A stretch of 64,000 nucleotides of DNA from Gemmatimonadota bacterium. GTDB taxonomy: Bacteria; Gemmatimonadota; Gemmatimonadetes; Palauibacterales; KS3-K002. The position numbers were made by a program, and so were the translations under genes. Position 1 is the stretch's first letter; each line of letters begins with the position of its first letter. This document shows, in pieces, positions 1 through 64,000 of this stretch. The stretch lies in the NCBI GenBank assembly GCA_039586795.1, contig JBDHJS010000002.1, positions 64,001 through 128,000 on the forward strand, written 5' to 3'. The notes under the pieces were generated by a model. The model searched no databases. It saw nothing but the letters and a program-made list of their open reading frames with translations, and was not told the origin of the DNA.

Positions 1-568
1 TCTCATCCAATTCCTCGGGCGTCGGTGCTCGGTCCTCGTATCCGAGCACGTGGATACGCACGGTCGTCGCCCCGACGAATGACGCGACGTTCGTCGAGAT
101 GCCCCGGTTCTCCAGGTATTCGAGATATTCGTCGAGTGTGGTCCACTCGATCTCGAACTTGATGTCGCCCTGGCTGGCCTCTTCCTCGGCCTTCATCTCT
201 TCGTTGAGTGGGCCCATCGACCACCCCTCGCCGAATACCTCGAGCGTCACGCCCTGACGTATGTCGCTCTGCGAGCGGCCGTCCTCGATCAGCGACTCGG
301 TGGCCCAACTCAACATGTTGATGAAGCCTGGCGCTACGGCCAGCCCGCTGGCATCGATCTCGGTCGCGCCGCGTACCTCCCGCAGATCACCCACCGCGGC
401 GATCTTGTCCCCGTCGATCGCCACGTCGGCGACGTACCCCGGCTCTCCGCTTCCGTCGTATACCGCGCCGCCCCGGATCACGACATCGTAGTCAGGCGCG
501 CCAGCGCACGCCCCCAATACACACAGCAAGGCGCTCAGCCAGATTCGCGCGCCAAGGCCGACTCGCAT
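1..568 (-). CDS. N-acyl-D-amino-acid deacylase / D-aminoacylase family amidohydrolase, lipoprotein-like N-terminus (partial, runs off window)
   Basis: Read by hand from ATG at 568 with GGAGG RBS: MRVGLGARIWLSALLCVLGAC...YDVVIRGGAVYDGSG...ADVAIDGDKIAAVG...IDASGLAVAPGFINMLSW...SDIRQGVTLEVFGEG. Absent from the ORF track because it has no stop in the window. Confidence 0.85.
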   Translation of the reverse strand, partial: MRVGLGARIWLSALLCVLGACAGAPDYDVVIRGGAVYDGSGEPGYVADVAIDGDKIAAVGDLREVRGATEIDASGLAVAPGFINMLSWATESLIEDGRSQSDIRQGVTLEVFGEGWSMGPLNEEMKAEEEASQGDIKFEIEWTTLDEYLEYLENRGISTNVASFVGATTVRIHVLGYEDRAPTPEELDE

Positions 569-652
569 GATTTCCTCCAGGATGGTCTGTGGGCGATGAT
601 GCTCCCGGTCGAGACTAATTACTTCGCGCGGCGGGCCCCCGCAACACGCGGG

Positions 653-2005
653 TCACTTACCGATGCAGAAGCGGGAGAATACGTGGGCCAGCAGCTCGTC
701 GGGGGCGATGACGCCGAGCAGCTCCTCGAGGGACCGCGCCGCCGAACGCAGGTGAGTCGCCGCTACTTCAGGCGCCAGCTTCGCCGACCGCGCATCGCAG
801 AACTCCTGAATCTCATCCCGGGCTCGACGTAGGTCCCGGGCGTGGCGCTCCCGGGTCACGAGCGGGGAATCAGCGTCTCGTGCCAGCGCTCGCGAAAACA
901 CCGCCTCTACCAAGAGCTCGCGCAGCGCACCCAACCCGGAACCCGTCTCGGCCGACACAGAAACTTCCGGCGCCGCGAGCTCCGCCCCCTCCGGCGCGAC
1001 CGCGTCGGCTATGAGATCATTCTTGGTGCGAACCAAGACGACCACATCGGCCTCGACTTCGTCCAGGAACCGATGCTCCTCATCCGATAGCGCTCTGCCT
1101 TCCTCGACGCAGAACAGCACGACGTCGGCCCCTTCCAGGTAGCGCCGCGCCACCTCGATTCCCTTTCGCTCAACCTTGCCCGGCGCCTCTCTCAGACCCG
1201 CCGTGTCCACCAGGCGGAACGGATAGCCTTCGAGAGAGACGACCGCCTCGACGGCGTCTCGGGTCGTGCCCGGCTCATCGGTGACGATCACACGCTCGGT
1301 GCCACAAAGGGCGTTGAACAGGCTCGACTTCCCGGCGTTGGGCCGGCCGGCGATCACCGTTAGCGCGCCCTCACGGACCAGCTCGCCGTCCGTTGCGGTC
1401 TCGAGCAGCCGATCGATGCGCGCCGCTACTTCTCGCGCTGCGGTGTCGATCTCCTCCGCGGCCACCGGCCCTTCGTCTTCCTCGGGGAAATCGATCTCGT
1501 ACACCAGCAGCGCTTCGCATTGGATCACCGCTTCCCGCAGCTCCTCTATGCGACGCGACAGCCCCCGGTCCAGCTGGTGGAGCGCCGCCCGATGACCAGC
1601 CGCCGAGCGGCCATCCACCAGATCCAGAATCGCTTCCGCCTGGAGCAAATCGAGCTTTCCATTCAGGTACGCCCGACGGGTGAACTCCCCGGGCTCGGCC
1701 GGCCGCGCGCCAGCGGCAAGAATCGCATCCAGCGTGAGCTGCGGCGCCAAAGCGCCCCCGTGACAACTCAACTCGAGCATGTCTTCGCCGGTGTAGCTGC
1801 GAGGGGTAGGGAAGTAGGTGGCGAGGACCTGATCGGCACGCGCGCCTGTCTCCGGATGGATCAACCAGCGAAGCGATGGCTCACGCTCGGGAAGCTCCTC
1901 ATCGAAGCAGCGATCCATCACGCCGAGAACGTCTGGCCCAGAAACACGAACCACCGCGATGGCCGAGCGGCCGGGGGCGGTGGAGATTGCTGCAATCGTG
2001 TTCAT
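653..2005 (-). CDS. mnmE: tRNA modification GTPase MnmE (TrmE)
   Basis: TIAAISTAPGRSAIAVVRVSG, SYTGED, GRPNAGKSS, DTAG, C-terminal FSRFCIGK; expected oriC-region synteny. Confidence 0.98.
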   Translation of the reverse strand: MNTIAAISTAPGRSAIAVVRVSGPDVLGVMDRCFDEELPEREPSLRWLIHPETGARADQVLATYFPTPRSYTGEDMLELSCHGGALAPQLTLDAILAAGARPAEPGEFTRRAYLNGKLDLLQAEAILDLVDGRSAAGHRAALHQLDRGLSRRIEELREAVIQCEALLVYEIDFPEEDEGPVAAEEIDTAAREVAARIDRLLETATDGELVREGALTVIAGRPNAGKSSLFNALCGTERVIVTDEPGTTRDAVEAVVSLEGYPFRLVDTAGLREAPGKVERKGIEVARRYLEGADVVLFCVEEGRALSDEEHRFLDEVEADVVVLVRTKNDLIADAVAPEGAELAAPEVSVSAETGSGLGALRELLVEAVFSRALARDADSPLVTRERHARDLRRARDEIQEFCDARSAKLAPEVAATHLRSAARSLEELLGVIAPDELLAHVFSRFCIGK

Positions 2006-2011
2006 TGCCTT

Positions 2012-2103
2012 GGGATTCTGTGGTTAGGGGATTACGAGATTCGGGGATTCCGGGATTGGAGACGATCAATCCCAGAATCTCGTAATCCCCGAATCCCCGA
2101 ATC
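2012..2103. repeat. Palindromic intergenic repeat built from ~8-nt GGGATTCG-like units (family A)
   Basis: GGGGATTACGAGATTC (2027-2042) and its perfect inverse GAATCTCGTAATCCCC (2075-2090); related copies at ~4677 and ~30726. Confidence 0.8.
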
Positions 2104-3830
2104 TACGTCTTAGCCTTCGCCGTCTTGCCCGGCGGCGGCTGGTTCGCCGCCGCGCGCCGCTCCTTCGCCAGATAGAGTTGCTGGGGGAGCGAGGCCAGGT
2201 TCATCGTCGCGTAGTAGAGATTGAGGCCCGATGCAAAGCGCAGGAACAGCACGACCATCATGATCGGCATGATCCACATCATCATCTTCATCTGCGGATT
2301 GCTCTGCGGCATGCTCTTGTGCGTGATCCACTGTAGCAACCAGATGGACGCACCCATCAGCACCGGGATGATGTAGAGCGGGTCCGGTTGCGACAGGTCG
2401 GGCAGCCAGAGGAACGGCACGCCGCGGAACTCGATCGTGTCCCTAAAGACGAAGAACAGAGCGATCAGTATCGGGAAGGGAAGCAGCATCGGGAGGCAAC
2501 CGCCCAGCGGGTTCACCTTGTGCTCCCGGTAGAGCTTCATCATTTCCTGTTGCAGCTTCTGCGGGTCGTTCTTGTACTTCTCCTGGATCTCCTTCATCAA
2601 CGGCTGCACGCGCATCGTCGCCATCTGCGAGCGCATGCTCTTCTGGTACAACGGGAAGAGCACGACCCTGATGCCGATGCCGAAGATGATGAGGATCCAA
2701 CCGTAGCCCAGCCCCAGGAAGCGGTGCATCCAGACCAGCAACGTCGTGATCGCTCCGGCCAGCGGACGAAGCACCGGTTGCAGCCACTTGTAACCGTACG
2801 GCGTGACCTGCTCGAGGTCGTAGCCCACCGCCTTCAGGCGCCCGTAGTCCTGGGGACCCAGGTAGATGGTGTACGCGAACCGCCCGTCCCGCGGCACTGA
2901 GAAGCTGGCAAAGCCGTTCGCGCGAAACGGATTCGGTTGTCCATCAATCACCACGCCACCGAACCGCCGATCCTCCGTCGCACCCGGCGGCAAGACCAGC
3001 GCGTTCACGAAGTACTTCGTGCGCACGGCCGTCCAATCAAAGGGGCCGTCGATGATCACTCGCGAACCGTCTACGACATCGACGACCTTCTCTGAACTCA
3101 CTCCCTCCGGGCCTTTGCCGCTGAACGCGAGGTTCGCGTCGTAATCGTTCTCCGGGTCCCACTCGTTGCTCTGCAGGCCCGGGCCCAAACCCATGGCCCA
3201 CCAGCCCGTCGGCTGGACACCGCCCAGTTCGCCCTCCAGATCGATCACGTAGCTGTCCGGCCGGAAGGTGTAGCGGATCTCGAGTTGGAACGGGACCCCT
3301 TCAGGACGATACGAGAGGGTGAGCGTTCGAGGCTGACCGCCCTCCGCCAGCCTCAGCCCGTTCCTCGGGCTTATCTCGAACGGAACGCGGGCGAAATCGA
3401 GCGTGTCGTTTCCGACCAGCCACTTGTGCGTGAAGAACGTCTCGGCGAATGCCGGAACCAGTTCCACGACCTCGCCCTTCGTGTTCGGTGCGAGCGACTC
3501 GAACTGCAGCATCTCCGCCGAGACCACGCGCCCACCGTGCTGACCGAAGCCGATCCGGTAGAGCGGGCCGGTGACCCAGACGGTGTCTTCCGCCTCCGGC
3601 TCGTCCGCCGCCGTGATACCCGGCAGCTGCTCCTCGGCCTGTTCGGTAGCGATCGGCTGTCGCCCCGGGGCGAGGGTCTCGGCCACCGCATCCGCCACAT
3701 CTTCCGGAACCGTGACGGAGTCCTCGACCACCACCGGTCGCTCCGGTGGCGGGGGTGGAGGGAACATGACGTTCACTATGAAGACGGTCGCGATCATCAA
3801 GACCACGGCCAGTATCAGTCGCTTCTCCAT
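2103..3830 (-). CDS. yidC: Membrane protein insertase YidC
   Basis: MEKRLILAVVL start, large periplasmic domain, NPLGGCLPMLL, FLWLPDLSQPDP, SGLNLYY. Confidence 0.97.
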   Translation of the reverse strand: MEKRLILAVVLMIATVFIVNVMFPPPPPPERPVVVEDSVTVPEDVADAVAETLAPGRQPIATEQAEEQLPGITAADEPEAEDTVWVTGPLYRIGFGQHGGRVVSAEMLQFESLAPNTKGEVVELVPAFAETFFTHKWLVGNDTLDFARVPFEISPRNGLRLAEGGQPRTLTLSYRPEGVPFQLEIRYTFRPDSYVIDLEGELGGVQPTGWWAMGLGPGLQSNEWDPENDYDANLAFSGKGPEGVSSEKVVDVVDGSRVIIDGPFDWTAVRTKYFVNALVLPPGATEDRRFGGVVIDGQPNPFRANGFASFSVPRDGRFAYTIYLGPQDYGRLKAVGYDLEQVTPYGYKWLQPVLRPLAGAITTLLVWMHRFLGLGYGWILIIFGIGIRVVLFPLYQKSMRSQMATMRVQPLMKEIQEKYKNDPQKLQQEMMKLYREHKVNPLGGCLPMLLPFPILIALFFVFRDTIEFRGVPFLWLPDLSQPDPLYIIPVLMGASIWLLQWITHKSMPQSNPQMKMMMWIMPIMMVVLFLRFASGLNLYYATMNLASLPQQLYLAKERRAAANQPPPGKTAKAKT

Positions 3831-3838
3831 ATCGAGTC

Positions 3839-4051
3839 CTACGGCACCGGGTCGTATCCGCCCCGACGGAACGGATGGCAACGGCCGATGCGTCGCAGAG
3901 CGAGCCAGCTACCCTTGAGTGCGCCGTGGCGTCCCAACGCTTCGATCGCATACTGAGAGCAACTGGGCGTATATCGACACGCGGGTGGCAGCAGCGGCGA
4001 AATCGCCAGCTGATATCCGCGTACCATCATCATCAGGAACCGGGCGAGCAT
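3839..4051 (-). CDS. yidD: Membrane protein insertion efficiency factor YidD
   Basis: [27 protein letters not shown]...[15 protein letters not shown]. Confidence 0.97.
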
Positions 4052-4602
4052 AGCTGTTCCGCTAGATCGACGATCTCTTCCTTCAATTGCTCGAACGCGA
4101 CTTCGTAAGCCGCGGGTCGGGCGCGAATCAAGATGTCCAACGCGACGCCCCGTTCCAAGCAGCGTGGCAGCAGGTGTTGCCGTGCCGCTTCCCTGAGCCT
4201 GCGTTTGACGCGATTGCGGGCAACAATCTTATGCCCATGCTTCGGAACCACCAGCGCCAGGCGCGGACGCAACGCGGGGGAGTCGGCGACGTACACGTCG
4301 AGATGACCCGTGCGCCTCCGCTCCCCCCGGCGAAATAATGCCTCGATGTCCGACTTCAGCCGGATACGCGCGCTACGCGGAAACCGGTAGCTGCCGCCCT
4401 TCCCGACCTCTACTTCTTCGGGACCGTCGCGGCGATTCGTTTCCGGCCCTTCCGACGCCGCCGGTTCACTGTGGCCCGGCCCGCCTTGGTCTTCATCCGG
4501 GCCCGGAACCCGTGCTTGCGCAGACGCCTCCGGTTCCGGGGACGGTATGTTGGTTTCATGGGGTCGACCCCTAGATATCGTTGCCAACCAAAGACTTCTC
4601 AT
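4033..4602 (-). CDS. rnpA: Ribonuclease P protein component. Start uncertain: the conserved core begins ~4390, and the nearest canonical starts upstream of it are TTG 4587 and ATG 4602, upstream of rpmH
   Basis: [21 protein letters not shown]...RLALVVPK...[12 protein letters not shown] (RNR motif); position between rpmH and yidD. Confidence 0.88.
4410..4559 (-). CDS. rpmH: 50S ribosomal protein L34 (49 aa)
   Basis: Read by hand: [58 protein letters not shown]. Confidence 0.97.
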
Positions 4603-4621
4603 GCTTTTGACGAGGGCCCCA

Positions 4622-4650
4622 ATTATATCCGGCCACGGGTGTCCAATCAA
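4622..4650 (-). promoter_or_regulatory. Putative sigma70 promoter of the rpmH/rnpA operon
   Basis: Minus strand TTGATT-N17-TATAAT. Confidence 0.7.
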
Positions 4651-4676
4651 GGCGGATTGCGGCTTTCCGGTGTTCA

Positions 4677-4747
4677 TTAGGGGATTACGAGATTCGGGGG
4701 TTCGGGGATTCGGTGGTGGTTCTAAATCCGGAAATCCCTAGATCCCC
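4677..4747. repeat. Intergenic repeat family A, second copy
   Basis: TTAGGGGATTACGAGATTCGGGG (4677-4699) is identical to 2024-2046, followed by inverted AATCCC-like units. Confidence 0.75.
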
Positions 4748-5940
4748 AACGCTCTCCACAGCGACCGCAGGCCCAACAGGGCCGCCACCAGGACCATCGT
4801 CGCCCCCAGCAGGTTGCTCGCCAGGCCGTTGGCCCGCTGGCCCAGGAGCGCCCGATCGTTCGCCACCCAGAGCAAGAATCCGGCGATGATCGGCAGCAGC
4901 AGCCCATTGGCTGCCTGGGCGAAGATGATGGCTGGCACCGGCCGTACGGCGAGCAAGGAGAAGGCGACGCCAACCAAGAGGACGGGAACCCAGGTCCACC
5001 GCGCCCTAGCCGATCGCAGGTCCGCATCCCAACCCATGACACCGCACGTCGCGTACGCCGCCGCCAGTGGAGCAGTGATCGCCGAGGACAGCCCGGCCGC
5101 CAACAAACCGAACGCGAAGAAAGCTCCCGCCCAACGTCCCAGGAGCGGCTCCAGCGCCTTTGCCATGTCACCGGCGTTAGTCACCTGGGTCAACGCCGGC
5201 AGGCTGGCAGCCGTCACGAGAACGGCAATCGAAATCAGGCCGCCGAAGCTGACCGAAATGGCGGTGTCCGCTCGGGCGAGGGGAAGATCATCAGCCGTCT
5301 TCCAGCGCTCGTGCGCGGCCGACGCGTGCAAGAACAGGTTGTACGGAACCACCGTCGTCCCGACGAGCCCCAGGGCGACAACCAAAACTGCCGGGTCTGC
5401 GAAACCGCTGGGGATCGCGCCACGGAGCAGAGCACCCAAATCGGGTTTGACCGCGATCGCCGTCGTCAGAAAGACCAGACCCATGACGGTGACCAGTCCG
5501 ACCAGCGCCTTCTCGACCCACCGGTACCGACCGCTCCAGAGCAGAGCGAACGCGCCCAGCCCCAGAGCCGGTCCCCAGAACCTCCCGCTTCCACCCAACA
5601 GCTCCTGCAAACCGAGTGCACCGCCCAGGAGATTGCCTGTCTCGTACGCGGCGTTCCCGATGAGAATCGCGCCGATGACCAGGGCGGCGGAGAGAACGCG
5701 GGGCAAACCGCCTTGAAATCGCCGACGCATCGCTTCCCCCAGGCCCATGCCACCGACGACGCCCAATCGCGCGGACATCTCCTGAAGGACGAGCGCCGCC
5801 ATTACGGCGAACACCAGAGCCCAGACCAGCACGTAGCCGTAACGAGCACCCGCTACCGTCGCCGTGGTCACCGTACCGGGCCCGATGAATGCCGCTGCTA
5901 CCACCGCGCCGGGTCCGATCCTGAGATCGCGAAACTTCAT
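4738..5940 (-). CDS. Nramp/MntH-family divalent metal cation transporter
   Basis: IGPGAVVAAAFIGPGTVTT, LQEMSARLG, GNAAYETGN, GTTVVPYNLFLH; many hydrophobic segments; GGAGG RBS before ATG 5940. Confidence 0.9.
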   Translation of the reverse strand: MKFRDLRIGPGAVVAAAFIGPGTVTTATVAGARYGYVLVWALVFAVMAALVLQEMSARLGVVGGMGLGEAMRRRFQGGLPRVLSAALVIGAILIGNAAYETGNLLGGALGLQELLGGSGRFWGPALGLGAFALLWSGRYRWVEKALVGLVTVMGLVFLTTAIAVKPDLGALLRGAIPSGFADPAVLVVALGLVGTTVVPYNLFLHASAAHERWKTADDLPLARADTAISVSFGGLISIAVLVTAASLPALTQVTNAGDMAKALEPLLGRWAGAFFAFGLLAAGLSSAITAPLAAAYATCGVMGWDADLRSARARWTWVPVLLVGVAFSLLAVRPVPAIIFAQAANGLLLPIIAGFLLWVANDRALLGQRANGLASNLLGATMVLVAALLGLRSLWRALGI

Positions 5941-5991
5941 CTGCGCCTCCCTGCTCCCACTCGATCGCAAAAACCTCTCGCTCGCCATCGC

Positions 5992-6020
5992 TTGACGAAA
6001 CCAGGTGACTCGTCTAAGAT
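5992..6020 (+). promoter_or_regulatory. Putative sigma70 promoter of dnaA
   Basis: TTGACG-N17-TAAGAT upstream of dnaA. Confidence 0.6.
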
Positions 6021-6097
6021 GGCGCGCGGCTTTCCTTCCAGCCGCAAACTCAGAAAAAAGATTAGAGCCTCAACTTCCCTACTGCGCGCCCGAATCG

Positions 6098-7471
6098 ATG
6101 GAGCTGACTGCCCAGGAAGCCTGGTCGAAAATCCTGGATAGCGCCAGAGCGAAGCTCGCTGAGCAGAGCTTTCGCACGTGGCTCGAACCCACTTCGGCTA
6201 TCGCCTTGTCCGCCGACCACCTCATTGTGGCCGTGACAAGCGATTTTGCTGTCGAGTGGATCGAGGACAAGTACGGCGAGCTCCTGAATGCCGAGGCGCG
6301 CGCCCTATTCGGGTCCTCCTTCTCTGTCAGCTTCGAGGTCCGTTCGGGCACGGATAAACAGACGCCCGTCATTCCGCCGATGCCGGTGGTTGGGCTAGAA
6401 GAATTACAAGACAGTGAAGCCACGGACCCACCGAGCGAGGTGCCGAGCGAGCCGGTAGTCGGCACGCTAAACGCGCGCTATACGCTCAGCAACTTCGTCG
6501 TCGGCAGCCATAACGAATTGGCGGCGGCGGCGTGCCAAGCGGTTGCTGACGCACCAGGGCGAGCGTACAACCCGCTCTTCATCTACGGTGGTGTGGGGCT
6601 CGGAAAGACCCACCTGATGCAGGCTATCGGGAACACGGTGCTTGCGAAATTCCCCGGAAGCCGCGTGGGCTACGTCCCGACCGAGCAATTCACCAACGAA
6701 CTCATCGCGGCTATCCAGGCACGTCAGACTTCTCAATTCCACACGCGCTACCGTCGCATCGATCTGCTCCTCGTCGACGACGCTCACTTCTTGGCCGGCA
6801 AAGAGGGGACCCAGGAAGAGTTTTTCCACACGTTCAATGCCCTTCACGACGCGCAGAAGCAGATCGTACTGACCAGTGACCGGCCACCGAAGGAGATCCC
6901 CGGACTCCAGGAGCGGCTCGTCTCTCGCTTTGAGTGGGGCCTGGTCACCGACATCAAGCCGCCGGACTTCGAGACCCGCGTTGCCATCCTGCGCTTCAAG
7001 GCCGAGCAAGATGGTCTGGCCTTAGACCAGGACGTTCTGACATTCATCGCCCAGCGTTGCCGATCATCGGTGCGTGAACTCGAGGGTGCGGTCATCAAGC
7101 TTCTTGCCTACGGGTCGCTAACCCGCAGGGAAATATCGCCGGAGCTGGCAGCGGAAGTGCTGGGTGGCGCGATGGGACCACTGGCTGATCTCAGCCCGGA
7201 GACAATCGAGGTTGCCGTGGCGGAGGCCTTTGGCGTCTCCACTGCAGACCTCTACTCAAAGAAACGCCAGCGTCGCGTGACCGACCCGCGTCAGGTCGCT
7301 ATGTACCTGGAGAAGGCCCTCTTGGACATGCCTTACACGAAGATCGGCGCTCGCTTTGGTGGACGGGATCACTCCACGGTCATCCACTCGATTCAAAAAG
7401 TCGAGCAGCAACTCGCGGACGACCCAGAATTCCGTCGACGCGTTGAAGACCTACGCAAGCGTTTCACGTGA
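6098..7471 (+). CDS. dnaA: Chromosomal replication initiator DnaA
   Basis: YNPLFIYGGVGLGKTHLMQA, QEEFFHTFN, SRFEWGL, RELEGA, GGRDHSTVIH. Confidence 0.99.
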   Translation: MELTAQEAWSKILDSARAKLAEQSFRTWLEPTSAIALSADHLIVAVTSDFAVEWIEDKYGELLNAEARALFGSSFSVSFEVRSGTDKQTPVIPPMPVVGLEELQDSEATDPPSEVPSEPVVGTLNARYTLSNFVVGSHNELAAAACQAVADAPGRAYNPLFIYGGVGLGKTHLMQAIGNTVLAKFPGSRVGYVPTEQFTNELIAAIQARQTSQFHTRYRRIDLLLVDDAHFLAGKEGTQEEFFHTFNALHDAQKQIVLTSDRPPKEIPGLQERLVSRFEWGLVTDIKPPDFETRVAILRFKAEQDGLALDQDVLTFIAQRCRSSVRELEGAVIKLLAYGSLTRREISPELAAEVLGGAMGPLADLSPETIEVAVAEAFGVSTADLYSKKRQRRVTDPRQVAMYLEKALLDMPYTKIGARFGGRDHSTVIHSIQKVEQQLADDPEFRRRVEDLRKRFT

Positions 7472-7751
7472 CCGTTGAAGGCAATACCCATTTCCTGTGG
7501 AGAGGAATCCGACGTTGGGGATAACCAGAAACAAACCCACAGTCCTCCCAGCTCGGAGCGCCACATCCCCAATCTCATTTCCACATCCGTCATGTACTCT
7601 GCACCGGCACAAACGACGAACTTCTGCAGCTCAGATGGGCACTTGCCCACGAATCCACGCCCCTGCTACTACTACTGTTTAAATAGACCTAGATAGTTTT
7701 AGTATACTTAGTCCGGGGAAAACTGAAGCCCTCTCACGCTGGAGCCGAAGA
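7472..7751. other. Replication origin oriC (dnaA-dnaN intergenic region)
   Basis: Degenerate DnaA boxes (7496-7504, 7516-7524, 7577-7585, 7643-7651, 7651-7659), then a C-run, CTGCTACTACTACTG DnaA-trios (7663-7677) and an AT-rich tract. Confidence 0.88.
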
Positions 7752-8855
7752 ATGAAGGTCACGATCACTCGGGAGAACTTCCAGAAAGGCCTCTCTGCAG
7801 TGGCCGCAACGATCCCAACACGTACAACGCTGCCTGTTCTGTCGAACATCCTGGTTGAGACGGTTGAAGGCGGGCTGCGAGTCCGTGGGACGGACCTGGA
7901 TATCTCGGTTAGCGTACAGACCCCTGCCGAAGTCGAGCGGGAAGGAGCCATGACCGTTCCGGCTAAGAAGGTGGCGGAGATAGCACGCGAGCTTCCTGAT
8001 GCACCGGTGGAGCTCCAGTCGGACGGGGGCCGGGTCTCTTTGGTTTGTGGAAAGGCCCGCTTTAAGCTAAACAGCCTTCCTAGCGATGAGTATCCGTCGT
8101 TCCCCGAAGTACCGTTTAAGGAAGGATGGCGCCTCAGAAGTGGAGATCTGCAGCGTCTCAGTGGGCATACGAGCTTTGCCGTCTCTACAGAAGAGACGCG
8201 CCCGGTGCTGAACGGTGTTTTGTGGCAGCTGCGTGGCCCTGAAATGCTCATGGTGGCGACCAATGGTCACCGCTTGGCCAAGATGGGCGTGAAACTGGAG
8301 ACCGCTCCTTCGGGTGAAGATGATCTGATCGTCCCACCCAAAGCTCTCCAGCAAGTCGAAAAGCTGTTCGATGCGGCAGACGAGTTGGAGATCGCTCGTT
8401 CCGAGAGTCACCTCGGCTTCCGGACCGAGAGGGTGGAAGTCTTCACACGCCTCATCGAGGGCCCGTACCCGAACTACGAGCAGGTGCTGCCTCAAGACAA
8501 CGACAAGGAGTGCAATGCGGACCTGGCTGAGCTGACGGCTGTCTTGCGGCGCGTAGCCACCGTGGCCTCGGACCAAACGCACCGTGTGCGTCTGAAATTC
8601 ATGCCCGAGAGGCTGGGCATGACGGTTCAGACTCCGGACTTGGGCGAGGCTGAAGACGAGCTGCCGGTCGAGTATGCTGGACCGGAGGTCGAGATCGGGT
8701 TCAACGCGACGTATCTACTGGAAGTTTTGAGATACATTACGGGCGAGCAAGTGAAGATCACTCTATCTGCCCCGGAGCGCCCAGCGACGTTCGAGCCAGT
8801 GGACAGCGAGGACGACTACCTTTGTTTGGTGATGCCCCTGCGCCTGATGGAGTAG
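7752..8855 (+). CDS. dnaN: DNA polymerase III beta sliding clamp
   Basis: TTLPVLSNIL, TDLDIS, ETRPVLNGV, ATNGHRL, RLIEGPYPNYEQV, LVMPLRL. Confidence 0.99.
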   Translation: MKVTITRENFQKGLSAVAATIPTRTTLPVLSNILVETVEGGLRVRGTDLDISVSVQTPAEVEREGAMTVPAKKVAEIARELPDAPVELQSDGGRVSLVCGKARFKLNSLPSDEYPSFPEVPFKEGWRLRSGDLQRLSGHTSFAVSTEETRPVLNGVLWQLRGPEMLMVATNGHRLAKMGVKLETAPSGEDDLIVPPKALQQVEKLFDAADELEIARSESHLGFRTERVEVFTRLIEGPYPNYEQVLPQDNDKECNADLAELTAVLRRVATVASDQTHRVRLKFMPERLGMTVQTPDLGEAEDELPVEYAGPEVEIGFNATYLLEVLRYITGEQVKITLSAPERPATFEPVDSEDDYLCLVMPLRLME

Positions 8856-8884
8856 GCGGGTTCGCCGTCTAGAGCAGGAAGAAA

Positions 8885-8916
8885 GAAGGCGGGGTCCGAG
8901 TTAGGGCCCCGCCTTC
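8885..8916. terminator. GC-rich hairpin between convergent dnaN and the permease gene; likely terminator
   Basis: GAAGGCGGGG...CCCCGCCTTC stem with a purine tract on the left (pyrimidine tract on the minus strand). Confidence 0.65.
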
Positions 8917-8947
8917 ATCATAGCGAGCGTCAGACTCCGCTGGTGAA

Positions 8948-10153
8948 TTACTCGTAACGAAGTGCGACTATAGGGTCGAGCCGCGCCGCCCTCCTGGCAG
9001 GATAGATCCCGAAGAACAACCCGACTGCAGCCGAGAAACCAAAAGCGAGGACAATCGCCTGAGGAGCGACCGCCGTATTCCAGTTCGCGAAGTGGGTTAA
9101 GGCGATAGCCGACCCGGCGCCCACACCAAGCCCCAAGAACCCACCGAGCAGGCAAAGCGACAGCGCCTCGATGAGGAATTGGAAAAGGATGTTCCTGCGC
9201 GTCGCACCCATCGCCTTGCGGACTCCGATCTCACGCGTTCGCTCGGTCACCGAGACCAACATGATGTTCATGATCCCGATGCCACCCACCAAGAGGCTGA
9301 CTAAGGCAATGCCGGTCAGCAGCAAGGTGAAGGTCTGGGTCGTCTCTTGGAAGGTGCTCATCAGGTCCGCCCGGTTGCGGATCATGAAGTCGTTGTCTTC
9401 CCCAGGGCGCAGCTTGTGCTCGCGGCGGAGAATGCGCTCGGCCTCGACCATCGCCGCATCGATCTGCTCGGCTGAAGTTGCCACGATGGTGATGTTGTTC
9501 AGGCGGTCGCTTCCGCTCATGCGATAGCGGGCCGTGGTAAGCGGTATGACAGCGCGATCGTCGACGCTGTTGTGGCCGCTCAGCCCCGATGGCTCCAGCA
9601 CACCGATGACCTTGAAAGGTATCCCGCGGATTCGGATCGTCTGGCCGACGATATCCAAAGCCGTTCTTCCAAGCACCGCCGGCAGCTCCGATCCAAGCAC
9701 GGCGACGGTCCTGCGCGCGACTACGTCCGCGTGACTGAAGAAGCGGCCGGCATCGAGTTGGGCGTTCTGGACATCGAAATACTCGGGGACGGTGCCGGTG
9801 ATCTCGGCGGAGGCGTTCCGGTTCAGCAACTCGACCTGCAGGTCGATCTCCGATTCGGGGACGACGGCCGAGAGCGTCGTGGCGTCACGCTCCAGGGCCT
9901 CGTAGTCCTCGATCCCGATGAAGTTGCCGCCCATGCCAACGCCCCGGTGGTGACCCCAGCCGGAGGAGATCGTGAGTTGGTTGGAGCCCAGCTGCTCGAT
10001 CTGAGCCTGCACGGCACGCTGCGCGCCTTCGCCCATGGCGACTACTGTTATGACGGCGCCGACGCCGATGATGATGCCCAGCATCGTCAGGAGCGAGCGC
10101 AGCTTGTGTACGTGCAGCGCGGCGAGTGCGACCTTGAACGTTTCCCATAGCAT
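8948..10153 (-). CDS. MacB/FtsX-like ABC transporter permease (paralog 2)
   Basis: RSLLTMLGIIIGVGAV, GGIGIMNIMLVSVTERTREIGVRKAMGA, PARRAARLDPIVALRYE. Confidence 0.95.
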   Translation of the reverse strand: MLWETFKVALAALHVHKLRSLLTMLGIIIGVGAVITVVAMGEGAQRAVQAQIEQLGSNQLTISSGWGHHRGVGMGGNFIGIEDYEALERDATTLSAVVPESEIDLQVELLNRNASAEITGTVPEYFDVQNAQLDAGRFFSHADVVARRTVAVLGSELPAVLGRTALDIVGQTIRIRGIPFKVIGVLEPSGLSGHNSVDDRAVIPLTTARYRMSGSDRLNNITIVATSAEQIDAAMVEAERILRREHKLRPGEDNDFMIRNRADLMSTFQETTQTFTLLLTGIALVSLLVGGIGIMNIMLVSVTERTREIGVRKAMGATRRNILFQFLIEALSLCLLGGFLGLGVGAGSAIALTHFANWNTAVAPQAIVLAFGFSAAVGLFFGIYPARRAARLDPIVALRYE

Positions 10154-10180
10154 CGGTCGGTCTCCGCTTTTGGGGTCGCC

Positions 10181-11389
10181 CTACTCGTAGCGTAGGGCGA
10201 CGATCGGATCCAACGACGCGGCGCGCCGCGCCGGGTAGATCCCGAAGAAGAGTCCCACGCCAGCCGAGAAGCCCACCGCCAGCCCGATCGCTGCCGGCGC
10301 CACGGCGGTATTCCAGTTGGCGAAGTGGGACAGAGCCATGGCGGCGCCGGCACCGGCCAGCAGGCCGAACAGGCCACCGATCATGCACAGCGTTAGCGCT
10401 TCGATCAGGAACTGGAAGAGGATGTTACGCCGCGTGGCGCCCATCGCCTTGCGCACGCCGATCTCCCGCGTCCGCTCGGTTACCGAGACCAACATGATGT
10501 TCATGATCCCGATGCCGCCCACCATCAGGCTGACCAGGGCGATGCCGGCCAGCAGGATTGAAAAGGTCCGGGTCGTTTCCTCGAAGGTCGAGAGCAAATC
10601 CGTCCGATTGCGGATCGAGAAATCGTTATCCTGGCCGGGCCGCAGCTGGTGTTCGCGACGCACGATGCGCTCGATCTCGACCAGTGCGGCGTCCATGTGC
10701 TCTGTCCCCGCGACCTCGACGGTGATCGAGTTCAGCCGGTCGCTGCCACTGATACGGTACTGCGCAGTGGAAATAGGGATAATCAGTCGGTCGTCAACGC
10801 TGTAAAACCCTTGTTGCCCGGAAGGCTTGAGCACGCCGACTACCTCGAAGGGGATGGCGCGGATGCGAATGGTCTGTCCGACGAGCAGGTCCGCTGTCGT
10901 GCCGAGGCGTACCGGAAGCTCGGAGCCGACGACGGCGACGGTCTTGCGTGCGATCATGTCCGAATTGTTGAGGAAACGGCCGTAGTCGATGTCCATCTTC
11001 CGAACGTCAATGAACTCGGGTGTGGTGCCCACGACCTGGGAGTTGACGTTGTTGTTCCGGAGCTCGACTTGGAGCCGGCTCGACATCTCGGGGACCACGG
11101 CCGTGGCGAATGTCGCTTCCGCACTTAGAGCCTCATAGTCATCGGTTCCAATGAACGTGCTCCCCGCCGCACCGACCCCGCGCCACCAGCGGTAGCCCGA
11201 CTGGACCGTCAACTGGTTCGTGCCAAGCTGTTCGATCTGGGCCTTCACGGCGCGTTGCGCGCCCTCGCCCATGGCGACGACAGTGATCACCGCGCCGACG
11301 CCGATGATGATCCCCAGCATGGTGAGGAACGAGCGCATCTTGTTGGCGCGCAGCGCTTGTACAGCGACTTTGATCGTCTCCCACATCAT
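10181..11389 (-). CDS. MacB/FtsX-like ABC transporter permease (paralog 1)
   Basis: Same motifs as its neighbour, with long identical C-terminal stretches. Confidence 0.95.
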   Translation of the reverse strand: MMWETIKVAVQALRANKMRSFLTMLGIIIGVGAVITVVAMGEGAQRAVKAQIEQLGTNQLTVQSGYRWWRGVGAAGSTFIGTDDYEALSAEATFATAVVPEMSSRLQVELRNNNVNSQVVGTTPEFIDVRKMDIDYGRFLNNSDMIARKTVAVVGSELPVRLGTTADLLVGQTIRIRAIPFEVVGVLKPSGQQGFYSVDDRLIIPISTAQYRISGSDRLNSITVEVAGTEHMDAALVEIERIVRREHQLRPGQDNDFSIRNRTDLLSTFEETTRTFSILLAGIALVSLMVGGIGIMNIMLVSVTERTREIGVRKAMGATRRNILFQFLIEALTLCMIGGLFGLLAGAGAAMALSHFANWNTAVAPAAIGLAVGFSAGVGLFFGIYPARRAASLDPIVALRYE

Positions 11390-11394
11390 AGGGC

Positions 11395-12807
11395 TTAGTT
11401 ACTCCTCATTCCGGGTACGCCGCTGCCGCGGAAGCGCTGGTAGCGCTCGAGCAGCTGGACTTGGTCACGCAACAAGGAGGCGGTGGGCAGAAGCGCCACC
11501 GAGTCACCGGGCTGCAGACCTGAGACCACGTGGATGTCTTCCCAGTCCGTCACACCTACGCGGACCGGAACCGGCACGAGCTGACCGTCGCGCATGACGA
11601 ATACCACACCGGGCATCGGTGCACCCGCTCGCTGCTGCTGCTCACGCTGCTCTCGCATTCTCTGGAACTGCTCGCGCATCTGCTGCATTTCTTGCGGCGT
11701 CATCTGGCCGCTCTGGAAGCGCTCGCGGATCGAGTCGCGCTGCGCCTGCGTCATGCGGCCCATGCCGCCGCCCATCCCATCGCCGGTCGTCGCGGGACCA
11801 TCGCCGTTAGAGCCGGCCTCTTGCGGCGTATTCTCCTCCAGCAGGCGCTGGAAAACCTCGGCGTCGATGCCCAGCGCCAGCTCCGCGACTTCCTGTGCGT
11901 CGTCTGAGGGATGCACGGCTTGGGTCGGTACGGTGGTCGCGTTCTCGGCCCGTGCAACCTGGATGGTCACCTCAGCGCTCATCCCAGGCTTTAGCAACCC
12001 TTCGCGGTTGTCGATCCGGATGATCACCGGGAACATCGTGACATTCTGCGTGACGGTGGCTTGCGGCTCGATCTTCAGCACCCGACCCTGGAAGCTGCGG
12101 TCCCGAAACGCCTCAACGGCGATCTCGGCCGGCAGCTCGGGCTCGACGCGGCCGATGTCGGTCTCATCCACCAACGTCCGGACCTGCACCTCGGCCAGGT
12201 CCGCCATGTTCATGAGGACCGTGCCGCCACCGACCACTTGCGTGGCGGACGAAATCACCTGGCCTGGCTCGACCAGACGCTGGATGATGATACCGTTGAT
12301 CGGCGCGCGGATCGTCGTCTCTGACATCCGCTCGCGCGCGATCTCGAGGCTGGCCTCGGCGCGGACCAGCTGAGCCTTTGCGTTGGCGTGCTCCAGCTCC
12401 GCCTGCTCGAAGTCCTGCTCGGAGATGATCTCCGACTCCATCATCGTGTTAGCGCGCTCGAGCTGTGACTCGGCGATCTTGAGTCGCGCCCGGGCCACCT
12501 CGAGATCGGCTTCGGCCTGGTTTAGCGTCTGACGTGCGTCTTTCTGCTCGACCTGAACCAGCAGGTCGCCTTGCTCGACGTAGTCACCGCTCTCCACGGG
12601 GATCGAGAGGATTTCCCCGGACGCTTTCGATTTGACCTCTACCGTGGTGACGGGCTCGACGACGCCCGCGGCTTCGGCTGAAATGGCGAGCGTCTTCTGC
12701 TGTGCGGCCACGACCTGGAACGGGCGACCCTCTTCCTGCTCCGCACAGGCGGCGGTCAGCAACACCGCCAGCAACCCGCTCAGCGCGACGTAGTTCCTTG
12801 CACTCAT
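11395..12807 (-). CDS. MacA-like efflux periplasmic adaptor (HlyD family), lipoprotein
   Basis: Lipobox LTAAC, VEVKSKASGEI, TIRAPINGII, VDETDIGRV, LKPGMSA. Confidence 0.92.
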   Translation of the reverse strand: MSARNYVALSGLLAVLLTAACAEQEEGRPFQVVAAQQKTLAISAEAAGVVEPVTTVEVKSKASGEILSIPVESGDYVEQGDLLVQVEQKDARQTLNQAEADLEVARARLKIAESQLERANTMMESEIISEQDFEQAELEHANAKAQLVRAEASLEIARERMSETTIRAPINGIIIQRLVEPGQVISSATQVVGGGTVLMNMADLAEVQVRTLVDETDIGRVEPELPAEIAVEAFRDRSFQGRVLKIEPQATVTQNVTMFPVIIRIDNREGLLKPGMSAEVTIQVARAENATTVPTQAVHPSDDAQEVAELALGIDAEVFQRLLEENTPQEAGSNGDGPATTGDGMGGGMGRMTQAQRDSIRERFQSGQMTPQEMQQMREQFQRMREQREQQQRAGAPMPGVVFVMRDGQLVPVPVRVGVTDWEDIHVVSGLQPGDSVALLPTASLLRDQVQLLERYQRFRGSGVPGMRSN

Positions 12808-12813
12808 GATCTA

Positions 12814-13218
12814 TTATCTTCCTCTTCTGCCGTGACGGCGCTCGGCTTCCTCCGCCAGCAGCGCCTCGTACACCTCGAGCTGCTCGTCCGAAAGGACCGC
12901 GCGGATATCAGCTCGCAGTTGCGTTTTGAACTCCTCGAACCGGGGGCGCATCTCCTTCCACTGGTCCGACACCCGTTCCCGGTAGCGTTCGACCAGCACC
13001 TCTATTTCTGACCGCTGTCCCTCGGTCAGTGTCAGTTCTTCCGCGAGCCAGTCGATGTAGCTGCGCCGCTGGTCTCGATCGCCGTCTCGTCGGTCTCGGT
13101 TCTCTACGGTCCCGCGATTGCTGACGAACATTCGGTCGATCGCCGCACCCGCTACGCCGCCCATCAGCAGCACGACGAGCAACAGGGTCAGCGCCCACGC
13201 TTTAGACTTCCCAATCAT
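12814..13218 (-). CDS. Membrane-anchored periplasmic helical protein (Spy/CpxP or heavy-metal-sensor-like)
   Basis: N-terminal TM segment, ELTLTEGQR and IRAVLSDEQ LTxxQ-like motifs. Confidence 0.6.
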   Translation of the reverse strand: MIGKSKAWALTLLLVVLLMGGVAGAAIDRMFVSNRGTVENRDRRDGDRDQRRSYIDWLAEELTLTEGQRSEIEVLVERYRERVSDQWKEMRPRFEEFKTQLRADIRAVLSDEQLEVYEALLAEEAERRHGRRGR

Positions 13219-13640
13219 TGTCCTTCACCTGAATCGTCGGGAACGCGTCCACCGTTCCCATTCTGGAGAAGAGCCGCCGCCATCACCGCATCGGTGTCCG
13301 GCTCGTTAATAGCTACCAACAAAGCAGGAACATCACCCGCCTCACCGGAGGCGAGCACGTCCTCGAGAGTGACCGGCTGAATCTCCGACGACCGGTCGGG
13401 TCCGAATTGAAGCGCCGCCGCGAACACGAGTAGCGCGACGCTCGCCGCCACGAGACCCGGTCGGGCCCACGCCGCCAGAATCTCGAATGACGTCGCCGGG
13501 CGAGCACGTCGTTCCAGCAACGGCTCGGCCGCCGCCAGGATGCGCGCCTGCGCCGCCTGGCGCTGTGCTTCCGAGCGGTTCGGCGCCCTCAGCGCATCGA
13601 GCCCTTCGATCGGCTGGTTTTCGTGTTCTGGGGCCATCAT
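13215..13640 (-). CDS. Putative membrane anti-sigma factor
   Basis: Single central TM segment; directly downstream of an ECF sigma gene. Confidence 0.55.
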   Translation of the reverse strand: MMAPEHENQPIEGLDALRAPNRSEAQRQAAQARILAAAEPLLERRARPATSFEILAAWARPGLVAASVALLVFAAALQFGPDRSSEIQPVTLEDVLASGEAGDVPALLVAINEPDTDAVMAAALLQNGNGGRVPDDSGEGQ

Positions 13641-13653
13641 TTCACCTCTTCGA

Positions 13654-14217
13654 TTACCGTTGGTACTCCTTCAGCGCCTCTCTCAGCATCCGGCGGGCGC
13701 GGGAGAGGTGTGACCGGCACGTCCCCTCCGGGATGCCGAGCACTTTTGCGATCTCGGGGTGCGTGAAACCCTCCAGGTCATGGAGGACCACCACCGTCTC
13801 GAGATCATCGGGCAGCGAGCTCACCGCTGCGGCCAAACGGCCGCGCAACTCCGCCCGCTCCGTATCGACCGCCGGGCTGTCAGGCCCTGAGGCCGACGCC
13901 GGCACGTCCTCGGTGCGCCGGCGGGCCAGGTACTTCCGTCGGTTGAGCGCCGCGTTCACCAGTAGCCGGTAGAACCACGGCCCGAAGTTGCTGCCCCGAC
14001 CCAGCTTGTCGATCCGCTCCAGCGCCCGGATGAACGCATCCTGGACCAGGTCCTCGGAGTCCTCGGCGTGCTGGAGAAACCCATAGGCGACGGCGAAAGC
14101 CTGCTCGGAATAGCGATCCACGAGGATGCCAAAGGCCTCCCGGTCACCCCGGCGCACGCGCTCGACGAGCAGCGGCTCGTCGATGACCGGAGTCTGGCCC
14201 TCACCCGTGGCGTCCAT
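13654..14217 (-). CDS. ECF-type RNA polymerase sigma factor
   Basis: GDREAFGILVDRY, DSEDLVQDAF, FGPWFYRL, LHDLEGFTHPEIAKVLGIPEGTCRSHLSRAR. Confidence 0.93.
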   Translation of the reverse strand: MDATGEGQTPVIDEPLLVERVRRGDREAFGILVDRYSEQAFAVAYGFLQHAEDSEDLVQDAFIRALERIDKLGRGSNFGPWFYRLLVNAALNRRKYLARRRTEDVPASASGPDSPAVDTERAELRGRLAAAVSSLPDDLETVVVLHDLEGFTHPEIAKVLGIPEGTCRSHLSRARRMLREALKEYQR

Positions 14218-14316
14218 CGCCCTCGCAGTGCTAACACTTGAGCGGCTGGGAGCGTTGGCCCGTTCCGGGCCGCCACTCCGGTTGCCTGGTTTGACGAAAA
14301 GTCTAGCTTGAAGGAT

Positions 14317-14598
14317 ATGGCAACGCAGCCTACAGGCCACCCCCGGGCCCGGGATGACGTGATGTTTCGTCAGGTGGACGATGAGTGGGTTGTGTTCGAT
14401 CCAGCTGCGAACGACCTCCACGTCCTCAACCTCTCCGCGGCCCTGATCTGGAGCCACCTGACCGGCGACTGTTCGGAGGCAGACATCGCTGCCGCCGTTC
14501 AGGAGGCCTTTGGCATCGAGCCGCAGCAGGCGGAATCCGACGTTCGGGAGGCGCTAGGGCGGTTCCGAAGCGCCGGGCTGTTGGCCGGCGACGCCTGA
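14317..14598 (+). CDS. PqqD-family peptide chaperone / RiPP recognition element (RRE)
   Basis: 93 aa; VMFRQVDDEWVVFDP..NDLHVLNLSAALIWSHLTG..SEADIA....EAF.....AESDV...LGRF..AGLL, the typical stand-alone PqqD pattern. Confidence 0.9.
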   Translation: MATQPTGHPRARDDVMFRQVDDEWVVFDPAANDLHVLNLSAALIWSHLTGDCSEADIAAAVQEAFGIEPQQAESDVREALGRFRSAGLLAGDA

Positions 14599-14619
14599 GA
14601 CCGTCCGCCGAACCGGGCG

Positions 14620-15792
14620 ATGAGCACCCACGATTATCGCGATTTCTTGTCCGACGCCCCCCGCGTCGATGCTTACCGGCGTGCGATACAGTCCACCGTG
14701 AAGCCGGGCGACGTCGTGCTCGACGTGGGAACGGGGATCGGGACGTACGCGATGTTCGCGGCACGGGCGGGCGCCAGGGTCCTGGCCGTCGAGATGGATC
14801 CGGTGATCGATACCGCCCGGGAGCTTGCGGCGGAGAACGGCCTCGACGACCGCATCGTCTTCCTGCGAGGTCGCGTCGAGGAGCTCGAGCCACCGGAGCC
14901 GGCCGACGTTCTGATCTTCGAGGACTTCTCCCCCTTTCTCTATCACTCGGATACGTCGCGCCTGCTCGATCGGGTGGCCAGCCGTTGGCTCAAGTCGTCG
15001 GCGACGTCGATTCCCCGATCGCTGAGGGCGATCACAGCGCCGGTCAGCTGCCCGACCGCGTACGGCGCAATCGCGCCATGGGGAGACGGAAAGGCGTTCG
15101 GGCTCGATGTCGGCCGGTTTTCGCGACAACTCTTCAACGAGTTACATCCGGTTGTATTCGACCCCAAGGTCATCCTGGCTGACCCTCTGGAAGCGGGCCG
15201 CGTCGAGCTGCCGTCCGCCGATCCGTTCGGCCTGGACGTGTCGGTCGGCTGGCAGGCGGATCGGGAGGCGGAGCTGCACGGTCTCGGGCTTTGGATCGAT
15301 CTCGAGCTGGCAGAAGGTGTGACATTCTCCAACGCCCCGAGGGGCCTTTCCACCGGCTGGGATCAGCGCCTACTGCCTCTGGCTGAGCCGATTGAAGTCC
15401 TGGCCGGCGATGCTATCGAGGCGCAGGTTCGGACGATGGGCCCCGCTCCTCGGGAACCGGAGTGGTGGAGTTGGCGGGTATCGGCCGGTGGCCGGACGCA
15501 AGAGATGAACACGTTCAAAGGCCTACCGTTGTCGAAGGCACAACTGCGACAGGCTGGAGTAGATCGACGGCCGAACCTCGGCGCCCGCGGCAAGATCCGA
15601 CTCGCGGTTCTGGAACTCATGGATGGGCGCCATTCAGTCGCCCAGATCGCTGGGGAGCTGAGGGAACGTTTTCCGGATCTGCTGAGTACCGATGCAGAGG
15701 CCTTGCGCGCGGTTGCGCGGGAGATAAGGCTCAACGAGGATCCCGCCTCCACCCAGGCGCGCGACACGCCAGGAACGAGCACGGAAAGATGA
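14620..15792 (+). CDS. Protein-arginine-methyltransferase (PRMT)-like class I SAM methyltransferase with a C-terminal RRE-like helical segment
   Basis: YRDFLSDAPRVDAYRRAI, VVLDVGTGIG, VLAVE, DVLIFE, beta-barrel region LHGLGLWIDLEL...FSNAP...TGWDQ; C-terminal LELMDGRHSVAQIAGELRERFPD. Confidence 0.8.
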   Translation: MSTHDYRDFLSDAPRVDAYRRAIQSTVKPGDVVLDVGTGIGTYAMFAARAGARVLAVEMDPVIDTARELAAENGLDDRIVFLRGRVEELEPPEPADVLIFEDFSPFLYHSDTSRLLDRVASRWLKSSATSIPRSLRAITAPVSCPTAYGAIAPWGDGKAFGLDVGRFSRQLFNELHPVVFDPKVILADPLEAGRVELPSADPFGLDVSVGWQADREAELHGLGLWIDLELAEGVTFSNAPRGLSTGWDQRLLPLAEPIEVLAGDAIEAQVRTMGPAPREPEWWSWRVSAGGRTQEMNTFKGLPLSKAQLRQAGVDRRPNLGARGKIRLAVLELMDGRHSVAQIAGELRERFPDLLSTDAEALRAVAREIRLNEDPASTQARDTPGTSTER

Positions 15793-16040
15793 ACCACGAA
15801 GATCCGACACGCCGGGAGTTTCTTCTCAAGATCGCCCGTGGCGCGGTCTATAGCGCGCCGCTGATCGCGACGTTTGCCGTGGCTCCGGATCTGCTGGCAC
15901 AGGCAGGCTCGGCGCCCGGCCACCATCACATGCACGCGGCCCCATCGGCGCCCCAGCAGACCACGACTCCGTCCGACGCGCCCGGCGCTTCGCCGACGGA
16001 GAAGCATCCGCCGCCGAGCAGGAAAGGCGAGGGCGGCTAG
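15789..16040 (+). CDS. Putative RiPP precursor peptide (83 aa) with twin-arginine/YxxP leader
   Basis: ATG overlaps the methyltransferase stop (ATGA); MNHEDPTRREFLLKIARGAVYSAPLIATFAVAPDLLAQAGSAPGHHHMHAAPSAPQQTTTPSDAPGASPTEKHPPPSRKGEGG. Confidence 0.7.
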   Translation: MNHEDPTRREFLLKIARGAVYSAPLIATFAVAPDLLAQAGSAPGHHHMHAAPSAPQQTTTPSDAPGASPTEKHPPPSRKGEGG

Positions 16041-16052
16041 GCGCCGCGTTCG

Positions 16053-16865
16053 GTGTCCGACCCGGCGACTCTCCTCTATCGCTTTCCCGGCGCCGAGCGG
16101 ATCGTCTCCGCCCGCGTCGCGCCGACCGAGTTCATTCCCCTCATAGACGATTTCTATGCTGCCTATCGCTGTCGCTTATCTGACAGCGAGCTGCCGGTCG
16201 ATCAGGTGATCGAGCTGGAGTACGATGGCGGTGTGTACCGGGTAACGGTCCCCAGTGGCGATTGGGAAGCGGAGTCCGAGGGAGACGCCGTCCTGTTCTA
16301 CGAATACGAGCTGACCGATGCGCTGCTAACAGGCGCCGACGAGTTCGTTAATCTGCATGGTACCGCAGTCGTTCGTGAGTCGCGCTCGATGCTGCTGTTG
16401 GGTCCGTCAGGCACCGGGAAATCGACACTCGCCCTGGCCCTATCGCTGGCGGGTTGGCAAACGATCGCCGATGACGCGCTGCTGATCGACCCGGGGACGG
16501 GTGAGGTCCAACCGTTCGACCGGTCAATCCGCGTCCACGAGTCTAGCTTGCGGGCGCTAGATGTTGATCACGCCACCATCGAAGGGGCCCGATTCTGTGA
16601 ACCGTACCTGTGGCTGAAGGTGCCCGAATCCGGCGCACCCGGTTTGCTCAACCCGGATGCCCTGGTGTTTCTGCGGTCCGGAGCGGCGACCTCGATAGAG
16701 CGGCTGGACGTCACAAACACCCTGAGGGAACTGTTGATCGCGCGCCTGAGCGACCAGAGCGAGCGCGACTTCGATTGTCTGGCGCGTCTTGCAGCAGAGG
16801 TGCCGGGCTATCTACTGAGCTTCGAGGGCTTCCCGGAAGCGCTGGCGGAGCTAGAGTCGCTCTGA
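16053..16865 (+). CDS. HPr kinase-related P-loop kinase
   Basis: LHGTAV, Walker A GPSGTGKST, IADDALLID: the HprK-like His / P-loop / DD signature. Confidence 0.85.
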   Translation: MSDPATLLYRFPGAERIVSARVAPTEFIPLIDDFYAAYRCRLSDSELPVDQVIELEYDGGVYRVTVPSGDWEAESEGDAVLFYEYELTDALLTGADEFVNLHGTAVVRESRSMLLLGPSGTGKSTLALALSLAGWQTIADDALLIDPGTGEVQPFDRSIRVHESSLRALDVDHATIEGARFCEPYLWLKVPESGAPGLLNPDALVFLRSGAATSIERLDVTNTLRELLIARLSDQSERDFDCLARLAAEVPGYLLSFEGFPEALAELESL

Positions 16866-17273
16866 CCCGTAAGCATCGGACCAGAGGTCAGCGTTCTCCA
16901 TCACCCGCACCCTGTAGACGCTCACGCCTTCGGGCAACCGCGCCTCGACCTTTTCAAGGATGAAGGCCGCCAGGTTCTCTGTGGTCGGCATCCGACCGCC
17001 AGGGCCGAACTCGGGGATCTCGGAGTTGATGTCCCGGCCATGGAGTGGGATGACTTCGGCCCCTAGGATCTTGTCGAGCGCCCCGAGGTCGATGACCATC
17101 CCGCTCTTCTCATCGATCGCGCCCTGGACGGTAACCTCGCAGCGATAGTCGTGGGCGTGGGTCTCCGCCAAAGCGCCGAAGCGCCGGCGGTTCTCCTCTT
17201 CGCTCCAGTCAGAACGATGGTAGTGATGCGACGCGGTGAAACGGACCGCTCGCGTAAGAAAGCCCAATGGCAT
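16851..17273 (-). CDS. 6-pyruvoyl tetrahydropterin synthase / QueD family protein
   Basis: FTASHHY, WSEEEN..RFG, HAHDY, GMVIDL, PTTENLA. Confidence 0.88.
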   Translation of the reverse strand: MPLGFLTRAVRFTASHHYHRSDWSEEENRRRFGALAETHAHDYRCEVTVQGAIDEKSGMVIDLGALDKILGAEVIPLHGRDINSEIPEFGPGGRMPTTENLAAFILEKVEARLPEGVSVYRVRVMENADLWSDAYGSERL

Positions 17274-17341
17274 GGTTCCCAATCCCTGAATCCCTCTGAA
17301 AGCCTCGATATCTTTGACTGGGCCCGGTAAGTTAGGCACTC

Positions 17342-18256
17342 ATGAAAGAGCCAGCCACCGCCGGGAAGCTGCCGAGACAAGCTAAGTTCGTCGATCTCAG
17401 CGACTACGCCCGTCCGCTCGCCGCGTGGATCGCCCGGCGTCTGCGCGATACGAGGATCACCGCTCCCCATGTAACTCTGGTCTGGGTCGTGCTCGGATTG
17501 GGCGCCGCTGCGTGTTACGGCTTGGGTGGCTTCGGCCTGGCTCTAACCGGCGCGGTGCTCATGCAGGTGAAGAACATCCTTGATGCCGTGGATGGGTCCC
17601 TCGCCAGGCTCCAGGCCAGGCCATCGCGAATCGGGCGCTTCCTCGACTCGATCGGCGACGCGTTCATCGCGGCGGCCATCGCCGCGGCGCTCGGCGTGGC
17701 TGTCGCTCGTGGACGGCCGCTGGCGCTCGCTGTCTCGCTGGCCGTGGCGGCACTGGTGTTCGGACTGCTGCAGGGCTCCGTCTTCAACTACTACTACGTT
17801 TGCTACCGGGTGCGTCAGGGCGGCGATACGACCAGCCGGGTCAAAGAAGCGCTGACCGAGAGCGATGCGATGCACTACGACGGTCGACCGGGGGCGCTCG
17901 CGCTGCTACGCGTGCTGATCGCCGCGTACAACTGGATCTATGGCTGGCAGGATTTGGTCGTTCACCGCATCGACGAATGGGCTGTCCGACCGCTCACCTC
18001 AGAAGGCCGCGGCGAGGAAGCGGATGCGCTGCGGGACGATCGGCGATTCCTCACGGCCGTCAGTTTGCTTGGCCCGGGCGTCCAAATTCTACTGCTCAAT
18101 CTGCTTACCGTTGCGGGCTACTGGAACCTGGGGGCGATGCTGGAGCTGTTTCTCTGGATCGTAGCGGCCGGCGGCACGTCTTACGCCGCGGCCCTCATGC
18201 TGCTGCTCAGAATCAGAACTAAGCGCGCGGCCCGATTACCGGCCGCAACCGTTTGA
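17342..18256 (+). CDS. CDP-alcohol phosphatidyltransferase family protein
   Basis: DAVDGSLARLQARPSRIGRFLDSIGD matches DxxDGxxAR...GxxxDxxxD. Confidence 0.88.
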   Translation: MKEPATAGKLPRQAKFVDLSDYARPLAAWIARRLRDTRITAPHVTLVWVVLGLGAAACYGLGGFGLALTGAVLMQVKNILDAVDGSLARLQARPSRIGRFLDSIGDAFIAAAIAAALGVAVARGRPLALAVSLAVAALVFGLLQGSVFNYYYVCYRVRQGGDTTSRVKEALTESDAMHYDGRPGALALLRVLIAAYNWIYGWQDLVVHRIDEWAVRPLTSEGRGEEADALRDDRRFLTAVSLLGPGVQILLLNLLTVAGYWNLGAMLELFLWIVAAGGTSYAAALMLLLRIRTKRAARLPAATV

Positions 18257-18270
18257 GTTAGATTCCGCCC

Positions 18271-20415
18271 ATGCCAAATACAAATCTCGAGTCGCTGCGA
18301 TCGATTTTCGAGCCACGCTCAATCGCGGTAGTCGGCGCCAGCCGACGTCATCAGACCATAGGATACGTTATTCTCGACAGCCTGCTTCGCGACGGTTTCA
18401 CAGGTGCGGTCTACCCCGTGAACCCGAAGAGCGAAGTCGTGCATTCGATGCGGGCCTATCCTTCGATCGCCGAGGTACCGGAGAAGGTGGATCTCGCCGT
18501 GATCGTCGTGCCGAAGGAGCTGGTGCTGGCGGTAGCCGAGGAGTGCGGCGCGGCGGGTGTGAAGGGGCTGGTGGTCATTTCGGCGGGCTTCCGGGAGATC
18601 GGCGGCGAGGGTGTGGGGCGCGAGAAGGCGTTGACGGACGTCGCCCGCAAGTACGGGATGCGCTTGGTGGGACCCAACTGCATGGGCGTGCTGAACACCG
18701 ACCCGGCCATCGCGATGAACGCCACGTTTGCTCCCACGGCGCCGCCGACGGGGAACGTCGCGTTCCTCAGTCAGTCGGGCGCGATTGGTGTCACGATCCT
18801 CGACTACGCCCGGGAATACGGTATCGGCGTCAGCAAGTTCATCAGCCTGGGTAACAAGGCCGATATCTCCGGCAACGACGTCCTCGAGTACTTAAAAGAT
18901 GACGACAGTACTTCCGTCATCCTGATGTATCTGGAGAGCTTCGGTAACCCTCGGCATTTCACCCGCATCGCGCGAGAGGTGACGCAGGTGAAGCCGGTTG
19001 TCGCGGTCAAGGCCGCGCGCACTGTTGCCGGCGCCCGGGCGGCGAGCAGCCACACCGGTGCAATGGCCGGACTCGACGTGGCCACCGATGCCCTGTTCTC
19101 CCAGTGCGGCGTGATCCGCGTCGATACCGTCGAGGGTCTGTTCGACATGGGGATGGGTTTCGGCAATGCCGCTCTACCGAAGGGTAACCGGGTCGCCGTG
19201 GTTACGAACGCCGGCGGCCCCGGGATCATCATCGCCGATGCGATAGAGTCGCAAAATCTGCAGGTGGCGGAGTTCACCGATCACACGAAAGACCGGCTGC
19301 GGCAATCTCTGCCCGAGGAAGCCTCGATCAACAACCCGGTCGACATGATCGCCAGCGCCGACGCCGACAGCTACCGAGCCGTGCTGGAAGCGGTGCTCGA
19401 CGACCCCGGTGTCGACGGCGTGATCGCTTCCTTCGTACCACCGCTGGGCGTGCAGTCCGTCGACGTTGCCCGGGCGATCACCGACACGGCGGCGGGACGC
19501 GAGCAGCCCACGTTCGCAGTGCTCATGGGTCGACAGGGGCTGAGGGAGAGCCGGGCGTTGCTGAGCGCCGCCAGCGTGCCGGCGTACATCTTCCCCGAAT
19601 CGGCGGTGCGGGCCCTGACCGGCATGGACCGCTACCGACGCTGGTTGGAGCGCCCGGGCGGAATGGTTCATCGCTATGAGGATGTCGACCGGCGTGCGGT
19701 CCGGCAGATCCTGGAGGGGGCGGCACGCGAGGGCCGGTCACGTCTGTCGGAGGGAGACGCCCTATCGATCCTCGAAGCGTACGGAATTCCGACGGTTCCC
19801 TGGCGCGTGGCGGCGACGGCCGATGAGGCCATCGCCGCGGCAGAAGCCGTGGGCTTCCCAGTCGTGCTCAAGGTCATGGCACCGGAGGTCTCCCATAAGT
19901 CGGATGTTGGGGGCGTGATCGTCGGTCTCGATTCGGACCGCGAAGTCCGCGGTGCTTACTACGAGATGATGGATCGCCTGGAGAAGAACGGCGTGGTTGG
20001 TGATGCGATCGAGGGTGTGCTGGTTCAGAAGATGGTCACCGGCGGACGCGAGACGATCATCGGCACAGCGTTCGACCCAAGCTTCGGCCCGTTGATCATG
20101 TTCGGATTAGGCGGCATCTATGTAGAGGCGCTCGGCGATGTCGTGTTCCGCATCCACCCCGTAAGCGACATCGACGCGGCAGAGATGGTGCGTCAGCTCA
20201 AGGGCTTCAAGCTCCTTCAGGGCGTGCGGGGCGAGAAAGGAGTCGATCTGAACGCCATTCAAGAGGTCATACAACGCATCAGTCAGCTAGTCGGCGACTT
20301 CCCCCGGATCGCCGAGCTCGACATCAATCCGTTCGTCGCTTTCGAGCCCGGCACCAATTCGATGGCTCTCGATGCGCGCTTGCTGATCTCGGACGAACCG
20401 GAGTCCCGTCGATGA
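18271..20415 (+). CDS. Acetate--CoA ligase (ADP-forming) family, fused CoA-binding and ATP-grasp domains
   Basis: PRSIAVVGAS, GPNCMG, SQSGA, ASSHTGA, TNAGGPG, HKSDVGGV, FGLGGIYVE, ELDINP. Confidence 0.93.
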   Translation: MPNTNLESLRSIFEPRSIAVVGASRRHQTIGYVILDSLLRDGFTGAVYPVNPKSEVVHSMRAYPSIAEVPEKVDLAVIVVPKELVLAVAEECGAAGVKGLVVISAGFREIGGEGVGREKALTDVARKYGMRLVGPNCMGVLNTDPAIAMNATFAPTAPPTGNVAFLSQSGAIGVTILDYAREYGIGVSKFISLGNKADISGNDVLEYLKDDDSTSVILMYLESFGNPRHFTRIAREVTQVKPVVAVKAARTVAGARAASSHTGAMAGLDVATDALFSQCGVIRVDTVEGLFDMGMGFGNAALPKGNRVAVVTNAGGPGIIIADAIESQNLQVAEFTDHTKDRLRQSLPEEASINNPVDMIASADADSYRAVLEAVLDDPGVDGVIASFVPPLGVQSVDVARAITDTAAGREQPTFAVLMGRQGLRESRALLSAASVPAYIFPESAVRALTGMDRYRRWLERPGGMVHRYEDVDRRAVRQILEGAAREGRSRLSEGDALSILEAYGIPTVPWRVAATADEAIAAAEAVGFPVVLKVMAPEVSHKSDVGGVIVGLDSDREVRGAYYEMMDRLEKNGVVGDAIEGVLVQKMVTGGRETIIGTAFDPSFGPLIMFGLGGIYVEALGDVVFRIHPVSDIDAAEMVRQLKGFKLLQGVRGEKGVDLNAIQEVIQRISQLVGDFPRIAELDINPFVAFEPGTNSMALDARLLISDEPESRR

Positions 20416-21260
20416 GTTCGGACAGAGGGTTCTGCCCTAGGTGCGGAGCACCGGTTACCGAAAGCGACCGAATGTGTTTCGCGTGTGGGCAGGTGCTGGG
20501 CGGGCCAGAACAAGCCGCTCCTGGCTTCGACGGTTTGCCGTCACCGGATCCGAGGTTCGATCCGCCGCCGGCAGGCGTCATGGCACAGGCGCGACCGTTG
20601 CAGGACGATCCCAACCGTTTGTGGGACGTGGGGACGGAGCGTCCGCCGTGGGAGGAGCGCCGTCGCCATGGGTTCTTCGCCGCGCTGTGGCTCACTTGGC
20701 GCGACAGCGTCTTCAAACCCATTCCCTTCTTCCGAACGCTGCCGCCACGTAGTGGCCTCGGCCCTGCGATCGGGTACGCCCTGCTCATGTTCGCCCTGGC
20801 CCTGACGTTCAACATCTACTGGGACGTGTTGCGGACGGCGCTGTTGGGAGGCGGTGAGGAAGGGTTGGCGGTGACCATTCTGAGTGGCTTGATCGCTTTG
20901 TTCATCAACGTCTTGTTACTCGTAGTGTACCTCGTTCTGCTCTTCCTCTTTGTCGCGCTCCTCCACATCGGGTTGTTGATGACCGGGTCCGGGCGAATGG
21001 GCTACGAGGGGACGTTCCGCTCCGTCGCATACTCCTCCGGCCCGGCCGCGTTCGCCATCTTTCCGTTCTTCGGGTTGATACTGAGTCTCGTGTGGGGCAC
21101 GGTCATCGTGTTCATCGCCGTACGGGAAGTACAGCGCACCACGAACGGGCGCGTCGCTATCGCGTTTCTGGTGCCGCTCGTCGCCTCGATCGTCTTTTTC
21201 TTCATCATCGGCATCCTCGCCATGATCATGCTCGATACGGCGGACCTGATGACGATCTAG
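20412..21260 (+). CDS. Zinc-ribbon plus YIP1-family membrane protein
   Basis: CPRCG...CFACG, PPWEER, several TM segments, TFRSVAYS. Confidence 0.7.
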   Translation: MSSDRGFCPRCGAPVTESDRMCFACGQVLGGPEQAAPGFDGLPSPDPRFDPPPAGVMAQARPLQDDPNRLWDVGTERPPWEERRRHGFFAALWLTWRDSVFKPIPFFRTLPPRSGLGPAIGYALLMFALALTFNIYWDVLRTALLGGGEEGLAVTILSGLIALFINVLLLVVYLVLLFLFVALLHIGLLMTGSGRMGYEGTFRSVAYSSGPAAFAIFPFFGLILSLVWGTVIVFIAVREVQRTTNGRVAIAFLVPLVASIVFFFIIGILAMIMLDTADLMTI

Positions 21261-21362
21261 CCTCCCTTCGCCCACGCCTCTGTGGGGAACCTCTCGAAAA
21301 ACAAGTCTGTTACAGGAACGTGGAAGTGCAGTGCAGCCCGCGGGATGGGGGAGCCTAACTGT

Positions 21363-21743
21363 ATGCGCAGCAAAACGTTCGGAGTGTCGGCCCTTCTGGC
21401 CGTTGTGGCGGCCTCCGCCGTCTTGACCCGAGAGATCTCCGGAACGCAGGACCGACTTTCCTCTGCGTCCGTGATCGACATCGAGATCAAGACATTCCAA
21501 TTCAACGAGGACACGATTCGGGTGCAGCCGGGCACGTCTGTCCGCTGGACCAACCGTGACCAGGTCGGTCATACGAGCACAGCGGAGAACGGCGAGTGGG
21601 AATCGCCGCTGCTGGGACCGGGCGAGTCGTTCGAGTTTCTCTTCGAGGAAGAGGGCGAATTCCCGTATACCTGCACGCCACACCCATTCATGCGTGGAAT
21701 GATCATCGTTGCGTCCGATGCGGATGCGCGAGAGCGCTCATGA
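21363..21743 (+). CDS. Secreted cupredoxin (amicyanin/plastocyanin-like)
   Basis: Signal peptide; VRWTNRD..GHTST...YTCTPHPFMRG (His, Cys, His, Met type-1 copper ligands). Confidence 0.88.
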   Translation: MRSKTFGVSALLAVVAASAVLTREISGTQDRLSSASVIDIEIKTFQFNEDTIRVQPGTSVRWTNRDQVGHTSTAENGEWESPLLGPGESFEFLFEEEGEFPYTCTPHPFMRGMIIVASDADARERS

Positions 21744-21789
21744 GGCGTCTGTCGAAGTGTACATACATGACCTGCATCAAGGAGGGAGT

Positions 21790-22794
21790 ATGAAGAAGCC
21801 GAGGTTTGCGTTCGCGTCGACCGTTGCCGTCCTCGCCGTCGGCGCGCTGGCGTGGTCCGCCTGCTCCGACTCGACGGAGCCGAATGGGAACGGCAATGGC
21901 AACGGCAACGTCGGTCCCCCGGCCAACGTCGCTATCGCCTCCGGTGATAACCAGCGCGTGATGATTCAGATCGCATTCTTCGATGCGCTCGTCGTGCTGG
22001 TGACCGACGCCGATGGTGACGCCGTATCCGGTGCGACAGTAGACTGGGCCATCACCCAGGGCGGTGGCTCGCTGTCCGCGGCCAGTTCGACGACGAACGC
22101 CAACGGGCGGGCGAGCGTGACGCTCACGGCCGGCATGGACGAAGAGACCATCCAGGTCACGGCCAGCGTGGACGGAGTGGCCAGCGCCCCGGTCTTCAGC
22201 GAAGTGGCCGTGGAGCCGAGCTCGATAGCGGCGACCGACGGCGACAACCAGATGGCCCGGATCGATCAGCCGCTGGCGAACCCGCTTGAAGTCACGGTGC
22301 GGGCCAGTGACAACGGTCCGGTGCCCGGCGCCACGGTGGACTGGCAGGTGACGGCAAACGACGGGACGCTGTCCACGGCTAGCTCTACAACGGACGCGAA
22401 CGGCGAGGCGACGACGATGCTGACCCTCGGTTCGACCCTGGGCGGGAACACCGTTCAGGCGTCGGCTGGTACGGGAATCGATACGAACCTGAACGCCAAC
22501 GGTACGCAGCCCGTTTCGGTCACGGTGGACATGCAGAACATCGCGTTCAACGCGCCGGGGGGCGGGGACGATGTGACGATCATGCTCGGCGATACCGTGA
22601 CCTGGAACAACCTGGATGCGGTGAACCACACGGCCACGTCGAACAGCGTGCCCACGGGCGGCAGCGGCTTCGACAGCGGTACGATGGGGAACGGCGCTAC
22701 GTTCTCGTTCGTGCCTAACACCCGGGGCGAGTGGATCTACTTATGCGAGTTCCATCCGGTTGCCATGGCGGACGCCCGCATCGTCGTGCAGTGA
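21790..22794 (+). CDS. Lipoprotein with two Ig-like (Big_1-like) repeats and a C-terminal cupredoxin domain
   Basis: Lipobox WSAC, GN linker, repeated GDNQ...GATVDW..T...GxLS.ASSTT.ANG.A, then WNNLDAVNHTAT...YLCEFHPVAM. Confidence 0.8.
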   Translation: MKKPRFAFASTVAVLAVGALAWSACSDSTEPNGNGNGNGNVGPPANVAIASGDNQRVMIQIAFFDALVVLVTDADGDAVSGATVDWAITQGGGSLSAASSTTNANGRASVTLTAGMDEETIQVTASVDGVASAPVFSEVAVEPSSIAATDGDNQMARIDQPLANPLEVTVRASDNGPVPGATVDWQVTANDGTLSTASSTTDANGEATTMLTLGSTLGGNTVQASAGTGIDTNLNANGTQPVSVTVDMQNIAFNAPGGGDDVTIMLGDTVTWNNLDAVNHTATSNSVPTGGSGFDSGTMGNGATFSFVPNTRGEWIYLCEFHPVAMADARIVVQ

Positions 22795-22822
22795 ATCGGG
22801 ACCTCTGAGGGCCATCCCGGCG

Positions 22823-22893
22823 TTTTCCACATATATATAGGAGAGTGGAAAAGGCTGAACCCCGGTTTTCCACGCACCCGTGGAAAACCGGGG
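22823..22893. promoter_or_regulatory. Two nested inverted pairs of TTTTCCAC/GTGGAAAA upstream of ku
   Basis: TTTTCCACA (22823)...GTGGAAAA (22845); perfect 15-bp stem CCCCGGTTTTCCACG-cacc-CGTGGAAAACCGGGG (22860-22893). Confidence 0.5.
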
Positions 22894-22966
22894 TGGACCC
22901 CGACCGCCGACCGCTACATCTTGTAATCCCTCACAGCCCAACGACTTCTCGACGGAGGCCTCAACC

Positions 22967-23761
22967 ATGGGCACCATCTGGAAAGGCGCTATCAGCTTCG
23001 GCTTGGTGAATATCCCCGTGCGTGTGGAAAGCGCTACACGGGATACGGGGCCCAAGTTCAAGATGCTCCACGGCAAGGACAACACGCCGGTCAAGATGCT
23101 CCGCATTCGGCAGACGGACGAGGAGCCGGTGGAGTTCAAGGAGCTGGTGAAGGGCTATGAATACGAGCCGGGCCATTACGTGATTCTCGACGAGGACGAC
23201 TTCAAGCAGGTCGCCCTCGCGGTCACGCGGACCATCGACATCATGGACTTCGTCGATGAGTCGGAGATCGATTCCCGCTACTTCGAGAAGCCGTACTACC
23301 TTGCGGTCCAGCCGGGCGGCGAGAAGCCCTATGCGCTGCTGCGCAAAGCGATGCGCGATACCGGCAAAGTCGCGGTGGCCAAGACCGTGTTCCGCAATCG
23401 CGAGCACCTTGCGGCGGTGAAGGTCGTGGGCGACGCGCTGGTCCTCGACATCATGCGGTTCCACGACGAGTTGATTCCATTGGAGGCGGTGCAGACGCCC
23501 AAGGAAGCAGAGTTGAGCGACAAAGAGATCGACATGGCGCATCAGCTCATCGAGCAACTGACTTCCGGGTTCGACCCCGAGACCTATCGTGACGAGTACA
23601 ACGACAAGTTGATGGAGCGAATTCAGGCGAAGATCGACGGCCGGGAAATCGCCCGGATCGAAGTCGACGAGGCCGTCGAGACCGAGGTCGTCGATCTCGT
23701 AGCCCGTCTCAAAGAGAGCCTCGAGCGGGCCGAAGAGGACCGGAAAGCCGCAGAAGGCTAA
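22967..23761 (+). CDS. ku: Non-homologous end joining protein Ku
   Basis: IWKGAISFGLVNIPV, ELVKGYEY, YFEKPYYL, YALLRKAM, YRDEY, VVDLVARLKES. Confidence 0.97.
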   Translation: MGTIWKGAISFGLVNIPVRVESATRDTGPKFKMLHGKDNTPVKMLRIRQTDEEPVEFKELVKGYEYEPGHYVILDEDDFKQVALAVTRTIDIMDFVDESEIDSRYFEKPYYLAVQPGGEKPYALLRKAMRDTGKVAVAKTVFRNREHLAAVKVVGDALVLDIMRFHDELIPLEAVQTPKEAELSDKEIDMAHQLIEQLTSGFDPETYRDEYNDKLMERIQAKIDGREIARIEVDEAVETEVVDLVARLKESLERAEEDRKAAEG

Positions 23762-23799
23762 CAGCAACTTTTTGTCGCCAACTACGTGCCCCTCAAATG

Positions 23800-23879
23800 G
23801 TGCTCTTGCTCGTGCTCGCTTATCGTGCTCGTGATCGCAATCGATACGAGCAGGAGCACGATAACGAGCACGAGCCGGA
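23800..23879. repeat. Palindromic 6-nt-period repeat (CTCGTG)n/(CACGAG)n (family B)
   Basis: GCTCGTGCTCG..TTATCGTGCTCGTG...GAGCACGATAACGAGCACGAGC between ku and ligD. Confidence 0.75.
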
Positions 23880-26453
23880 GTGAGCGTGGCGGAGCTCGGG
23901 AAATACAAAGAGAAACGGGATTTCAGTAAGACCTCCGAACCGGAAGGGGGGGAGGGAAGTCCTCGTTCCGGTCGCAGCTTCGTCGTGCAGAAGCACGCGG
24001 CGCGCCGCACCCACTTCGATCTTCGTCTCGAGATCGGCGGCGCCCTCGTCAGCTGGGCCGTACCCAAGGGCCCTTCCGCCGACCCCGCCACCAAGCGCCT
24101 TGCCGTCCACGTCGAAGACCATCCCCTGGAATACGGCGGCTTCGAAGGCCTGATCCCCAAAGGCGAGTACGGCGCCGGCGCCGTGATCATCTGGGACCGC
24201 GGGCACTTCGAGCCCACGGGCGATACAGAGGATTCTGAGGAAGCCCTCATCCACGGGGTCGAGATCGGCAAACTCGACTTCAATCTCTTCGGCGAACGGT
24301 TGCATGGACGATGGTCGCTGGTCCGCATGAGGGGGACGGAGGGCGAAAACAACTGGCTGCTACTCAAAAAGAAGGACGTTCACGCAGAACCCGGTGAACC
24401 CGAAGGCCTGGTCGAACGGTATCTGGATTCTGTCGTCAGCGGGCGCGCCCTCGATGACCCGTCGTTGGGCGAAGAATCTCCGGATGTACATCCAGGGGCC
24501 CCTCCACCGGTGGATAATCGCCCCATGCTCGCGCAGGCGGGCGAAACCCTCCCCCAGGGTGAGGCCTGGTGCTTCGAGCTCAAGCTGGACGGAATTCGCG
24601 CCATCGGTTGGGCGCAAAGCTCGGGCGATGTGCAAGTCTACTCGCGCCGCGGGGGAGCCCTGGAGGACAAGTTTCCCGAGATCGCCGAAGCGCTGGAGCT
24701 CCTTACCCGGCGTACCGGCCGGCAGTTCGTGATCGACGGCGAGATCGTAGCCGCGGCCCCCGAGGGGACGCCCAGCTTCGCGGACCTGCAGCCACGTTTC
24801 AACCTGCGGGGTACCGCCGATATCGCTCGCGAAACTCGTGCGCGCCCGGCGGAGATGCACGTCTTCGATTGCCTGTGGCTCGACGGCGAAGACCTGCGAG
24901 ACCGACCGCTATCGGAGCGCAAGGAACAGCTCCGGCAGTTGATGAAAGAGGCCAGCCACCGACTCCACTACGTCGGGCACGACGTAGCCGACGGTAGCGC
25001 GATGAAGGAACGAGCGCGTCGCGAAGGTTGGGAGGGTTTGGTCGCTAAGCGGTTGAAGAGTCGTTATCGCTCGGGAGAGCGCAGTCAGGATTGGCTCAAG
25101 GTGAAGGAGCTACGGCGCCAGGAGTTCGTCGTCGGGGGTTGGACGGATCCGCAGGGCGGCCGCCAGGGTTTCGGCGCTCTGGTGGTCGGCTACTACGACG
25201 GCGACGAGTTGCGCTGCGCTGGCCGGGTGGGCAGCGGGTTCAGCAGCCACGAGCTTCAAAAGATCTCGTCGCAGCTAGCCGAGCTGGCGGAGGATGACCC
25301 GCCGTTCGTCGATATCCCGGAGATCGTCAACGACGCGCATTGGGTGCGGCCGGAGCTAGTCGCCGAGGTTAAGTTCCTGGAATGGACCCGGGAAGGCCAG
25401 CTGCGGCAGCCCGTCTTCCTTGGACTCAGAACGGATAAGGACCCGAAGTTGATCGGGCGCGAGCCCGGTGTGGGAGAATTTGTTAAGGGTCCCGAGGTCG
25501 CTTTGAGCACGGAGTTGGAGACGCTCATCCGGGTGCTCGATGGACTCGAGAAGTCCGGCGAGGACGGCGACGTTGCTGTCGACGATCAGCGTCTGAAGGT
25601 GACCAACCTCAGCAAGATCTTCTGGCCGGACATCGGAGCGACCAAAGGCGACCTGCTCCGTTACTACGTTTCCGTGGCACCCGCCATCCTTCCGGTCGTC
25701 GTCGATCGGCCTCAGACGCTCGAGCGATATCCCAACGGTATCACCGCCGACATGTTCTACCAGCAGCGCATGCCCGGACCGATCCCAGATGCGGTTCGAA
25801 CCGTTACGCTCGATGTCGACGGCGAACCGGCGGAGCGCGTGGTCGGCGGCGATCTCTACACGCTGCTCTACACGGCTCAGCTGGCGGCCATCTCGCAACA
25901 CGTCTGGCCCTCGCGGCTCGGTTCGCTCGAGGACATGGACTACTCGATGCTCGATCTCGATCCCGGCGAAGGGGTTCCCTTCACCGCCGTTCGTAAAACG
26001 GCGCTCGCTGTGCATGAACAGCTGCAACGGCTCGGCCTCCGAGGTTATCCGAAGACGTCCGGCGCCAGCGGAATCCACATCGTCATTCCGTTGCAGGCGG
26101 GGACGAGCTACGAAACGGGCCGGCTGCTTGCCGAGTTGGTGGCGAACCTGGTGGCGAAGGCGCGTCCCGACCTGGCCACCGTGCAACGAGTTGTTTCAAA
26201 ACGTGGCGCACGGGTCTACGTGGACTTCCTGCAGAACCGTCGCGGCGCGACCGTGGCGTCGGCCTACTCGGTTCGGCCGCGACCTGGCGCGACAGTTTCC
26301 GCTCCACTCGCGTGGCACGAACTTCACGAAGAACTTCAACCGGAAGACTTTAGCGTGCGATCGATGAGCGATCGATTGAGTGACGTGGGAGACCTTTGGG
26401 CCGCGTGTCGCGCCGATGCGAACGACGTGCGCGAAGTTTTGGAGCTTCTTTGA
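23880..26453 (+). CDS. ligD: DNA ligase D (phosphoesterase, ligase and polymerase domains)
   Basis: FVVQKHAARRTHFDLRLE, WAVPKGPS, ELKLDGIR, EGLVAKR, DWLKVK, TKGDLLRYY, KTSGASGIH, YSVRPRPGATVSAPL. Confidence 0.97.
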   Translation: MSVAELGKYKEKRDFSKTSEPEGGEGSPRSGRSFVVQKHAARRTHFDLRLEIGGALVSWAVPKGPSADPATKRLAVHVEDHPLEYGGFEGLIPKGEYGAGAVIIWDRGHFEPTGDTEDSEEALIHGVEIGKLDFNLFGERLHGRWSLVRMRGTEGENNWLLLKKKDVHAEPGEPEGLVERYLDSVVSGRALDDPSLGEESPDVHPGAPPPVDNRPMLAQAGETLPQGEAWCFELKLDGIRAIGWAQSSGDVQVYSRRGGALEDKFPEIAEALELLTRRTGRQFVIDGEIVAAAPEGTPSFADLQPRFNLRGTADIARETRARPAEMHVFDCLWLDGEDLRDRPLSERKEQLRQLMKEASHRLHYVGHDVADGSAMKERARREGWEGLVAKRLKSRYRSGERSQDWLKVKELRRQEFVVGGWTDPQGGRQGFGALVVGYYDGDELRCAGRVGSGFSSHELQKISSQLAELAEDDPPFVDIPEIVNDAHWVRPELVAEVKFLEWTREGQLRQPVFLGLRTDKDPKLIGREPGVGEFVKGPEVALSTELETLIRVLDGLEKSGEDGDVAVDDQRLKVTNLSKIFWPDIGATKGDLLRYYVSVAPAILPVVVDRPQTLERYPNGITADMFYQQRMPGPIPDAVRTVTLDVDGEPAERVVGGDLYTLLYTAQLAAISQHVWPSRLGSLEDMDYSMLDLDPGEGVPFTAVRKTALAVHEQLQRLGLRGYPKTSGASGIHIVIPLQAGTSYETGRLLAELVANLVAKARPDLATVQRVVSKRGARVYVDFLQNRRGATVASAYSVRPRPGATVSAPLAWHELHEELQPEDFSVRSMSDRLSDVGDLWAACRADANDVREVLELL

Positions 26454-26692
26454 TGGGATTCGCCGCATCGCATCAATTCACTCGGAATTGAACCGAGGTA
26501 AGCGCGCGCTTCTCGCATTCTCGTTCGTCTATGTTACGCAGAAAATGCATTTGCGTGACAGCTTCAAGCAGTTTCTAGATTCAGAAGTTTGCGCAAAATC
26601 CGCGGCGCTCTCCACTTTGTCCCATCGATGCAACGCCTTGATATGCAGCAAGTTATGAGATCGACGCCGAACGCTCGTTCGGTGAATCAAGC

Positions 26693-26721
26693 TTGCGTGC
26701 GCCTTTTTGCTCGTGTATAAT
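26693..26721 (+). promoter_or_regulatory. Putative sigma70 promoter with a long leader
   Basis: TTGCGT-N17-TATAAT about 140 nt upstream of ORF 26865. Confidence 0.6.
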
Positions 26722-26864
26722 GGCTCCGCTTCGATAAGCACGTAGCTGCTCACGAGATTTCATTCAGGGTCATCTACGGGGCAGCCCTTTCCGATAAATT
26801 TGGGAAACCCGCCGCCGCAAGGCAGTGGTATACGTACGCCCACGAACCTGAAGGACGACAAAGG

Positions 26865-27092
26865 ATGCCCGAAACGCGTTCAGTCAACCTCGTCGTCAAC
26901 TTGCCAGTCGATCTGGCCGACGAAGTCGAGCGTGTGCAACAGGACGACCCGGAATTTTTCGAAAAGGTACTTGCGTATGGTCTAGTCCGGCGAGCTGTGT
27001 TCGCTCGCCTGCAGGGCGTGACTGCCCTGCACAGGCCGTCTACGTCATCTTGGGAGTCGACTTTCGAAGAGTCGTCTGTCGATTTGATGTAG
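26865..27092 (+). CDS. Small hypothetical protein (75 aa), possibly ribbon-helix-helix-like
   Basis: AAAGGA directly before ATG; alternating VNLVVNLP strand followed by amphipathic helices. Confidence 0.55.
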   Translation: MPETRSVNLVVNLPVDLADEVERVQQDDPEFFEKVLAYGLVRRAVFARLQGVTALHRPSTSSWESTFEESSVDLM

Positions 27093-27242
27093 ACGGTCGC
27101 CCTCCCCCTCGCCGAACGTAGTTCGCTACGCTTGTTCCCCCGCCAACGAGCAGCGATTCTTGACCCGCCGACGTCCGGCTTGTAGCATGGGCGCAAGTGG
27201 TCGTCTGTTTTCTGTGGCCGCTCTTGTGGGAGGAGGGGTGGA

Positions 27243-27605
27243 ATGGTGCGGAAGAGTGATAAGGGCGAGCCGCAGGAGCCGCGCAAGCAAGTCGTGGACT
27301 CCGAAGAAGTACTCCGGGCGAAATACCTGGACTACTGCTCGGCACGCGTTTGCGACGTCTTCATGGAGCTGGAGGAAGAGCGAGTCTTCGAGCTCGCTCG
27401 TGCGGTCGAAGATAAGATCGGCCTGACCCAGGGCCGGCTCACGTTCCGCGACCTCGCAGCTCTACTCGTCGAAAAACTTCTTGGCGACATGGCACTCCCC
27501 GAGTTCGAAGCTTGGGCGGAGGAGTATAAGGCGAGTCCGGAGAAGTACGATCCGTACTTGCTGGGGTTGTGGAAGAGTGGGGTGCCGGTTGATAGTAATC
27601 AGTAA
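27243..27605 (+). CDS. Hypothetical protein
   Basis: GGAGG RBS, protein-like composition (LRAKYLDYCSAR...LPEFEAWAEEY). Confidence 0.7.
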   Translation: MVRKSDKGEPQEPRKQVVDSEEVLRAKYLDYCSARVCDVFMELEEERVFELARAVEDKIGLTQGRLTFRDLAALLVEKLLGDMALPEFEAWAEEYKASPEKYDPYLLGLWKSGVPVDSNQ

Positions 27606-27840
27606 GAAGTAAACGAGTGGACAGGTAGGCAGTACTAGGTCAGTCTTCAGAACACCGCCAGCCAAACTCCGACCTTAGTAGGTCGTCCAGAGAGAGTTGC
27701 GACAGTTAATCGGCCATGCGGGTTTTCATCTCCGGTGCATCTCCTTTGCGGCGCGAATCGGGTGCCTAGCTCGACCACCGTTTGGGGTGGCGAGGACGTC
27801 AGCTAGAGAAACGCCAAACGGACCCGGTTGGATATCTGCA

Positions 27841-28101
27841 GGGAACTTCGCCCGGACTGCCGCGGCGTCGGTCGGCGGGATCATGGTCGTGGCCGCCCTG
27901 ATGGTGCACCTGCCGAACGGGTTCTTCATGAACTGGTCGGGGGCGCAGGCCGGGGAGGGATTCGAGTTTCATATCCTGGCGGCGTCGCTGGCGCTGGTCG
28001 TGGCCATCGGTGGGGCCGGTGCCCTGTCGTTCGATCGCGTGCTGGTGGCCGCCAAACCGCGCCAGGAGGGCTCGCCGGCCCGTGACCGGTCGGAGGGCTG
28101 A
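27841..28101 (+). pseudogene. DoxX-family gene fragment (C-terminal half only)
   Basis: MVVAALMVHLPNGFFMNWSGAQAGEGFEFHILA...GGAGALSFD is the DoxX C-terminus; the upstream in-frame sequence is not DoxX-like. Confidence 0.65.
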
Positions 28102-28147
28102 GAGGCGCGAGACGGTGGGGTCGGGGGTGTGAGATCGCCGCGCGGCT

Positions 28148-28197
28148 ATCATGCGAGCGATCATGTAAGAATCATGTTCTATCATGTGGCTATCATG
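28148..28197. repeat. Five helically phased ATCATG direct repeats
   Basis: ATCATG at 28148, 28160, 28171, 28181 and 28192. Confidence 0.7.
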
Positions 28198-28290
28198 TAG
28201 CCGTGGACAGACGCAGTCGAGGCGTGTCCTGGCCGCGCCGGCGGCCAGGACACAATGTCCAAAATATTGTCCTTAGGTAACTTACGTACC

Positions 28291-29049
28291 CTACGGCGAG
28301 AAGACGGACTCTTCGATTTCGGGGTTGATCTGGACGTCGGTGATGATCAGCTGCTTACGGGTCACGCCCCGCTCGTCGTAAAAGGTCCGGGTCCCCACGT
28401 AGGTGATGGGGCCCGCCTGGCCGAAGTCGGACCAGCGGGTCCGGTTGACGTTGGTGCGGCCTTCCTCGATGTAGTGGACCTCGATGGGGAAGGCCGAGCC
28501 CTCCTCGAAGTAGTAGTACCAGCGGTCGCCGGAATGGAGCCCGATGTTCTCGCCGAAGGTGACGGTGAACCCCGCGTGGCCGGTGGAATCGGCTGATATG
28601 TAGTGGAGGTTGACCCCAGGGTCCCGGAGCTTGTAGGGGAGCCCGATCCAGTAGATCACATCGCCGCTGATGTAGAGGACCTCGCGAACGGCCTTGGTGG
28701 TGTCGTCCATTGCGACGTCGTCCAGAGTGGCCCAGATCGTCCCGCGGCCGTCGTGGGCCTGGACGTAGTGGCCCTCCGCCTCGTCGCGCTCGATCCTCAC
28801 GCGGTGGGGATTCTTCTTGGCCCAGACGAAACGTGGCCGCCGGCGCACCTCTGTGCCGGTAGAGTCGAACCAAACGGTCGTGACCGTATAGCGCAGACTC
28901 TCGACGTCTTTCCAGGCACCGAGGCCGCCGGCGGCCTCGACCCACGCGTCGACCAGCTGATCGGCGGGTCCGGCGGGCTGACTCTGGCAGGCCAGCGAAG
29001 CGAAACTGGAGATCAGGGTGACGGCTAGGGCGTTCGCGATGACTCTCAT
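28291..29049 (-). CDS. Hypothetical lipoprotein (LolA-like / outer-membrane lipoprotein-sorting-like fold possible)
   Basis: Lipobox SLAC; EAAGGLGAW, YWIGLPYKLRDPGV, C-terminal VQINPEIEESVF. Confidence 0.65.
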   Translation of the reverse strand: MRVIANALAVTLISSFASLACQSQPAGPADQLVDAWVEAAGGLGAWKDVESLRYTVTTVWFDSTGTEVRRRPRFVWAKKNPHRVRIERDEAEGHYVQAHDGRGTIWATLDDVAMDDTTKAVREVLYISGDVIYWIGLPYKLRDPGVNLHYISADSTGHAGFTVTFGENIGLHSGDRWYYYFEEGSAFPIEVHYIEEGRTNVNRTRWSDFGQAGPITYVGTRTFYDERGVTRKQLIITDVQINPEIEESVFSP

Positions 29050-29229
29050 CAGGGCTCCCGGTCGAGGTCCCGTGTGCCTGGAATAACATCCGCACCTGTC
29101 GGGTAGGTTCCCGGCCAATCTAGCGCCCGTTGGTGAGCGCGACAGGGCGGTATCCCTCTTTCAGGAACCCGGGCCTCGGGGTATCATTCTGGCCGTCTAT
29201 CGCCGAGCGATTCACCGAGGGAGACGCGG

Positions 29230-29889
29230 ATGACGACGGGGCACACCAAGAAGCCGAGAATGGCGGACACGATCAGGATCGGCCGCTGGGATGTGGAGAA
29301 GCGGCTAGCGACGGCTCGCGTGGAGGGACGCGGTCCGAAGGCGGTGAGCGACGAATGTGCCGGCCACTGCTGTCACCACGGCGTCTATGCCTCGCTGCCC
29401 GAGCGCGATCGGATCCTCGAGTACGCCGACCGGGTCCAGGCGATGATGGATGAGACGCAATCGACGGACACGAGCGTCTGGTTCGAGGATGATGTCGAGG
29501 AGGACGAGGATTACCCGGGTGGTCTTTGCATCGGCACCAACGTCGTCAATGACAAATGCGCGTTCCTCGACGCCGAGGGCCTGTGCGTACTACAGAAGCT
29601 CGAGCGGGAGCTGAATCTGCCGCAGGGCGAGAGCCTGAAGCCGTTCTACTGCTATCTCTTTCCGCTGGTCACGTTCAAGAGCCGGGTCGAGTTCGACGAT
29701 CTTTGTGACGGAGTCCGTCCTTGTTGCACGTTGGCGGCGGACGGCCCGACGAAGGCAGTCGACGCCTTCGCTTTCGAGTTCACCCATATCCTGGGTGAGG
29801 AGGGCTACGAGGAATTCCGCCGGGCCGCGGAAGAGGCGGAACTGGAGCGCGCCGCGGAGCTCGAACGCGAAAAGCAGAGCCGCGAGTAG
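29230..29889 (+). CDS. Cys-rich DUF3109 / YkgJ-like putative Fe-S or Zn protein
   Basis: CAGHCCHHG, KCAFLD..GLC.LQ, KPFYCYLFPL. Confidence 0.7.
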   Translation: MTTGHTKKPRMADTIRIGRWDVEKRLATARVEGRGPKAVSDECAGHCCHHGVYASLPERDRILEYADRVQAMMDETQSTDTSVWFEDDVEEDEDYPGGLCIGTNVVNDKCAFLDAEGLCVLQKLERELNLPQGESLKPFYCYLFPLVTFKSRVEFDDLCDGVRPCCTLAADGPTKAVDAFAFEFTHILGEEGYEEFRRAAEEAELERAAELEREKQSRE

Positions 29890-29905
29890 CCTCTCCCGCC
29901 GAGTT

Positions 29906-30304
29906 TTATGGGATAGGGACGACCTGGATTCCGACGCGTCTTGTTCGCGGACCGTCGAATTCGCAGAGGAAGACGGATTGCCAGGTTCCGAGGGCGATCT
30001 CGCCTTCGGAGACCAGCAGTGCGGCGCCGGGGTTCATCAGGCTGGTCTTCACGTGGGAGTCGGAGTTCCCCTCGGCGTGATGATAACCCTCGTCCCGGGG
30101 GACCAGCTGTCCCAGCTTCCAATCGATATCGCGAGCAACATCAGGGTCGGCGCCTTCGTTGACGGTCAGGCCGCAGGTGGTGTGGAAGGACCAGAGGTGG
30201 GCGACACCCTCCTCGACGCCGGTGCGGCGAACCGCCTCGCGGACCTGGCCTGTGATGTCGATCAGCTCCGACCTACGCGACGTCTTTACCTTTAGTATCT
30301 CCAT
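29906..30304 (-). CDS. yjbQ: YjbQ (UPF0047) family protein
   Basis: HTTCGLTVNEGADPDV, HAEGNSDSHVK, LGTWQSVFLCEFDGPR. Confidence 0.9.
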   Translation of the reverse strand: MEILKVKTSRRSELIDITGQVREAVRRTGVEEGVAHLWSFHTTCGLTVNEGADPDVARDIDWKLGQLVPRDEGYHHAEGNSDSHVKTSLMNPGAALLVSEGEIALGTWQSVFLCEFDGPRTRRVGIQVVPIP

Positions 30305-30725
30305 CCTCGGCGTCCGCTTCCTTGGCAGTCGTGTCCGAGTCATCGGCCGGTGGACCCGGCGAATCAGTGGCCGACGGGTCTTCCGCCTGCGGCGCCGATG
30401 ATGCGGCCGGCGCCCGTGGCGTCATGGCGATCTCCGCCTCGCTGGTGACTTCCGGTTCGGAATCCTCGGGGATCTCCGCCGTCGAGGCCGGCTCGTCGGA
30501 CAGCGGCGACGGCGGAAGGATGCTCTTCATATAGGATTTGGCGTCGGTGGCCTGCTGGTCGGCCTGGGCGACCTCCCGCTTCACCTCGTTCAGCGCCTTC
30601 TGGAACTCCCGCATCGTCTTACCGATGGACTGGGCAATACCGGGCAAGCGGCGCGGCCCGAAGAAGATTAGGGCGAACGCCAGGATGACGAGGAATTCGG
30701 TCCAGCCGATATTGCCAATGCCCAT
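30273..30725 (-). CDS. Twin-arginine translocase TatA/TatB family subunit
   Basis: IGWTEFLVILAFALIFFGPRRLPGIAQSIGKTMREFQK followed by an acidic tail. Confidence 0.88.
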   Translation of the reverse strand: MGIGNIGWTEFLVILAFALIFFGPRRLPGIAQSIGKTMREFQKALNEVKREVAQADQQATDAKSYMKSILPPSPLSDEPASTAEIPEDSEPEVTSEAEIAMTPRAPAASSAPQAEDPSATDSPGPPADDSDTTAKEADAEDGDTKGKDVA

Positions 30726-30763
30726 GGGATTCTGGGATTCGGTGATTACGAGATTCGGGGGTT
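30726..30763. repeat. Intergenic repeat family A, third copy
   Basis: GATTACGAGATTCGGGGGTT (30744-30763) is identical to 4683-4702. Confidence 0.7.
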
Positions 30764-30862
30764 GGACAGCCGCGCGGGCGCCAACCACCACTTCAATATA
30801 GCGCCCTGCTGGCAGGCGTCAGTAGCCGTGGGAATCGGGGGGGTCCGGTCGTAACCCCAGAA

Positions 30863-31972
30863 TCACCGATTCCCCTCAGGCTCGTAGGCGCAGAACGGGT
30901 CCGACTCCATCGCGTCACCGGTCATGCCGTAGGCGCGGGCCCGGGAGCCGCCGCACATCCAGCGGAACTCGCAGCGACCGCACTTCCCCTTCAGGCTGTC
31001 CATGTCGCGTAGCTCGGCCAGGTGCGGTGAGTCGCGGTAGATGGAGGGGAGTGGTTCGTCGTGTACGTTGCCCAGCAGCGGGTGGGGCAAGAAGCCGGCG
31101 GGGTACACCTCGCCTTTGTGGGAGACGAAGATCACGCCGTTGCCGTCGCGGACGCCGAAGCCCATCCGCATCGCCATCTTGTTGACCTCGTCCAGCGTCA
31201 TCCCCTCTTCCAGCTTCCGCTGCAGCCAGTAGCGTCTGTAATGAGGCGCTTCCACCGTACCCAGGTGGAACGGCGCGTCGCCGGCGATGCCGTACACCCA
31301 GGCGCAGAGCTCCTCGATATCGTCCGCGGATGGAATTCCCAACTCCTGGCCGCGGCCCACCGGGACCAGCAGGAAGAGGCTCCAGCGGCGCACCGGTGGC
31401 GCGAACTCCTTGCTCAGCAGCCGGTACATCTCGTCAAGGTGCGGCAACGTCTCACTGGTCACGGTCGTGTTGATCTGAACCGGGATGCCAAACTCCCGCG
31501 CCCAACTCAGCGCGTTCATCGAGTTGTCGAAGGTGCCGGGGACGCGGCGGAAATTGTCGTGGACTTCGGCGTTGGGTCCGTCCAGGCTGGTCCCCATGGC
31601 CGAGACGCCCAGCTGCTTGAACTTCTCCACGACCTCACGAGTGAGGGTCGGCGTGGTGCTCGGCGTGATACTGACAGGCAGGCCGATCTCTCGACCGTAG
31701 GCGATCAGGTCGAAGAGGTCGGGCCGCTTCATCGGATCGCCGCCCGTCAGGATGATCATGCTGCCCATCTCTTTCACATCCCGCATCAGCGCCTGGGCCT
31801 GCTCGGTGGTCAGTTCCAGAGGGTCGCGGTGCGGGATGGCGGACGCCCGACAGTGCACGCAGTCGAGGTCACAGGCGATGGTCATCTCCCAGTAGACGTT
31901 ACGTGGCGCCTGTCGGAAGACGTAGCCCGGATATTGTGTAGTTGTAACGAGTTCTGCCTGTAGACCCATCAA
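30863..31972 (-). CDS. Radical SAM/SPASM protein, NirJ/Ahb-like (resembles TIGR04053 family)
   Basis: VYWEMTIACDLDCVHCRA, TGGDP, GVRDGNGVIFVSHKGEVYP, KCGRCEFRWMCGGSRARA...DPFC. Confidence 0.85.
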   Translation of the reverse strand: MMGLQAELVTTTQYPGYVFRQAPRNVYWEMTIACDLDCVHCRASAIPHRDPLELTTEQAQALMRDVKEMGSMIILTGGDPMKRPDLFDLIAYGREIGLPVSITPSTTPTLTREVVEKFKQLGVSAMGTSLDGPNAEVHDNFRRVPGTFDNSMNALSWAREFGIPVQINTTVTSETLPHLDEMYRLLSKEFAPPVRRWSLFLLVPVGRGQELGIPSADDIEELCAWVYGIAGDAPFHLGTVEAPHYRRYWLQRKLEEGMTLDEVNKMAMRMGFGVRDGNGVIFVSHKGEVYPAGFLPHPLLGNVHDEPLPSIYRDSPHLAELRDMDSLKGKCGRCEFRWMCGGSRARAYGMTGDAMESDPFCAYEPEGNR

Positions 31973-32139
31973 TGCCTCTCGATTTCAGGGAGTTTGGATG
32001 TCCGGAATGTGAACGCGGGGAGCCCGGGGTCAAGGTCCCGGGGCGTGTCCTTGCAGAGCCAGGTTGCTTTAGCGGCTTGGCGGTGCCATGCTGGGCCCTG
32101 ACGGGAGTCCTTTAGTTCCTACCAGAGATCGCGAGCTCC

Positions 32140-32979
32140 ATGCGGCCACGTATTCTGGAAGTCCTGCGCGACCAGGGTCTGGGGTGGCTGACCTGGATGG
32201 TCCCCCAATCGAGCTTCATGTTCAGCCTGGCTCTCGCCGCGGTGCTGGGTCTGTTTCTGTGGCGGTCGAGGCAGACGTCGCTATCGATCGACATCGCGCT
32301 GCGCGCCGCGGTGGCCGCGACGGTTGCCGCGCTCATCGGCACGAGACTCTTTTGGGTCCTGACCAGCGGCGCCCTCTTTCGCTTGAGCCCCATCGAGTGG
32401 ATCGGTCAACACGGCACCGGTTCGTGGGGCGTCTACATCGGCGCGATGGTGGGAGCGGCGCTCTACCTGCGGTACGCGAAAGTGCCAGCGTTGCCGTACG
32501 TGGACGTGATGGCATCCTGCGCGGCGCTCGGTACCGCCATCGGTCGCATCGGTTGCTTCCTCGCCGGCTGTGATTTCGGGCGGGTCACGTCGATGTACTG
32601 GGGTGTGCAGTATCCGGTGGGCAGCCGCGCCTACGTGGCGCACCTCTCCGACGGCAGCTTACCGCCCGATGCAACGTTGTCGTTGCCGGTCTTTCCGCTG
32701 CCGCTCTACCTGAGCATGAACGGCTTCCTGGTCTTTCTGCTGGTCAGCTTCATCTGGCGACGTGGGCGTGGCGTGCCGGGCCTGACCCTGGCGGCGTTCT
32801 GGATCATCTACCCGGTCAGTCGCTTCCTGTGGGAGTTGTTGCGGGACCCCGCGGCGGGCGGCGCTGAGCGAGGGCTTTCTGTCTCGCAGTGGATGTGCCT
32901 GGGTACGCTGGCGGGCGGACTGGTCTTGCTGAGCCTCGTTAGGCGTTGGGAAAGAGAAAGCCAGACGGCCGCTCTCTAA
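32140..32979 (+). CDS. Prolipoprotein diacylglyceryl transferase (Lgt)-like membrane protein
   Basis: AIGRIGCFLAGCDFG, RFLWELLR, LSVSQW; multiple TM segments. Confidence 0.75.
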   Translation: MRPRILEVLRDQGLGWLTWMVPQSSFMFSLALAAVLGLFLWRSRQTSLSIDIALRAAVAATVAALIGTRLFWVLTSGALFRLSPIEWIGQHGTGSWGVYIGAMVGAALYLRYAKVPALPYVDVMASCAALGTAIGRIGCFLAGCDFGRVTSMYWGVQYPVGSRAYVAHLSDGSLPPDATLSLPVFPLPLYLSMNGFLVFLLVSFIWRRGRGVPGLTLAAFWIIYPVSRFLWELLRDPAAGGAERGLSVSQWMCLGTLAGGLVLLSLVRRWERESQTAAL

Positions 32980-35573
32980 GTCCCGTCTTCGGTCCGCGGG
33001 AGGAGAGCCCGGTAACGTTCCGCTTGGTCCAGCCTTCCCCATGATTCGTAGAGCGTGACCAGGCGCCGTACGGCGTCCAGCGTGTAAGAATTGTCCTCGC
33101 CTGACGATGAGCGGAGGGCGGCGTAAGCCTGGAGAAGCAGACTCTCCGCTTCTGGATACCGGCCTGCTGAGGTCAGGCAAGTGCCTTCAACGGCTTTGGC
33201 GAACGCGGTCCACGCGTGATCGGGGCCCAGAGTCTGGATGTAGCTCTCCATCCGGTCTCGCTGGAAGGGCTCTGCCGTGGCCGTGTCGCCGACAGTCATC
33301 AAGAAGTCACCAAGTGCCCCGTAGGAAGACCCTACCCGCCAGTGTCCTTCCGGCCAATGGTCTTCAGCGATGCGGATGGCTTCGAGTAGGACTTCCTCCG
33401 TCTCCGCCACTTTCCCTTGCTGATCCAGCACGGATGCCAGGTTGTTGTGGAGCAGTATCACGTTCGGTGGGGTGCTCCACTCCTGGGCATAGCTTACAGC
33501 TTCGCGATATAGCAACTCAGCTTGCTCAAATTCCTCTCTTGTCATGTGAAGGTATGCCAGATTGTTGAGTGCCGGCGCGAGAATACTGGCGCCCGAATCG
33601 CCGTGTGTGCGAAGTAGCGGTATCACCGCACGATAAAGAGCCTCCGCAGAATCCAGCTCACCTTTCCCCCGGAGCACAAAGGCCAGTTCGAGGCGAGCTT
33701 CGACGGTTCTGAAGTGATCTTCCCCCAGGTAACTGCTTCGCGTGGCGATCACCTGGTCCATAAGCACTTCTGCGGAGTCCGGGTCTCCCAATTCGCGAAG
33801 CGAAGAAGCGAGCTTCAGCTGCGCCGCAGCCATTGCCAGGGCATCATGGCCGAGGCTCGTGCGCAGCTCGATCACTTCGGAGAACAGCGGAGCAGCGTTA
33901 TGAAACCTGCGCCGCTCAAACTCGGTCTCGGCGAGCTGCTGGAGCGCGTCCGCTACGTCGGGGTGCTCAGGGCCGTGGACCGACCGCTCGACGTTCAGAA
34001 TCTCCTCACGTAGGGCCAGCTCTCTGTCGTAGAGACCGAGGTTGCGGTAGGCCTGGCTGAGCACGTCCAGCATGCGAAGGCTGATCTCCGGCTCATCTTG
34101 CAGAGTGCTGGCGATCTGTTCGGCGCCGCGGTCGAGAAGAGTGCGTACTCTGACGGTGTCGCCAACACCTGCCGTTGGGTCGGCGGTTCGGAACATGTCG
34201 ATCAGCAGTGCGGAGATCTGCTCTGTGGTCGCGGCTTCGTGAGCGATCGCTCTCGACTGTGCCGCCGTCGTGACGGCGAACCGAAGGGCGAGTCCGGCGA
34301 GGGCCACAACCAGCACCACGAATGCGGCGGCGATGCCAACCGCGATCTTGTTGCGCCGGACGAAGCGTGACGTGCGGTAGCGTAGCGTGTCTTTGCGAGC
34401 GCTGACGGGAAGGCCGCTCAGGTAGCGGTGGATGTCTTCCGCGAAGTGAGATACCGATGGATAGCGTCGCCCCGGCTCCTTTCTGAGGGCCATCAGAATG
34501 ATGGTATCGAGATCGCCCGTAAGGTCGCGACCCAGCCGGGGAACGGTCGTGTTGCGTGCGTCGGCTACTTCGGCGGGGGTGGCTCGGCTCGCTGTGCTTC
34601 CGTCGTCCGCCGGTTCCGCAGCGCGGAGCACGCGGGTGCTCGGCCGTGTTGGTTCCTCCTCACATATGGTACGCTCGGCGTCGGTCGGCGAGGTGAAGGC
34701 GGAGGCGTACGGATGGTATCCGGTGAGCAGCCTGTACAGCAGAATCCCCAGTGAGTAGACATCGCTCGCCGTCGAGATCGACTCTCCTCGAACCTGCTCC
34801 GGGCTCGCGTAGGCGAGGGTCATGGGGCGAGCGTGTTGAGTGAAGGTCGTGCCCTCCTTCGCCTTCTCCCGGTCGATCATGCGGGCAATTCCGAAGTCGA
34901 GTAGCCTGATCTCGCCCGAGTCTGTCACCAGGATGTTGCCTGGCTTGAGGTCACGATGCACGACGAGGTTGCGATGTGCGTGCTGGACCGCTTCGCACAC
35001 GCTCAGGAAGATCTTCAGCCGCTCGGCGACGGTCAGGCGATGTTCGTCGCAGTAGACGTCGATGGGCGTGCCCTCGACATAGTCCATGACGTAGTACGGC
35101 GTGCCGTCCTCCGTCACACCACCGTCCAGCAGCCGGGCGATGCCCGGGTGTTCCAGTCGGGCCAAGATCTGTCGCTCGAGCAGGAAGCGATGTCGCGACT
35201 CCTCGGAGTCCATTCCGAGTGGTAGGAGCTTCAGCGCGACCTGTTTCTCGAACTGTTCGTCATCGCGCTCGGCGAGATAGACGGCGCCCATGCCGCCGCG
35301 CCCTATGAGGGCGATGAGTCGGTAGTTGCCGACACGGCGTCCGACCAGGTTCTCGTCATCATCGTCGTTCACAGCGGGAATGCCGGCGCGATCGGCCAGC
35401 TCGGAGAAGTAATCGCCGGCGGAGTCGGCAGAATCCAGGAGGGAAAGGACTTCGCGTTCTAGCTCGGCGTCCCCGCCACAGGCGTCGGCTACGAAACGGG
35501 CGCGCTCAACCGGCGGCCGCTCGAGCGCGTCGGCGAAGATCTGCTCCACTTGCTGCCAGCGTTCGGACTTCAT
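32976..35573 (-). CDS. Membrane Ser/Thr protein kinase with C-terminal TPR repeats
   Basis: GRGGMGAVY, VALK, HRDLKPGN, DFG, YASPEQ, DVYSLG, a TM segment, then TPR-like repeats. Confidence 0.95.
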   Translation of the reverse strand: MKSERWQQVEQIFADALERPPVERARFVADACGGDAELEREVLSLLDSADSAGDYFSELADRAGIPAVNDDDDENLVGRRVGNYRLIALIGRGGMGAVYLAERDDEQFEKQVALKLLPLGMDSEESRHRFLLERQILARLEHPGIARLLDGGVTEDGTPYYVMDYVEGTPIDVYCDEHRLTVAERLKIFLSVCEAVQHAHRNLVVHRDLKPGNILVTDSGEIRLLDFGIARMIDREKAKEGTTFTQHARPMTLAYASPEQVRGESISTASDVYSLGILLYRLLTGYHPYASAFTSPTDAERTICEEEPTRPSTRVLRAAEPADDGSTASRATPAEVADARNTTVPRLGRDLTGDLDTIILMALRKEPGRRYPSVSHFAEDIHRYLSGLPVSARKDTLRYRTSRFVRRNKIAVGIAAAFVVLVVALAGLALRFAVTTAAQSRAIAHEAATTEQISALLIDMFRTADPTAGVGDTVRVRTLLDRGAEQIASTLQDEPEISLRMLDVLSQAYRNLGLYDRELALREEILNVERSVHGPEHPDVADALQQLAETEFERRRFHNAAPLFSEVIELRTSLGHDALAMAAAQLKLASSLRELGDPDSAEVLMDQVIATRSSYLGEDHFRTVEARLELAFVLRGKGELDSAEALYRAVIPLLRTHGDSGASILAPALNNLAYLHMTREEFEQAELLYREAVSYAQEWSTPPNVILLHNNLASVLDQQGKVAETEEVLLEAIRIAEDHWPEGHWRVGSSYGALGDFLMTVGDTATAEPFQRDRMESYIQTLGPDHAWTAFAKAVEGTCLTSAGRYPEAESLLLQAYAALRSSSGEDNSYTLDAVRRLVTLYESWGRLDQAERYRALLPRTEDGT

Positions 35574-35581
35574 GTCGAGAC

Positions 35582-36151
35582 CTACGTCAGGTTCGTTTTG
35601 ATCTCACGGTGCAGCCAGGCGCTCGCTAGCGCCCAGTCACGTTTCACGGTCGCCGGTGAGATGTTCAGGGCTTCGGCCGTCTCTTCGATGGCAAGGCCGG
35701 CGTAGAACCGGGCTTCCACCACCCGGGCCTGTCGCTCACTCTTCTCTGCCAACCGATCGAGTGCTTCGTGAAGTGCCAGGACCTCCTCGGCCACCTCCTC
35801 GCTTACCGGATTGTGATCGTCTAGCGGAACGTGCTTCGCGCCACCACCCCGTTTGGCGGCTCGCCTTTGCTCTGCGTAGTTGACCAACACGTGCCGCATC
35901 GCCCGCGCGGCTACGGCCAGGAAGTGCGCCCGATCGTTCCAGTCGGCGCTGCTCTGGTCCACGAGTTTCAGATAGGCCTCGTGCACCAGGGCGGTCGTAT
36001 CCAGCGTGTCGTCGCCGCTCCAGCGGCCGCGTTGGATGCGAGCGCGGTTGCGAAGCTCCTCGTAGACGAGCTCGAAGACCTCGTCCAGAGCCTCGCGGTC
36101 GCCCTGGCCGGCGGCGCGGAGCCGCGCCGTGATCTCATCTGGCGGGAGCAT
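35582..36151 (-). CDS. ECF sigma factor of the Ser/Thr-kinase-associated type (TIGR02999-like)
   Basis: VYEELR, TLDTTALVHEAYLKL, RAHFLAVAARAMR, AAKRGG, TVKRDW. Confidence 0.92.
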   Translation of the reverse strand: MLPPDEITARLRAAGQGDREALDEVFELVYEELRNRARIQRGRWSGDDTLDTTALVHEAYLKLVDQSSADWNDRAHFLAVAARAMRHVLVNYAEQRRAAKRGGGAKHVPLDDHNPVSEEVAEEVLALHEALDRLAEKSERQARVVEARFYAGLAIEETAEALNISPATVKRDWALASAWLHREIKTNLT

Positions 36152-36186
36152 TCGTCCTGTCGGAGTCGACGCTCCCTATTTGGGTA

Positions 36187-36214
36187 AACAGGGAACGGGG
36201 TGAGAAACGGCTCA
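36187..36214 (-). promoter_or_regulatory. Putative ECF promoter (autoregulatory copy)
   Basis: TGAGCCG-N15-CCTGTT upstream of the sigma gene. Confidence 0.6.
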
Positions 36215-36402
36215 CCGTGTTGCGATAAGCTCGTAAGACGTGATCGTGCAGCGAAATGCGGTACGTGACTGCTGCCACGGCAATCTCCAGAGCAGAGGAC
36301 TCCTCAAAAGCCGCCGCACCAGCTAATCGCACACATCGGTCAACATGAAGAAGGAGAGACGGGCCGGCAACCTTCCTGGGGCGGGTCGGGGCCCAAGCTC
36401 GA

Positions 36403-36430
36403 TGAGCCGATTTGGGTCCGTTTTCCTGTT
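36403..36430 (+). promoter_or_regulatory. Putative ECF promoter (target copy)
   Basis: TGAGCCG-N15-CCTGTT upstream of the divergent lipoprotein gene. Confidence 0.6.
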
Positions 36431-36557
36431 ACAGGGATGGCCACCGAAAAACGGATCGACTTCGGGGCTCGGCGGGCCGTGATCCTCGGTGGATCCGGGG
36501 TCGGAGAAAGAGTTTCCGGAGTCGATCCACAAAGTCCTGGACTCGGAGGTGAAAACC

Positions 36558-37379
36558 ATGTGGAAAAGACAAGCGCCTCTCTATCTGGTGCTCCTCGCCC
36601 TCGTTCTGTCGCCGTTCTTGCTCGGCGCGGGTTGTGGCGATTCCGATCCGACGGGCCTAGACGGCGACGGCGATGGCGACGGACCCCCACCCCCCACGGC
36701 GGGGATCACGTTCGCTGAGCAAGTCGCCTGCGCCGCGGAGTGCATGGAGGACTACGGTACAGTGCTCGACGTGTTGATCCACGTACTGAAGAAAGTCGAC
36801 GAGCCGCTCTCACATAGCCTGCCGCCCGGCATCTGGCTCGACACAGCGCTTCTGGAGTTCGGTTCTGATCTCCACCTGGATACCAGTCCCGGTATCGATG
36901 GCATTCTTGAGGGCAGGGTCAGGGAGCCGCCGGCCAACCCCGGAGCCTGCAAGGACGGAATGCAGCAGCACGACGTCTGCATTTTCGAATGGGATATGAC
37001 CGTGCCTCTCACACCTGACGATACGATCGCCAAAGGCACCTACAGTGCGGTCGATATGGGGATCACCGGACCGCCGCTCAACAGCACGGCGACGCGTTAT
37101 GTGATCGTCGACCGCAACACGGAGCTGTTCGCGTCAGACGATTGCTATGTGGAGATCACCGGGTTCGACATGTACTGGCACCTCCCGTTGGATGACAACT
37201 ACTCGTTCATGCTCAATTTCACGGTCCACTACTCGGAGGGCACTGACACGTCGACACTCAACGGATCGGTGATCGGCAGCGGTGACCCCAATGTGACTTT
37301 GACCTTTACCTCCGGCACGCAGACATACGACTGCACGTTCAATCTCGACACGTACGCGCTGTCATGCCCCAGCTCGTAG
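36558..37379 (+). CDS. Hypothetical acidic, Cys-containing lipoprotein
   Basis: GGAGG RBS, lipobox GAGC, GD/Pro linker, paired cysteines. Confidence 0.7.
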   Translation: MWKRQAPLYLVLLALVLSPFLLGAGCGDSDPTGLDGDGDGDGPPPPTAGITFAEQVACAAECMEDYGTVLDVLIHVLKKVDEPLSHSLPPGIWLDTALLEFGSDLHLDTSPGIDGILEGRVREPPANPGACKDGMQQHDVCIFEWDMTVPLTPDDTIAKGTYSAVDMGITGPPLNSTATRYVIVDRNTELFASDDCYVEITGFDMYWHLPLDDNYSFMLNFTVHYSEGTDTSTLNGSVIGSGDPNVTLTFTSGTQTYDCTFNLDTYALSCPSS

Positions 37380-37457
37380 TCGCGCGCTGACAGACTCAGC
37401 CTGGACCCCACCGGGATGCGGGTTGCGCGCGCCCGCATCCCGCCCTCTTTTCGGTGC

Positions 37458-37985
37458 ATGAGCAAGAACAAATTCCCGCTGCTGGTCGGCGACTCGCCGC
37501 TGGAGAAGGTCCATCCGGTCTCCTACTCGCAACAGACGATGACGTACCTGGCGGCGCCCAACGATGCCAACCTGCGAGGCAGCCTGTTCGGCGGCGTGGT
37601 GCTGGCGCTGGTGGATAAGATCGCCTACGTGACGGCGACGCGGCACGCCGACTGCCCCACCGTGACCGCGTCATTCGATCAGGTCGACTTTCGCTCTCCC
37701 ATCGATATCGGTGAGATCGTAACGCTGCACGCTTCGGTGAACTTCGCGGGGAAGACGTCGATGGAGATTGGCGTTCGCGTGATGGCGGAATCGGTGACTG
37801 GCGGCGAGCCGCGGCACACCAACTCGTGCTACGTGACTATGGTTGCGCTGGACGAGAACGGTAGGCCGCAGGTCGTGCCGAAGTTGGCGATTGAGAATGA
37901 AGTCCAGCTCCGACGCTTCGAGGATGCTGTTAAGCGTCGGGAGGCGCGGTTGCATCTTGCGGCTGAGAGGAAGAGTAGGCGGTAG
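37458..37985 (+). CDS. Acyl-CoA thioesterase (hotdog fold, YciA-like)
   Basis: PNDANLRGSLFGG, TVTASFDQVDF, GKTSMEIGV. Confidence 0.9.
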   Translation: MSKNKFPLLVGDSPLEKVHPVSYSQQTMTYLAAPNDANLRGSLFGGVVLALVDKIAYVTATRHADCPTVTASFDQVDFRSPIDIGEIVTLHASVNFAGKTSMEIGVRVMAESVTGGEPRHTNSCYVTMVALDENGRPQVVPKLAIENEVQLRRFEDAVKRREARLHLAAERKSRR

Positions 37986-38108
37986 GGAGACAGTAAGCGG
38001 TAGACGGTTGACGGTGGACAGTAGACGGTAGCATCAAGAAAGCGGTGAGGGGCTTATCGCCACTCACCGCTCGGCATTCTCGGTTACCGTCTACCGTCTA
38101 CCGTCTAC
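37981..38108. repeat. Palindromic 7-nt-period repeat (CGGTAGA)n/(TCTACCG)n (family C)
   Basis: CGGTAGACGGTTGACGGTGGACAGTAGACGGTAG...TACCGTCTACCGTCTACCGTCTAC between convergent genes. Confidence 0.75.
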
Positions 38109-38683
38109 TTTCTACCCACGACCTCCGTCTCCGGCTCACCCTTCAACGCCCGCAACACCTCCGGTCCGTAGAACATACCAATGTACTTCGCCTGGATCGG
38201 CGTGACCCGTCGCACGGCCCAAACCAGTTCCACGTGGTTCGGCTCCAGAGCCAGGTTGAGGGGCCGCATGCCCGCCTCTTCCGGAGTCTGGTTCCCCTTC
38301 CGGTGATTACAGCGTGTGCACGCGGTGATCACGTTGTCCCAGGTGTTTTTGCCGCCGCGACAGATCGGCATCAGGTGATCCCGGGTGAGGAACTCGCGAT
38401 GGCCCAGCTCGCGGCGGTGGCGTCCGCAGTACTGGCACGTATAACTGTCGCGAGCGAACAGGAACGTGTTGGTCACATGTCGGCGGAAGCGGCGCGGCAC
38501 GTGGACGAAGCTGACCAGACGGATGACGACGGGCGCGGGGTATACGAAGTTCTCCGACCGGAACGGGCGTGCCTCATCGACCTCGAGGGCCTCGGCCTTC
38601 CGGTCGATGATCAGCCGCAGCGCCCGGCGCACGGGCACGATCGTGAGTGGCTCGTAGGACGCGTTGAGCGTCAAACACCCCAT
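38105..38683 (-). CDS. HNH endonuclease
   Basis: LNASYEPL, RDSYTCQYCG, TRDHLMP..RGG..TWDNVITAC..CN.RKG. Confidence 0.93.
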   Translation of the reverse strand: MGCLTLNASYEPLTIVPVRRALRLIIDRKAEALEVDEARPFRSENFVYPAPVVIRLVSFVHVPRRFRRHVTNTFLFARDSYTCQYCGRHRRELGHREFLTRDHLMPICRGGKNTWDNVITACTRCNHRKGNQTPEEAGMRPLNLALEPNHVELVWAVRRVTPIQAKYIGMFYGPEVLRALKGEPETEVVGRK

Positions 38684-38881
38684 CTGGTAGCTCTCCTCGC
38701 TAGTATGGTGCCAGAGAGACGCTCTGATTCTCTACTGGCGGGGAGCAAAAGTCAAGAAACGAGCGGGTAAACGGCCCGGCAGAGAAAAAACCGTGACATC
38801 CCGGGCGAAAAACGGCGCCCGTTAACAATAAAACACTTGTTTCCGCGAAATGTGCCATGCCGCGTCGAGCGGCTCGGCGGC

Positions 38882-41170
38882 CTACAGAAGGCTCGTCGGG
38901 TCTCGGTCGACCTCGACGCGAAGGCCGCTGGTTGGAGGCTCGAAGCGGGCGGCAAAGTAGCGCAAGACTTTTCCGAGAGCCTCGGGGTTGGGCGATTTGA
39001 GGAGCAGGTGCCAGCGCCAGCGGCCGCGAATCCGGTCGATGGGGCAGGGGGCGGGACCGACGAGGGCGATATCGCTCAGACTTCGTGCCGCGAAGAGCCC
39101 CTCCAGCCAGGCCGAGGCGGCGTCGGCAGCCTCCTGTACCCGTCTTTCGACCGTGCCCGAAATGACCACGTTTGCCAGTCGAGTCTTCGGAGGATAGCTA
39201 GGCGCCTCCCGCTCCTCGAGCTCTCGGGCGGCGAAGCCTTCATAGTCGTGATCCAGGGCGTAGCGGACGGCGTAATGGCCCGGCAGTGAGGTCTGGATGA
39301 TCACCTCGCCGCCAGCCGGTCCGCGGCCGGCTCGTCCTGCGACCTGCGTCAGGAGTTGAAAGGTCCTTTCGGTGGCGCGGAAGTCGGGGAGGCTGAGGCC
39401 CACGTCGGCGTTGATCACGCCGACCAAAGTCACATTCGGGAAGTCGAGGCCCTTGGCGATCATCTGCGTGCCCAGCAGCACGTCGACGTCCCCGCGTCCG
39501 ACTCGGCCGAGGATGTCATGGTGCGACCATTTGCCGCTGGTCGTATCCACATCCATGCGAGCCAGTCGGGCCTCGGGGTAGATCTCACCCAGCACGCGCT
39601 CGACCTGTTCGGTTCCTACCCCTCTGTGGCTCAAGTTCACGGATCCGCACTCGTCGCACGCTTCGGGCACCGGCTCCTGGTGATTGCAGTGGTGGCAGAC
39701 CAGCCGCTGCGGGCGTCGGTGTTCGGTCAGCGACACGTTGCACTGTCGGCAGGCCCGGACGTCGCCACAGTCCCTGCACTGAACGAATGTGGAATAGCCC
39801 CGCCGATTGAGCAGTAGAATGGCCTGCTGGCCGTGCGCGAGCCGGTCTCCCAGAGCGTCGCGAAGCGCATCAGAGAAGACCAGCGGGCCCGCGCCACCTC
39901 CGTTGCCGGCAGTGGCGCGGGCCGTGCGCTCCTCGCGCAGATCGACGACGCGGACCTCGGGCAGGCCGACGCCGATCCGCTCCGGTAGCTCCAGGAGCTC
40001 CCAGTTCCCCGAGCGGGCGTTGTCCCAGGTTTCCAGGGCCGGCGTGGCGGACCCAAGCAAACAGATGGCGCCGGCGTCACGGCAGCGGACGACGGCGACT
40101 TCCCGGGCGTGGTAGCGCGGCGAGGGATCGCTCTGCTTGTAAGAGCCCTCGTGCTCCTCGTCGATGATGATCGCGCCGAGATCGCGCACGGGAGCGAAGA
40201 CGGCGGAGCGAGCGCCGATGACGATCCGTTTTTCTCCGGCGCGCAGAGATCTCCAGGCCGCGTAGCGCTCTCCCTCGCTCAGGGCGGAGTGGAGCAGCGC
40301 CACGTCGTCACCGAAGGCGGCCCGGAAGCGGCTGAGCGTCTGTGGTGTGAGGGAGATTTCGGGCACCAGCAGGATGGCGCCTTTGCCGCGGCGCGTCACC
40401 AGCTCGCGTAGAAGCTCGATGTAGACGAGGGTCTTGCCCGATCCGGTGACGCCCTTGAGCACGAAGGTGCGTGCCGGTCCGGCGGCGGCCGATTCGATCA
40501 GACGTTCGATAACCGCCGCCTGCGCCGCGGTGGGTGTGTGCTTCGGTTCCTGGTCGACGGGAAGCCCTGCGAACGGATCGCCCCGCGCCTCCTCACGGAC
40601 CCCGGCGACGCCCTTCTGAACCAGGCCATGTACGACTGACCGGCTGATGCCGAGTTGCTCGACGAGGTGCGTGACCTCCGCCTGACCGCCAACGGTTTCC
40701 AGATATTCGAACAACTCTCGCTGCCGGCGCGCCCGGCCGAACACGGTATCGCGCTCTTGCAGGCTCGGTAATTCGTTTGAGATCTGAACGACCTGGCGAG
40801 TCTGCTGCGGCGGTGTGGTGTCGGGTGCCGTGCCCTCTGGCGATTCTGCTGAGAGCGAAGCCGGGAGTGCGGCGCGGTAGACCAATCCGAGTGGCGCCGC
40901 GTAGTAGCTGGCGACCCAGCGACAGAGTCCCATGAAGTGCGGGTCGAGGACCGGCTCGGGGTCCGGGACATGGAGAATGTCGCGGACGCCCGGGGGCAGT
41001 TCATCTGGCTTGGTGCAGACTTCGTCGACCCAACCGATGAGGCGGCGACGGCGGAACGGCACGACGACGCGGCGGCCCGGCTCGATGTCGCGGATCAGCT
41101 CATCGGGTATCCGATAGAGGAAGGTCTGGTAGAGCGGTCGTGGGACCGCGATGCGGGCATACGAGCTCAC
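38882..41170 (-). CDS. priA: Primosomal protein N' (replication restart helicase)
   Basis: GVTGSGKT, LVPEISLTPQ, DEEH, NRRGYS, four CxxC motifs, GTQMIAKGLDFP, QVAGRAGR. Confidence 0.98.
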   Translation of the reverse strand: MSSYARIAVPRPLYQTFLYRIPDELIRDIEPGRRVVVPFRRRRLIGWVDEVCTKPDELPPGVRDILHVPDPEPVLDPHFMGLCRWVASYYAAPLGLVYRAALPASLSAESPEGTAPDTTPPQQTRQVVQISNELPSLQERDTVFGRARRQRELFEYLETVGGQAEVTHLVEQLGISRSVVHGLVQKGVAGVREEARGDPFAGLPVDQEPKHTPTAAQAAVIERLIESAAAGPARTFVLKGVTGSGKTLVYIELLRELVTRRGKGAILLVPEISLTPQTLSRFRAAFGDDVALLHSALSEGERYAAWRSLRAGEKRIVIGARSAVFAPVRDLGAIIIDEEHEGSYKQSDPSPRYHAREVAVVRCRDAGAICLLGSATPALETWDNARSGNWELLELPERIGVGLPEVRVVDLREERTARATAGNGGGAGPLVFSDALRDALGDRLAHGQQAILLLNRRGYSTFVQCRDCGDVRACRQCNVSLTEHRRPQRLVCHHCNHQEPVPEACDECGSVNLSHRGVGTEQVERVLGEIYPEARLARMDVDTTSGKWSHHDILGRVGRGDVDVLLGTQMIAKGLDFPNVTLVGVINADVGLSLPDFRATERTFQLLTQVAGRAGRGPAGGEVIIQTSLPGHYAVRYALDHDYEGFAARELEEREAPSYPPKTRLANVVISGTVERRVQEAADAASAWLEGLFAARSLSDIALVGPAPCPIDRIRGRWRWHLLLKSPNPEALGKVLRYFAARFEPPTSGLRVEVDRDPTSLL

Positions 41171-42930
41171 GGCAATGGATCGACGATCTCCCGGACGGCC
41201 GCCGCCGCATCCGAGAGCACGGCGGTCGCCTCGCGGGACGTTCGGGCTGTGGTCAACGCCTGAAGGAAGCTATCCAAGTTGGACGGACGTTGGGACCTCG
41301 AGTCGACGATGGCGCCAGCGATGCGAGTCAGCTCTGGGCAGGAACCTGCGCCGACCCAGCCGATCTCGCACGCCTGCGTCACGAGTCGCTCCAGCCGCTC
41401 AGCCCGAGCCTTGGGATCGATGGTTTCCAGCTTGTCCGGACCTATCGTCCAACCGGCGTGGCTGTTCTGAAGGAACCGGCCGTCCGATTCGCAGCGCCGG
41501 GGCAGGCCGAGGGCGGCCTGGATCCGGTATTCGACGATGCCGGGCCGCGTCCCCTCATCAGCCGAAATCACGAAGCCCTGCTTGATCGAGCCCGGGGCGA
41601 TATTCTCCTCGATCGGGCCCAGTGCGTTGGACCAGCGAAGCCAATCCCCCTGGTCCAGCAGATCCATGCCCCACCCTTCCGGCGCGGCGCTGCGGTCTAC
41701 GTGTCCGTCGACTTCAACGGCGAGCGCGCCGACCGCCGCGTCGTCGGTCTCGGAGACCTGGGCAGCATAACTGTAGACCTGGGGTGCGTCGGGGCTCCAG
41801 CGGGCGTGTAACGAAGCCTGTACCCGATCGCCTCCGTCCGCCGGGCGGCGACAACTCGGCAAGTCGAAATCGAAGCGCTGGTCGTCCCGGGGTCCGTGGA
41901 CCCAAAGTCGGCCGGGGATAGCGGGGTCGTCGGTCGTGCCGATCGATGTCGCCGGCAGATCGAACGGTACGACGAGGTGAAAGTCGGCTGCGTGACTCCC
42001 GTCCCGCAGACTGTAAACCGCGCCGCCGCCTAGCGCGACGGCAGTCTCGGCGAATCGAGTCGCACGGCGTAGAGGGCGACGCTCGATGTCGATGAGGACG
42101 AGCATGCGACCGTCGAGCACCAGTCGAGGTTGGACCAATCCGTATCCCTCGAGATCCAGCGGTGGCCCGATCTCGCCCGACCGCACGTCCACGAGTTGGT
42201 AGCGGTCATGACCGACGTCGATCCGGTAGAGCAGCACGTCGCCCCAAGCGTCGGCGACTACGGCGTTCACTTGATCGAACCAGCGCCGGTGATCGAAGGC
42301 GGCGGCCACCTGATCCCGTTGCGTGTCCAGGAGAAGCGGTCTTCCGATGGGATCGAGGGTCCACGCGTACCAGTCGCGGCCGACAAATCCCGCGGCGCGC
42401 TCGTCAGGTAGAAACTGATTGGTGCGGCCCAGGGAGCGGAGCGATTCGCTGTCGTAGATATGAGTCTCGGCCAAGAACCCGGGCCCGTACCAATGGACGT
42501 AGATCTTCGTGGATTGAGGAGGAACGAGCATCTGCAACCAGGTGGGGACGAGCGAGCCAAACGGTGGATCGATCGTGCGCGATTCGCGCCGCACCAGGTC
42601 GAGCTCGATGAGGCGGAGCGCTCCCGCCGCGTCGATCGCCGTGAAGTAGATGCGACCGCGCTCCGGCAGCTCGAGAATCTGCCCGGTGAGCAGGCGCATG
42701 GGTACCCGTACCGCAATCGGATCGATCGGCGGGGGTGCGGCCAGGTAACCTGGCGCCACCCGTTCGACACGCACCCCAAGGAAAGTCTGGTAGGTCGTCA
42801 GCGGCGGCTCGAGGGTGTAGAACTGACCGATAGCTTTGCCACCGTCGAACTGCGCTGCCGCGACTCCCGGTAATGACGTGAGTGATACCGCGAGGATGAT
42901 ACCGCCTAAGGCGCGCCGAGAAGCTGTCAC
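41167..42930 (-). CDS. Hypothetical secreted protein
   Basis: Signal peptide ending AAA-Q; 4-nt overlaps with both neighbours; no family recognised. Confidence 0.6.
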   Translation of the reverse strand: MTASRRALGGIILAVSLTSLPGVAAAQFDGGKAIGQFYTLEPPLTTYQTFLGVRVERVAPGYLAAPPPIDPIAVRVPMRLLTGQILELPERGRIYFTAIDAAGALRLIELDLVRRESRTIDPPFGSLVPTWLQMLVPPQSTKIYVHWYGPGFLAETHIYDSESLRSLGRTNQFLPDERAAGFVGRDWYAWTLDPIGRPLLLDTQRDQVAAAFDHRRWFDQVNAVVADAWGDVLLYRIDVGHDRYQLVDVRSGEIGPPLDLEGYGLVQPRLVLDGRMLVLIDIERRPLRRATRFAETAVALGGGAVYSLRDGSHAADFHLVVPFDLPATSIGTTDDPAIPGRLWVHGPRDDQRFDFDLPSCRRPADGGDRVQASLHARWSPDAPQVYSYAAQVSETDDAAVGALAVEVDGHVDRSAAPEGWGMDLLDQGDWLRWSNALGPIEENIAPGSIKQGFVISADEGTRPGIVEYRIQAALGLPRRCESDGRFLQNSHAGWTIGPDKLETIDPKARAERLERLVTQACEIGWVGAGSCPELTRIAGAIVDSRSQRPSNLDSFLQALTTARTSREATAVLSDAAAAVREIVDPLP

Positions 42931-43949
42931 TTCTTCTTGACGCCGAGACCGGGCTCGGCGCTCAAGTGGATGCGGCCCCGGGCGATGCTGAGCCCGGAGA
43001 AAGGATCATCGGCCAGCAGCGCGGCGCCATCCAGATCGGTGTAGTCGACCAGTGGGGCCAGCTGCGCCGCGGCCGAGATGCCGAGAGAGGTCTCGACCAT
43101 ACAACCCAGCATGACCTTGAGGTTGTGCGCGCGTGCCGTGTGGATCATGCGAAGCGCCTCGGCGATACCTCCGCACTTCGCGAGCTTGATGTTGATGCCG
43201 TCCACGGCGCCGGCCAGCCGCGGGATGTCCATCGACGTGATGCAGGATTCGTCGGCGATGATCGGCAGCGGCGAGCGCTCGCGGACGAAACGCAAGCCAT
43301 CGATGTCGTGAGCGGCGACCGGCTGCTCCACAAACTCGATCGCGAACGGCTGCAGAGCTTCGATCCGCTCTACCGCCTGTCGTGGATGCCATGCGGTGTT
43401 CGCGTCGACGCGCAGTCGAACTTTCGGCGCCTCGTCTCGAACGATCGAGAGCGTCTCCTCGTCTCGCTCCGTGCCGACCTTGATCTTGAGTATCGGGTAT
43501 TCCTGCGCTTCGCGTAGCTTGGCGCGGATCACCTGCGGTTCATCGAGTCCAATGGTGAAGCTGGTCCAGGGCGAGCGACTGGGGTCGAGCCCGAGGAGCG
43601 CGTGTACGGGAACGCCGATCTTCTTGCCCATCAGGTCGTACAGCGCTGCGACGATGCCGGCCCGGGCCGAAGCGTTGCCGCCCAGATCCTCGAGACAGGC
43701 GACCTCTATCTCCTGCACGGCGAAGGGATTGCATGCGGATTCAACGCTGCCGCGGTATACCTCTAGCGCCGCTTTGACCGTTTCCGGCGTCTCGCCGTAG
43801 TACTGGACCGGGTTCGCCTCGCCCCAGCCGGTCACACCATCGTCATCGGTGAGGCGGATCCAGACCGCCCAGTCGTCGCCGTGGCCGCCCCGTGCGATGT
43901 TGAACGGGTGCCGGGTCCGTAGCGCCTCGACTTCGTACTCAAGCTTCAT
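42927..43949 (-). CDS. Dipeptide epimerase (L-Ala-D/L-Glu epimerase, enolase superfamily)
   Basis: KIKVG, VDAN, EQP, ADES, NIKLAKCGG, GCMVE, DLDG. Confidence 0.92.
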   Translation of the reverse strand: MKLEYEVEALRTRHPFNIARGGHGDDWAVWIRLTDDDGVTGWGEANPVQYYGETPETVKAALEVYRGSVESACNPFAVQEIEVACLEDLGGNASARAGIVAALYDLMGKKIGVPVHALLGLDPSRSPWTSFTIGLDEPQVIRAKLREAQEYPILKIKVGTERDEETLSIVRDEAPKVRLRVDANTAWHPRQAVERIEALQPFAIEFVEQPVAAHDIDGLRFVRERSPLPIIADESCITSMDIPRLAGAVDGINIKLAKCGGIAEALRMIHTARAHNLKVMLGCMVETSLGISAAAQLAPLVDYTDLDGAALLADDPFSGLSIARGRIHLSAEPGLGVKKK

Positions 43950-43969
43950 ATCACTCCTCAGCAAACAAC

Positions 43970-44078
43970 GTCGTACTCGTTACTCCTGATCGTACTCGTA
44001 ATCCTACTCGTACTCGGGTCCAGCGCGAGTAGGAGTACGATAACGAGTACGATCACCAGTACGAGTACAAGTACGATA
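43970..44078. repeat. Palindromic 6-nt-period repeat (CTCGTA)n/(TACGAG)n (family B)
   Basis: TCGTACTCGTTACTCCTGATCGTACTCGTAATCCTACTCG...CGAGTAGGAGTACGATAACGAGTACGATC. Confidence 0.8.
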
Positions 44079-44105
44079 AACACCACGGGAGGTTCGCGCT
44101 GGACC

Positions 44106-44810
44106 CTACTCCCCGGGGATTTCGCGGGGGAAGAACGTCATCCTCACGAAATCGTACGGCGGCCAGGAGGACACGTCGAACTGATACTCGGGGTTGTCAG
44201 CGTCCAGTTCGTCGGCGTACTCGATGAAGCTCACCCAGTCGGCGCGGTTGACGAGAAACGCGGCCGAGAGAATTCGCGAGCCCGTTGGCGGGAGCGTGAA
44301 CGCGGCGCGTGAGCGGCGTCGCAGCGAGGTGTAAAAGGCAGCGGTCTGATCGGCCTGCTCGCCTTCGCTCGTCTCGGGCCGGCGCCCCGAAGGCTGGATA
44401 TGGACGCGCATCTCGATAGCGCCTTCCAGATAGGCCAGCGCCTCTTCCAGCGCGACGTGCTGGTCTTCCAGGAACGCGGTGAGCTGTTGCTTGTCGCGGA
44501 ACACGACACCGTACGGAGCGGGTACGATGGTGCACCGACGGGTGGCCTTGTCGATCGTCAGGTGGTGATCCTGGACTTCACTACGATTCCACTCCGGCAA
44601 CCGATAGGGGACGGCGTGGACGAGGGCGGCCAGGCCGCGATGCTCGACCAGCTCGTCTTCGGCCGAGACGGCTAGCTTGGCCAGCGCGCGCTCGTGACCG
44701 CGCACGCTGACGACACCACGCAGCATGTACCCCGTGGTCTCGGTCGCCTCCGGCTCGTTCGAGTCGGCAGACGCGCGCGCTGCCGTCACAGGTTGCTCGA
44801 ACTCTCCCAT
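44106..44810 (-). CDS. GvpL/GvpF family protein (orphan)
   Basis: TIVPAPYGVVF, LEGAIEMRVH, ILSAAFLV, WPPYDFV C-terminal motif. Confidence 0.82.
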   Translation of the reverse strand: MGEFEQPVTAARASADSNEPEATETTGYMLRGVVSVRGHERALAKLAVSAEDELVEHRGLAALVHAVPYRLPEWNRSEVQDHHLTIDKATRRCTIVPAPYGVVFRDKQQLTAFLEDQHVALEEALAYLEGAIEMRVHIQPSGRRPETSEGEQADQTAAFYTSLRRRSRAAFTLPPTGSRILSAAFLVNRADWVSFIEYADELDADNPEYQFDVSSWPPYDFVRMTFFPREIPGE

Positions 44811-46018
44811 CCGTCACTCAGGAGTAAGTACATCTCGCTCTGTGGGTTCGGAGTCGTCACCTCGGGGCCGTCAGGGCCGATGAAGACGTTGATCTCGGAT
44901 CGCACTCCGAACTCGCCCTCGAAATAGACACCGGGCTCGACAGAGAATCCGATGCCGGGGAGCAGGACCCGCTCGTCCCGGGTCTCGACGCCATCGATGT
45001 TGGGGCCGAGTCCGTGCACCTCGTTATCGATCGAGTGTCCCGTACGATGGTTGAAGCGATCCAGAAAGCCGGCTTTCTCTATGACGGCCCGTGACGCGGC
45101 GTCGACGTCGCAGCCCCGGAGCGCTTTGCCCGGGTCCGCGAAAGTCGCCTCGGCGTACTCGACGGCGGCGACGCGGGCACCCTGCACGGCACGCCATACT
45201 TCCTGAACGTTGCCCGGTACTTCCGTCCCCATGAAGGCCATCCAAGTCTGATCGGCATACACCGACCCGGGCTCGTGTGCCCAGAGGTCGATGAGCAACA
45301 CCTGGCCTTCGACGATCGTCGACGAACTGTCCGGCGTCGGTTCGTAATGGCCGTCGGCCGCGTTGGGCCCTACACCGACAATCGTGTCGGTCTCGATCAG
45401 CCCCGCGTCGGAGCTCATCTTGATGATCGAATCCTTGAGCTCCCATTCGCTGAGCTTCGTGCCGGCCTTGACCGCATCGACGGCCTGCTTGTAGGCGCGC
45501 GAAGCGACGTTGGCCAGGATCTGCGATGCGCGTCGATGGCTTTCCAGTTCCGCTTCCGTCCACGCGGCGCCGAACAGCGTGACCAACTCGCTGGAATCGG
45601 CGAGGTTCACACCGGCACGCTTGATCAGGTCGAGAACACCCGCCGGTACGCGGTCGATCTGCGGGATCGCGTCCGACTCGGAATACTCGACCGCGATTCG
45701 TTGCCCTGGGTTGAGGATCTCGGCCAGCGTCTTCTCCAGCTCCTGCCACGTGAAGTAGACACGCACCGAACCGGTCCAGTCCGACCAGGGCGGCGTCTCC
45801 AGCTTGTGCGCGACGGCGACCGGCTTGCCTTCCACGGGAATCAAGACGAAGTACCGTCGACTGAGCGGGTTGGGTAGCCCGAGCACTCGGCCAGCGATGG
45901 GATTCGTGGCGTGGTAGTCGTAGAGCAGCCAGCCGTCCAGATCGCGATCTCGTAGCGCGGTCTGTATATCCTTCAGACGACTGTCGTCGATGTACGCGCG
46001 TTGTGCTGTGTGTGCCAT
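44786..46018 (-). CDS. Xaa-Pro peptidase family (M24) protein
   Basis: DGWLLYD, HYEP, LIDLWA, ADQT, HRTGHSI, SVEPGVY, GVRSE. Confidence 0.9.
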   Translation of the reverse strand: MAHTAQRAYIDDSRLKDIQTALRDRDLDGWLLYDYHATNPIAGRVLGLPNPLSRRYFVLIPVEGKPVAVAHKLETPPWSDWTGSVRVYFTWQELEKTLAEILNPGQRIAVEYSESDAIPQIDRVPAGVLDLIKRAGVNLADSSELVTLFGAAWTEAELESHRRASQILANVASRAYKQAVDAVKAGTKLSEWELKDSIIKMSSDAGLIETDTIVGVGPNAADGHYEPTPDSSSTIVEGQVLLIDLWAHEPGSVYADQTWMAFMGTEVPGNVQEVWRAVQGARVAAVEYAEATFADPGKALRGCDVDAASRAVIEKAGFLDRFNHRTGHSIDNEVHGLGPNIDGVETRDERVLLPGIGFSVEPGVYFEGEFGVRSEINVFIGPDGPEVTTPNPQSEMYLLLSDGWESSSNL

Positions 46019-46103
46019 TTATCGGTTTCTCATCTTCTACCTGAGTAAAATCGCTTTTGTTTCCGATGGTACCCTTTTGCCCAGCCACGATTGCGACTGC
46101 GGT

Positions 46104-46982
46104 CTACTGATCGCCGTTCGCTTCCTCGCCGTTCGCTCCTTTGACGCCGGTGATCAGCGTGACACCGATGGTACGTTCCGGGCCCAGGAGGGTTCGAATT
46201 TCGTATTCCCTGTTCACGGCGCCCTTAAGTCCGCGCCAGCCCCAACGCTGCCAGGCGCGTCTCAAGATCGAGATCTTGTCCGCCAGCGTTGAGAGCTCTG
46301 ACATGTGGGTGAATGTGCGACCGCGGATGAGGAAGGGAAAGGCCTGATCGGACCAATCCTCGACCTGAAGATCGTCGACGTTAGCGTCGCGCAGCGCCTG
46401 CTTCCACTCAACCAGCAGTAGTGGCGGTGCGCCGAGATGTTGAATGAGAATCTGGCGGCGATCGCTGTCCACGTGGCCGGTCCAGATGAGGGCGATGAGG
46501 ACGACATGCCCTCCAGGCCGCGTGACGCGGGCGAGCTCGCTTACAGTCTGGATCGGGTCGGCAGAACTGGCGAGGCCCAGCTCGCCGATCGCTAGGTCGA
46601 AGACCTCATCCTGGTAGGGCAGATCGTCGACGGGCGCGTTCTGGTAGTGGACATGGGCCGCAACCTCTGCCTCCCGGGCGCGTTCCTCTGCGACTTCTAC
46701 GACCGCCGGGTCCGGATCCACACCGGCGACCTCGGCGGGGTAGTTCTGAGCGAAGAAATTGGCCACGGAGCCGCGACCCGACGGCACGTCGAGCAGCGAG
46801 CGATGCTCTTCGGTCTCCGCCAGGCCGGTCAGCTTGGCGATCCGGCGGTAGAGCACCTGGTCGCCTGGTGAAAAGCCCCGCGAGCGGCTCAACCGCAGGA
46901 GATCGATCATGGATGGCCCACGTTCTGGGGCCTGCGGTGAGACGGGGGGCGGGGCGGCGTCGTTTCCTTCGCCAGGAGGCAT
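46104..46982 (-). CDS. Class I SAM-dependent methyltransferase
   Basis: LLDVPSGRG, GVD, LPYQDEVFDL, ELARVTRPGG; start may instead be 46910. Confidence 0.8.
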   Translation of the reverse strand: MPPGEGNDAAPPPVSPQAPERGPSMIDLLRLSRSRGFSPGDQVLYRRIAKLTGLAETEEHRSLLDVPSGRGSVANFFAQNYPAEVAGVDPDPAVVEVAEERAREAEVAAHVHYQNAPVDDLPYQDEVFDLAIGELGLASSADPIQTVSELARVTRPGGHVVLIALIWTGHVDSDRRQILIQHLGAPPLLLVEWKQALRDANVDDLQVEDWSDQAFPFLIRGRTFTHMSELSTLADKISILRRAWQRWGWRGLKGAVNREYEIRTLLGPERTIGVTLITGVKGANGEEANGDQ

Positions 46983-47041
46983 GGCGGGAAAACTAGAAGG
47001 GGCCCTGAGGGGGGTCAATGCTGGGAAGGTGGCACACGGTT

Positions 47042-47104
47042 TCGAGCACGAGCACGAATGGTCGTAGAGACCATATGCCGGTCGTGCTCATGCTCCTACT
47101 CGAA
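47042..47104. repeat. Short palindromic family-B repeat
   Basis: TCGAGCACGAGCACGA...TCGTGCTCATGCTCCTACTCGA. Confidence 0.6.
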
Positions 47105-48073
47105 TCCCAACCCGGCCAGGCCCCGGAGGTGGGCCAGTCCACAACTCTGCAGCAATCCCAGGTCGTACCCGCCTTCCAGCGTCGAGACGAGCCGGCCGTC
47201 GCAGTGTCGCTCCGCCAGCTCCACCAGCCGCTCGGTGAGCCGGTGATAGTCCCGCGGCGTAAGCGTAAACCCCGCCAACGGGTCCCCCGCGGCCGCATCG
47301 AACCCGGCGGAAATGAAGATGATGTCCGGCGCGAAGCTCGACAGCGCTTCATCTACGGCGCTCTGCAGTTCCTGCGTGTAGCGCTCGGCGGGGAGGCCGG
47401 GGGGCAGAGGAAGATTGATGGTGGCTCCTTCCCCGGGGCCGTGACCGCGATGCTGTCGGTGGCCGGTCCCTGGGTAATGCGGCGATTGGTGAAGCGAGAT
47501 GAAGAAAACATCCGGATCCTCGTAGAAGATCGCCTCCGTACCGTTCCCGTGATGCACATCCCAGTCGACGATCAACGCGCGCTCCATCCCTTTCTGCTGG
47601 GCGCGTCGTGCCCCGACCGCCACGTTGTTGAACAGGCAAAACCCCATCGGTCGATCGGCGGTGGCATGGTGACCGGGTGGTCGCACGGCGCAAAACGCGT
47701 TACGCGCCGTGCCGGCGGCGACGGCGTCGACGGCGCTGATCAACGAGCCGGCGGCGGCGAGCGCCGCGTCCCAGGAGCCCGAAGAGACGGCGGTATCGGG
47801 ATCGAGGTAGACGATGGCCTCGGCCTCGACGGCGCGGTTCCAGGCGGACCGGACGTGCTCGATGTGTGTTTTGGGATGGACGAGCGCCAGGTCGTCTTCG
47901 CTCGCTAGGGTGGCTTCCAGTAGCGTGATCTGTCCTTGCAGCTCCTCCGGGGCCCGATCGATAGCGTCCCGCAAAGCCTCCAGCCGCTCCGGTCGTTCGG
48001 GGTGCGCCGGACCCGTCAGGTGTTCGGAGCAGGCAGGATGGGTGAAGACGGCAACGGATGGGCTGTCGGACAT
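47096..48073 (-). CDS. Histone deacetylase family (Zn-dependent) protein
   Basis: HPERPERL, RPPGHHA, GFCLFNN, DWDVHHGNGT, SAGFDA..GDPL, LEGGY. Confidence 0.95.
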   Translation of the reverse strand: MSDSPSVAVFTHPACSEHLTGPAHPERPERLEALRDAIDRAPEELQGQITLLEATLASEDDLALVHPKTHIEHVRSAWNRAVEAEAIVYLDPDTAVSSGSWDAALAAAGSLISAVDAVAAGTARNAFCAVRPPGHHATADRPMGFCLFNNVAVGARRAQQKGMERALIVDWDVHHGNGTEAIFYEDPDVFFISLHQSPHYPGTGHRQHRGHGPGEGATINLPLPPGLPAERYTQELQSAVDEALSSFAPDIIFISAGFDAAAGDPLAGFTLTPRDYHRLTERLVELAERHCDGRLVSTLEGGYDLGLLQSCGLAHLRGLAGLGFE

Positions 48074-48213
48074 GGCTCGCTAGCTCCCGCGTCGATTCGG
48101 CGTGGGCGTGTGGTGAGGATGAGGTTGGCGCTTGGGCCGCGGTCGCGACGGGGTCGCCGGCTGCTTCCGCGCGGGCGCCTTGCGCGACGGTGGGCGGTCT
48201 TTCTTGCGCTTCG

Positions 48214-49224
48214 TCATCCGACGTCCAGGGTGGGCATCCGCGCCCGCAGATACTGCTCGCAGTCGCGGATCGGGTAGAGAAGGACATGCCAGCGCGGGTC
48301 GGGCAGGGCGAGGGGCGCGGTCTCGGCGAGGAGCCAACGGCTGACGTCGTCCGCCTGGTCGATCGTCTGGGGGTCAACGCGACCCTCGATGCGGGCCAGC
48401 GCCCAGTAGATATCGTGACCGGTGGCGGGGCGCAGTCGCAGGTACCAGCTGTAGACTTCGCCCACCTCCGGCCGCACCGGCTTGAAGACGGAGGATCGCC
48501 GCCGGCCGTCCATCTCGAGGATCGCCGTCATACCGCCCGGGTCGAGGAACTGTGTTCGATGGCTCTTCACCAGCCCGATCGCTCGTCCCGACTTGAGCAG
48601 CGCCGGCTCGATGGCCAGACGGCCATCCACCAGCAGCCAGCCGTCGTGGGGACCCTTGTCTACCCAGCTTCGGGCCAACTTCCGCTCGAGGAGGGCGCGC
48701 TGAAGCTTCACGGCGTTTCGCCCGTCCTCGGCCAATCGGATCGGGTGCGCGGCGTCGGGATCGCTGCTGCTGTCCACCAGGGCACGCTCCGGTACGCCGA
48801 GCTCGAGGAATCGATCGGGTGGCAAGCGGTCGTGCGAGAAAGCGAGTACCTCCCGCTCGATGACGTCCCAGGTCTGGAAGGTGCGGTCGACGCGCTGGCG
48901 GATGACGGCGGCCACGTAGCCGTGTACCAGGGGGACGGTGCCCACGTAGCCGCAGATACGCGTGTACTCGATCCCGTCGAGAAAGAAGCCGAAGCGAGAC
49001 TCCACCGGGTCGCCCAGGTCGTGGATCTTGAGCTCGCCTCCATCTTCGACGAGCTCCGCCTCCCCCATCGCCGTCGGCTCAGGCGGGGGCTCCGGTTGCG
49101 GTCCGCCACCGTGGATGGGCCGCCATTCGTCGCCCAGCTCCGGGGCCAGCTCGGCGATTTGACGCCACAGCGGTGCGGTTGCTGGCGCTCGATCTTGCTT
49201 CTGTGCTCTGCTATCGCGCATCAT
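48214..49224 (-). CDS. NurA-like nuclease (RNase H-like fold)
   Basis: FLDG, LLVDGRL, IGLVKSH, YSWYLRLR, ARIE, DPR...LYPI...EQYLR resemble bacterial NurA. Confidence 0.65.
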   Translation of the reverse strand: MMRDSRAQKQDRAPATAPLWRQIAELAPELGDEWRPIHGGGPQPEPPPEPTAMGEAELVEDGGELKIHDLGDPVESRFGFFLDGIEYTRICGYVGTVPLVHGYVAAVIRQRVDRTFQTWDVIEREVLAFSHDRLPPDRFLELGVPERALVDSSSDPDAAHPIRLAEDGRNAVKLQRALLERKLARSWVDKGPHDGWLLVDGRLAIEPALLKSGRAIGLVKSHRTQFLDPGGMTAILEMDGRRRSSVFKPVRPEVGEVYSWYLRLRPATGHDIYWALARIEGRVDPQTIDQADDVSRWLLAETAPLALPDPRWHVLLYPIRDCEQYLRARMPTLDVG

Positions 49225-49292
49225 GGAGCCGGGTTTAGGGTGGACCGGTGGTGATGAATAAGCGTTTACTATCACTCCTACAACGGGGCTGC

Positions 49293-50297
49293 ATGATCAA
49301 CAGGCGGAAACTCGTCTCAGGAATCGGCTGCGCGTTGCTGGTCACGCTCACCTCCTGCGACAATGTCGAGTGGGGTGGCGTGCAGGTGAGCGTCCGCGAG
49401 CCTGAGTACGAAAGTCCGGCCTCGCTGGAGGCCGATTCGGACACACTGGCGGAGGTGTCACCGCTGGAGATGCCGACGGGCCCGCTGCTGTTCCATGTTC
49501 TCCGCACGGATGACGCGGGTAGCGCGACGATCGAGGCCGTGGCGGAGCTGGTTGTCGGTGAGTTGAAGGTGGTGGGACCGCAAAGCGCGGATCGCAGCGC
49601 CGACTACGCCTCTGAGTTTGTCGGACGGTACTTCGAGCCGGATCAGCCGTATGTGCTGTATCGAGATGGTCTGCGGGTTGGGACGTTCTATGTCGTCGCG
49701 GACGCGGTTTCGGGAAGCGGCCTGTGTCTCGATCTGGCGGCGACGGGGCGTATTGAGCTGCGTCCTGGAGCGGACACGCTGAGCGAGTTCACGGCGTGGC
49801 CCGCCGGGGCATGGGCAGGAGAGGGCGAGCTGGCGGCACCGGAGACGCGAGGTGACATGCGGTCGTTGGCGCAGATTCTGGCGCGTCGCGGTCTGGAGGA
49901 GAGCGGCGTAGGCGGGGCCATTCGGATTCGTAATCCGGCGGACCTCAGAGCACTGGACGTGGGCGCCGGCCGCTACGGCTTCGCGGCGACGTTCGTGACC
50001 GGGGATACGCTTGGCACCGGATCACCGTTCGATTCGGCCGGCTCCGTGTTCCTCGTGGCCGACTACAACGCGGCCAGCGGCTTCTTCCCCCTGTTCTTCG
50101 ATGCGGCGTGGTACGGTGCCGGAGAGAAGCGGGTCCTGCGCTGGTTGGATGCGGCGGACCTTATTGGCGACGGTGAGGCGGAGTGGCTGCTGCGGGCGTA
50201 CGGCGACACGAATGATTGGTATGAGGTGATGGCCGGCGCAGATACGAGCCGGAGCGTGATCTGGACGAGTCGTCGGCCGGAGTGCGACGCCAGGTAG
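49293..50297 (+). CDS. Hypothetical lipoprotein
   Basis: Lipobox LTSC; DLIGDGEAE FG-GAP-like loop near the C-terminus. Confidence 0.65.
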   Translation: MINRRKLVSGIGCALLVTLTSCDNVEWGGVQVSVREPEYESPASLEADSDTLAEVSPLEMPTGPLLFHVLRTDDAGSATIEAVAELVVGELKVVGPQSADRSADYASEFVGRYFEPDQPYVLYRDGLRVGTFYVVADAVSGSGLCLDLAATGRIELRPGADTLSEFTAWPAGAWAGEGELAAPETRGDMRSLAQILARRGLEESGVGGAIRIRNPADLRALDVGAGRYGFAATFVTGDTLGTGSPFDSAGSVFLVADYNAASGFFPLFFDAAWYGAGEKRVLRWLDAADLIGDGEAEWLLRAYGDTNDWYEVMAGADTSRSVIWTSRRPECDAR

Positions 50298-50387
50298 AGA
50301 CGAAACGCATACAGGCCTGAAGAAGGAGCGGGGTCCGGGACTCCCGTCGCGAACCCCTCGTTTCGTTCAATCGAGCCGACTCCGTAC

Positions 50388-50849
50388 TTACTGCTTGTCG
50401 AATGAAGCCGTCAACGTACCCGGGTTGTAGATCGATGTCGGGTCGGGGTGCAGCTCGGTGTCCGGCAGCACTATATCAAGTTCGGTGTTGTTGTTTGAAA
50501 GTGAAAAGGTCCCTTCGAGCGGCGGATCGGTGTTGGCATCGTTCGTGAGCTCGAAGGTGTTGGCACCTGTGATCGTGAAGGTGCCGGTGACGCTGAGCAT
50601 CAGGACATCCTGTGAGAACTCGTAGGTCGAATCCGCGGCGACGCTGATCATGACTGTAGCAATGCCGCTCAGCGTGAGATCCAAGGTCGAGTCCGGATCA
50701 GACTCGGATGTGACAACAGACACCGACGCCACCCAATCGCCGACGAAGACGCTGATATCCGGTATTGGAGCTGTTGGGTCGTCGTCGTCACAAGCGATCG
50801 CTACAGTGCCCAGTAGCATTAGTACGACAGCCAAACGTGCGAGCTTCAT
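50388..50849 (-). CDS. Hypothetical lipoprotein (lipocalin-like beta protein)
   Basis: GGAGG RBS, lipobox AIAC-DDDD, FVGDW motif. Confidence 0.65.
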   Translation of the reverse strand: MKLARLAVVLMLLGTVAIACDDDDPTAPIPDISVFVGDWVASVSVVTSESDPDSTLDLTLSGIATVMISVAADSTYEFSQDVLMLSVTGTFTITGANTFELTNDANTDPPLEGTFSLSNNNTELDIVLPDTELHPDPTSIYNPGTLTASFDKQ

Positions 50850-50946
50850 GTTCCTACCTCCTTGTAAATGCTGTAATGCGGGGGATTTCAGCATGGGTTT
50901 GCACCCTATAGTCTATTGGAATACAGCCATTCTTCCAGTTCACCCT

Positions 50947-53799
50947 TTAGAACGGTTGCCGGACGCGGAGCGATATCACGCTTCCGATAAACGGAGCGCC
51001 GATGATCTCCTGGTGCGTGATGCCGAACCCGCAACCGCTGCTCACGTTCGGGTCCTCAGTGCTCTCACCGGTGCATGCGAAGAAGTTACGAAAATCGAAC
51101 ACGACCTCCGTACGCGTCGAAACCGGCAGCGTATACCCGATATTGGCGTCGAGAACGGTGAAGTACGGAATGTCGCCGACGAAGACGCCGGACTGGACGG
51201 GATAGCCCTGCACGTAGCGTCCCTTAAGCCCTACAGCGAGACCGAGACGCTGGTTGTCGTAGAGAACGCCCAGCGTGCCTTTGTTCATCGGCGCGTTGAG
51301 TGCGATGTCGCCGATGCTGTCGACCTGTGCGTTCCCGAGGCCGATGAACAGGTCATCGCTGACCCAGGAGTAGCTGCCGGAGATGCTCCAGACATCGGTG
51401 AGCAGGAAGGTGAGGCCGAAATCGGCGCCCCAAAGGTCGACATCACCGAAGTTCCTATAGGTCAGGAAAAGGTCCGTCGGACTGCCGAGGGGCGTTTCCA
51501 CCCAGGTTGCCGTGGCCAGCGGAACCTGACTTAGGCCGCCGGTGATCAAGAGCGCGTCTTCCAGCGGGACGCCGGCGCCCGTCAGGATGGGAAGCAAGTA
51601 CTGCCCCAGGGTCTGCGGGTCGAGCATCGCGTTTGGTGTCTCGAAGCGCAGCGGTCCGATGAAGTCCTCGATCCTCATATAGTACACGTCAGCGCCGAAC
51701 AGCAGCCGCTCGCTAATCAGACCCTTGTAGCCGACCTCGAAGATGTTGGTCATGCTGGGCTGCAATTTGGGTACGTCGACAGCCGCCTGCGCCGGGTCAT
51801 CGATGATCGGCCCGAACCCGAGCGTCTGCTGGTCGAACATGCGAAGCGCAGTGCTCACGTCATCCGATGTCGGTGAAAGCGACCGCAGGAGTGCCTCTAC
51901 GGGCGGGGGGAGCGGATCTTCACCCAGCGCGACCAGGATATTCCCCAACCCATCCACCGCGTCTTGCCAATACGGTGTCACGTCGAGACCGTGGAACGCC
52001 TGTGGGTCCGAGGCGAACGGTGAGCGAACGCAGAGATCGCCGGCGCAGTCGCGCCTGAAGGTCAGGCCAGTGTTGCTGGGTACGCCGAGCGCGCGGACAC
52101 CGTAGTCGGTGAACGGTCCGAGAGCGTTAGCCGACAACAGGTCGAGGGAGAAGTTGATGCTGCTGGGCTGAGCGAATGCCCGGTTGTACATGAGCCGGAA
52201 GTTGTGCTCCGGCGTCGGCTTGAAGACCACGCCGGCGCGGGGCGAGAAGACGAGCTGTTCGGTCTTGCTGTGATAGTCGAGGCGCGCCGCGGCCAGCAGA
52301 TCCCACTGCGGTGTCATTGCGCCTTCCCACTGCACGTAGCCGCCGACCTCGCTGATGTTGTCGTTGTCCTCGTTGCGACCGTTCACCGTGCCATCGGTCC
52401 GGGGGACGGTTTGGATATAGTCGAGGCCGTAAACGAAACGGTTGCGCTCGCCGAGGTTCGAGTAGTGCTGCAACTGACCGGCGAACAGAAATGACTTGTC
52501 TGCGATCGGCTTGCCGTCGCGCAGCGTGTAGGTGTCGCCGGCATTGCTCATGTTGATGTAAGCCTGAGCGAAAAGTCGGCCAAGCTGCGCGCGACCCTGG
52601 CCATACCAGTAAGTCCAGTCGACCGCCTGGGCGGATCCGATTCCAGTCATCTCGATGCTGCTGCCCATGTTGCTGAAGCCGCCAGCGAAACGCAGAACGT
52701 TGTCATCGCTGAGGCGGAAATCCATGCGGGCGTCAGCGGCGTATCGCTCGGCGGAAAAGTCGCGACGACCGATCAGCAGCGTGTCGGGGTCGGCACCGGC
52801 GGCGATGGCCGCCTCCCGCTCGAACTGTTCGACCGGGTCGTTGTAGTGCCAGTCCTCGCCGTTCAGATAGAGGCCGGAGAGCTTGTAGCCGGTATCGTCA
52901 CCGATCAGACCCGCCGTTCGGAATACGCCCTGGAACATCGGCTCGGTCGATGAGCCGACGTTGTTCCCGTCGCGCGCGCCGGCCAGCACGCTGACGGCGC
53001 TGCCCTGATAGTCGAGGGGCGAGCGGGTGATGATGTGCATCACGCCCTTGTCGACGTTCGGGCCGTAAAGGGCCGAGCCGGGGCCCAGCACCATCTCGAT
53101 CCGGTCGATGTCCTCGTCGGTGGACGGGATCAGGTTGTAAGCGTTGAAGCGGAGGGAGGGGACGGAGGCCCAGCGGTTGTCCTGCAGCACGTAAAGCGCG
53201 CCAGAGAAAACGTTGTTGAACCCCCTGGCGACCACGTTGTGCTGCTGGAGCCCGTACGTGACGTTGTCGACGCCGGGAAGACCGACGACGTGCTCGGCGG
53301 CCACCGCCGTCGGCTGCGCCTGCACCTCGTCCGACGTCACCGTGTAGACGGAGGCCGGCGCTTCCAGCGCCTTCTCCTGGCCACGAGATGCGGTGACGAC
53401 CACCGGGTTCAGCCGGAAGGCCCGTGATATGAGCTCGATCGGCTCGAGCACAACGGTCTCGGCACCGACACCTACGCGCTCGATGCGATAGAGCTCGTAG
53501 CCGAGCGCCGTGACCAACAGCGAATAAGTACCCGCCTCGACATCGACGAACCGGAACTCACCCCGGACATCGGTCACCGTGGAGTGCACGACGCTGCCGG
53601 TACCTGTGATCAGCTCTACCTGTGCACCGCTCAGCGGCTCGGCGACCTCAGCGTCGAGGACGCGACCGGTGACATCCACGCCCTGAGCGAAGGCTAGCTG
53701 CGGGGCGACCAGGGCTAGGAGCACGGCGGCTGACGCACCGGCGAGCCAGCGGCTTGCTGCGCCGCGAGGCCTGCGGAGTTGGGGCAAATGCTGAGACAT
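50947..53799 (-). CDS. TonB-dependent receptor with N-terminal carboxypeptidase-regulatory-like domain
   Basis: VTGRVLD, VVVTASR, IDRIEMVLGPGSALYG, C-terminal Phe. Confidence 0.93.
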   Translation of the reverse strand: MSQHLPQLRRPRGAASRWLAGASAAVLLALVAPQLAFAQGVDVTGRVLDAEVAEPLSGAQVELITGTGSVVHSTVTDVRGEFRFVDVEAGTYSLLVTALGYELYRIERVGVGAETVVLEPIELISRAFRLNPVVVTASRGQEKALEAPASVYTVTSDEVQAQPTAVAAEHVVGLPGVDNVTYGLQQHNVVARGFNNVFSGALYVLQDNRWASVPSLRFNAYNLIPSTDEDIDRIEMVLGPGSALYGPNVDKGVMHIITRSPLDYQGSAVSVLAGARDGNNVGSSTEPMFQGVFRTAGLIGDDTGYKLSGLYLNGEDWHYNDPVEQFEREAAIAAGADPDTLLIGRRDFSAERYAADARMDFRLSDDNVLRFAGGFSNMGSSIEMTGIGSAQAVDWTYWYGQGRAQLGRLFAQAYINMSNAGDTYTLRDGKPIADKSFLFAGQLQHYSNLGERNRFVYGLDYIQTVPRTDGTVNGRNEDNDNISEVGGYVQWEGAMTPQWDLLAAARLDYHSKTEQLVFSPRAGVVFKPTPEHNFRLMYNRAFAQPSSINFSLDLLSANALGPFTDYGVRALGVPSNTGLTFRRDCAGDLCVRSPFASDPQAFHGLDVTPYWQDAVDGLGNILVALGEDPLPPPVEALLRSLSPTSDDVSTALRMFDQQTLGFGPIIDDPAQAAVDVPKLQPSMTNIFEVGYKGLISERLLFGADVYYMRIEDFIGPLRFETPNAMLDPQTLGQYLLPILTGAGVPLEDALLITGGLSQVPLATATWVETPLGSPTDLFLTYRNFGDVDLWGADFGLTFLLTDVWSISGSYSWVSDDLFIGLGNAQVDSIGDIALNAPMNKGTLGVLYDNQRLGLAVGLKGRYVQGYPVQSGVFVGDIPYFTVLDANIGYTLPVSTRTEVVFDFRNFFACTGESTEDPNVSSGCGFGITHQEIIGAPFIGSVISLRVRQPF

Positions 53800-53939
53800 C
53801 GCTCCCTCCGTAGAGAAAGGACCTGTTGGGGCTTACTAAGAAGGCTCCCGTGGGAGCCCGATTTCTCCCGATTTAGCTCGTTATCTGCCCATCTGGGGGG
53901 AGGCGTGAGGGAATAAACTACACCTTTTTGCTGCAGTGG

Positions 53940-55670
53940 CTAGAAGGGGCGCCCCGGTATCCTTCTGGCCAGTGCCCTGGCCAAAAATCGCAGCCGATCG
54001 GGCCAGGGTAGTCGACCCAGGTTGGTCCGCACTACGCCTCGAGTGAAGTACGTGGCCTGCGAATAGTCGATGGCCACGTCGACCAGGATCGGCGCTCCGC
54101 CGTCGTGAACCTTCACTGCCTGGTTCAGCACTTCCTCGACCTGCGAGTCATCCTCCAGCGACAGGTACTCCACACCGAGGGCGCGGGTCAGTCCTTCGAG
54201 GTCATAGTCGGGTAACTGACTCGCCGTCTTCCGCGCCAGCGCCGTCTGCTGAAACTGAGCGATTTGGGCCAGTTCGCGGTCACGAAGAACCAGGATCGTG
54301 ACCGGCAGATCGAGTTGAGCGGCGGTGAGCATCTCGAGACCTGTCATCAAGAACGCACCGTCTCCGGCCAACGCCACGCAGCGACGTCCGGGGCAGGCCA
54401 GCGCCGCACCGAGTGCGGCGGGCACGGAGTATCCCATACAGGAGTAATCGACGGGTGCGAGGAACGATCTGGGGTTATCCAGGCGCAAGCACTCCATGGC
54501 CAGGAATGTCCCGTTGCCGCTGTCCGTCGTGTAGACCGCGTCGGGCCCGTAGATCCCTTGGAGTTTGCTGATCAGATGAGGTGGCGTGACGCGAGCGGCG
54601 TCTGAAGGCTGCGACCAGCCTTCTCGTACTTCCTCGTGCCCTTGCCGAATGGCCGCTCTCAGGGCGTCGTCGGGAGATCGGGGCTCGAGACCCTCCAGTA
54701 GCGCCGTGACGAAGGCCCTGGCGTCAGCCTCGACCTTCAGCTCTGCCGGGTAGTTCTTGTCGAATACATCGGCATCGATGTCGACGTGGACCAGCGGACC
54801 CGGCGGCTCCAGGCCGTAGCTCGCCGTTCCGACTTCCGAGAACCGACAACCGATGGCAAGAGTGAGATCGCAGGACGTCGCGATCTTGCGGGCGAAAGGG
54901 GGTGCGGCGGCTCCGAACCCCGGCCAGAGCCAGAGGGGGTGGCTCTCGGGGAAGACGCCCTTCCCCTGAAACGTGGTGGCCACCGGCGCTTCCAATCGCT
55001 CGGCCAGGGCCACGAGATCTTCGGCGGCGCCCTCCGCTCCCAGCCCCAGGTAAAGCAAGGGCTTTCCATCGGTCAGCAACTTTCGAACGGCGGCCACGGC
55101 CTCCCGATCCGGCTCTACGGTGGGGCTCGGTTCCGGTCTCCAACTCTCGCTGGCCGGGTCGTGACGAAACAGATAGTGGTTGACCGGGATCTCGACAAAA
55201 ACGGGCCCGGCAGGCGCAGCGCGGGCTATGGCGCAGGCGGCCCGAATCGTGGAATAGAGGTCTTCGCCGCGTTCGGGTCGAAGCTGGGCCTTGGTCACGG
55301 GCGTAACGATGCCGAGCTGGTCCACGTCGTGCAGCTGGTACGCCTTTCCGGTATCGGTGCGGACACCGCAGCCCAGCACGAGCAGCGGGATGCAGTCCAT
55401 GAAGGCTTCCGCAATCCCCGACAGGGCATGCGTGAGCCCGGCGCCGGGCACTACGGTAACGCAACCGAGCTTTCCGGATGATCGAGAGACCGCATCGGCC
55501 ATGAACGACGCGCTCTGCTCGTCGGTCACGAGAACGGGTTGAACGGCGGAGGAAGCGCCGAGAGCGTCGTAGAGCTCGATGTTGTGCGTGCCCGGGATAC
55601 CGAAGGTGAAGGGGATCCCTTCGTCCTCCAGGGCCCGAACCACGATTTCGCTTCCCGGCATCTTGGTCAT
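53940..55670 (-). CDS. Thiamine diphosphate-dependent enzyme (acetolactate synthase-like)
   Basis: FGIPGTH, DEQSASFMADA, PGAGLT, GDGAFLM. Confidence 0.9.
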   Translation of the reverse strand: MTKMPGSEIVVRALEDEGIPFTFGIPGTHNIELYDALGASSAVQPVLVTDEQSASFMADAVSRSSGKLGCVTVVPGAGLTHALSGIAEAFMDCIPLLVLGCGVRTDTGKAYQLHDVDQLGIVTPVTKAQLRPERGEDLYSTIRAACAIARAAPAGPVFVEIPVNHYLFRHDPASESWRPEPSPTVEPDREAVAAVRKLLTDGKPLLYLGLGAEGAAEDLVALAERLEAPVATTFQGKGVFPESHPLWLWPGFGAAAPPFARKIATSCDLTLAIGCRFSEVGTASYGLEPPGPLVHVDIDADVFDKNYPAELKVEADARAFVTALLEGLEPRSPDDALRAAIRQGHEEVREGWSQPSDAARVTPPHLISKLQGIYGPDAVYTTDSGNGTFLAMECLRLDNPRSFLAPVDYSCMGYSVPAALGAALACPGRRCVALAGDGAFLMTGLEMLTAAQLDLPVTILVLRDRELAQIAQFQQTALARKTASQLPDYDLEGLTRALGVEYLSLEDDSQVEEVLNQAVKVHDGGAPILVDVAIDYSQATYFTRGVVRTNLGRLPWPDRLRFLARALARRIPGRPF

Positions 55671-55679
55671 GGATGTCCG

Positions 55680-57188
55680 TCAGGCGAATAGTTCGGCGGC
55701 GTCCTGACGGATGCGCTGGGCGACCCGATCGGCCAACGCCATGATCGTCAGGTAAGGATTGATCTCCAGCGAGTCCGGGAAGAGGCTCGCGTCGGCCACG
55801 AACAGCCAGGGCACGCCGTGCACGCGACCGTAAGAGTCGGTGACGGAGTCGGACGACGTGAGACCCATCCCGCAGCCACCCTGCAGGTGTGCGGCCGAGA
55901 CGGTGACACCGCCGGGCCGAAACCGGCCTTCGTCGATCAAAGCGTCCAGCCGGTCCACTTCTTCGGCGTCGACGACAGGGTTGTCGGCGGCAGGTACGTG
56001 AACTCTGAGGGCGCCGGCGGCGAAGAAGATGCGCGCCGAAGTCGCCGTGCCGCGGGCAAGCGCCCGGCGCACCTCTGGCGTGAAGCGATAGTCGACCACG
56101 GGCGTACCCGAGCGGTCGACAGTGACCCGGTTGTTCCGGTCGACGTGATCGCAAGCCAGGACCAGTATCATCTGAAGGCGTGGAAAGGCCCGCATGAACT
56201 CCGAATGTCGAGAACCGAAGCCGGAAAGGCTCTTCGCGGTCGTGAACGGGAAGTACATGCACGTCTCGAGGACGAAGGCGTCGCTCTCGACGAAGTCGTC
56301 CAGGTAGTAACTCTTGGGGTGGCCGACGAAGTTGGTGATCGCCTCGCGATGCTCGGCCACCAGGATCAGCGCTGGGTGACAGGTGAAACCGTGACCGAGA
56401 CGAGGCAGTGATGCGGGCAATTTGGAGCGCAGCAAGAGCGCGGGTGAATTCACGGCGCCGCCGCAAACCACGACGATCCTGGCGTTGATGCGATACTCGC
56501 CGGGCGCCCAGGTCGGAGGTTCTCCCTTTGCGTCGGCGGACTTGGGATGCACGCGGGCGTAGATCACCCGCTCTTCCAGCCGCAGTACCTCACAGCGGGT
56601 GACCACCTCGACCCCATCCCGTTCGGCCTTTGGAAGCTGGACTCTGTGGGTACCCTGCTTGGCGAGGTTGGGACAACCCAGGTTGCAGAGGCTGGAACCA
56701 CGGCAGCCTTTGACGTTGACCGGGAATTGCTGGGCGTTGTAGCCCAGACGGCGGCACCCTTTGACGAAGAGCTGGTTGTTATCGTTTATCTCGTCGTCGT
56801 TCAACAGGTGAATGTTGTTCTGCTCCACGAATTTTTTCGAGCGCCGCTCGACTTCTTCGTGGTCGAGGTCGGCAAGGTTCCAGCTGTCGATCACGCGCTT
56901 GGGTGCGATGAGTGATGTGCCGGTGTAAACGACGGTCGAACCGCCGTACGCGCTCCCCATGGCCAGGGTCATCGAGCCGTCGCGGGTCAGAAAGCCACCG
57001 CTGTCTTCGTAGAGCGCCTGGGCCATCTCGACCTCGCGACCCGAATACTCATCGTCGGATAGCTTGGGGCCTTTCTCCAGAACGGCGATGCGAATGCCGT
57101 GTCGGCATAGCGCGGCGATTTCCTGCGCTACGGTTCCGCCGCCGGCTCCCGAGCCGATGATCACGATATCGTAGTTGCGCTCCATCAT
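55680..57188 (-). CDS. GMC family FAD oxidoreductase
   Basis: IGSGAGGG, GGSTVV, CRGSSLCNLGC, AHLQGGC.MG, ADASLFP....NPYLTIMALA. Confidence 0.9.
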   Translation of the reverse strand: MMERNYDIVIIGSGAGGGTVAQEIAALCRHGIRIAVLEKGPKLSDDEYSGREVEMAQALYEDSGGFLTRDGSMTLAMGSAYGGSTVVYTGTSLIAPKRVIDSWNLADLDHEEVERRSKKFVEQNNIHLLNDDEINDNNQLFVKGCRRLGYNAQQFPVNVKGCRGSSLCNLGCPNLAKQGTHRVQLPKAERDGVEVVTRCEVLRLEERVIYARVHPKSADAKGEPPTWAPGEYRINARIVVVCGGAVNSPALLLRSKLPASLPRLGHGFTCHPALILVAEHREAITNFVGHPKSYYLDDFVESDAFVLETCMYFPFTTAKSLSGFGSRHSEFMRAFPRLQMILVLACDHVDRNNRVTVDRSGTPVVDYRFTPEVRRALARGTATSARIFFAAGALRVHVPAADNPVVDAEEVDRLDALIDEGRFRPGGVTVSAAHLQGGCGMGLTSSDSVTDSYGRVHGVPWLFVADASLFPDSLEINPYLTIMALADRVAQRIRQDAAELFA

Positions 57189-57604
57189 CGGACAGAAGCC
57201 CAGCCACCAGGGTCAGGGGTGTAATCGATCGCCTTTGTGGCATCCGCTCGTCCGTAGTAACCGAGGAAGACGAGGGTGCGAAGACCCCAAAAGCCGACGC
57301 GGATGACATCGATTCGATGCTCCTGCAGCGCGGTGAGGAAGGCAGTCCGGCTTCCCTGATCCAGGTCGGTGAAACGTTTGCGGTGGCGCAGCATTGGGAG
57401 CCACTCCACGATGTTGACGAAGAGCTTCACCTTTCGCTGAATCGCGGGTGGTCGTTGGCGCAGGGAGTCGCGCACCAGGCTCTCCAGGTCTGCCCAGCCG
57501 CGCTCGTCGAGGTGCACGCATTCCGGGACGACGGTGGACGCGATCGCTCGAAATGCCGCTGGCAGATCAGGCCGCTCGGGTATGAGGGTGTCGGTACTGC
57601 TCAT
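57185..57604 (-). CDS. Small partner subunit, gluconate 2-dehydrogenase subunit 3-like
   Basis: FTDLD...R..FL, LRTLVFLGYYG, IDY.P; overlaps the GMC start. Confidence 0.65.
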   Translation of the reverse strand: MSSTDTLIPERPDLPAAFRAIASTVVPECVHLDERGWADLESLVRDSLRQRPPAIQRKVKLFVNIVEWLPMLRHRKRFTDLDQGSRTAFLTALQEHRIDVIRVGFWGLRTLVFLGYYGRADATKAIDYTPDPGGWASVR

Positions 57605-57714
57605 CCTCGGGGCACGTTCCGTTCGTGGTTTTCGTCGGGTAGCTGGACGTGAGGAAAAATAGAGTGGCGAGGCGTCGGTATCAAAGACCTGTTCGTCTTA
57701 CAAGCGCCAGCTGC

Positions 57715-57735
57715 ATGTAATAATCGTTATTCCAT
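57715..57735. promoter_or_regulatory. AT-rich imperfect palindrome, candidate regulator site (Fur-like)
   Basis: ATGTAATAA-TCG-TTATTCCAT between divergent genes. Confidence 0.4.
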
Positions 57736-57792
57736 ATGGACCCGTGGCATGTGCCGGGCGTATGATTAGGACAAGCACCAAGGGAGGTCCTC

Positions 57793-58470
57793 ATGTCGAA
57801 GCTGATGCCATGGATCGGAGGAACCAGGCGTTTGGTCGGGCACGTCGGGCAGTCGGGCTTGCTGTTTGGCCCAATTCGCCGGGCGATAGTCGAGCCGGCG
57901 GCGGCTGCTCACGACGAAGCGGTGCGGCTGCTGCTGTGTTACCACGGGAAACGCGCCTGGGAGGCGGGTTTGATCGCGGGCTGGTGTGGCAATCTATCGG
58001 CGCGGCTTCGCAACAGAGAGTACATCTACATTACGCCGCGATCAGCCAACAAGTCACGGCTTCACGCGTCCGACATCCAGCTAGTGTACTTGGGTGCGGC
58101 GCCGGACAGCCTGGTCAACGTCAGCGTCGAGTTTCCACTGCATCGAGAGTCTTACCTGGCCAACGAGGAAGTGGGCGCGGTAATCCATACTCATGCACCG
58201 GCGCTCACCGCCGCAGGTATTCGTGGCATAGACGTGGAAGAAGTGCTACCGGTCGCCGCCGCGTCGCTTGGGGGCGTCGTGAGGATCCCGTATCACAACT
58301 CGGGGTCCGAGGAATTGGCGCGGGCGGTCGCCGACGCCGTCGCGAGTGGCGCCAAGACGCTATTGCTCGCCCATCACGGCGCCGTTACGGTCGGCCACTC
58401 TCTGACCGAAGCGTACGATCGGATGGAGTTCGCGGAGCTGACGGCGCAGACGGCGCTTCTTGCAACGTGA
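57793..58470 (+). CDS. Class II aldolase/adducin family protein
   Basis: GNLSAR, ITP, SVEFPLH..Y, VIHTH, LAHHGAVTVG. Confidence 0.88.
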   Translation: MSKLMPWIGGTRRLVGHVGQSGLLFGPIRRAIVEPAAAAHDEAVRLLLCYHGKRAWEAGLIAGWCGNLSARLRNREYIYITPRSANKSRLHASDIQLVYLGAAPDSLVNVSVEFPLHRESYLANEEVGAVIHTHAPALTAAGIRGIDVEEVLPVAAASLGGVVRIPYHNSGSEELARAVADAVASGAKTLLLAHHGAVTVGHSLTEAYDRMEFAELTAQTALLAT

Positions 58471-58471
58471 A

Positions 58472-58573
58472 GTAGGGTGGACAGTGGGCGGTAGACAGTA
58501 GACGGTGGGCGGTCGCTTCCGATGAACCGTCCACTGTCTACCGTTGTCTACCGTCTACCGCCTACTGTCTACC
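58472..58573. repeat. Palindromic 7-nt-period repeat (family C), second copy
   Basis: GGTGGACAGTGGGCGGTAGACAGTAGACGGTGG...CCACTGTCTACCG..GTCTACCGTCTACCGCCTACTGTCTACC. Confidence 0.78.
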
Positions 58574-59522
58574 TATAACGCTCGCCGGACAGGCAATTCC
58601 ACCAACGCAGCAGTATCGGCCCTACCCAGTAATAGATCAGGAACGCCCAGACCACACCTCCGACGGAGTCGATGGCGTAGTGGTTCTGCGTGTACACGGT
58701 GGAGAGTACGACGCCAAACGCCGCCAGTGTCAGCAACCATGCGGAAGTGCGCGATAGCCACCGGAAGCCGAGGATCGCCATCGTGGTTGAGGCGGCGACG
58801 TGAGAGCTTGGCATCGAGCATCCGAGGGCGTCACCGCCGCTCTGCAGGAACTGCTCGACCTTGTAAAAGAATCCCTGCTGATGGGGACCCTGAAAATGTT
58901 CGGTGAGCCAGTGCGGCCCGTCGACGGGAAACGCGATGTAGCAGATGAAACAAGACACATAAATCAGAATGACGCGGAAGACCATGTCGCTCTTCATCGC
59001 AGCACCGCCGCGGGTAAGCGCGTAGAGCAAGGGTACGATCACGGTCAGGTAGTAGCTGAAATAGGCGAAGTACATCAGCTCGCTGAACCAGAGAGCGTGA
59101 AGGTTGGGAAGGAACACCTGATCGAGGTGAGTCCCGAAGAGCATCAGATCGAGATCGCCGAACACTCGATCGAAGTTGGCGTCGTGCAGGGTACGACGGA
59201 TCCAATCTAGCTCGGTCCACCATACGAGGATGTAGATCAGTGGGTAGATGTCACGTACAACGCCCACCGGCTTCGACAGCGGGTGGCTGGCCCTGCGCAA
59301 TAGCATCGGCAGCGTGGCAGCGGCGGCGTGGGCCAGGAAAAGCCAGAATGCGTAAGGGTTCTGGGGTATGAGGTGCGCCCAGATGATGGCGACGAGCCCG
59401 TTGTATGCCGCGGCCACCTTGTCGACTAACCGGACATGGTCGATTTCCGGGTAAGGCGGCTCGACGCCCGGGACCTTCGATACACGCGGGGCCTCGACGG
59501 CCCCGGCTGTAGAGTCGTTCAT
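58569..59522 (-). CDS. PAP2-superfamily membrane protein (Aur1/IPC-synthase-like)
   Basis: FPVDGP, MPSSH, STVYTQNHYAID; multiple TM segments. Confidence 0.85.
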   Translation of the reverse strand: MNDSTAGAVEAPRVSKVPGVEPPYPEIDHVRLVDKVAAAYNGLVAIIWAHLIPQNPYAFWLFLAHAAAATLPMLLRRASHPLSKPVGVVRDIYPLIYILVWWTELDWIRRTLHDANFDRVFGDLDLMLFGTHLDQVFLPNLHALWFSELMYFAYFSYYLTVIVPLLYALTRGGAAMKSDMVFRVILIYVSCFICYIAFPVDGPHWLTEHFQGPHQQGFFYKVEQFLQSGGDALGCSMPSSHVAASTTMAILGFRWLSRTSAWLLTLAAFGVVLSTVYTQNHYAIDSVGGVVWAFLIYYWVGPILLRWWNCLSGERYR

Positions 59523-59543
59523 GAGCGTGCTGTTCCGATCTAA

Positions 59544-60806
59544 TCAGTGCTTTGGTTGGACATCCTTCGGCACGGTCTGCACGAACCCCCCGTACTGTAT
59601 CGGTTCCTCAAGACGGCACGACCACGCGAGGCGACCGTTCCACACCGTCATGTCGGGGCAGCCGTCGCACATGTTCTGCCGGCCGTCGGGCAGGACATCG
59701 ATGGGCTGGATGATCATCACGGATTGGTAGCGAAGGCGACGGGCAGCCCGCAGGGGGTTCTTTAGAATCGATCGCAGGTAGGTGCCTGCGGTCTTACGAA
59801 GGCCCTTGTCGAACGGCGCGAGAGCCAGGTACGAGCGGCCGCGCCTGAGAACTTTCGGCCGGACATAGGCCAGGTAGCGGCCGTAACGAAGATGGTGGAG
59901 CGTCTGGGTAAGCTCCATGAACTTCGGACCGACATACCCGAATACCTTGTCCTTCATTCCCAGGCGTCCGCTCAATAGCCACTTGAACGAGTCGGGCTGT
60001 TCGGTGCCGTTCAGATAGGCACAGGGCTGGAAGTCGGGGAGTCGCTCCTGAATCTTGGCCAGTATGTCGGTTGATTTAATGTTGATGCGGGGCGCGTCCG
60101 GATAGGCGTAGGGCACATCGGCCATCTGGATCTTTCCGCCGTCGACGAAGTAGTCGAATGATCCGCCGAGCATCGCGGCTCTAAACGCTATGAACACCAT
60201 GACGTGCACGATGTCGATGTGCTTCTGCGACCATTCGACCAGATCGGGCACGGTATCCAGCGTATCGTCGTAGACCGTCGAATTGAAGGCGCAGGACATG
60301 TCGCCGACTTCGGCGATCATCTCGGCAAATTGTAGCCTCAACTCGTTCAGCTCGATCTCGCTCTTTCCCTTCCAGTGCGGACGCCTCTGCTTGCTGTCGA
60401 CATGGAGCGTCAGGCCCTTGAGGCCGGCACGCTTCAACTCGACGAGGAGGGCTCGGTCGAGAGCCAGGCCGTTCGTGTTGAGGATCGGCTTGATCCCGCG
60501 CTTCGCGATCATGGCGACGATATCCGGCACCTGCGGGTGGGTAAGCGGGTCGCCGCCGGCCACGGAAATCCCGTCACAGGTCCGGAGCGATGTAAAGACG
60601 TTCAGATCCTTGTCTATCTCGTCGAGCGGCTTGTGCCCTTTTGGGTCGTTCGTGCGGTAGCAGCCTTCGCAGTACAGATTGCAGGCTGCGGTCGGCTCGA
60701 GCCACGAGATAGCGTTATCCGGCAGATTCCAGGGTAGTCTGTAAAGCGTTCGGTGATCGAGCTTGCCGTTCATCTCCAGGTTCCTTTGGGCCGATTGGGC
60801 ATTCAT
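59544..60806 (-). CDS. Radical SAM protein of unknown function
   Basis: CNLYCEGC, AGGDP, NTNG; C-terminal CDGCPD...SC auxiliary Cys motif. Confidence 0.88.
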   Translation of the reverse strand: MNAQSAQRNLEMNGKLDHRTLYRLPWNLPDNAISWLEPTAACNLYCEGCYRTNDPKGHKPLDEIDKDLNVFTSLRTCDGISVAGGDPLTHPQVPDIVAMIAKRGIKPILNTNGLALDRALLVELKRAGLKGLTLHVDSKQRRPHWKGKSEIELNELRLQFAEMIAEVGDMSCAFNSTVYDDTLDTVPDLVEWSQKHIDIVHVMVFIAFRAAMLGGSFDYFVDGGKIQMADVPYAYPDAPRINIKSTDILAKIQERLPDFQPCAYLNGTEQPDSFKWLLSGRLGMKDKVFGYVGPKFMELTQTLHHLRYGRYLAYVRPKVLRRGRSYLALAPFDKGLRKTAGTYLRSILKNPLRAARRLRYQSVMIIQPIDVLPDGRQNMCDGCPDMTVWNGRLAWSCRLEEPIQYGGFVQTVPKDVQPKH

Positions 60807-61031
60807 GGATGACGCCCATCCGGTTCTATCCTGAACCGATTATCACTATCGATAACAGCGCTGATTGTGAGATCGACGGGTGGGGCCGGCCCGGCAAATC
60901 GAGTTAGCGGAACGCAGTGCGAACCGGGCATTTGCATGGTCGGCCCAACCTAGTGTGACGGCTCGGTCCGGGCAAGCGATATAGGGATTTTGCGGGACTA
61001 AACGCGATTCGAAACCGGGTTATGCACTCTG

Positions 61032-61060
61032 CCAACCTTTGAAGCGGTTAGGGCGTCTAA
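61032..61060 (+). promoter_or_regulatory. Possible ECF-type promoter
   Basis: CCAAC-N17-CGTCTAA about 65 nt upstream of the 61126 start. Confidence 0.35.
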
Positions 61061-61125
61061 CACGTAGTGAAGGAGCCAGAAGGACGCCCAAATGCTAGAT
61101 AAACCGGGAGTAGTCAGGATATATC

Positions 61126-63804
61126 ATGGCAGCCAAGCTTGGCAGAATGGCGCTTTTCACGGCGCTGTTCCTGTCCGCGGTGGGCATCGCCCCTGCCCTG
61201 GCGGACCCTGAAGGGAAAGACTCGAAGAAGAAAGCCGAACCACCGCCCTATCGGGCTCTCGCGTCGCGAGCGACGCCGGGGACCCCCGAGATCGATGGGC
61301 TTCTGGACGACGCGGCCTGGGCTTTGGCGGAACCGATCAGCGGTTTCGTCCAGCGCGACCCGGACGAGGGTGAGCCGGCAACGGAGCGCACCGAAGTCCG
61401 CGTGCTGTACGATGACGGCGCACTCTACGTCGGCATTCGGGCCTACGACAGCGAGCCCGACAAGATCATCGGGCAGCTGACCCGCCGCGACGCGTACTCT
61501 CCGTCGGATTGGCTCGTCGTCAGCATCGACTCCTATCTGGACCGTCGCACGGCGTTCGAGTTTCGCGTGAACCCGGCGGGTGTCGAGCGGGATTCGTATC
61601 TGTACGACGACACCAACCGGGACGATTCGTGGAACGCCGTTTGGGACGTGGCGACGTCGAAGGACGCGGAGGGTTGGATAGCGGAGTTTCGGATTCCGCT
61701 GACGCAGCTCAGGTTCTCCGACGCGCCGCAGCAGGTCTGGGGCTTCAACGTCCAGCGTGTCATCCAGCGGAAGAACGAGATCGACTTCTGGAAGCCGATC
61801 GCGAAGGACGCGCCCGGCTGGGTGAGCGAGTATGGTGATCTGGCAGGCTTGGACGGAATTCAGCCGAAGCGACGCCTAGAAGTCCTGCCCTACGTGTTGG
61901 CTCAGCAGGCCTTCACGCCCGCCGTTCAGGGCAATCCGTTCCAGGATGGCACCGAATGGTTCGGGAACGCCGGTGCCGATGTCCGCTATGGGCTGAACAA
62001 CAGCCTGACGTTGAACGTGACGCTGAACCCGGACTTTGGCCAGGTGGAAGCGGATCCGTCGGTGGTGAACCTATCGGCGTTCGAGACCTTCTTTGCCGAA
62101 CGGCGTCCATTCTTCCTGGAAGGCCAGAACATCTTTGATTTTCGGCTGAGCAACTTTAGCGGTGCCGAGCAGCTCTTCTACTCGCGGCGTATCGGTCGCG
62201 CTCCTCAGGGGTTCGCGGATCCGCGTGGCGGGTTCGTGAAGATGCCGCTCAACACGACGATCATTGGTGCGGCGAAGCTGACCGGGAAATCGGCCGACGG
62301 TTGGTCGATCGGCGTTCTCGACGCGGTGACGGCGGAGGAGAAGGCGACGGTCATCGCGGACGATGGTTCCAGATACCGCGATCCGGTGGAGCCGCTGTCG
62401 AACTATTTCGTAGGCCGCGTTTCGAAGGATTTCCGCGAAGGACAGTCGGCCGTTGGCTCGATCTTCACGGCGACGAATCGGAGCCTGCCGAACGAACTAA
62501 GGCACTTGCGTACGGCTGCTTATTCAGGCGGCGTCGATGCACGCACGCGGTTTTGGAATGGCAACTGGGAGGTCAGCGGACAGTTGCTCGGCTCGCGGAT
62601 CCAAGGCTCGCGGGCGGCGATCGAGATCGCTCAGCTGAGCCCGGCCCGCTACTTCCGGAGACCGGACGCGGACCACCTGACGTTCGATCCCAACCGCACG
62701 AATATGATGGGAACCAGCGGTGCGTTCTCGTTCGCGAAGATCGGCGGCGGCCATTGGCGGGGCGAAGTGACGGGTGAGTGGGTGTCGCCGGGCTTCGAGA
62801 CGAACGACCTGGGCTTCCAGCGGCGGGCCGATGTGATGCGAGGCTCGGCATGGATCCAGTACCGCGAATTCACGCCGGGCAAGATCTTCCGACGTTACTC
62901 GCTCAACACAAACTTCTGGAACATGCAGACGTTCGGCGGCGAGCGGACGGCGACGGGGACGAACGTCAACGGAAACTTCACGCTGCTCAACTACTGGGGC
63001 GGCTGGGGTGGATTCAACTACGAGTTCCCGGCGTTGAACATCCTGGTTCTGCGTGGCGGCCCGGCGATGAAAGCGCCATCGGGCTACAATGCATGGGGTG
63101 GCTTCTTCACTGACAATCGTAAGAGCCTGGTTGCAGAATTCGGCGGTTGGTTCTGGACAGATCCGGAGCGTTCCCAGGCGGCCGGCGTGTCCGTGAACTT
63201 CAGCTACCGTCCGACTTCAAACATTCGCCTCGCGCTGGGTCCGTCGTATAACAGGATGCACGATGACTGGCAGTGGGTGACGAATCAGGATCTCGATGGC
63301 ACGATGCGCTACTTCACGGGCGTGCTCGACCAGAACACTTTCTCGGTGACGACGCGTCTCGATGTGACGTTCACGCCGAATCTAAGCCTGCAGCTGTACG
63401 CGCAGCCCTTTGTGTCTTCTGGAGAGTACACGGCGTTCAGCGAGGTCGTGCAGCCTAAAGCGGACGTGTACGATGACCGCTTCGATCCGTTGGAGGAAGA
63501 TCGACTGAGTTACGAGCCGGGCAGCGGCGGCGACCCGGGGACGTACCATGTGGACCTCGATCGGAACGGCGAGACCGACTTCTCGTTCTCCGATCCCAAC
63601 TTCAACTTCAAGCAGTTGCGGTCCACTGTGGTGTTGCGCTGGGAGTACATGCCGGGCTCGACGTTCTTCTTTGTCTGGTCGCAGGCGCGGACAGCGTTCG
63701 ACTTCGACGGCAGCTTCAATCCGAGTCAGGACTTTCGCAGGCTGTTCGGAGCGGAAGGCGACAACATCTTCAGCATCAAGGTGAACTACTACATAACTCC
63801 CTGA
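61126..63804 (+). CDS. CBM9-like plus DUF5916-type outer-membrane beta-barrel protein
   Basis: Signal peptide; PEIDGLLDDAAW, GWIAEFRIPL, LNPDFGQVEAD, FAERRPFFLEG, LFYSRRIG. Confidence 0.82.
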   Translation: MAAKLGRMALFTALFLSAVGIAPALADPEGKDSKKKAEPPPYRALASRATPGTPEIDGLLDDAAWALAEPISGFVQRDPDEGEPATERTEVRVLYDDGALYVGIRAYDSEPDKIIGQLTRRDAYSPSDWLVVSIDSYLDRRTAFEFRVNPAGVERDSYLYDDTNRDDSWNAVWDVATSKDAEGWIAEFRIPLTQLRFSDAPQQVWGFNVQRVIQRKNEIDFWKPIAKDAPGWVSEYGDLAGLDGIQPKRRLEVLPYVLAQQAFTPAVQGNPFQDGTEWFGNAGADVRYGLNNSLTLNVTLNPDFGQVEADPSVVNLSAFETFFAERRPFFLEGQNIFDFRLSNFSGAEQLFYSRRIGRAPQGFADPRGGFVKMPLNTTIIGAAKLTGKSADGWSIGVLDAVTAEEKATVIADDGSRYRDPVEPLSNYFVGRVSKDFREGQSAVGSIFTATNRSLPNELRHLRTAAYSGGVDARTRFWNGNWEVSGQLLGSRIQGSRAAIEIAQLSPARYFRRPDADHLTFDPNRTNMMGTSGAFSFAKIGGGHWRGEVTGEWVSPGFETNDLGFQRRADVMRGSAWIQYREFTPGKIFRRYSLNTNFWNMQTFGGERTATGTNVNGNFTLLNYWGGWGGFNYEFPALNILVLRGGPAMKAPSGYNAWGGFFTDNRKSLVAEFGGWFWTDPERSQAAGVSVNFSYRPTSNIRLALGPSYNRMHDDWQWVTNQDLDGTMRYFTGVLDQNTFSVTTRLDVTFTPNLSLQLYAQPFVSSGEYTAFSEVVQPKADVYDDRFDPLEEDRLSYEPGSGGDPGTYHVDLDRNGETDFSFSDPNFNFKQLRSTVVLRWEYMPGSTFFFVWSQARTAFDFDGSFNPSQDFRRLFGAEGDNIFSIKVNYYITP

Positions 63805-64000
63805 GTGTTGGTGCCCGCTCCTCCGGGTACAGGGAAGAATGAGCGCCGTGGCACTCGAGTCGCGGCGCTCATTGCATCGGCCTTCTACCTCTCCTTAAGA
63901 TCGAGCATCAAATCGGGAGCGTGCGATGACAGTCGGGCGTCATACTCCCGAGTTCCATCTCGGCGACTACGGAGGGGATATGCGGTTTGAAGGAAAAGTT

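Follow-up and report, generated by a model that had tools for sequence, protein, structure and literature searches.

A candidate pathway for an exported linear phosphopeptide with a combined twin-arginine and YxxP leader in Gemmatimonadota

What is made by an operon that places a stand-alone RRE, a PRMT-fold methyltransferase and an HPrK-like kinase around one small peptide? Such an operon (14317-16865) is found in a 64,000-nt window of contig JBDHJS010000002.1 (GCA_039586795.1), from an uncultured Gemmatimonadota bacterium (Table 1). An earlier note on this DNA had claimed four co-oriented and tightly packed genes, bounded by a divergent ECF gene and a convergent QueD/PTPS-family gene. The ORFs bear this out: all four are on the plus strand, the first and last pairs are 21 and 12 nt apart, the middle pair overlaps by 4 nt (ATGA), and both neighbours are present. 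No radical SAM, lasso cyclase, B2 or nucleotidyltransferase gene is inside the operon, again as the note had it, and PF13471 has no match over cut-off anywhere in the genome. It is reasonably likely that the operon yields an exported linear phosphopeptide through RRE binding, phosphorylation of Ser41, methylation, Tat export and signal-peptidase cleavage. This reading is built on observed genes, folds and motifs, on a conserved leader geometry and on co-occurrence across phyla.

Table 1. The operon, its candidate promoter and its neighbours (positions in the window).
Feature	Position	Strand	Remarks
Divergent ECF sigma gene	13654-14217	-	upstream neighbour of the operon
Sigma70-like promoter candidate, TTGCCT-16-TAGCTT	14282-14309	+	ends 7 nt upstream of the RRE start
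Stand-alone RRE (PqqD family)	14317-14598	+	93 aa; PF05402 and TIGR04353 over cut-off
PRMT-fold SAM-dependent methyltransferase	14620-15792	+	390 aa; PF22528 PRMT_C over cut-off
Precursor peptide	15789-16040	+	83 aa; no family over cut-off
HPrK-related kinase	16053-16865	+	270 aa, GTG start; TIGR04352 below cut-off
Convergent PTPS/QueD-family gene	16851-17339	-	downstream neighbour of the operon

The pattern of the putative promoter and its 7-nt distance recur in 12/13 aligned intergenic regions, with the distant L207 as the exception, and from these sequences the operon transcript is predicted to be leaderless or near-leaderless. A scan for strict sigma70 consensus sequences and terminators gave nothing on the operon strand. 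The start of the precursor gene was not placed at that of a 192-aa ORF (15462-16040), since homologues begin with the ATG that overlaps the stop codon of the methyltransferase gene.

The RRE is the only one encoded in the genome. The PqqD HMM check proposed in the earlier note gave 56.9 bits for PF05402 (cut-off 23.4), and TIGR04353 gave 48.7 bits (cut-off 35); the RRE of L198 scores below the TIGR04353 cut-off. The closest solved structures are TfuB1, LppB (9x8z) and TbiB1. N38 is kept in 29/29 aligned RREs and D75 in 27/29, and they align with N33 and D70 of LppB, which contact the Pro kink and the Tyr of YxxP by hydrogen bonds (PMC13381572). Retention of both contact residues is consistent with the YxxP-binding type that the note had proposed. 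The position of LppB F74, the divider of the cleft, is Ala in 20/29 and Thr in 7/29 of the RREs, a partial departure from LppB. Judged by motif conservation, binding of the leader is likely, and the RRE would very probably hold the precursor by its YxxP leader and retain it in the cytoplasm during modification.

The N-terminal half of the precursor contains a twin-arginine motif (TRREFL, residues 7-12), YSAPLI (residues 21-26), a predicted cleavage site (LLA↓Q38) and a conserved Ser41, followed by a His-rich stretch, a Pro-rich linker and a PTEKHPPPS motif. The layout is of the Tat type (S/T-R-R-x-F-L-K, an uncharged stretch, then a signal peptidase I site), with TRREFLL, 14 uncharged residues and LLA↓Q. 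Across 14 sequences, pN/pS is 0.16 for the leader, 0.36 for residues 38-47, 0.70 for the linker and 0.23 for the C-terminal motif, and from its composition the core is expected to be disordered. The same order is fixed in the family: the twin arginine, YxxP 13 residues on, an (L/A)x(A/G)↓Q sequence resembling a signal-peptidase site, and a Ser in position +4. Among 71 further, held-out homologues, the RR motif is present in 67 and the RR-to-Y distance is 13 in 60/67, but these counts and those that follow overstate the conservation, because the homologues were found with a profile carrying the same motifs and many are kin. The (A/G)↓Q site is present in 64/67, mostly with L or A at -3; the residue at -1 is always A or G because the site was defined that way. 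Pro is at -6 in 43/64 and at -5 in 17/64. Ser is at +4 in 43/64 (absent in 21/64), compared with a Ser content of about 7% in the cores, and between +3 and +6 in 54/64.

The TatFind rule uses a 13-residue uncharged stretch, and an uncharged run of at least 13 residues follows RR in 28/33 precursors. The Tat cut-off of TIGR01409 is passed by the Nitrospinota member L081 and by two longer proteins with the same leader. The precursor of the window has no match to TIGR01409 at E 0.1 and hits TIGR02811 alone (E 0.028). A further point against Tat export is that Tat normally transports folded proteins, unlike the predicted disordered core. Genes for TatC and signal peptidase I are present in the genome. 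No peptidase gene is in the operon, and the genome's two PF10502 genes sit on other contigs; no MsbA-like exporter is in the operon either, and the upstream ABC/RND-type genes are on the opposite strand, beyond ECF genes. Within 1.5 kb of short precursor matches, an RRE, methyltransferase or kinase was found at 13/14 loci, versus 0/13 around ordinary long Tat substrates; together with the low pN/pS of the leader, this points to more than a chance grouping. Tat export followed by a signal peptidase I cut at LLA↓Q38 is fairly likely, and would release a 46-residue His/Pro-rich periplasmic peptide with an N-terminal Gln. A pyroglutamate end is unsupported, because a search of the genome for a PF05096 glutaminyl cyclase gave no match. 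The role of the product is the weakest step; it most likely would be in the cell envelope, polysaccharide-associated or metal-binding. If the reading is right, this is a RiPP pathway without a dedicated protease or exporter, in which a 37-residue leader serves enzyme recruitment, export and cleavage and would be a portable tag for secreted phospho-, glyco- or methyl-peptides.

The Tat+YxxP leader could instead be a portable tag by which exported proteins in general, outside any natural-product pathway, are phospho-glycosylated near the mature N-terminus by the RRE, kinase and NTase, with the RRE as a Tat proofreading chaperone. The same leader is indeed found on proteins of 140-219 aa (P0238, P0246, P0267, P0271, P0279, P0285, P0288, P0289 and P0291) and on a 76-aa protein whose tail resembles IPTL-CTERM (15.9 bits against a cut-off of 20.5), an RRE in L252 is immediately followed by a 197-aa member, and the cores are highly variable in sequence. 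However, most leader-bearing matches are 50-130 aa long, and YxxP was found in 0/24 Tat-like ORFs scanned in the genome, so the peptide of the window is its only apparent client. A general route of this kind is unlikely.

The kinase is HPrK-related. Its best family is TIGR04352 (HprK_rel_A), at 60.9 bits and below the cut-off of 200, and the closest solved structures are HPr kinases. The catalytic residues H102, G120-x-G122-K123 (Walker A), D140 and R157 are invariant in 25/25 sequences, in agreement with the HPrK-like assignment of the earlier note. The kinase probably phosphorylates or polyphosphorylates Ser41, core position +4, a candidate site chosen by its conservation. In that case, uncharacterised HPr-rel-A-like kinase/RRE cassettes would gain a defined substrate, with Ser +4 as the modified position.

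The methyltransferase has the eukaryote-type PRMT fold that the note had named. It scores 30.1 bits for PF22528 PRMT_C (cut-off 27), and its profile matches eukaryotic PRMT6 over positions 4-275 (E 1e-57). The AlphaFold model (pLDDT 88.7) consists of a SAM-binding Rossmann domain and a PRMT beta-barrel, and its top Foldseek matches are all PRMTs (for PRMT6, a TM-score of about 0.64 normalised by query or 0.78 by target). Like eukaryotic PRMT1, PRMT6 and CARM1, it has the first Glu of the double-E loop (E101), which is retained in 24/24 methyltransferases of the clade. In contrast to them, SEW is replaced by FED, and the second Glu is shifted or variable: its PRMT6 position is Ser110 here with Asp111 adjacent, and an acid is at 109-111, 8-10 places past E101, in 19/24. 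The THW loop reads TGW in the window, and THW is found in 0/24 of the clade, whereas THW or LHW is present in 7/10 other bacterial homologues compared. PRMT5 likewise is without the His of THW. A further difference from eukaryotic PRMTs is an RRE-like helical tail, a three-helix RRE remnant at about residues 322-374 that aligns to the helices of the RRE (E 8.5e-5, probability 60%). Its interpretation as a full second RRE was rejected, as it is without beta-strands and equivalents of N38 and D75; that reading is further weakened by the relatives L064, L072, L197 and L202, which are without the C-terminal helices. No relative of the methyltransferase was found by a scan of viral contigs, and ESM Atlas matches at 0.90 were unnamed clusters only, with a recognition value under threshold.

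The likely substrate is nearly without core Arg. Over 75 precursors, 1.3% of core residues 1-25 are Arg, and within the first 15 core residues Arg is found in 7/64 precursors and Lys or His in 61/64. Methylation of a core arginine was judged unlikely on these counts, and because Arg is scarce, Lys or His is the more likely methyl target from the core sequences. It is quite probable that the methyltransferase acts on the precursor, likely at a basic side chain near Ser41. As a bacterial enzyme of the PRMT fold whose substrate is short and defined, it would then bear on the origin of PRMT chemistry.

Alternatively, the Tat resemblance may be superficial, with a cytoplasmic peptide and a true arginine methyltransferase acting on the twin Arg, the methylated pair being a feature of the product or else a switch against export. 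The twin arginines are the sole invariant ones (33/33), the operon has no transporter or peptidase, and the conserved E101 with an acidic residue 8-10 places on fits such an activity. On the other side, the fixed distance of (L/A)x(A/G)↓Q, with Pro preceding it, is as expected for signal peptidase I, and no other reason for it is apparent. The loss of THW in the whole clade also argues against it, and the leaders keep RR where the cluster is without the methyltransferase (19/20 precursor regions). We regard twin-Arg methylation as slightly less plausible still than the general modification route.

The exported phosphopeptide may have further tailoring. The earlier note had taken the kinase and the methyltransferase for the only tailoring enzymes, a view that is not supported and is probably incomplete: the usual Gemmatimonadota cassette has five genes (as in L198 and L204), including a PF14907 NTase in 11/17 regions of other families, and the genome here encodes a PF14907 protein outside the operon (G000:C49:79517-80674), between gmd/rmd-like and ugd genes in a nucleotide-sugar operon. 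Its orthologue is present, likewise in the sugar operon, in 14/14 operon-bearing relatives. Its nearest branch is formed by two in-cassette NTases (support 89), in a quick tree where this is a long-branch join. The orthologue is also retained in G023 (97% complete), where the RRE, precursor and methyltransferase were not found. PsmN is needed for the hexose on the phosphoserine of pseudomycoidin (PMC6993621), and deletion of lppN caused no change in a heterologous host (PMC13381572). The in-trans gene suggests a phospho-glycopeptide; by analogy with PsmN it might add a sugar to the phosphoserine, a step for which we see about as much reason to doubt as to believe. If it does, its position between GDP-mannose dehydratase/reductase-like and UDP-glucose dehydrogenase genes would provide candidate sugar donors for the PsmN/LppN family.

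Co-occurrence of the four genes, a check the note had proposed, held in part. The order RRE-methyltransferase-precursor-kinase is found in 14/30 same-family genomes; the whole neighbourhood is syntenic in the family, so these represent one inherited locus. With the methyltransferase as query, the operon was not found in the other 16/30. Other Gemmatimonadota families have different flanks, and their 17 precursor regions contain the kinase in 15, the RRE in 14, the methyltransferase in 13 and the NTase in 11. Among 20 precursor regions sampled from three other phyla, the RRE is present in 17, the kinase in 16 and the NTase in 11, but the methyltransferase in only 1. The methyltransferase is thus an accessory, not a core, component and is optional outside Gemmatimonadota.

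The closest described system is that of the linear polyphosphorylated peptides (LPP) of Bacillota, encoded by lppA/K/B/S/D/N (Popov et al. 2026, PMC13381572). Both have a discrete RRE, a YxxP leader and an HPrK-like kinase, neither has a cyclase, and an NTP transferase, unlinked in the lineage here, appears to go with both. LppK phosphorylates core Ser3 right after a signal-peptidase-type cut (PMC13381572), and a Ser likewise lies few residues past the cut here (A-Q-S in the LppA core, Q-A-G-S here). The differences concern export and tailoring. The LPP cluster contains a dedicated archaeal-type SipW-like signal peptidase (LppS), an MsbA-like exporter and the NTP transferase gene; the operon here has none of them, and a candidate NTP transferase gene lies elsewhere in the genome and in the cassettes of 11/17 relatives. 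Of the LPP leader consensus YxxPxVLxHQxIxFETxxS, only YxxP and a downstream Ser are common to both, while the twin-arginine leader and the PRMT-fold methyltransferase distinguish the operon here. The words methyltransferase, Tat and twin-arginine do not occur in the main text of PMC13381572.

Phosphorylated and glycosylated lasso peptides (paeninodin type; pseudomycoidin with PsmK/PsmN, PMC6993621) also share a B1-type RRE, an HPrK-like Ser kinase and a nucleotidyltransferase-like enzyme, and lasso-type clusters of many phyla share the PRMT-like family. They differ in having a macrolactam synthetase and B2 protease, no Tat-like leader, and a C-terminal target Ser, where the predicted one here is near the core N-terminus. 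It is very improbable that the operon is a decayed lasso-type remnant that lost its cyclase, B2 protease and NTase and has no working pathway: distant methyltransferase homologues do occur at 17/38 loci within lasso-type clusters that also encode a cyclase-like protein and a kinase, and the operon, not found in over half of the family genomes, has a split or partial form in G318, G211 and G389, but all four frames are intact under purifying selection (whole-gene pN/pS 0.32-0.44), a cyclase or B2 adjoins 0/37 precursor regions (17 Gemmatimonadota and 20 from three other phyla), the cassette methyltransferases form their own branch apart from the lasso-cluster ones (support 89; inner 22 rows 97), and the promoter-like motif is conserved.

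In the HPr-rel-A system (NCBIfam kinase TIGR04352 and PqqD chaperone TIGR04353), only the RRE model is passed here, TIGR04352 being the best family of the kinase but far below its cut-off, and no precursor or methyltransferase model was matched. A literature search on HPr-rel-A returned no paper, and one for a matching system found no study, with most subscription papers outside its reach. The claim of an undescribed RiPP class stands in that no described class matches exactly, and is weakened by the RRE, YxxP, kinase and NTase logic shared with LPP. A broader version is tentative and rather doubtful. In it, the leader of a wide undescribed class would double as Tat signal and RRE docking site, the RRE would be a chaperone that proofreads export, and the transporter and protease would be replaced by housekeeping Tat and signal peptidase I. 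The Gemmatimonadota peptide would receive a phosphate, then a sugar on that phosphate from an enzyme moved to the nucleotide-sugar operon, and methyl groups from a bacterial PRMT-fold enzyme re-aimed from Arg to Lys/His, and longer exported proteins would carry the same tag.

Contigs from RNA libraries cannot reveal transcription, strand or level and were therefore not counted as evidence of expression. Word shares in these runs were small (0.05-0.10). Four of six runs were aligned, and their short contigs, with 0 or 1 differences, match sections of the methyltransferase gene and of the precursor gene: 15815-16031 (X3), 15938-16177 (X2), 15627-15825 (X6), and 15212-15362 and 15403-15553 (X1).

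The four-gene operon is real and conserved. It represents a Gram-negative system related to the phosphorylated peptides that depend on an RRE, from which a PRMT-fold enzyme and a leader of dual Tat/RRE character set it apart. The earlier note had described four co-oriented ORFs between an ECF gene and a PTPS-family gene, and both the ORFs (gaps of 21, -4 and 12 nt) and the flanking genes at the two sides were recovered. The RRE gene passed PF05402 and TIGR04353, in agreement with the suggested PqqD family. Full-length orthologues of the methyltransferase (MT; 49-71% identity) exist in 14/30 genomes of the same family and in 0/30 of the sister family, and the named MT homologues are from Gemmatimonadota. 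The earlier note had counted a lack of synteny elsewhere against its proposal; the order RRE-MT-precursor-kinase was found in 14/14 MT-bearing family genomes, one operon spanning two contigs. Because the flanking genes are conserved too, the family operon is one inherited locus.

Judged by pN/pS, purifying selection acts on each of the four genes. Within the precursor, the leader (0.16) and the C-terminal P[ST][ED][KR][HY] motif (0.23), found in 17/18 sequences of alignment A1, are constrained, and the linker is nearly free (0.70). A TTG-16/17-TAGCTT element 7 nt upstream of the RRE start is kept in 12/13 intergenic regions, and this conservation suggests that the operon has a housekeeping promoter to itself. 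The CCAACGCTC-N12-GTGTT motif upstream of the ECF gene, kept in 12/13 aligned regions, is likely the autoregulatory promoter of the ECF sigma factor itself. In another family, locus L207 has the same ECF-to-PTPS arrangement; its RRE and kinase genes share a strand, the precursor lies on the opposite one, and no MT or nucleotidyltransferase (NTase) match was found in between.

The conserved motifs of the precursor are laid out as in a Tat signal peptide that carries a cleavage site for signal peptidase I, the putative RRE-binding motif lying inside the hydrophobic region. R8, R9 and P24 are invariant in 33 aligned precursors. The RR motif is present in 67 of 71 further homologues, many of which are kin and all of which were retrieved by a profile that itself carries these motifs. 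Tyrosine is placed exactly 13 residues past RR in 60/67, and an (A/G)|Q site is present in 64/67, at 16-18 residues from the tyrosine in 59/64 and with Ser at +4 in 43/64. YxxP was in the corresponding place in 0/24 Tat-like ORFs scanned in the window's genome, a scan that missed the precursor itself, whose longest ORF starts upstream. This genome has genes for TatC and signal peptidase I; no glutaminyl cyclase of family PF05096 was found in it. Over the first 25 core residues of 75 precursors, His (6.3%), Met (9.2%) and Lys (6.1%) are abundant and Arg (1.3%) is scarce; in the genome's long ORFs, a rough background with shadow frames included, the respective shares are about 2%, 2%, 2% and 8%. 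Since the cores are His/Met-rich, the cupredoxin neighbours 4.4 kb downstream are worth mention, as an association by position only. The RRxF...YxxP leader also heads proteins of 140-219 aa (P0238, P0246, P0267, P0271, P0279, P0285, P0288, P0289, P0291 and one in L252), and P0282 bears it too. No Pfam family was found in the 4 long proteins scanned, and one leader-bearing protein has a weak IPTL-CTERM-like tail.

Features and their locations
Feature	Location	Strand	Description
Motif upstream of ECF gene	window 14232-14258	-	CCAACGCTC-N12-GTGTT, 13-17 nt before ECF start codon
Cupredoxin neighbours	window 21282-22794	+	cupredoxin (PF00127); Ig-like repeat protein with cupredoxin-like C-terminal motif
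Nucleotide-sugar operon (L260)	G000:C49:74741-83932		dehydrogenase, gmd, reductase-like, PF14907 NTase, ugd-like, epimerase-family, GT2, two TPR proteins
PF14907 NTase gene	G000:C49:79517-80674		in the window's genome
Stretch searched around L260	C49:68000-92000		
ECF-to-PTPS locus of another family (L207)	G318:C27:47500-64500		RRE, kinase, precursor
Long leader-bearing protein	L252:6980-7573		
RRE-kinase fusion	L245, L246, L247 (phylum of Desulfobacterales record); L060		RRE at kinase N-terminus

The closest solved relatives of the RRE are TfuB1, LppB and TbiB1. According to the available text of PMC13381572, the LppB residues contacting the leader include N33, D70 and F74. When these contacts were mapped onto the alignment, N33 corresponded to N38 (29/29) and D70 to D75 (27/29), and the F74 position was Ala or Thr. 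We infer from the alignment that the RRE would bind the leader. The kinase is HPrK-related, with TIGR04352 as the best family at a score below cut-off, and its His, Walker A and Asp motifs are kept in 25/25 aligned sequences. The same text gives linear polyphosphorylated peptide (LPP) clusters an RRE, a kinase resembling HprK, an NTP transferase, a SipW-like peptidase and an MsbA-like exporter, and reports that LppK adds up to four phosphates, localised to core Ser3. The present system would work alike, but the peptidase, exporter and leader consensus described there are all absent from it, and therefore it is not an LPP member. The literature searched yielded no report of a RiPP that combines a Tat leader with an RRE, nor of a RiPP enzyme resembling PRMTs, and the Gram-negative Tat/RRE peptide system appears to be unstudied.

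The leader profile matched 38 of 401 genomes of the phylum, a tally counting the unpublished G152, which was dropped from later steps. Seventeen regions around short-ORF matches, from 14 genomes, contained kinase (15), RRE (14), MT (13) and PF14907-type NTase (11), with no cyclase or B2 in any; the order kinase-NTase-RRE-MT-precursor occurred in 9. An RRE, MT or kinase gene lay within 1.5 kb at 13/14 short-precursor loci, and 0/13 control loci around long ordinary Tat substrates had any of them at <=1.5 kb. A wider profile matched 5/120, 4/301 and 14/201 genomes in the phyla of the Nitrospinota, Desulfobacterales and Rokuibacteriota records, respectively, the last tally counting the unpublished G900, left out afterwards. 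The 20 regions analysed from these phyla (19 of 25 matched places plus L216) contained RRE (17), kinase (16), NTase (11) and MT (1); cyclase or B2 was in 0/20, and RRE was fused to kinase in three. From the 37 regions, therefore, the core of the system is precursor, RRE and kinase, with NTase frequent and MT mostly a Gemmatimonadota addition. An exhaustive search gave 216 clusters (50% identity) with a Tat/YxxP leader at E <= 0.001. At L198, L199, L200, L205 and L212 (several Gemmatimonadota), flavin disulfide oxidoreductase, VTT-domain, DUF547, GT2 and DUF2064 genes, families named from L198, follow 3' of the precursor on the same strand.

A single gene of the window's genome exceeds the PF14907 cut-off. 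It lies in a nucleotide-sugar operon with genes for a nucleotide-sugar dehydrogenase, a GDP-mannose 4,6-dehydratase (above the TIGR01472 cut-off), a related epimerase/reductase, a UDP-glucose dehydrogenase-like protein, another member of the epimerase family and a GT2 glycosyltransferase. No RRE or kinase was found in the stretch searched around it. An orthologue (49-63% identity) stands beside the same ugd-like gene in 14/14 operon-bearing genomes and in G029, where the RRE is at a contig end, and G023, a linkage kept in 16 family genomes. The in-cassette NTases of L051 and L064 form the branch closest to it in a quick tree (support 89), a placement flagged as a long-branch join. PsmN, the NTase-like enzyme of pseudomycoidin, is required for hexose on phosphoserine in the available text of PMC6993621 / PMC9266682. 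The NTase may have left the cassette while continuing to act on the peptide; we give this about an even chance, a reading weakened because the tree is weak and G023 keeps the NTase although RRE, precursor and MT were not found there.

By profile, predicted structure and fold search, the MT is a full PRMT homologue, and it carries a helical RRE-like tail. The lasso MTs described in the available text of PMC6993621 / PMC9266682 are carboxyl O-methyltransferases and PIMT homologues, which, unlike this MT, are not PRMT-fold. A quick tree built from 50 sequences separates, by one branch (support 89; 97 for the inner 22 rows), the 24 MTs labelled as Tat-cassette enzymes from the others; L050 carries this label without a visible precursor. 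This clade keeps E101 (24/24), D102 (23/24) and an acid at 109-111 (19/24); THW is present in 0/24, and THW/LHW is kept in 7/10 other bacterial homologues compared. Because of the altered pocket and the arginine-poor cores, Lys or His would be a likelier target than Arg, and methylation of Arg, leader RR included, is less probable but conceivable.

An MT homologue is housed in lasso-type clusters (cyclase-like gene plus kinase) at 17/38 distant loci, 15 of these 17 with B2; L060, with its cyclase-like gene on the other strand, was not counted. In these 17 loci (L057-L086, many phyla) the PRMT-fold MT adjoins the kinase, some have 2OG-Fe(II), PhyH or sulfotransferase genes, and many precursors end in Lys adjacent to Ser or Thr. 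Stand-alone PRMT homologues at L068, L079, L083, L087 and L082 (Acidobacteriota, Planctomycetota, Poribacteria and Lentisphaerota records) are without the RRE tail and have no RRE or kinase nearby. With their intact SEW...E double-E loop and THW, they are candidate true bacterial arginine methyltransferases.
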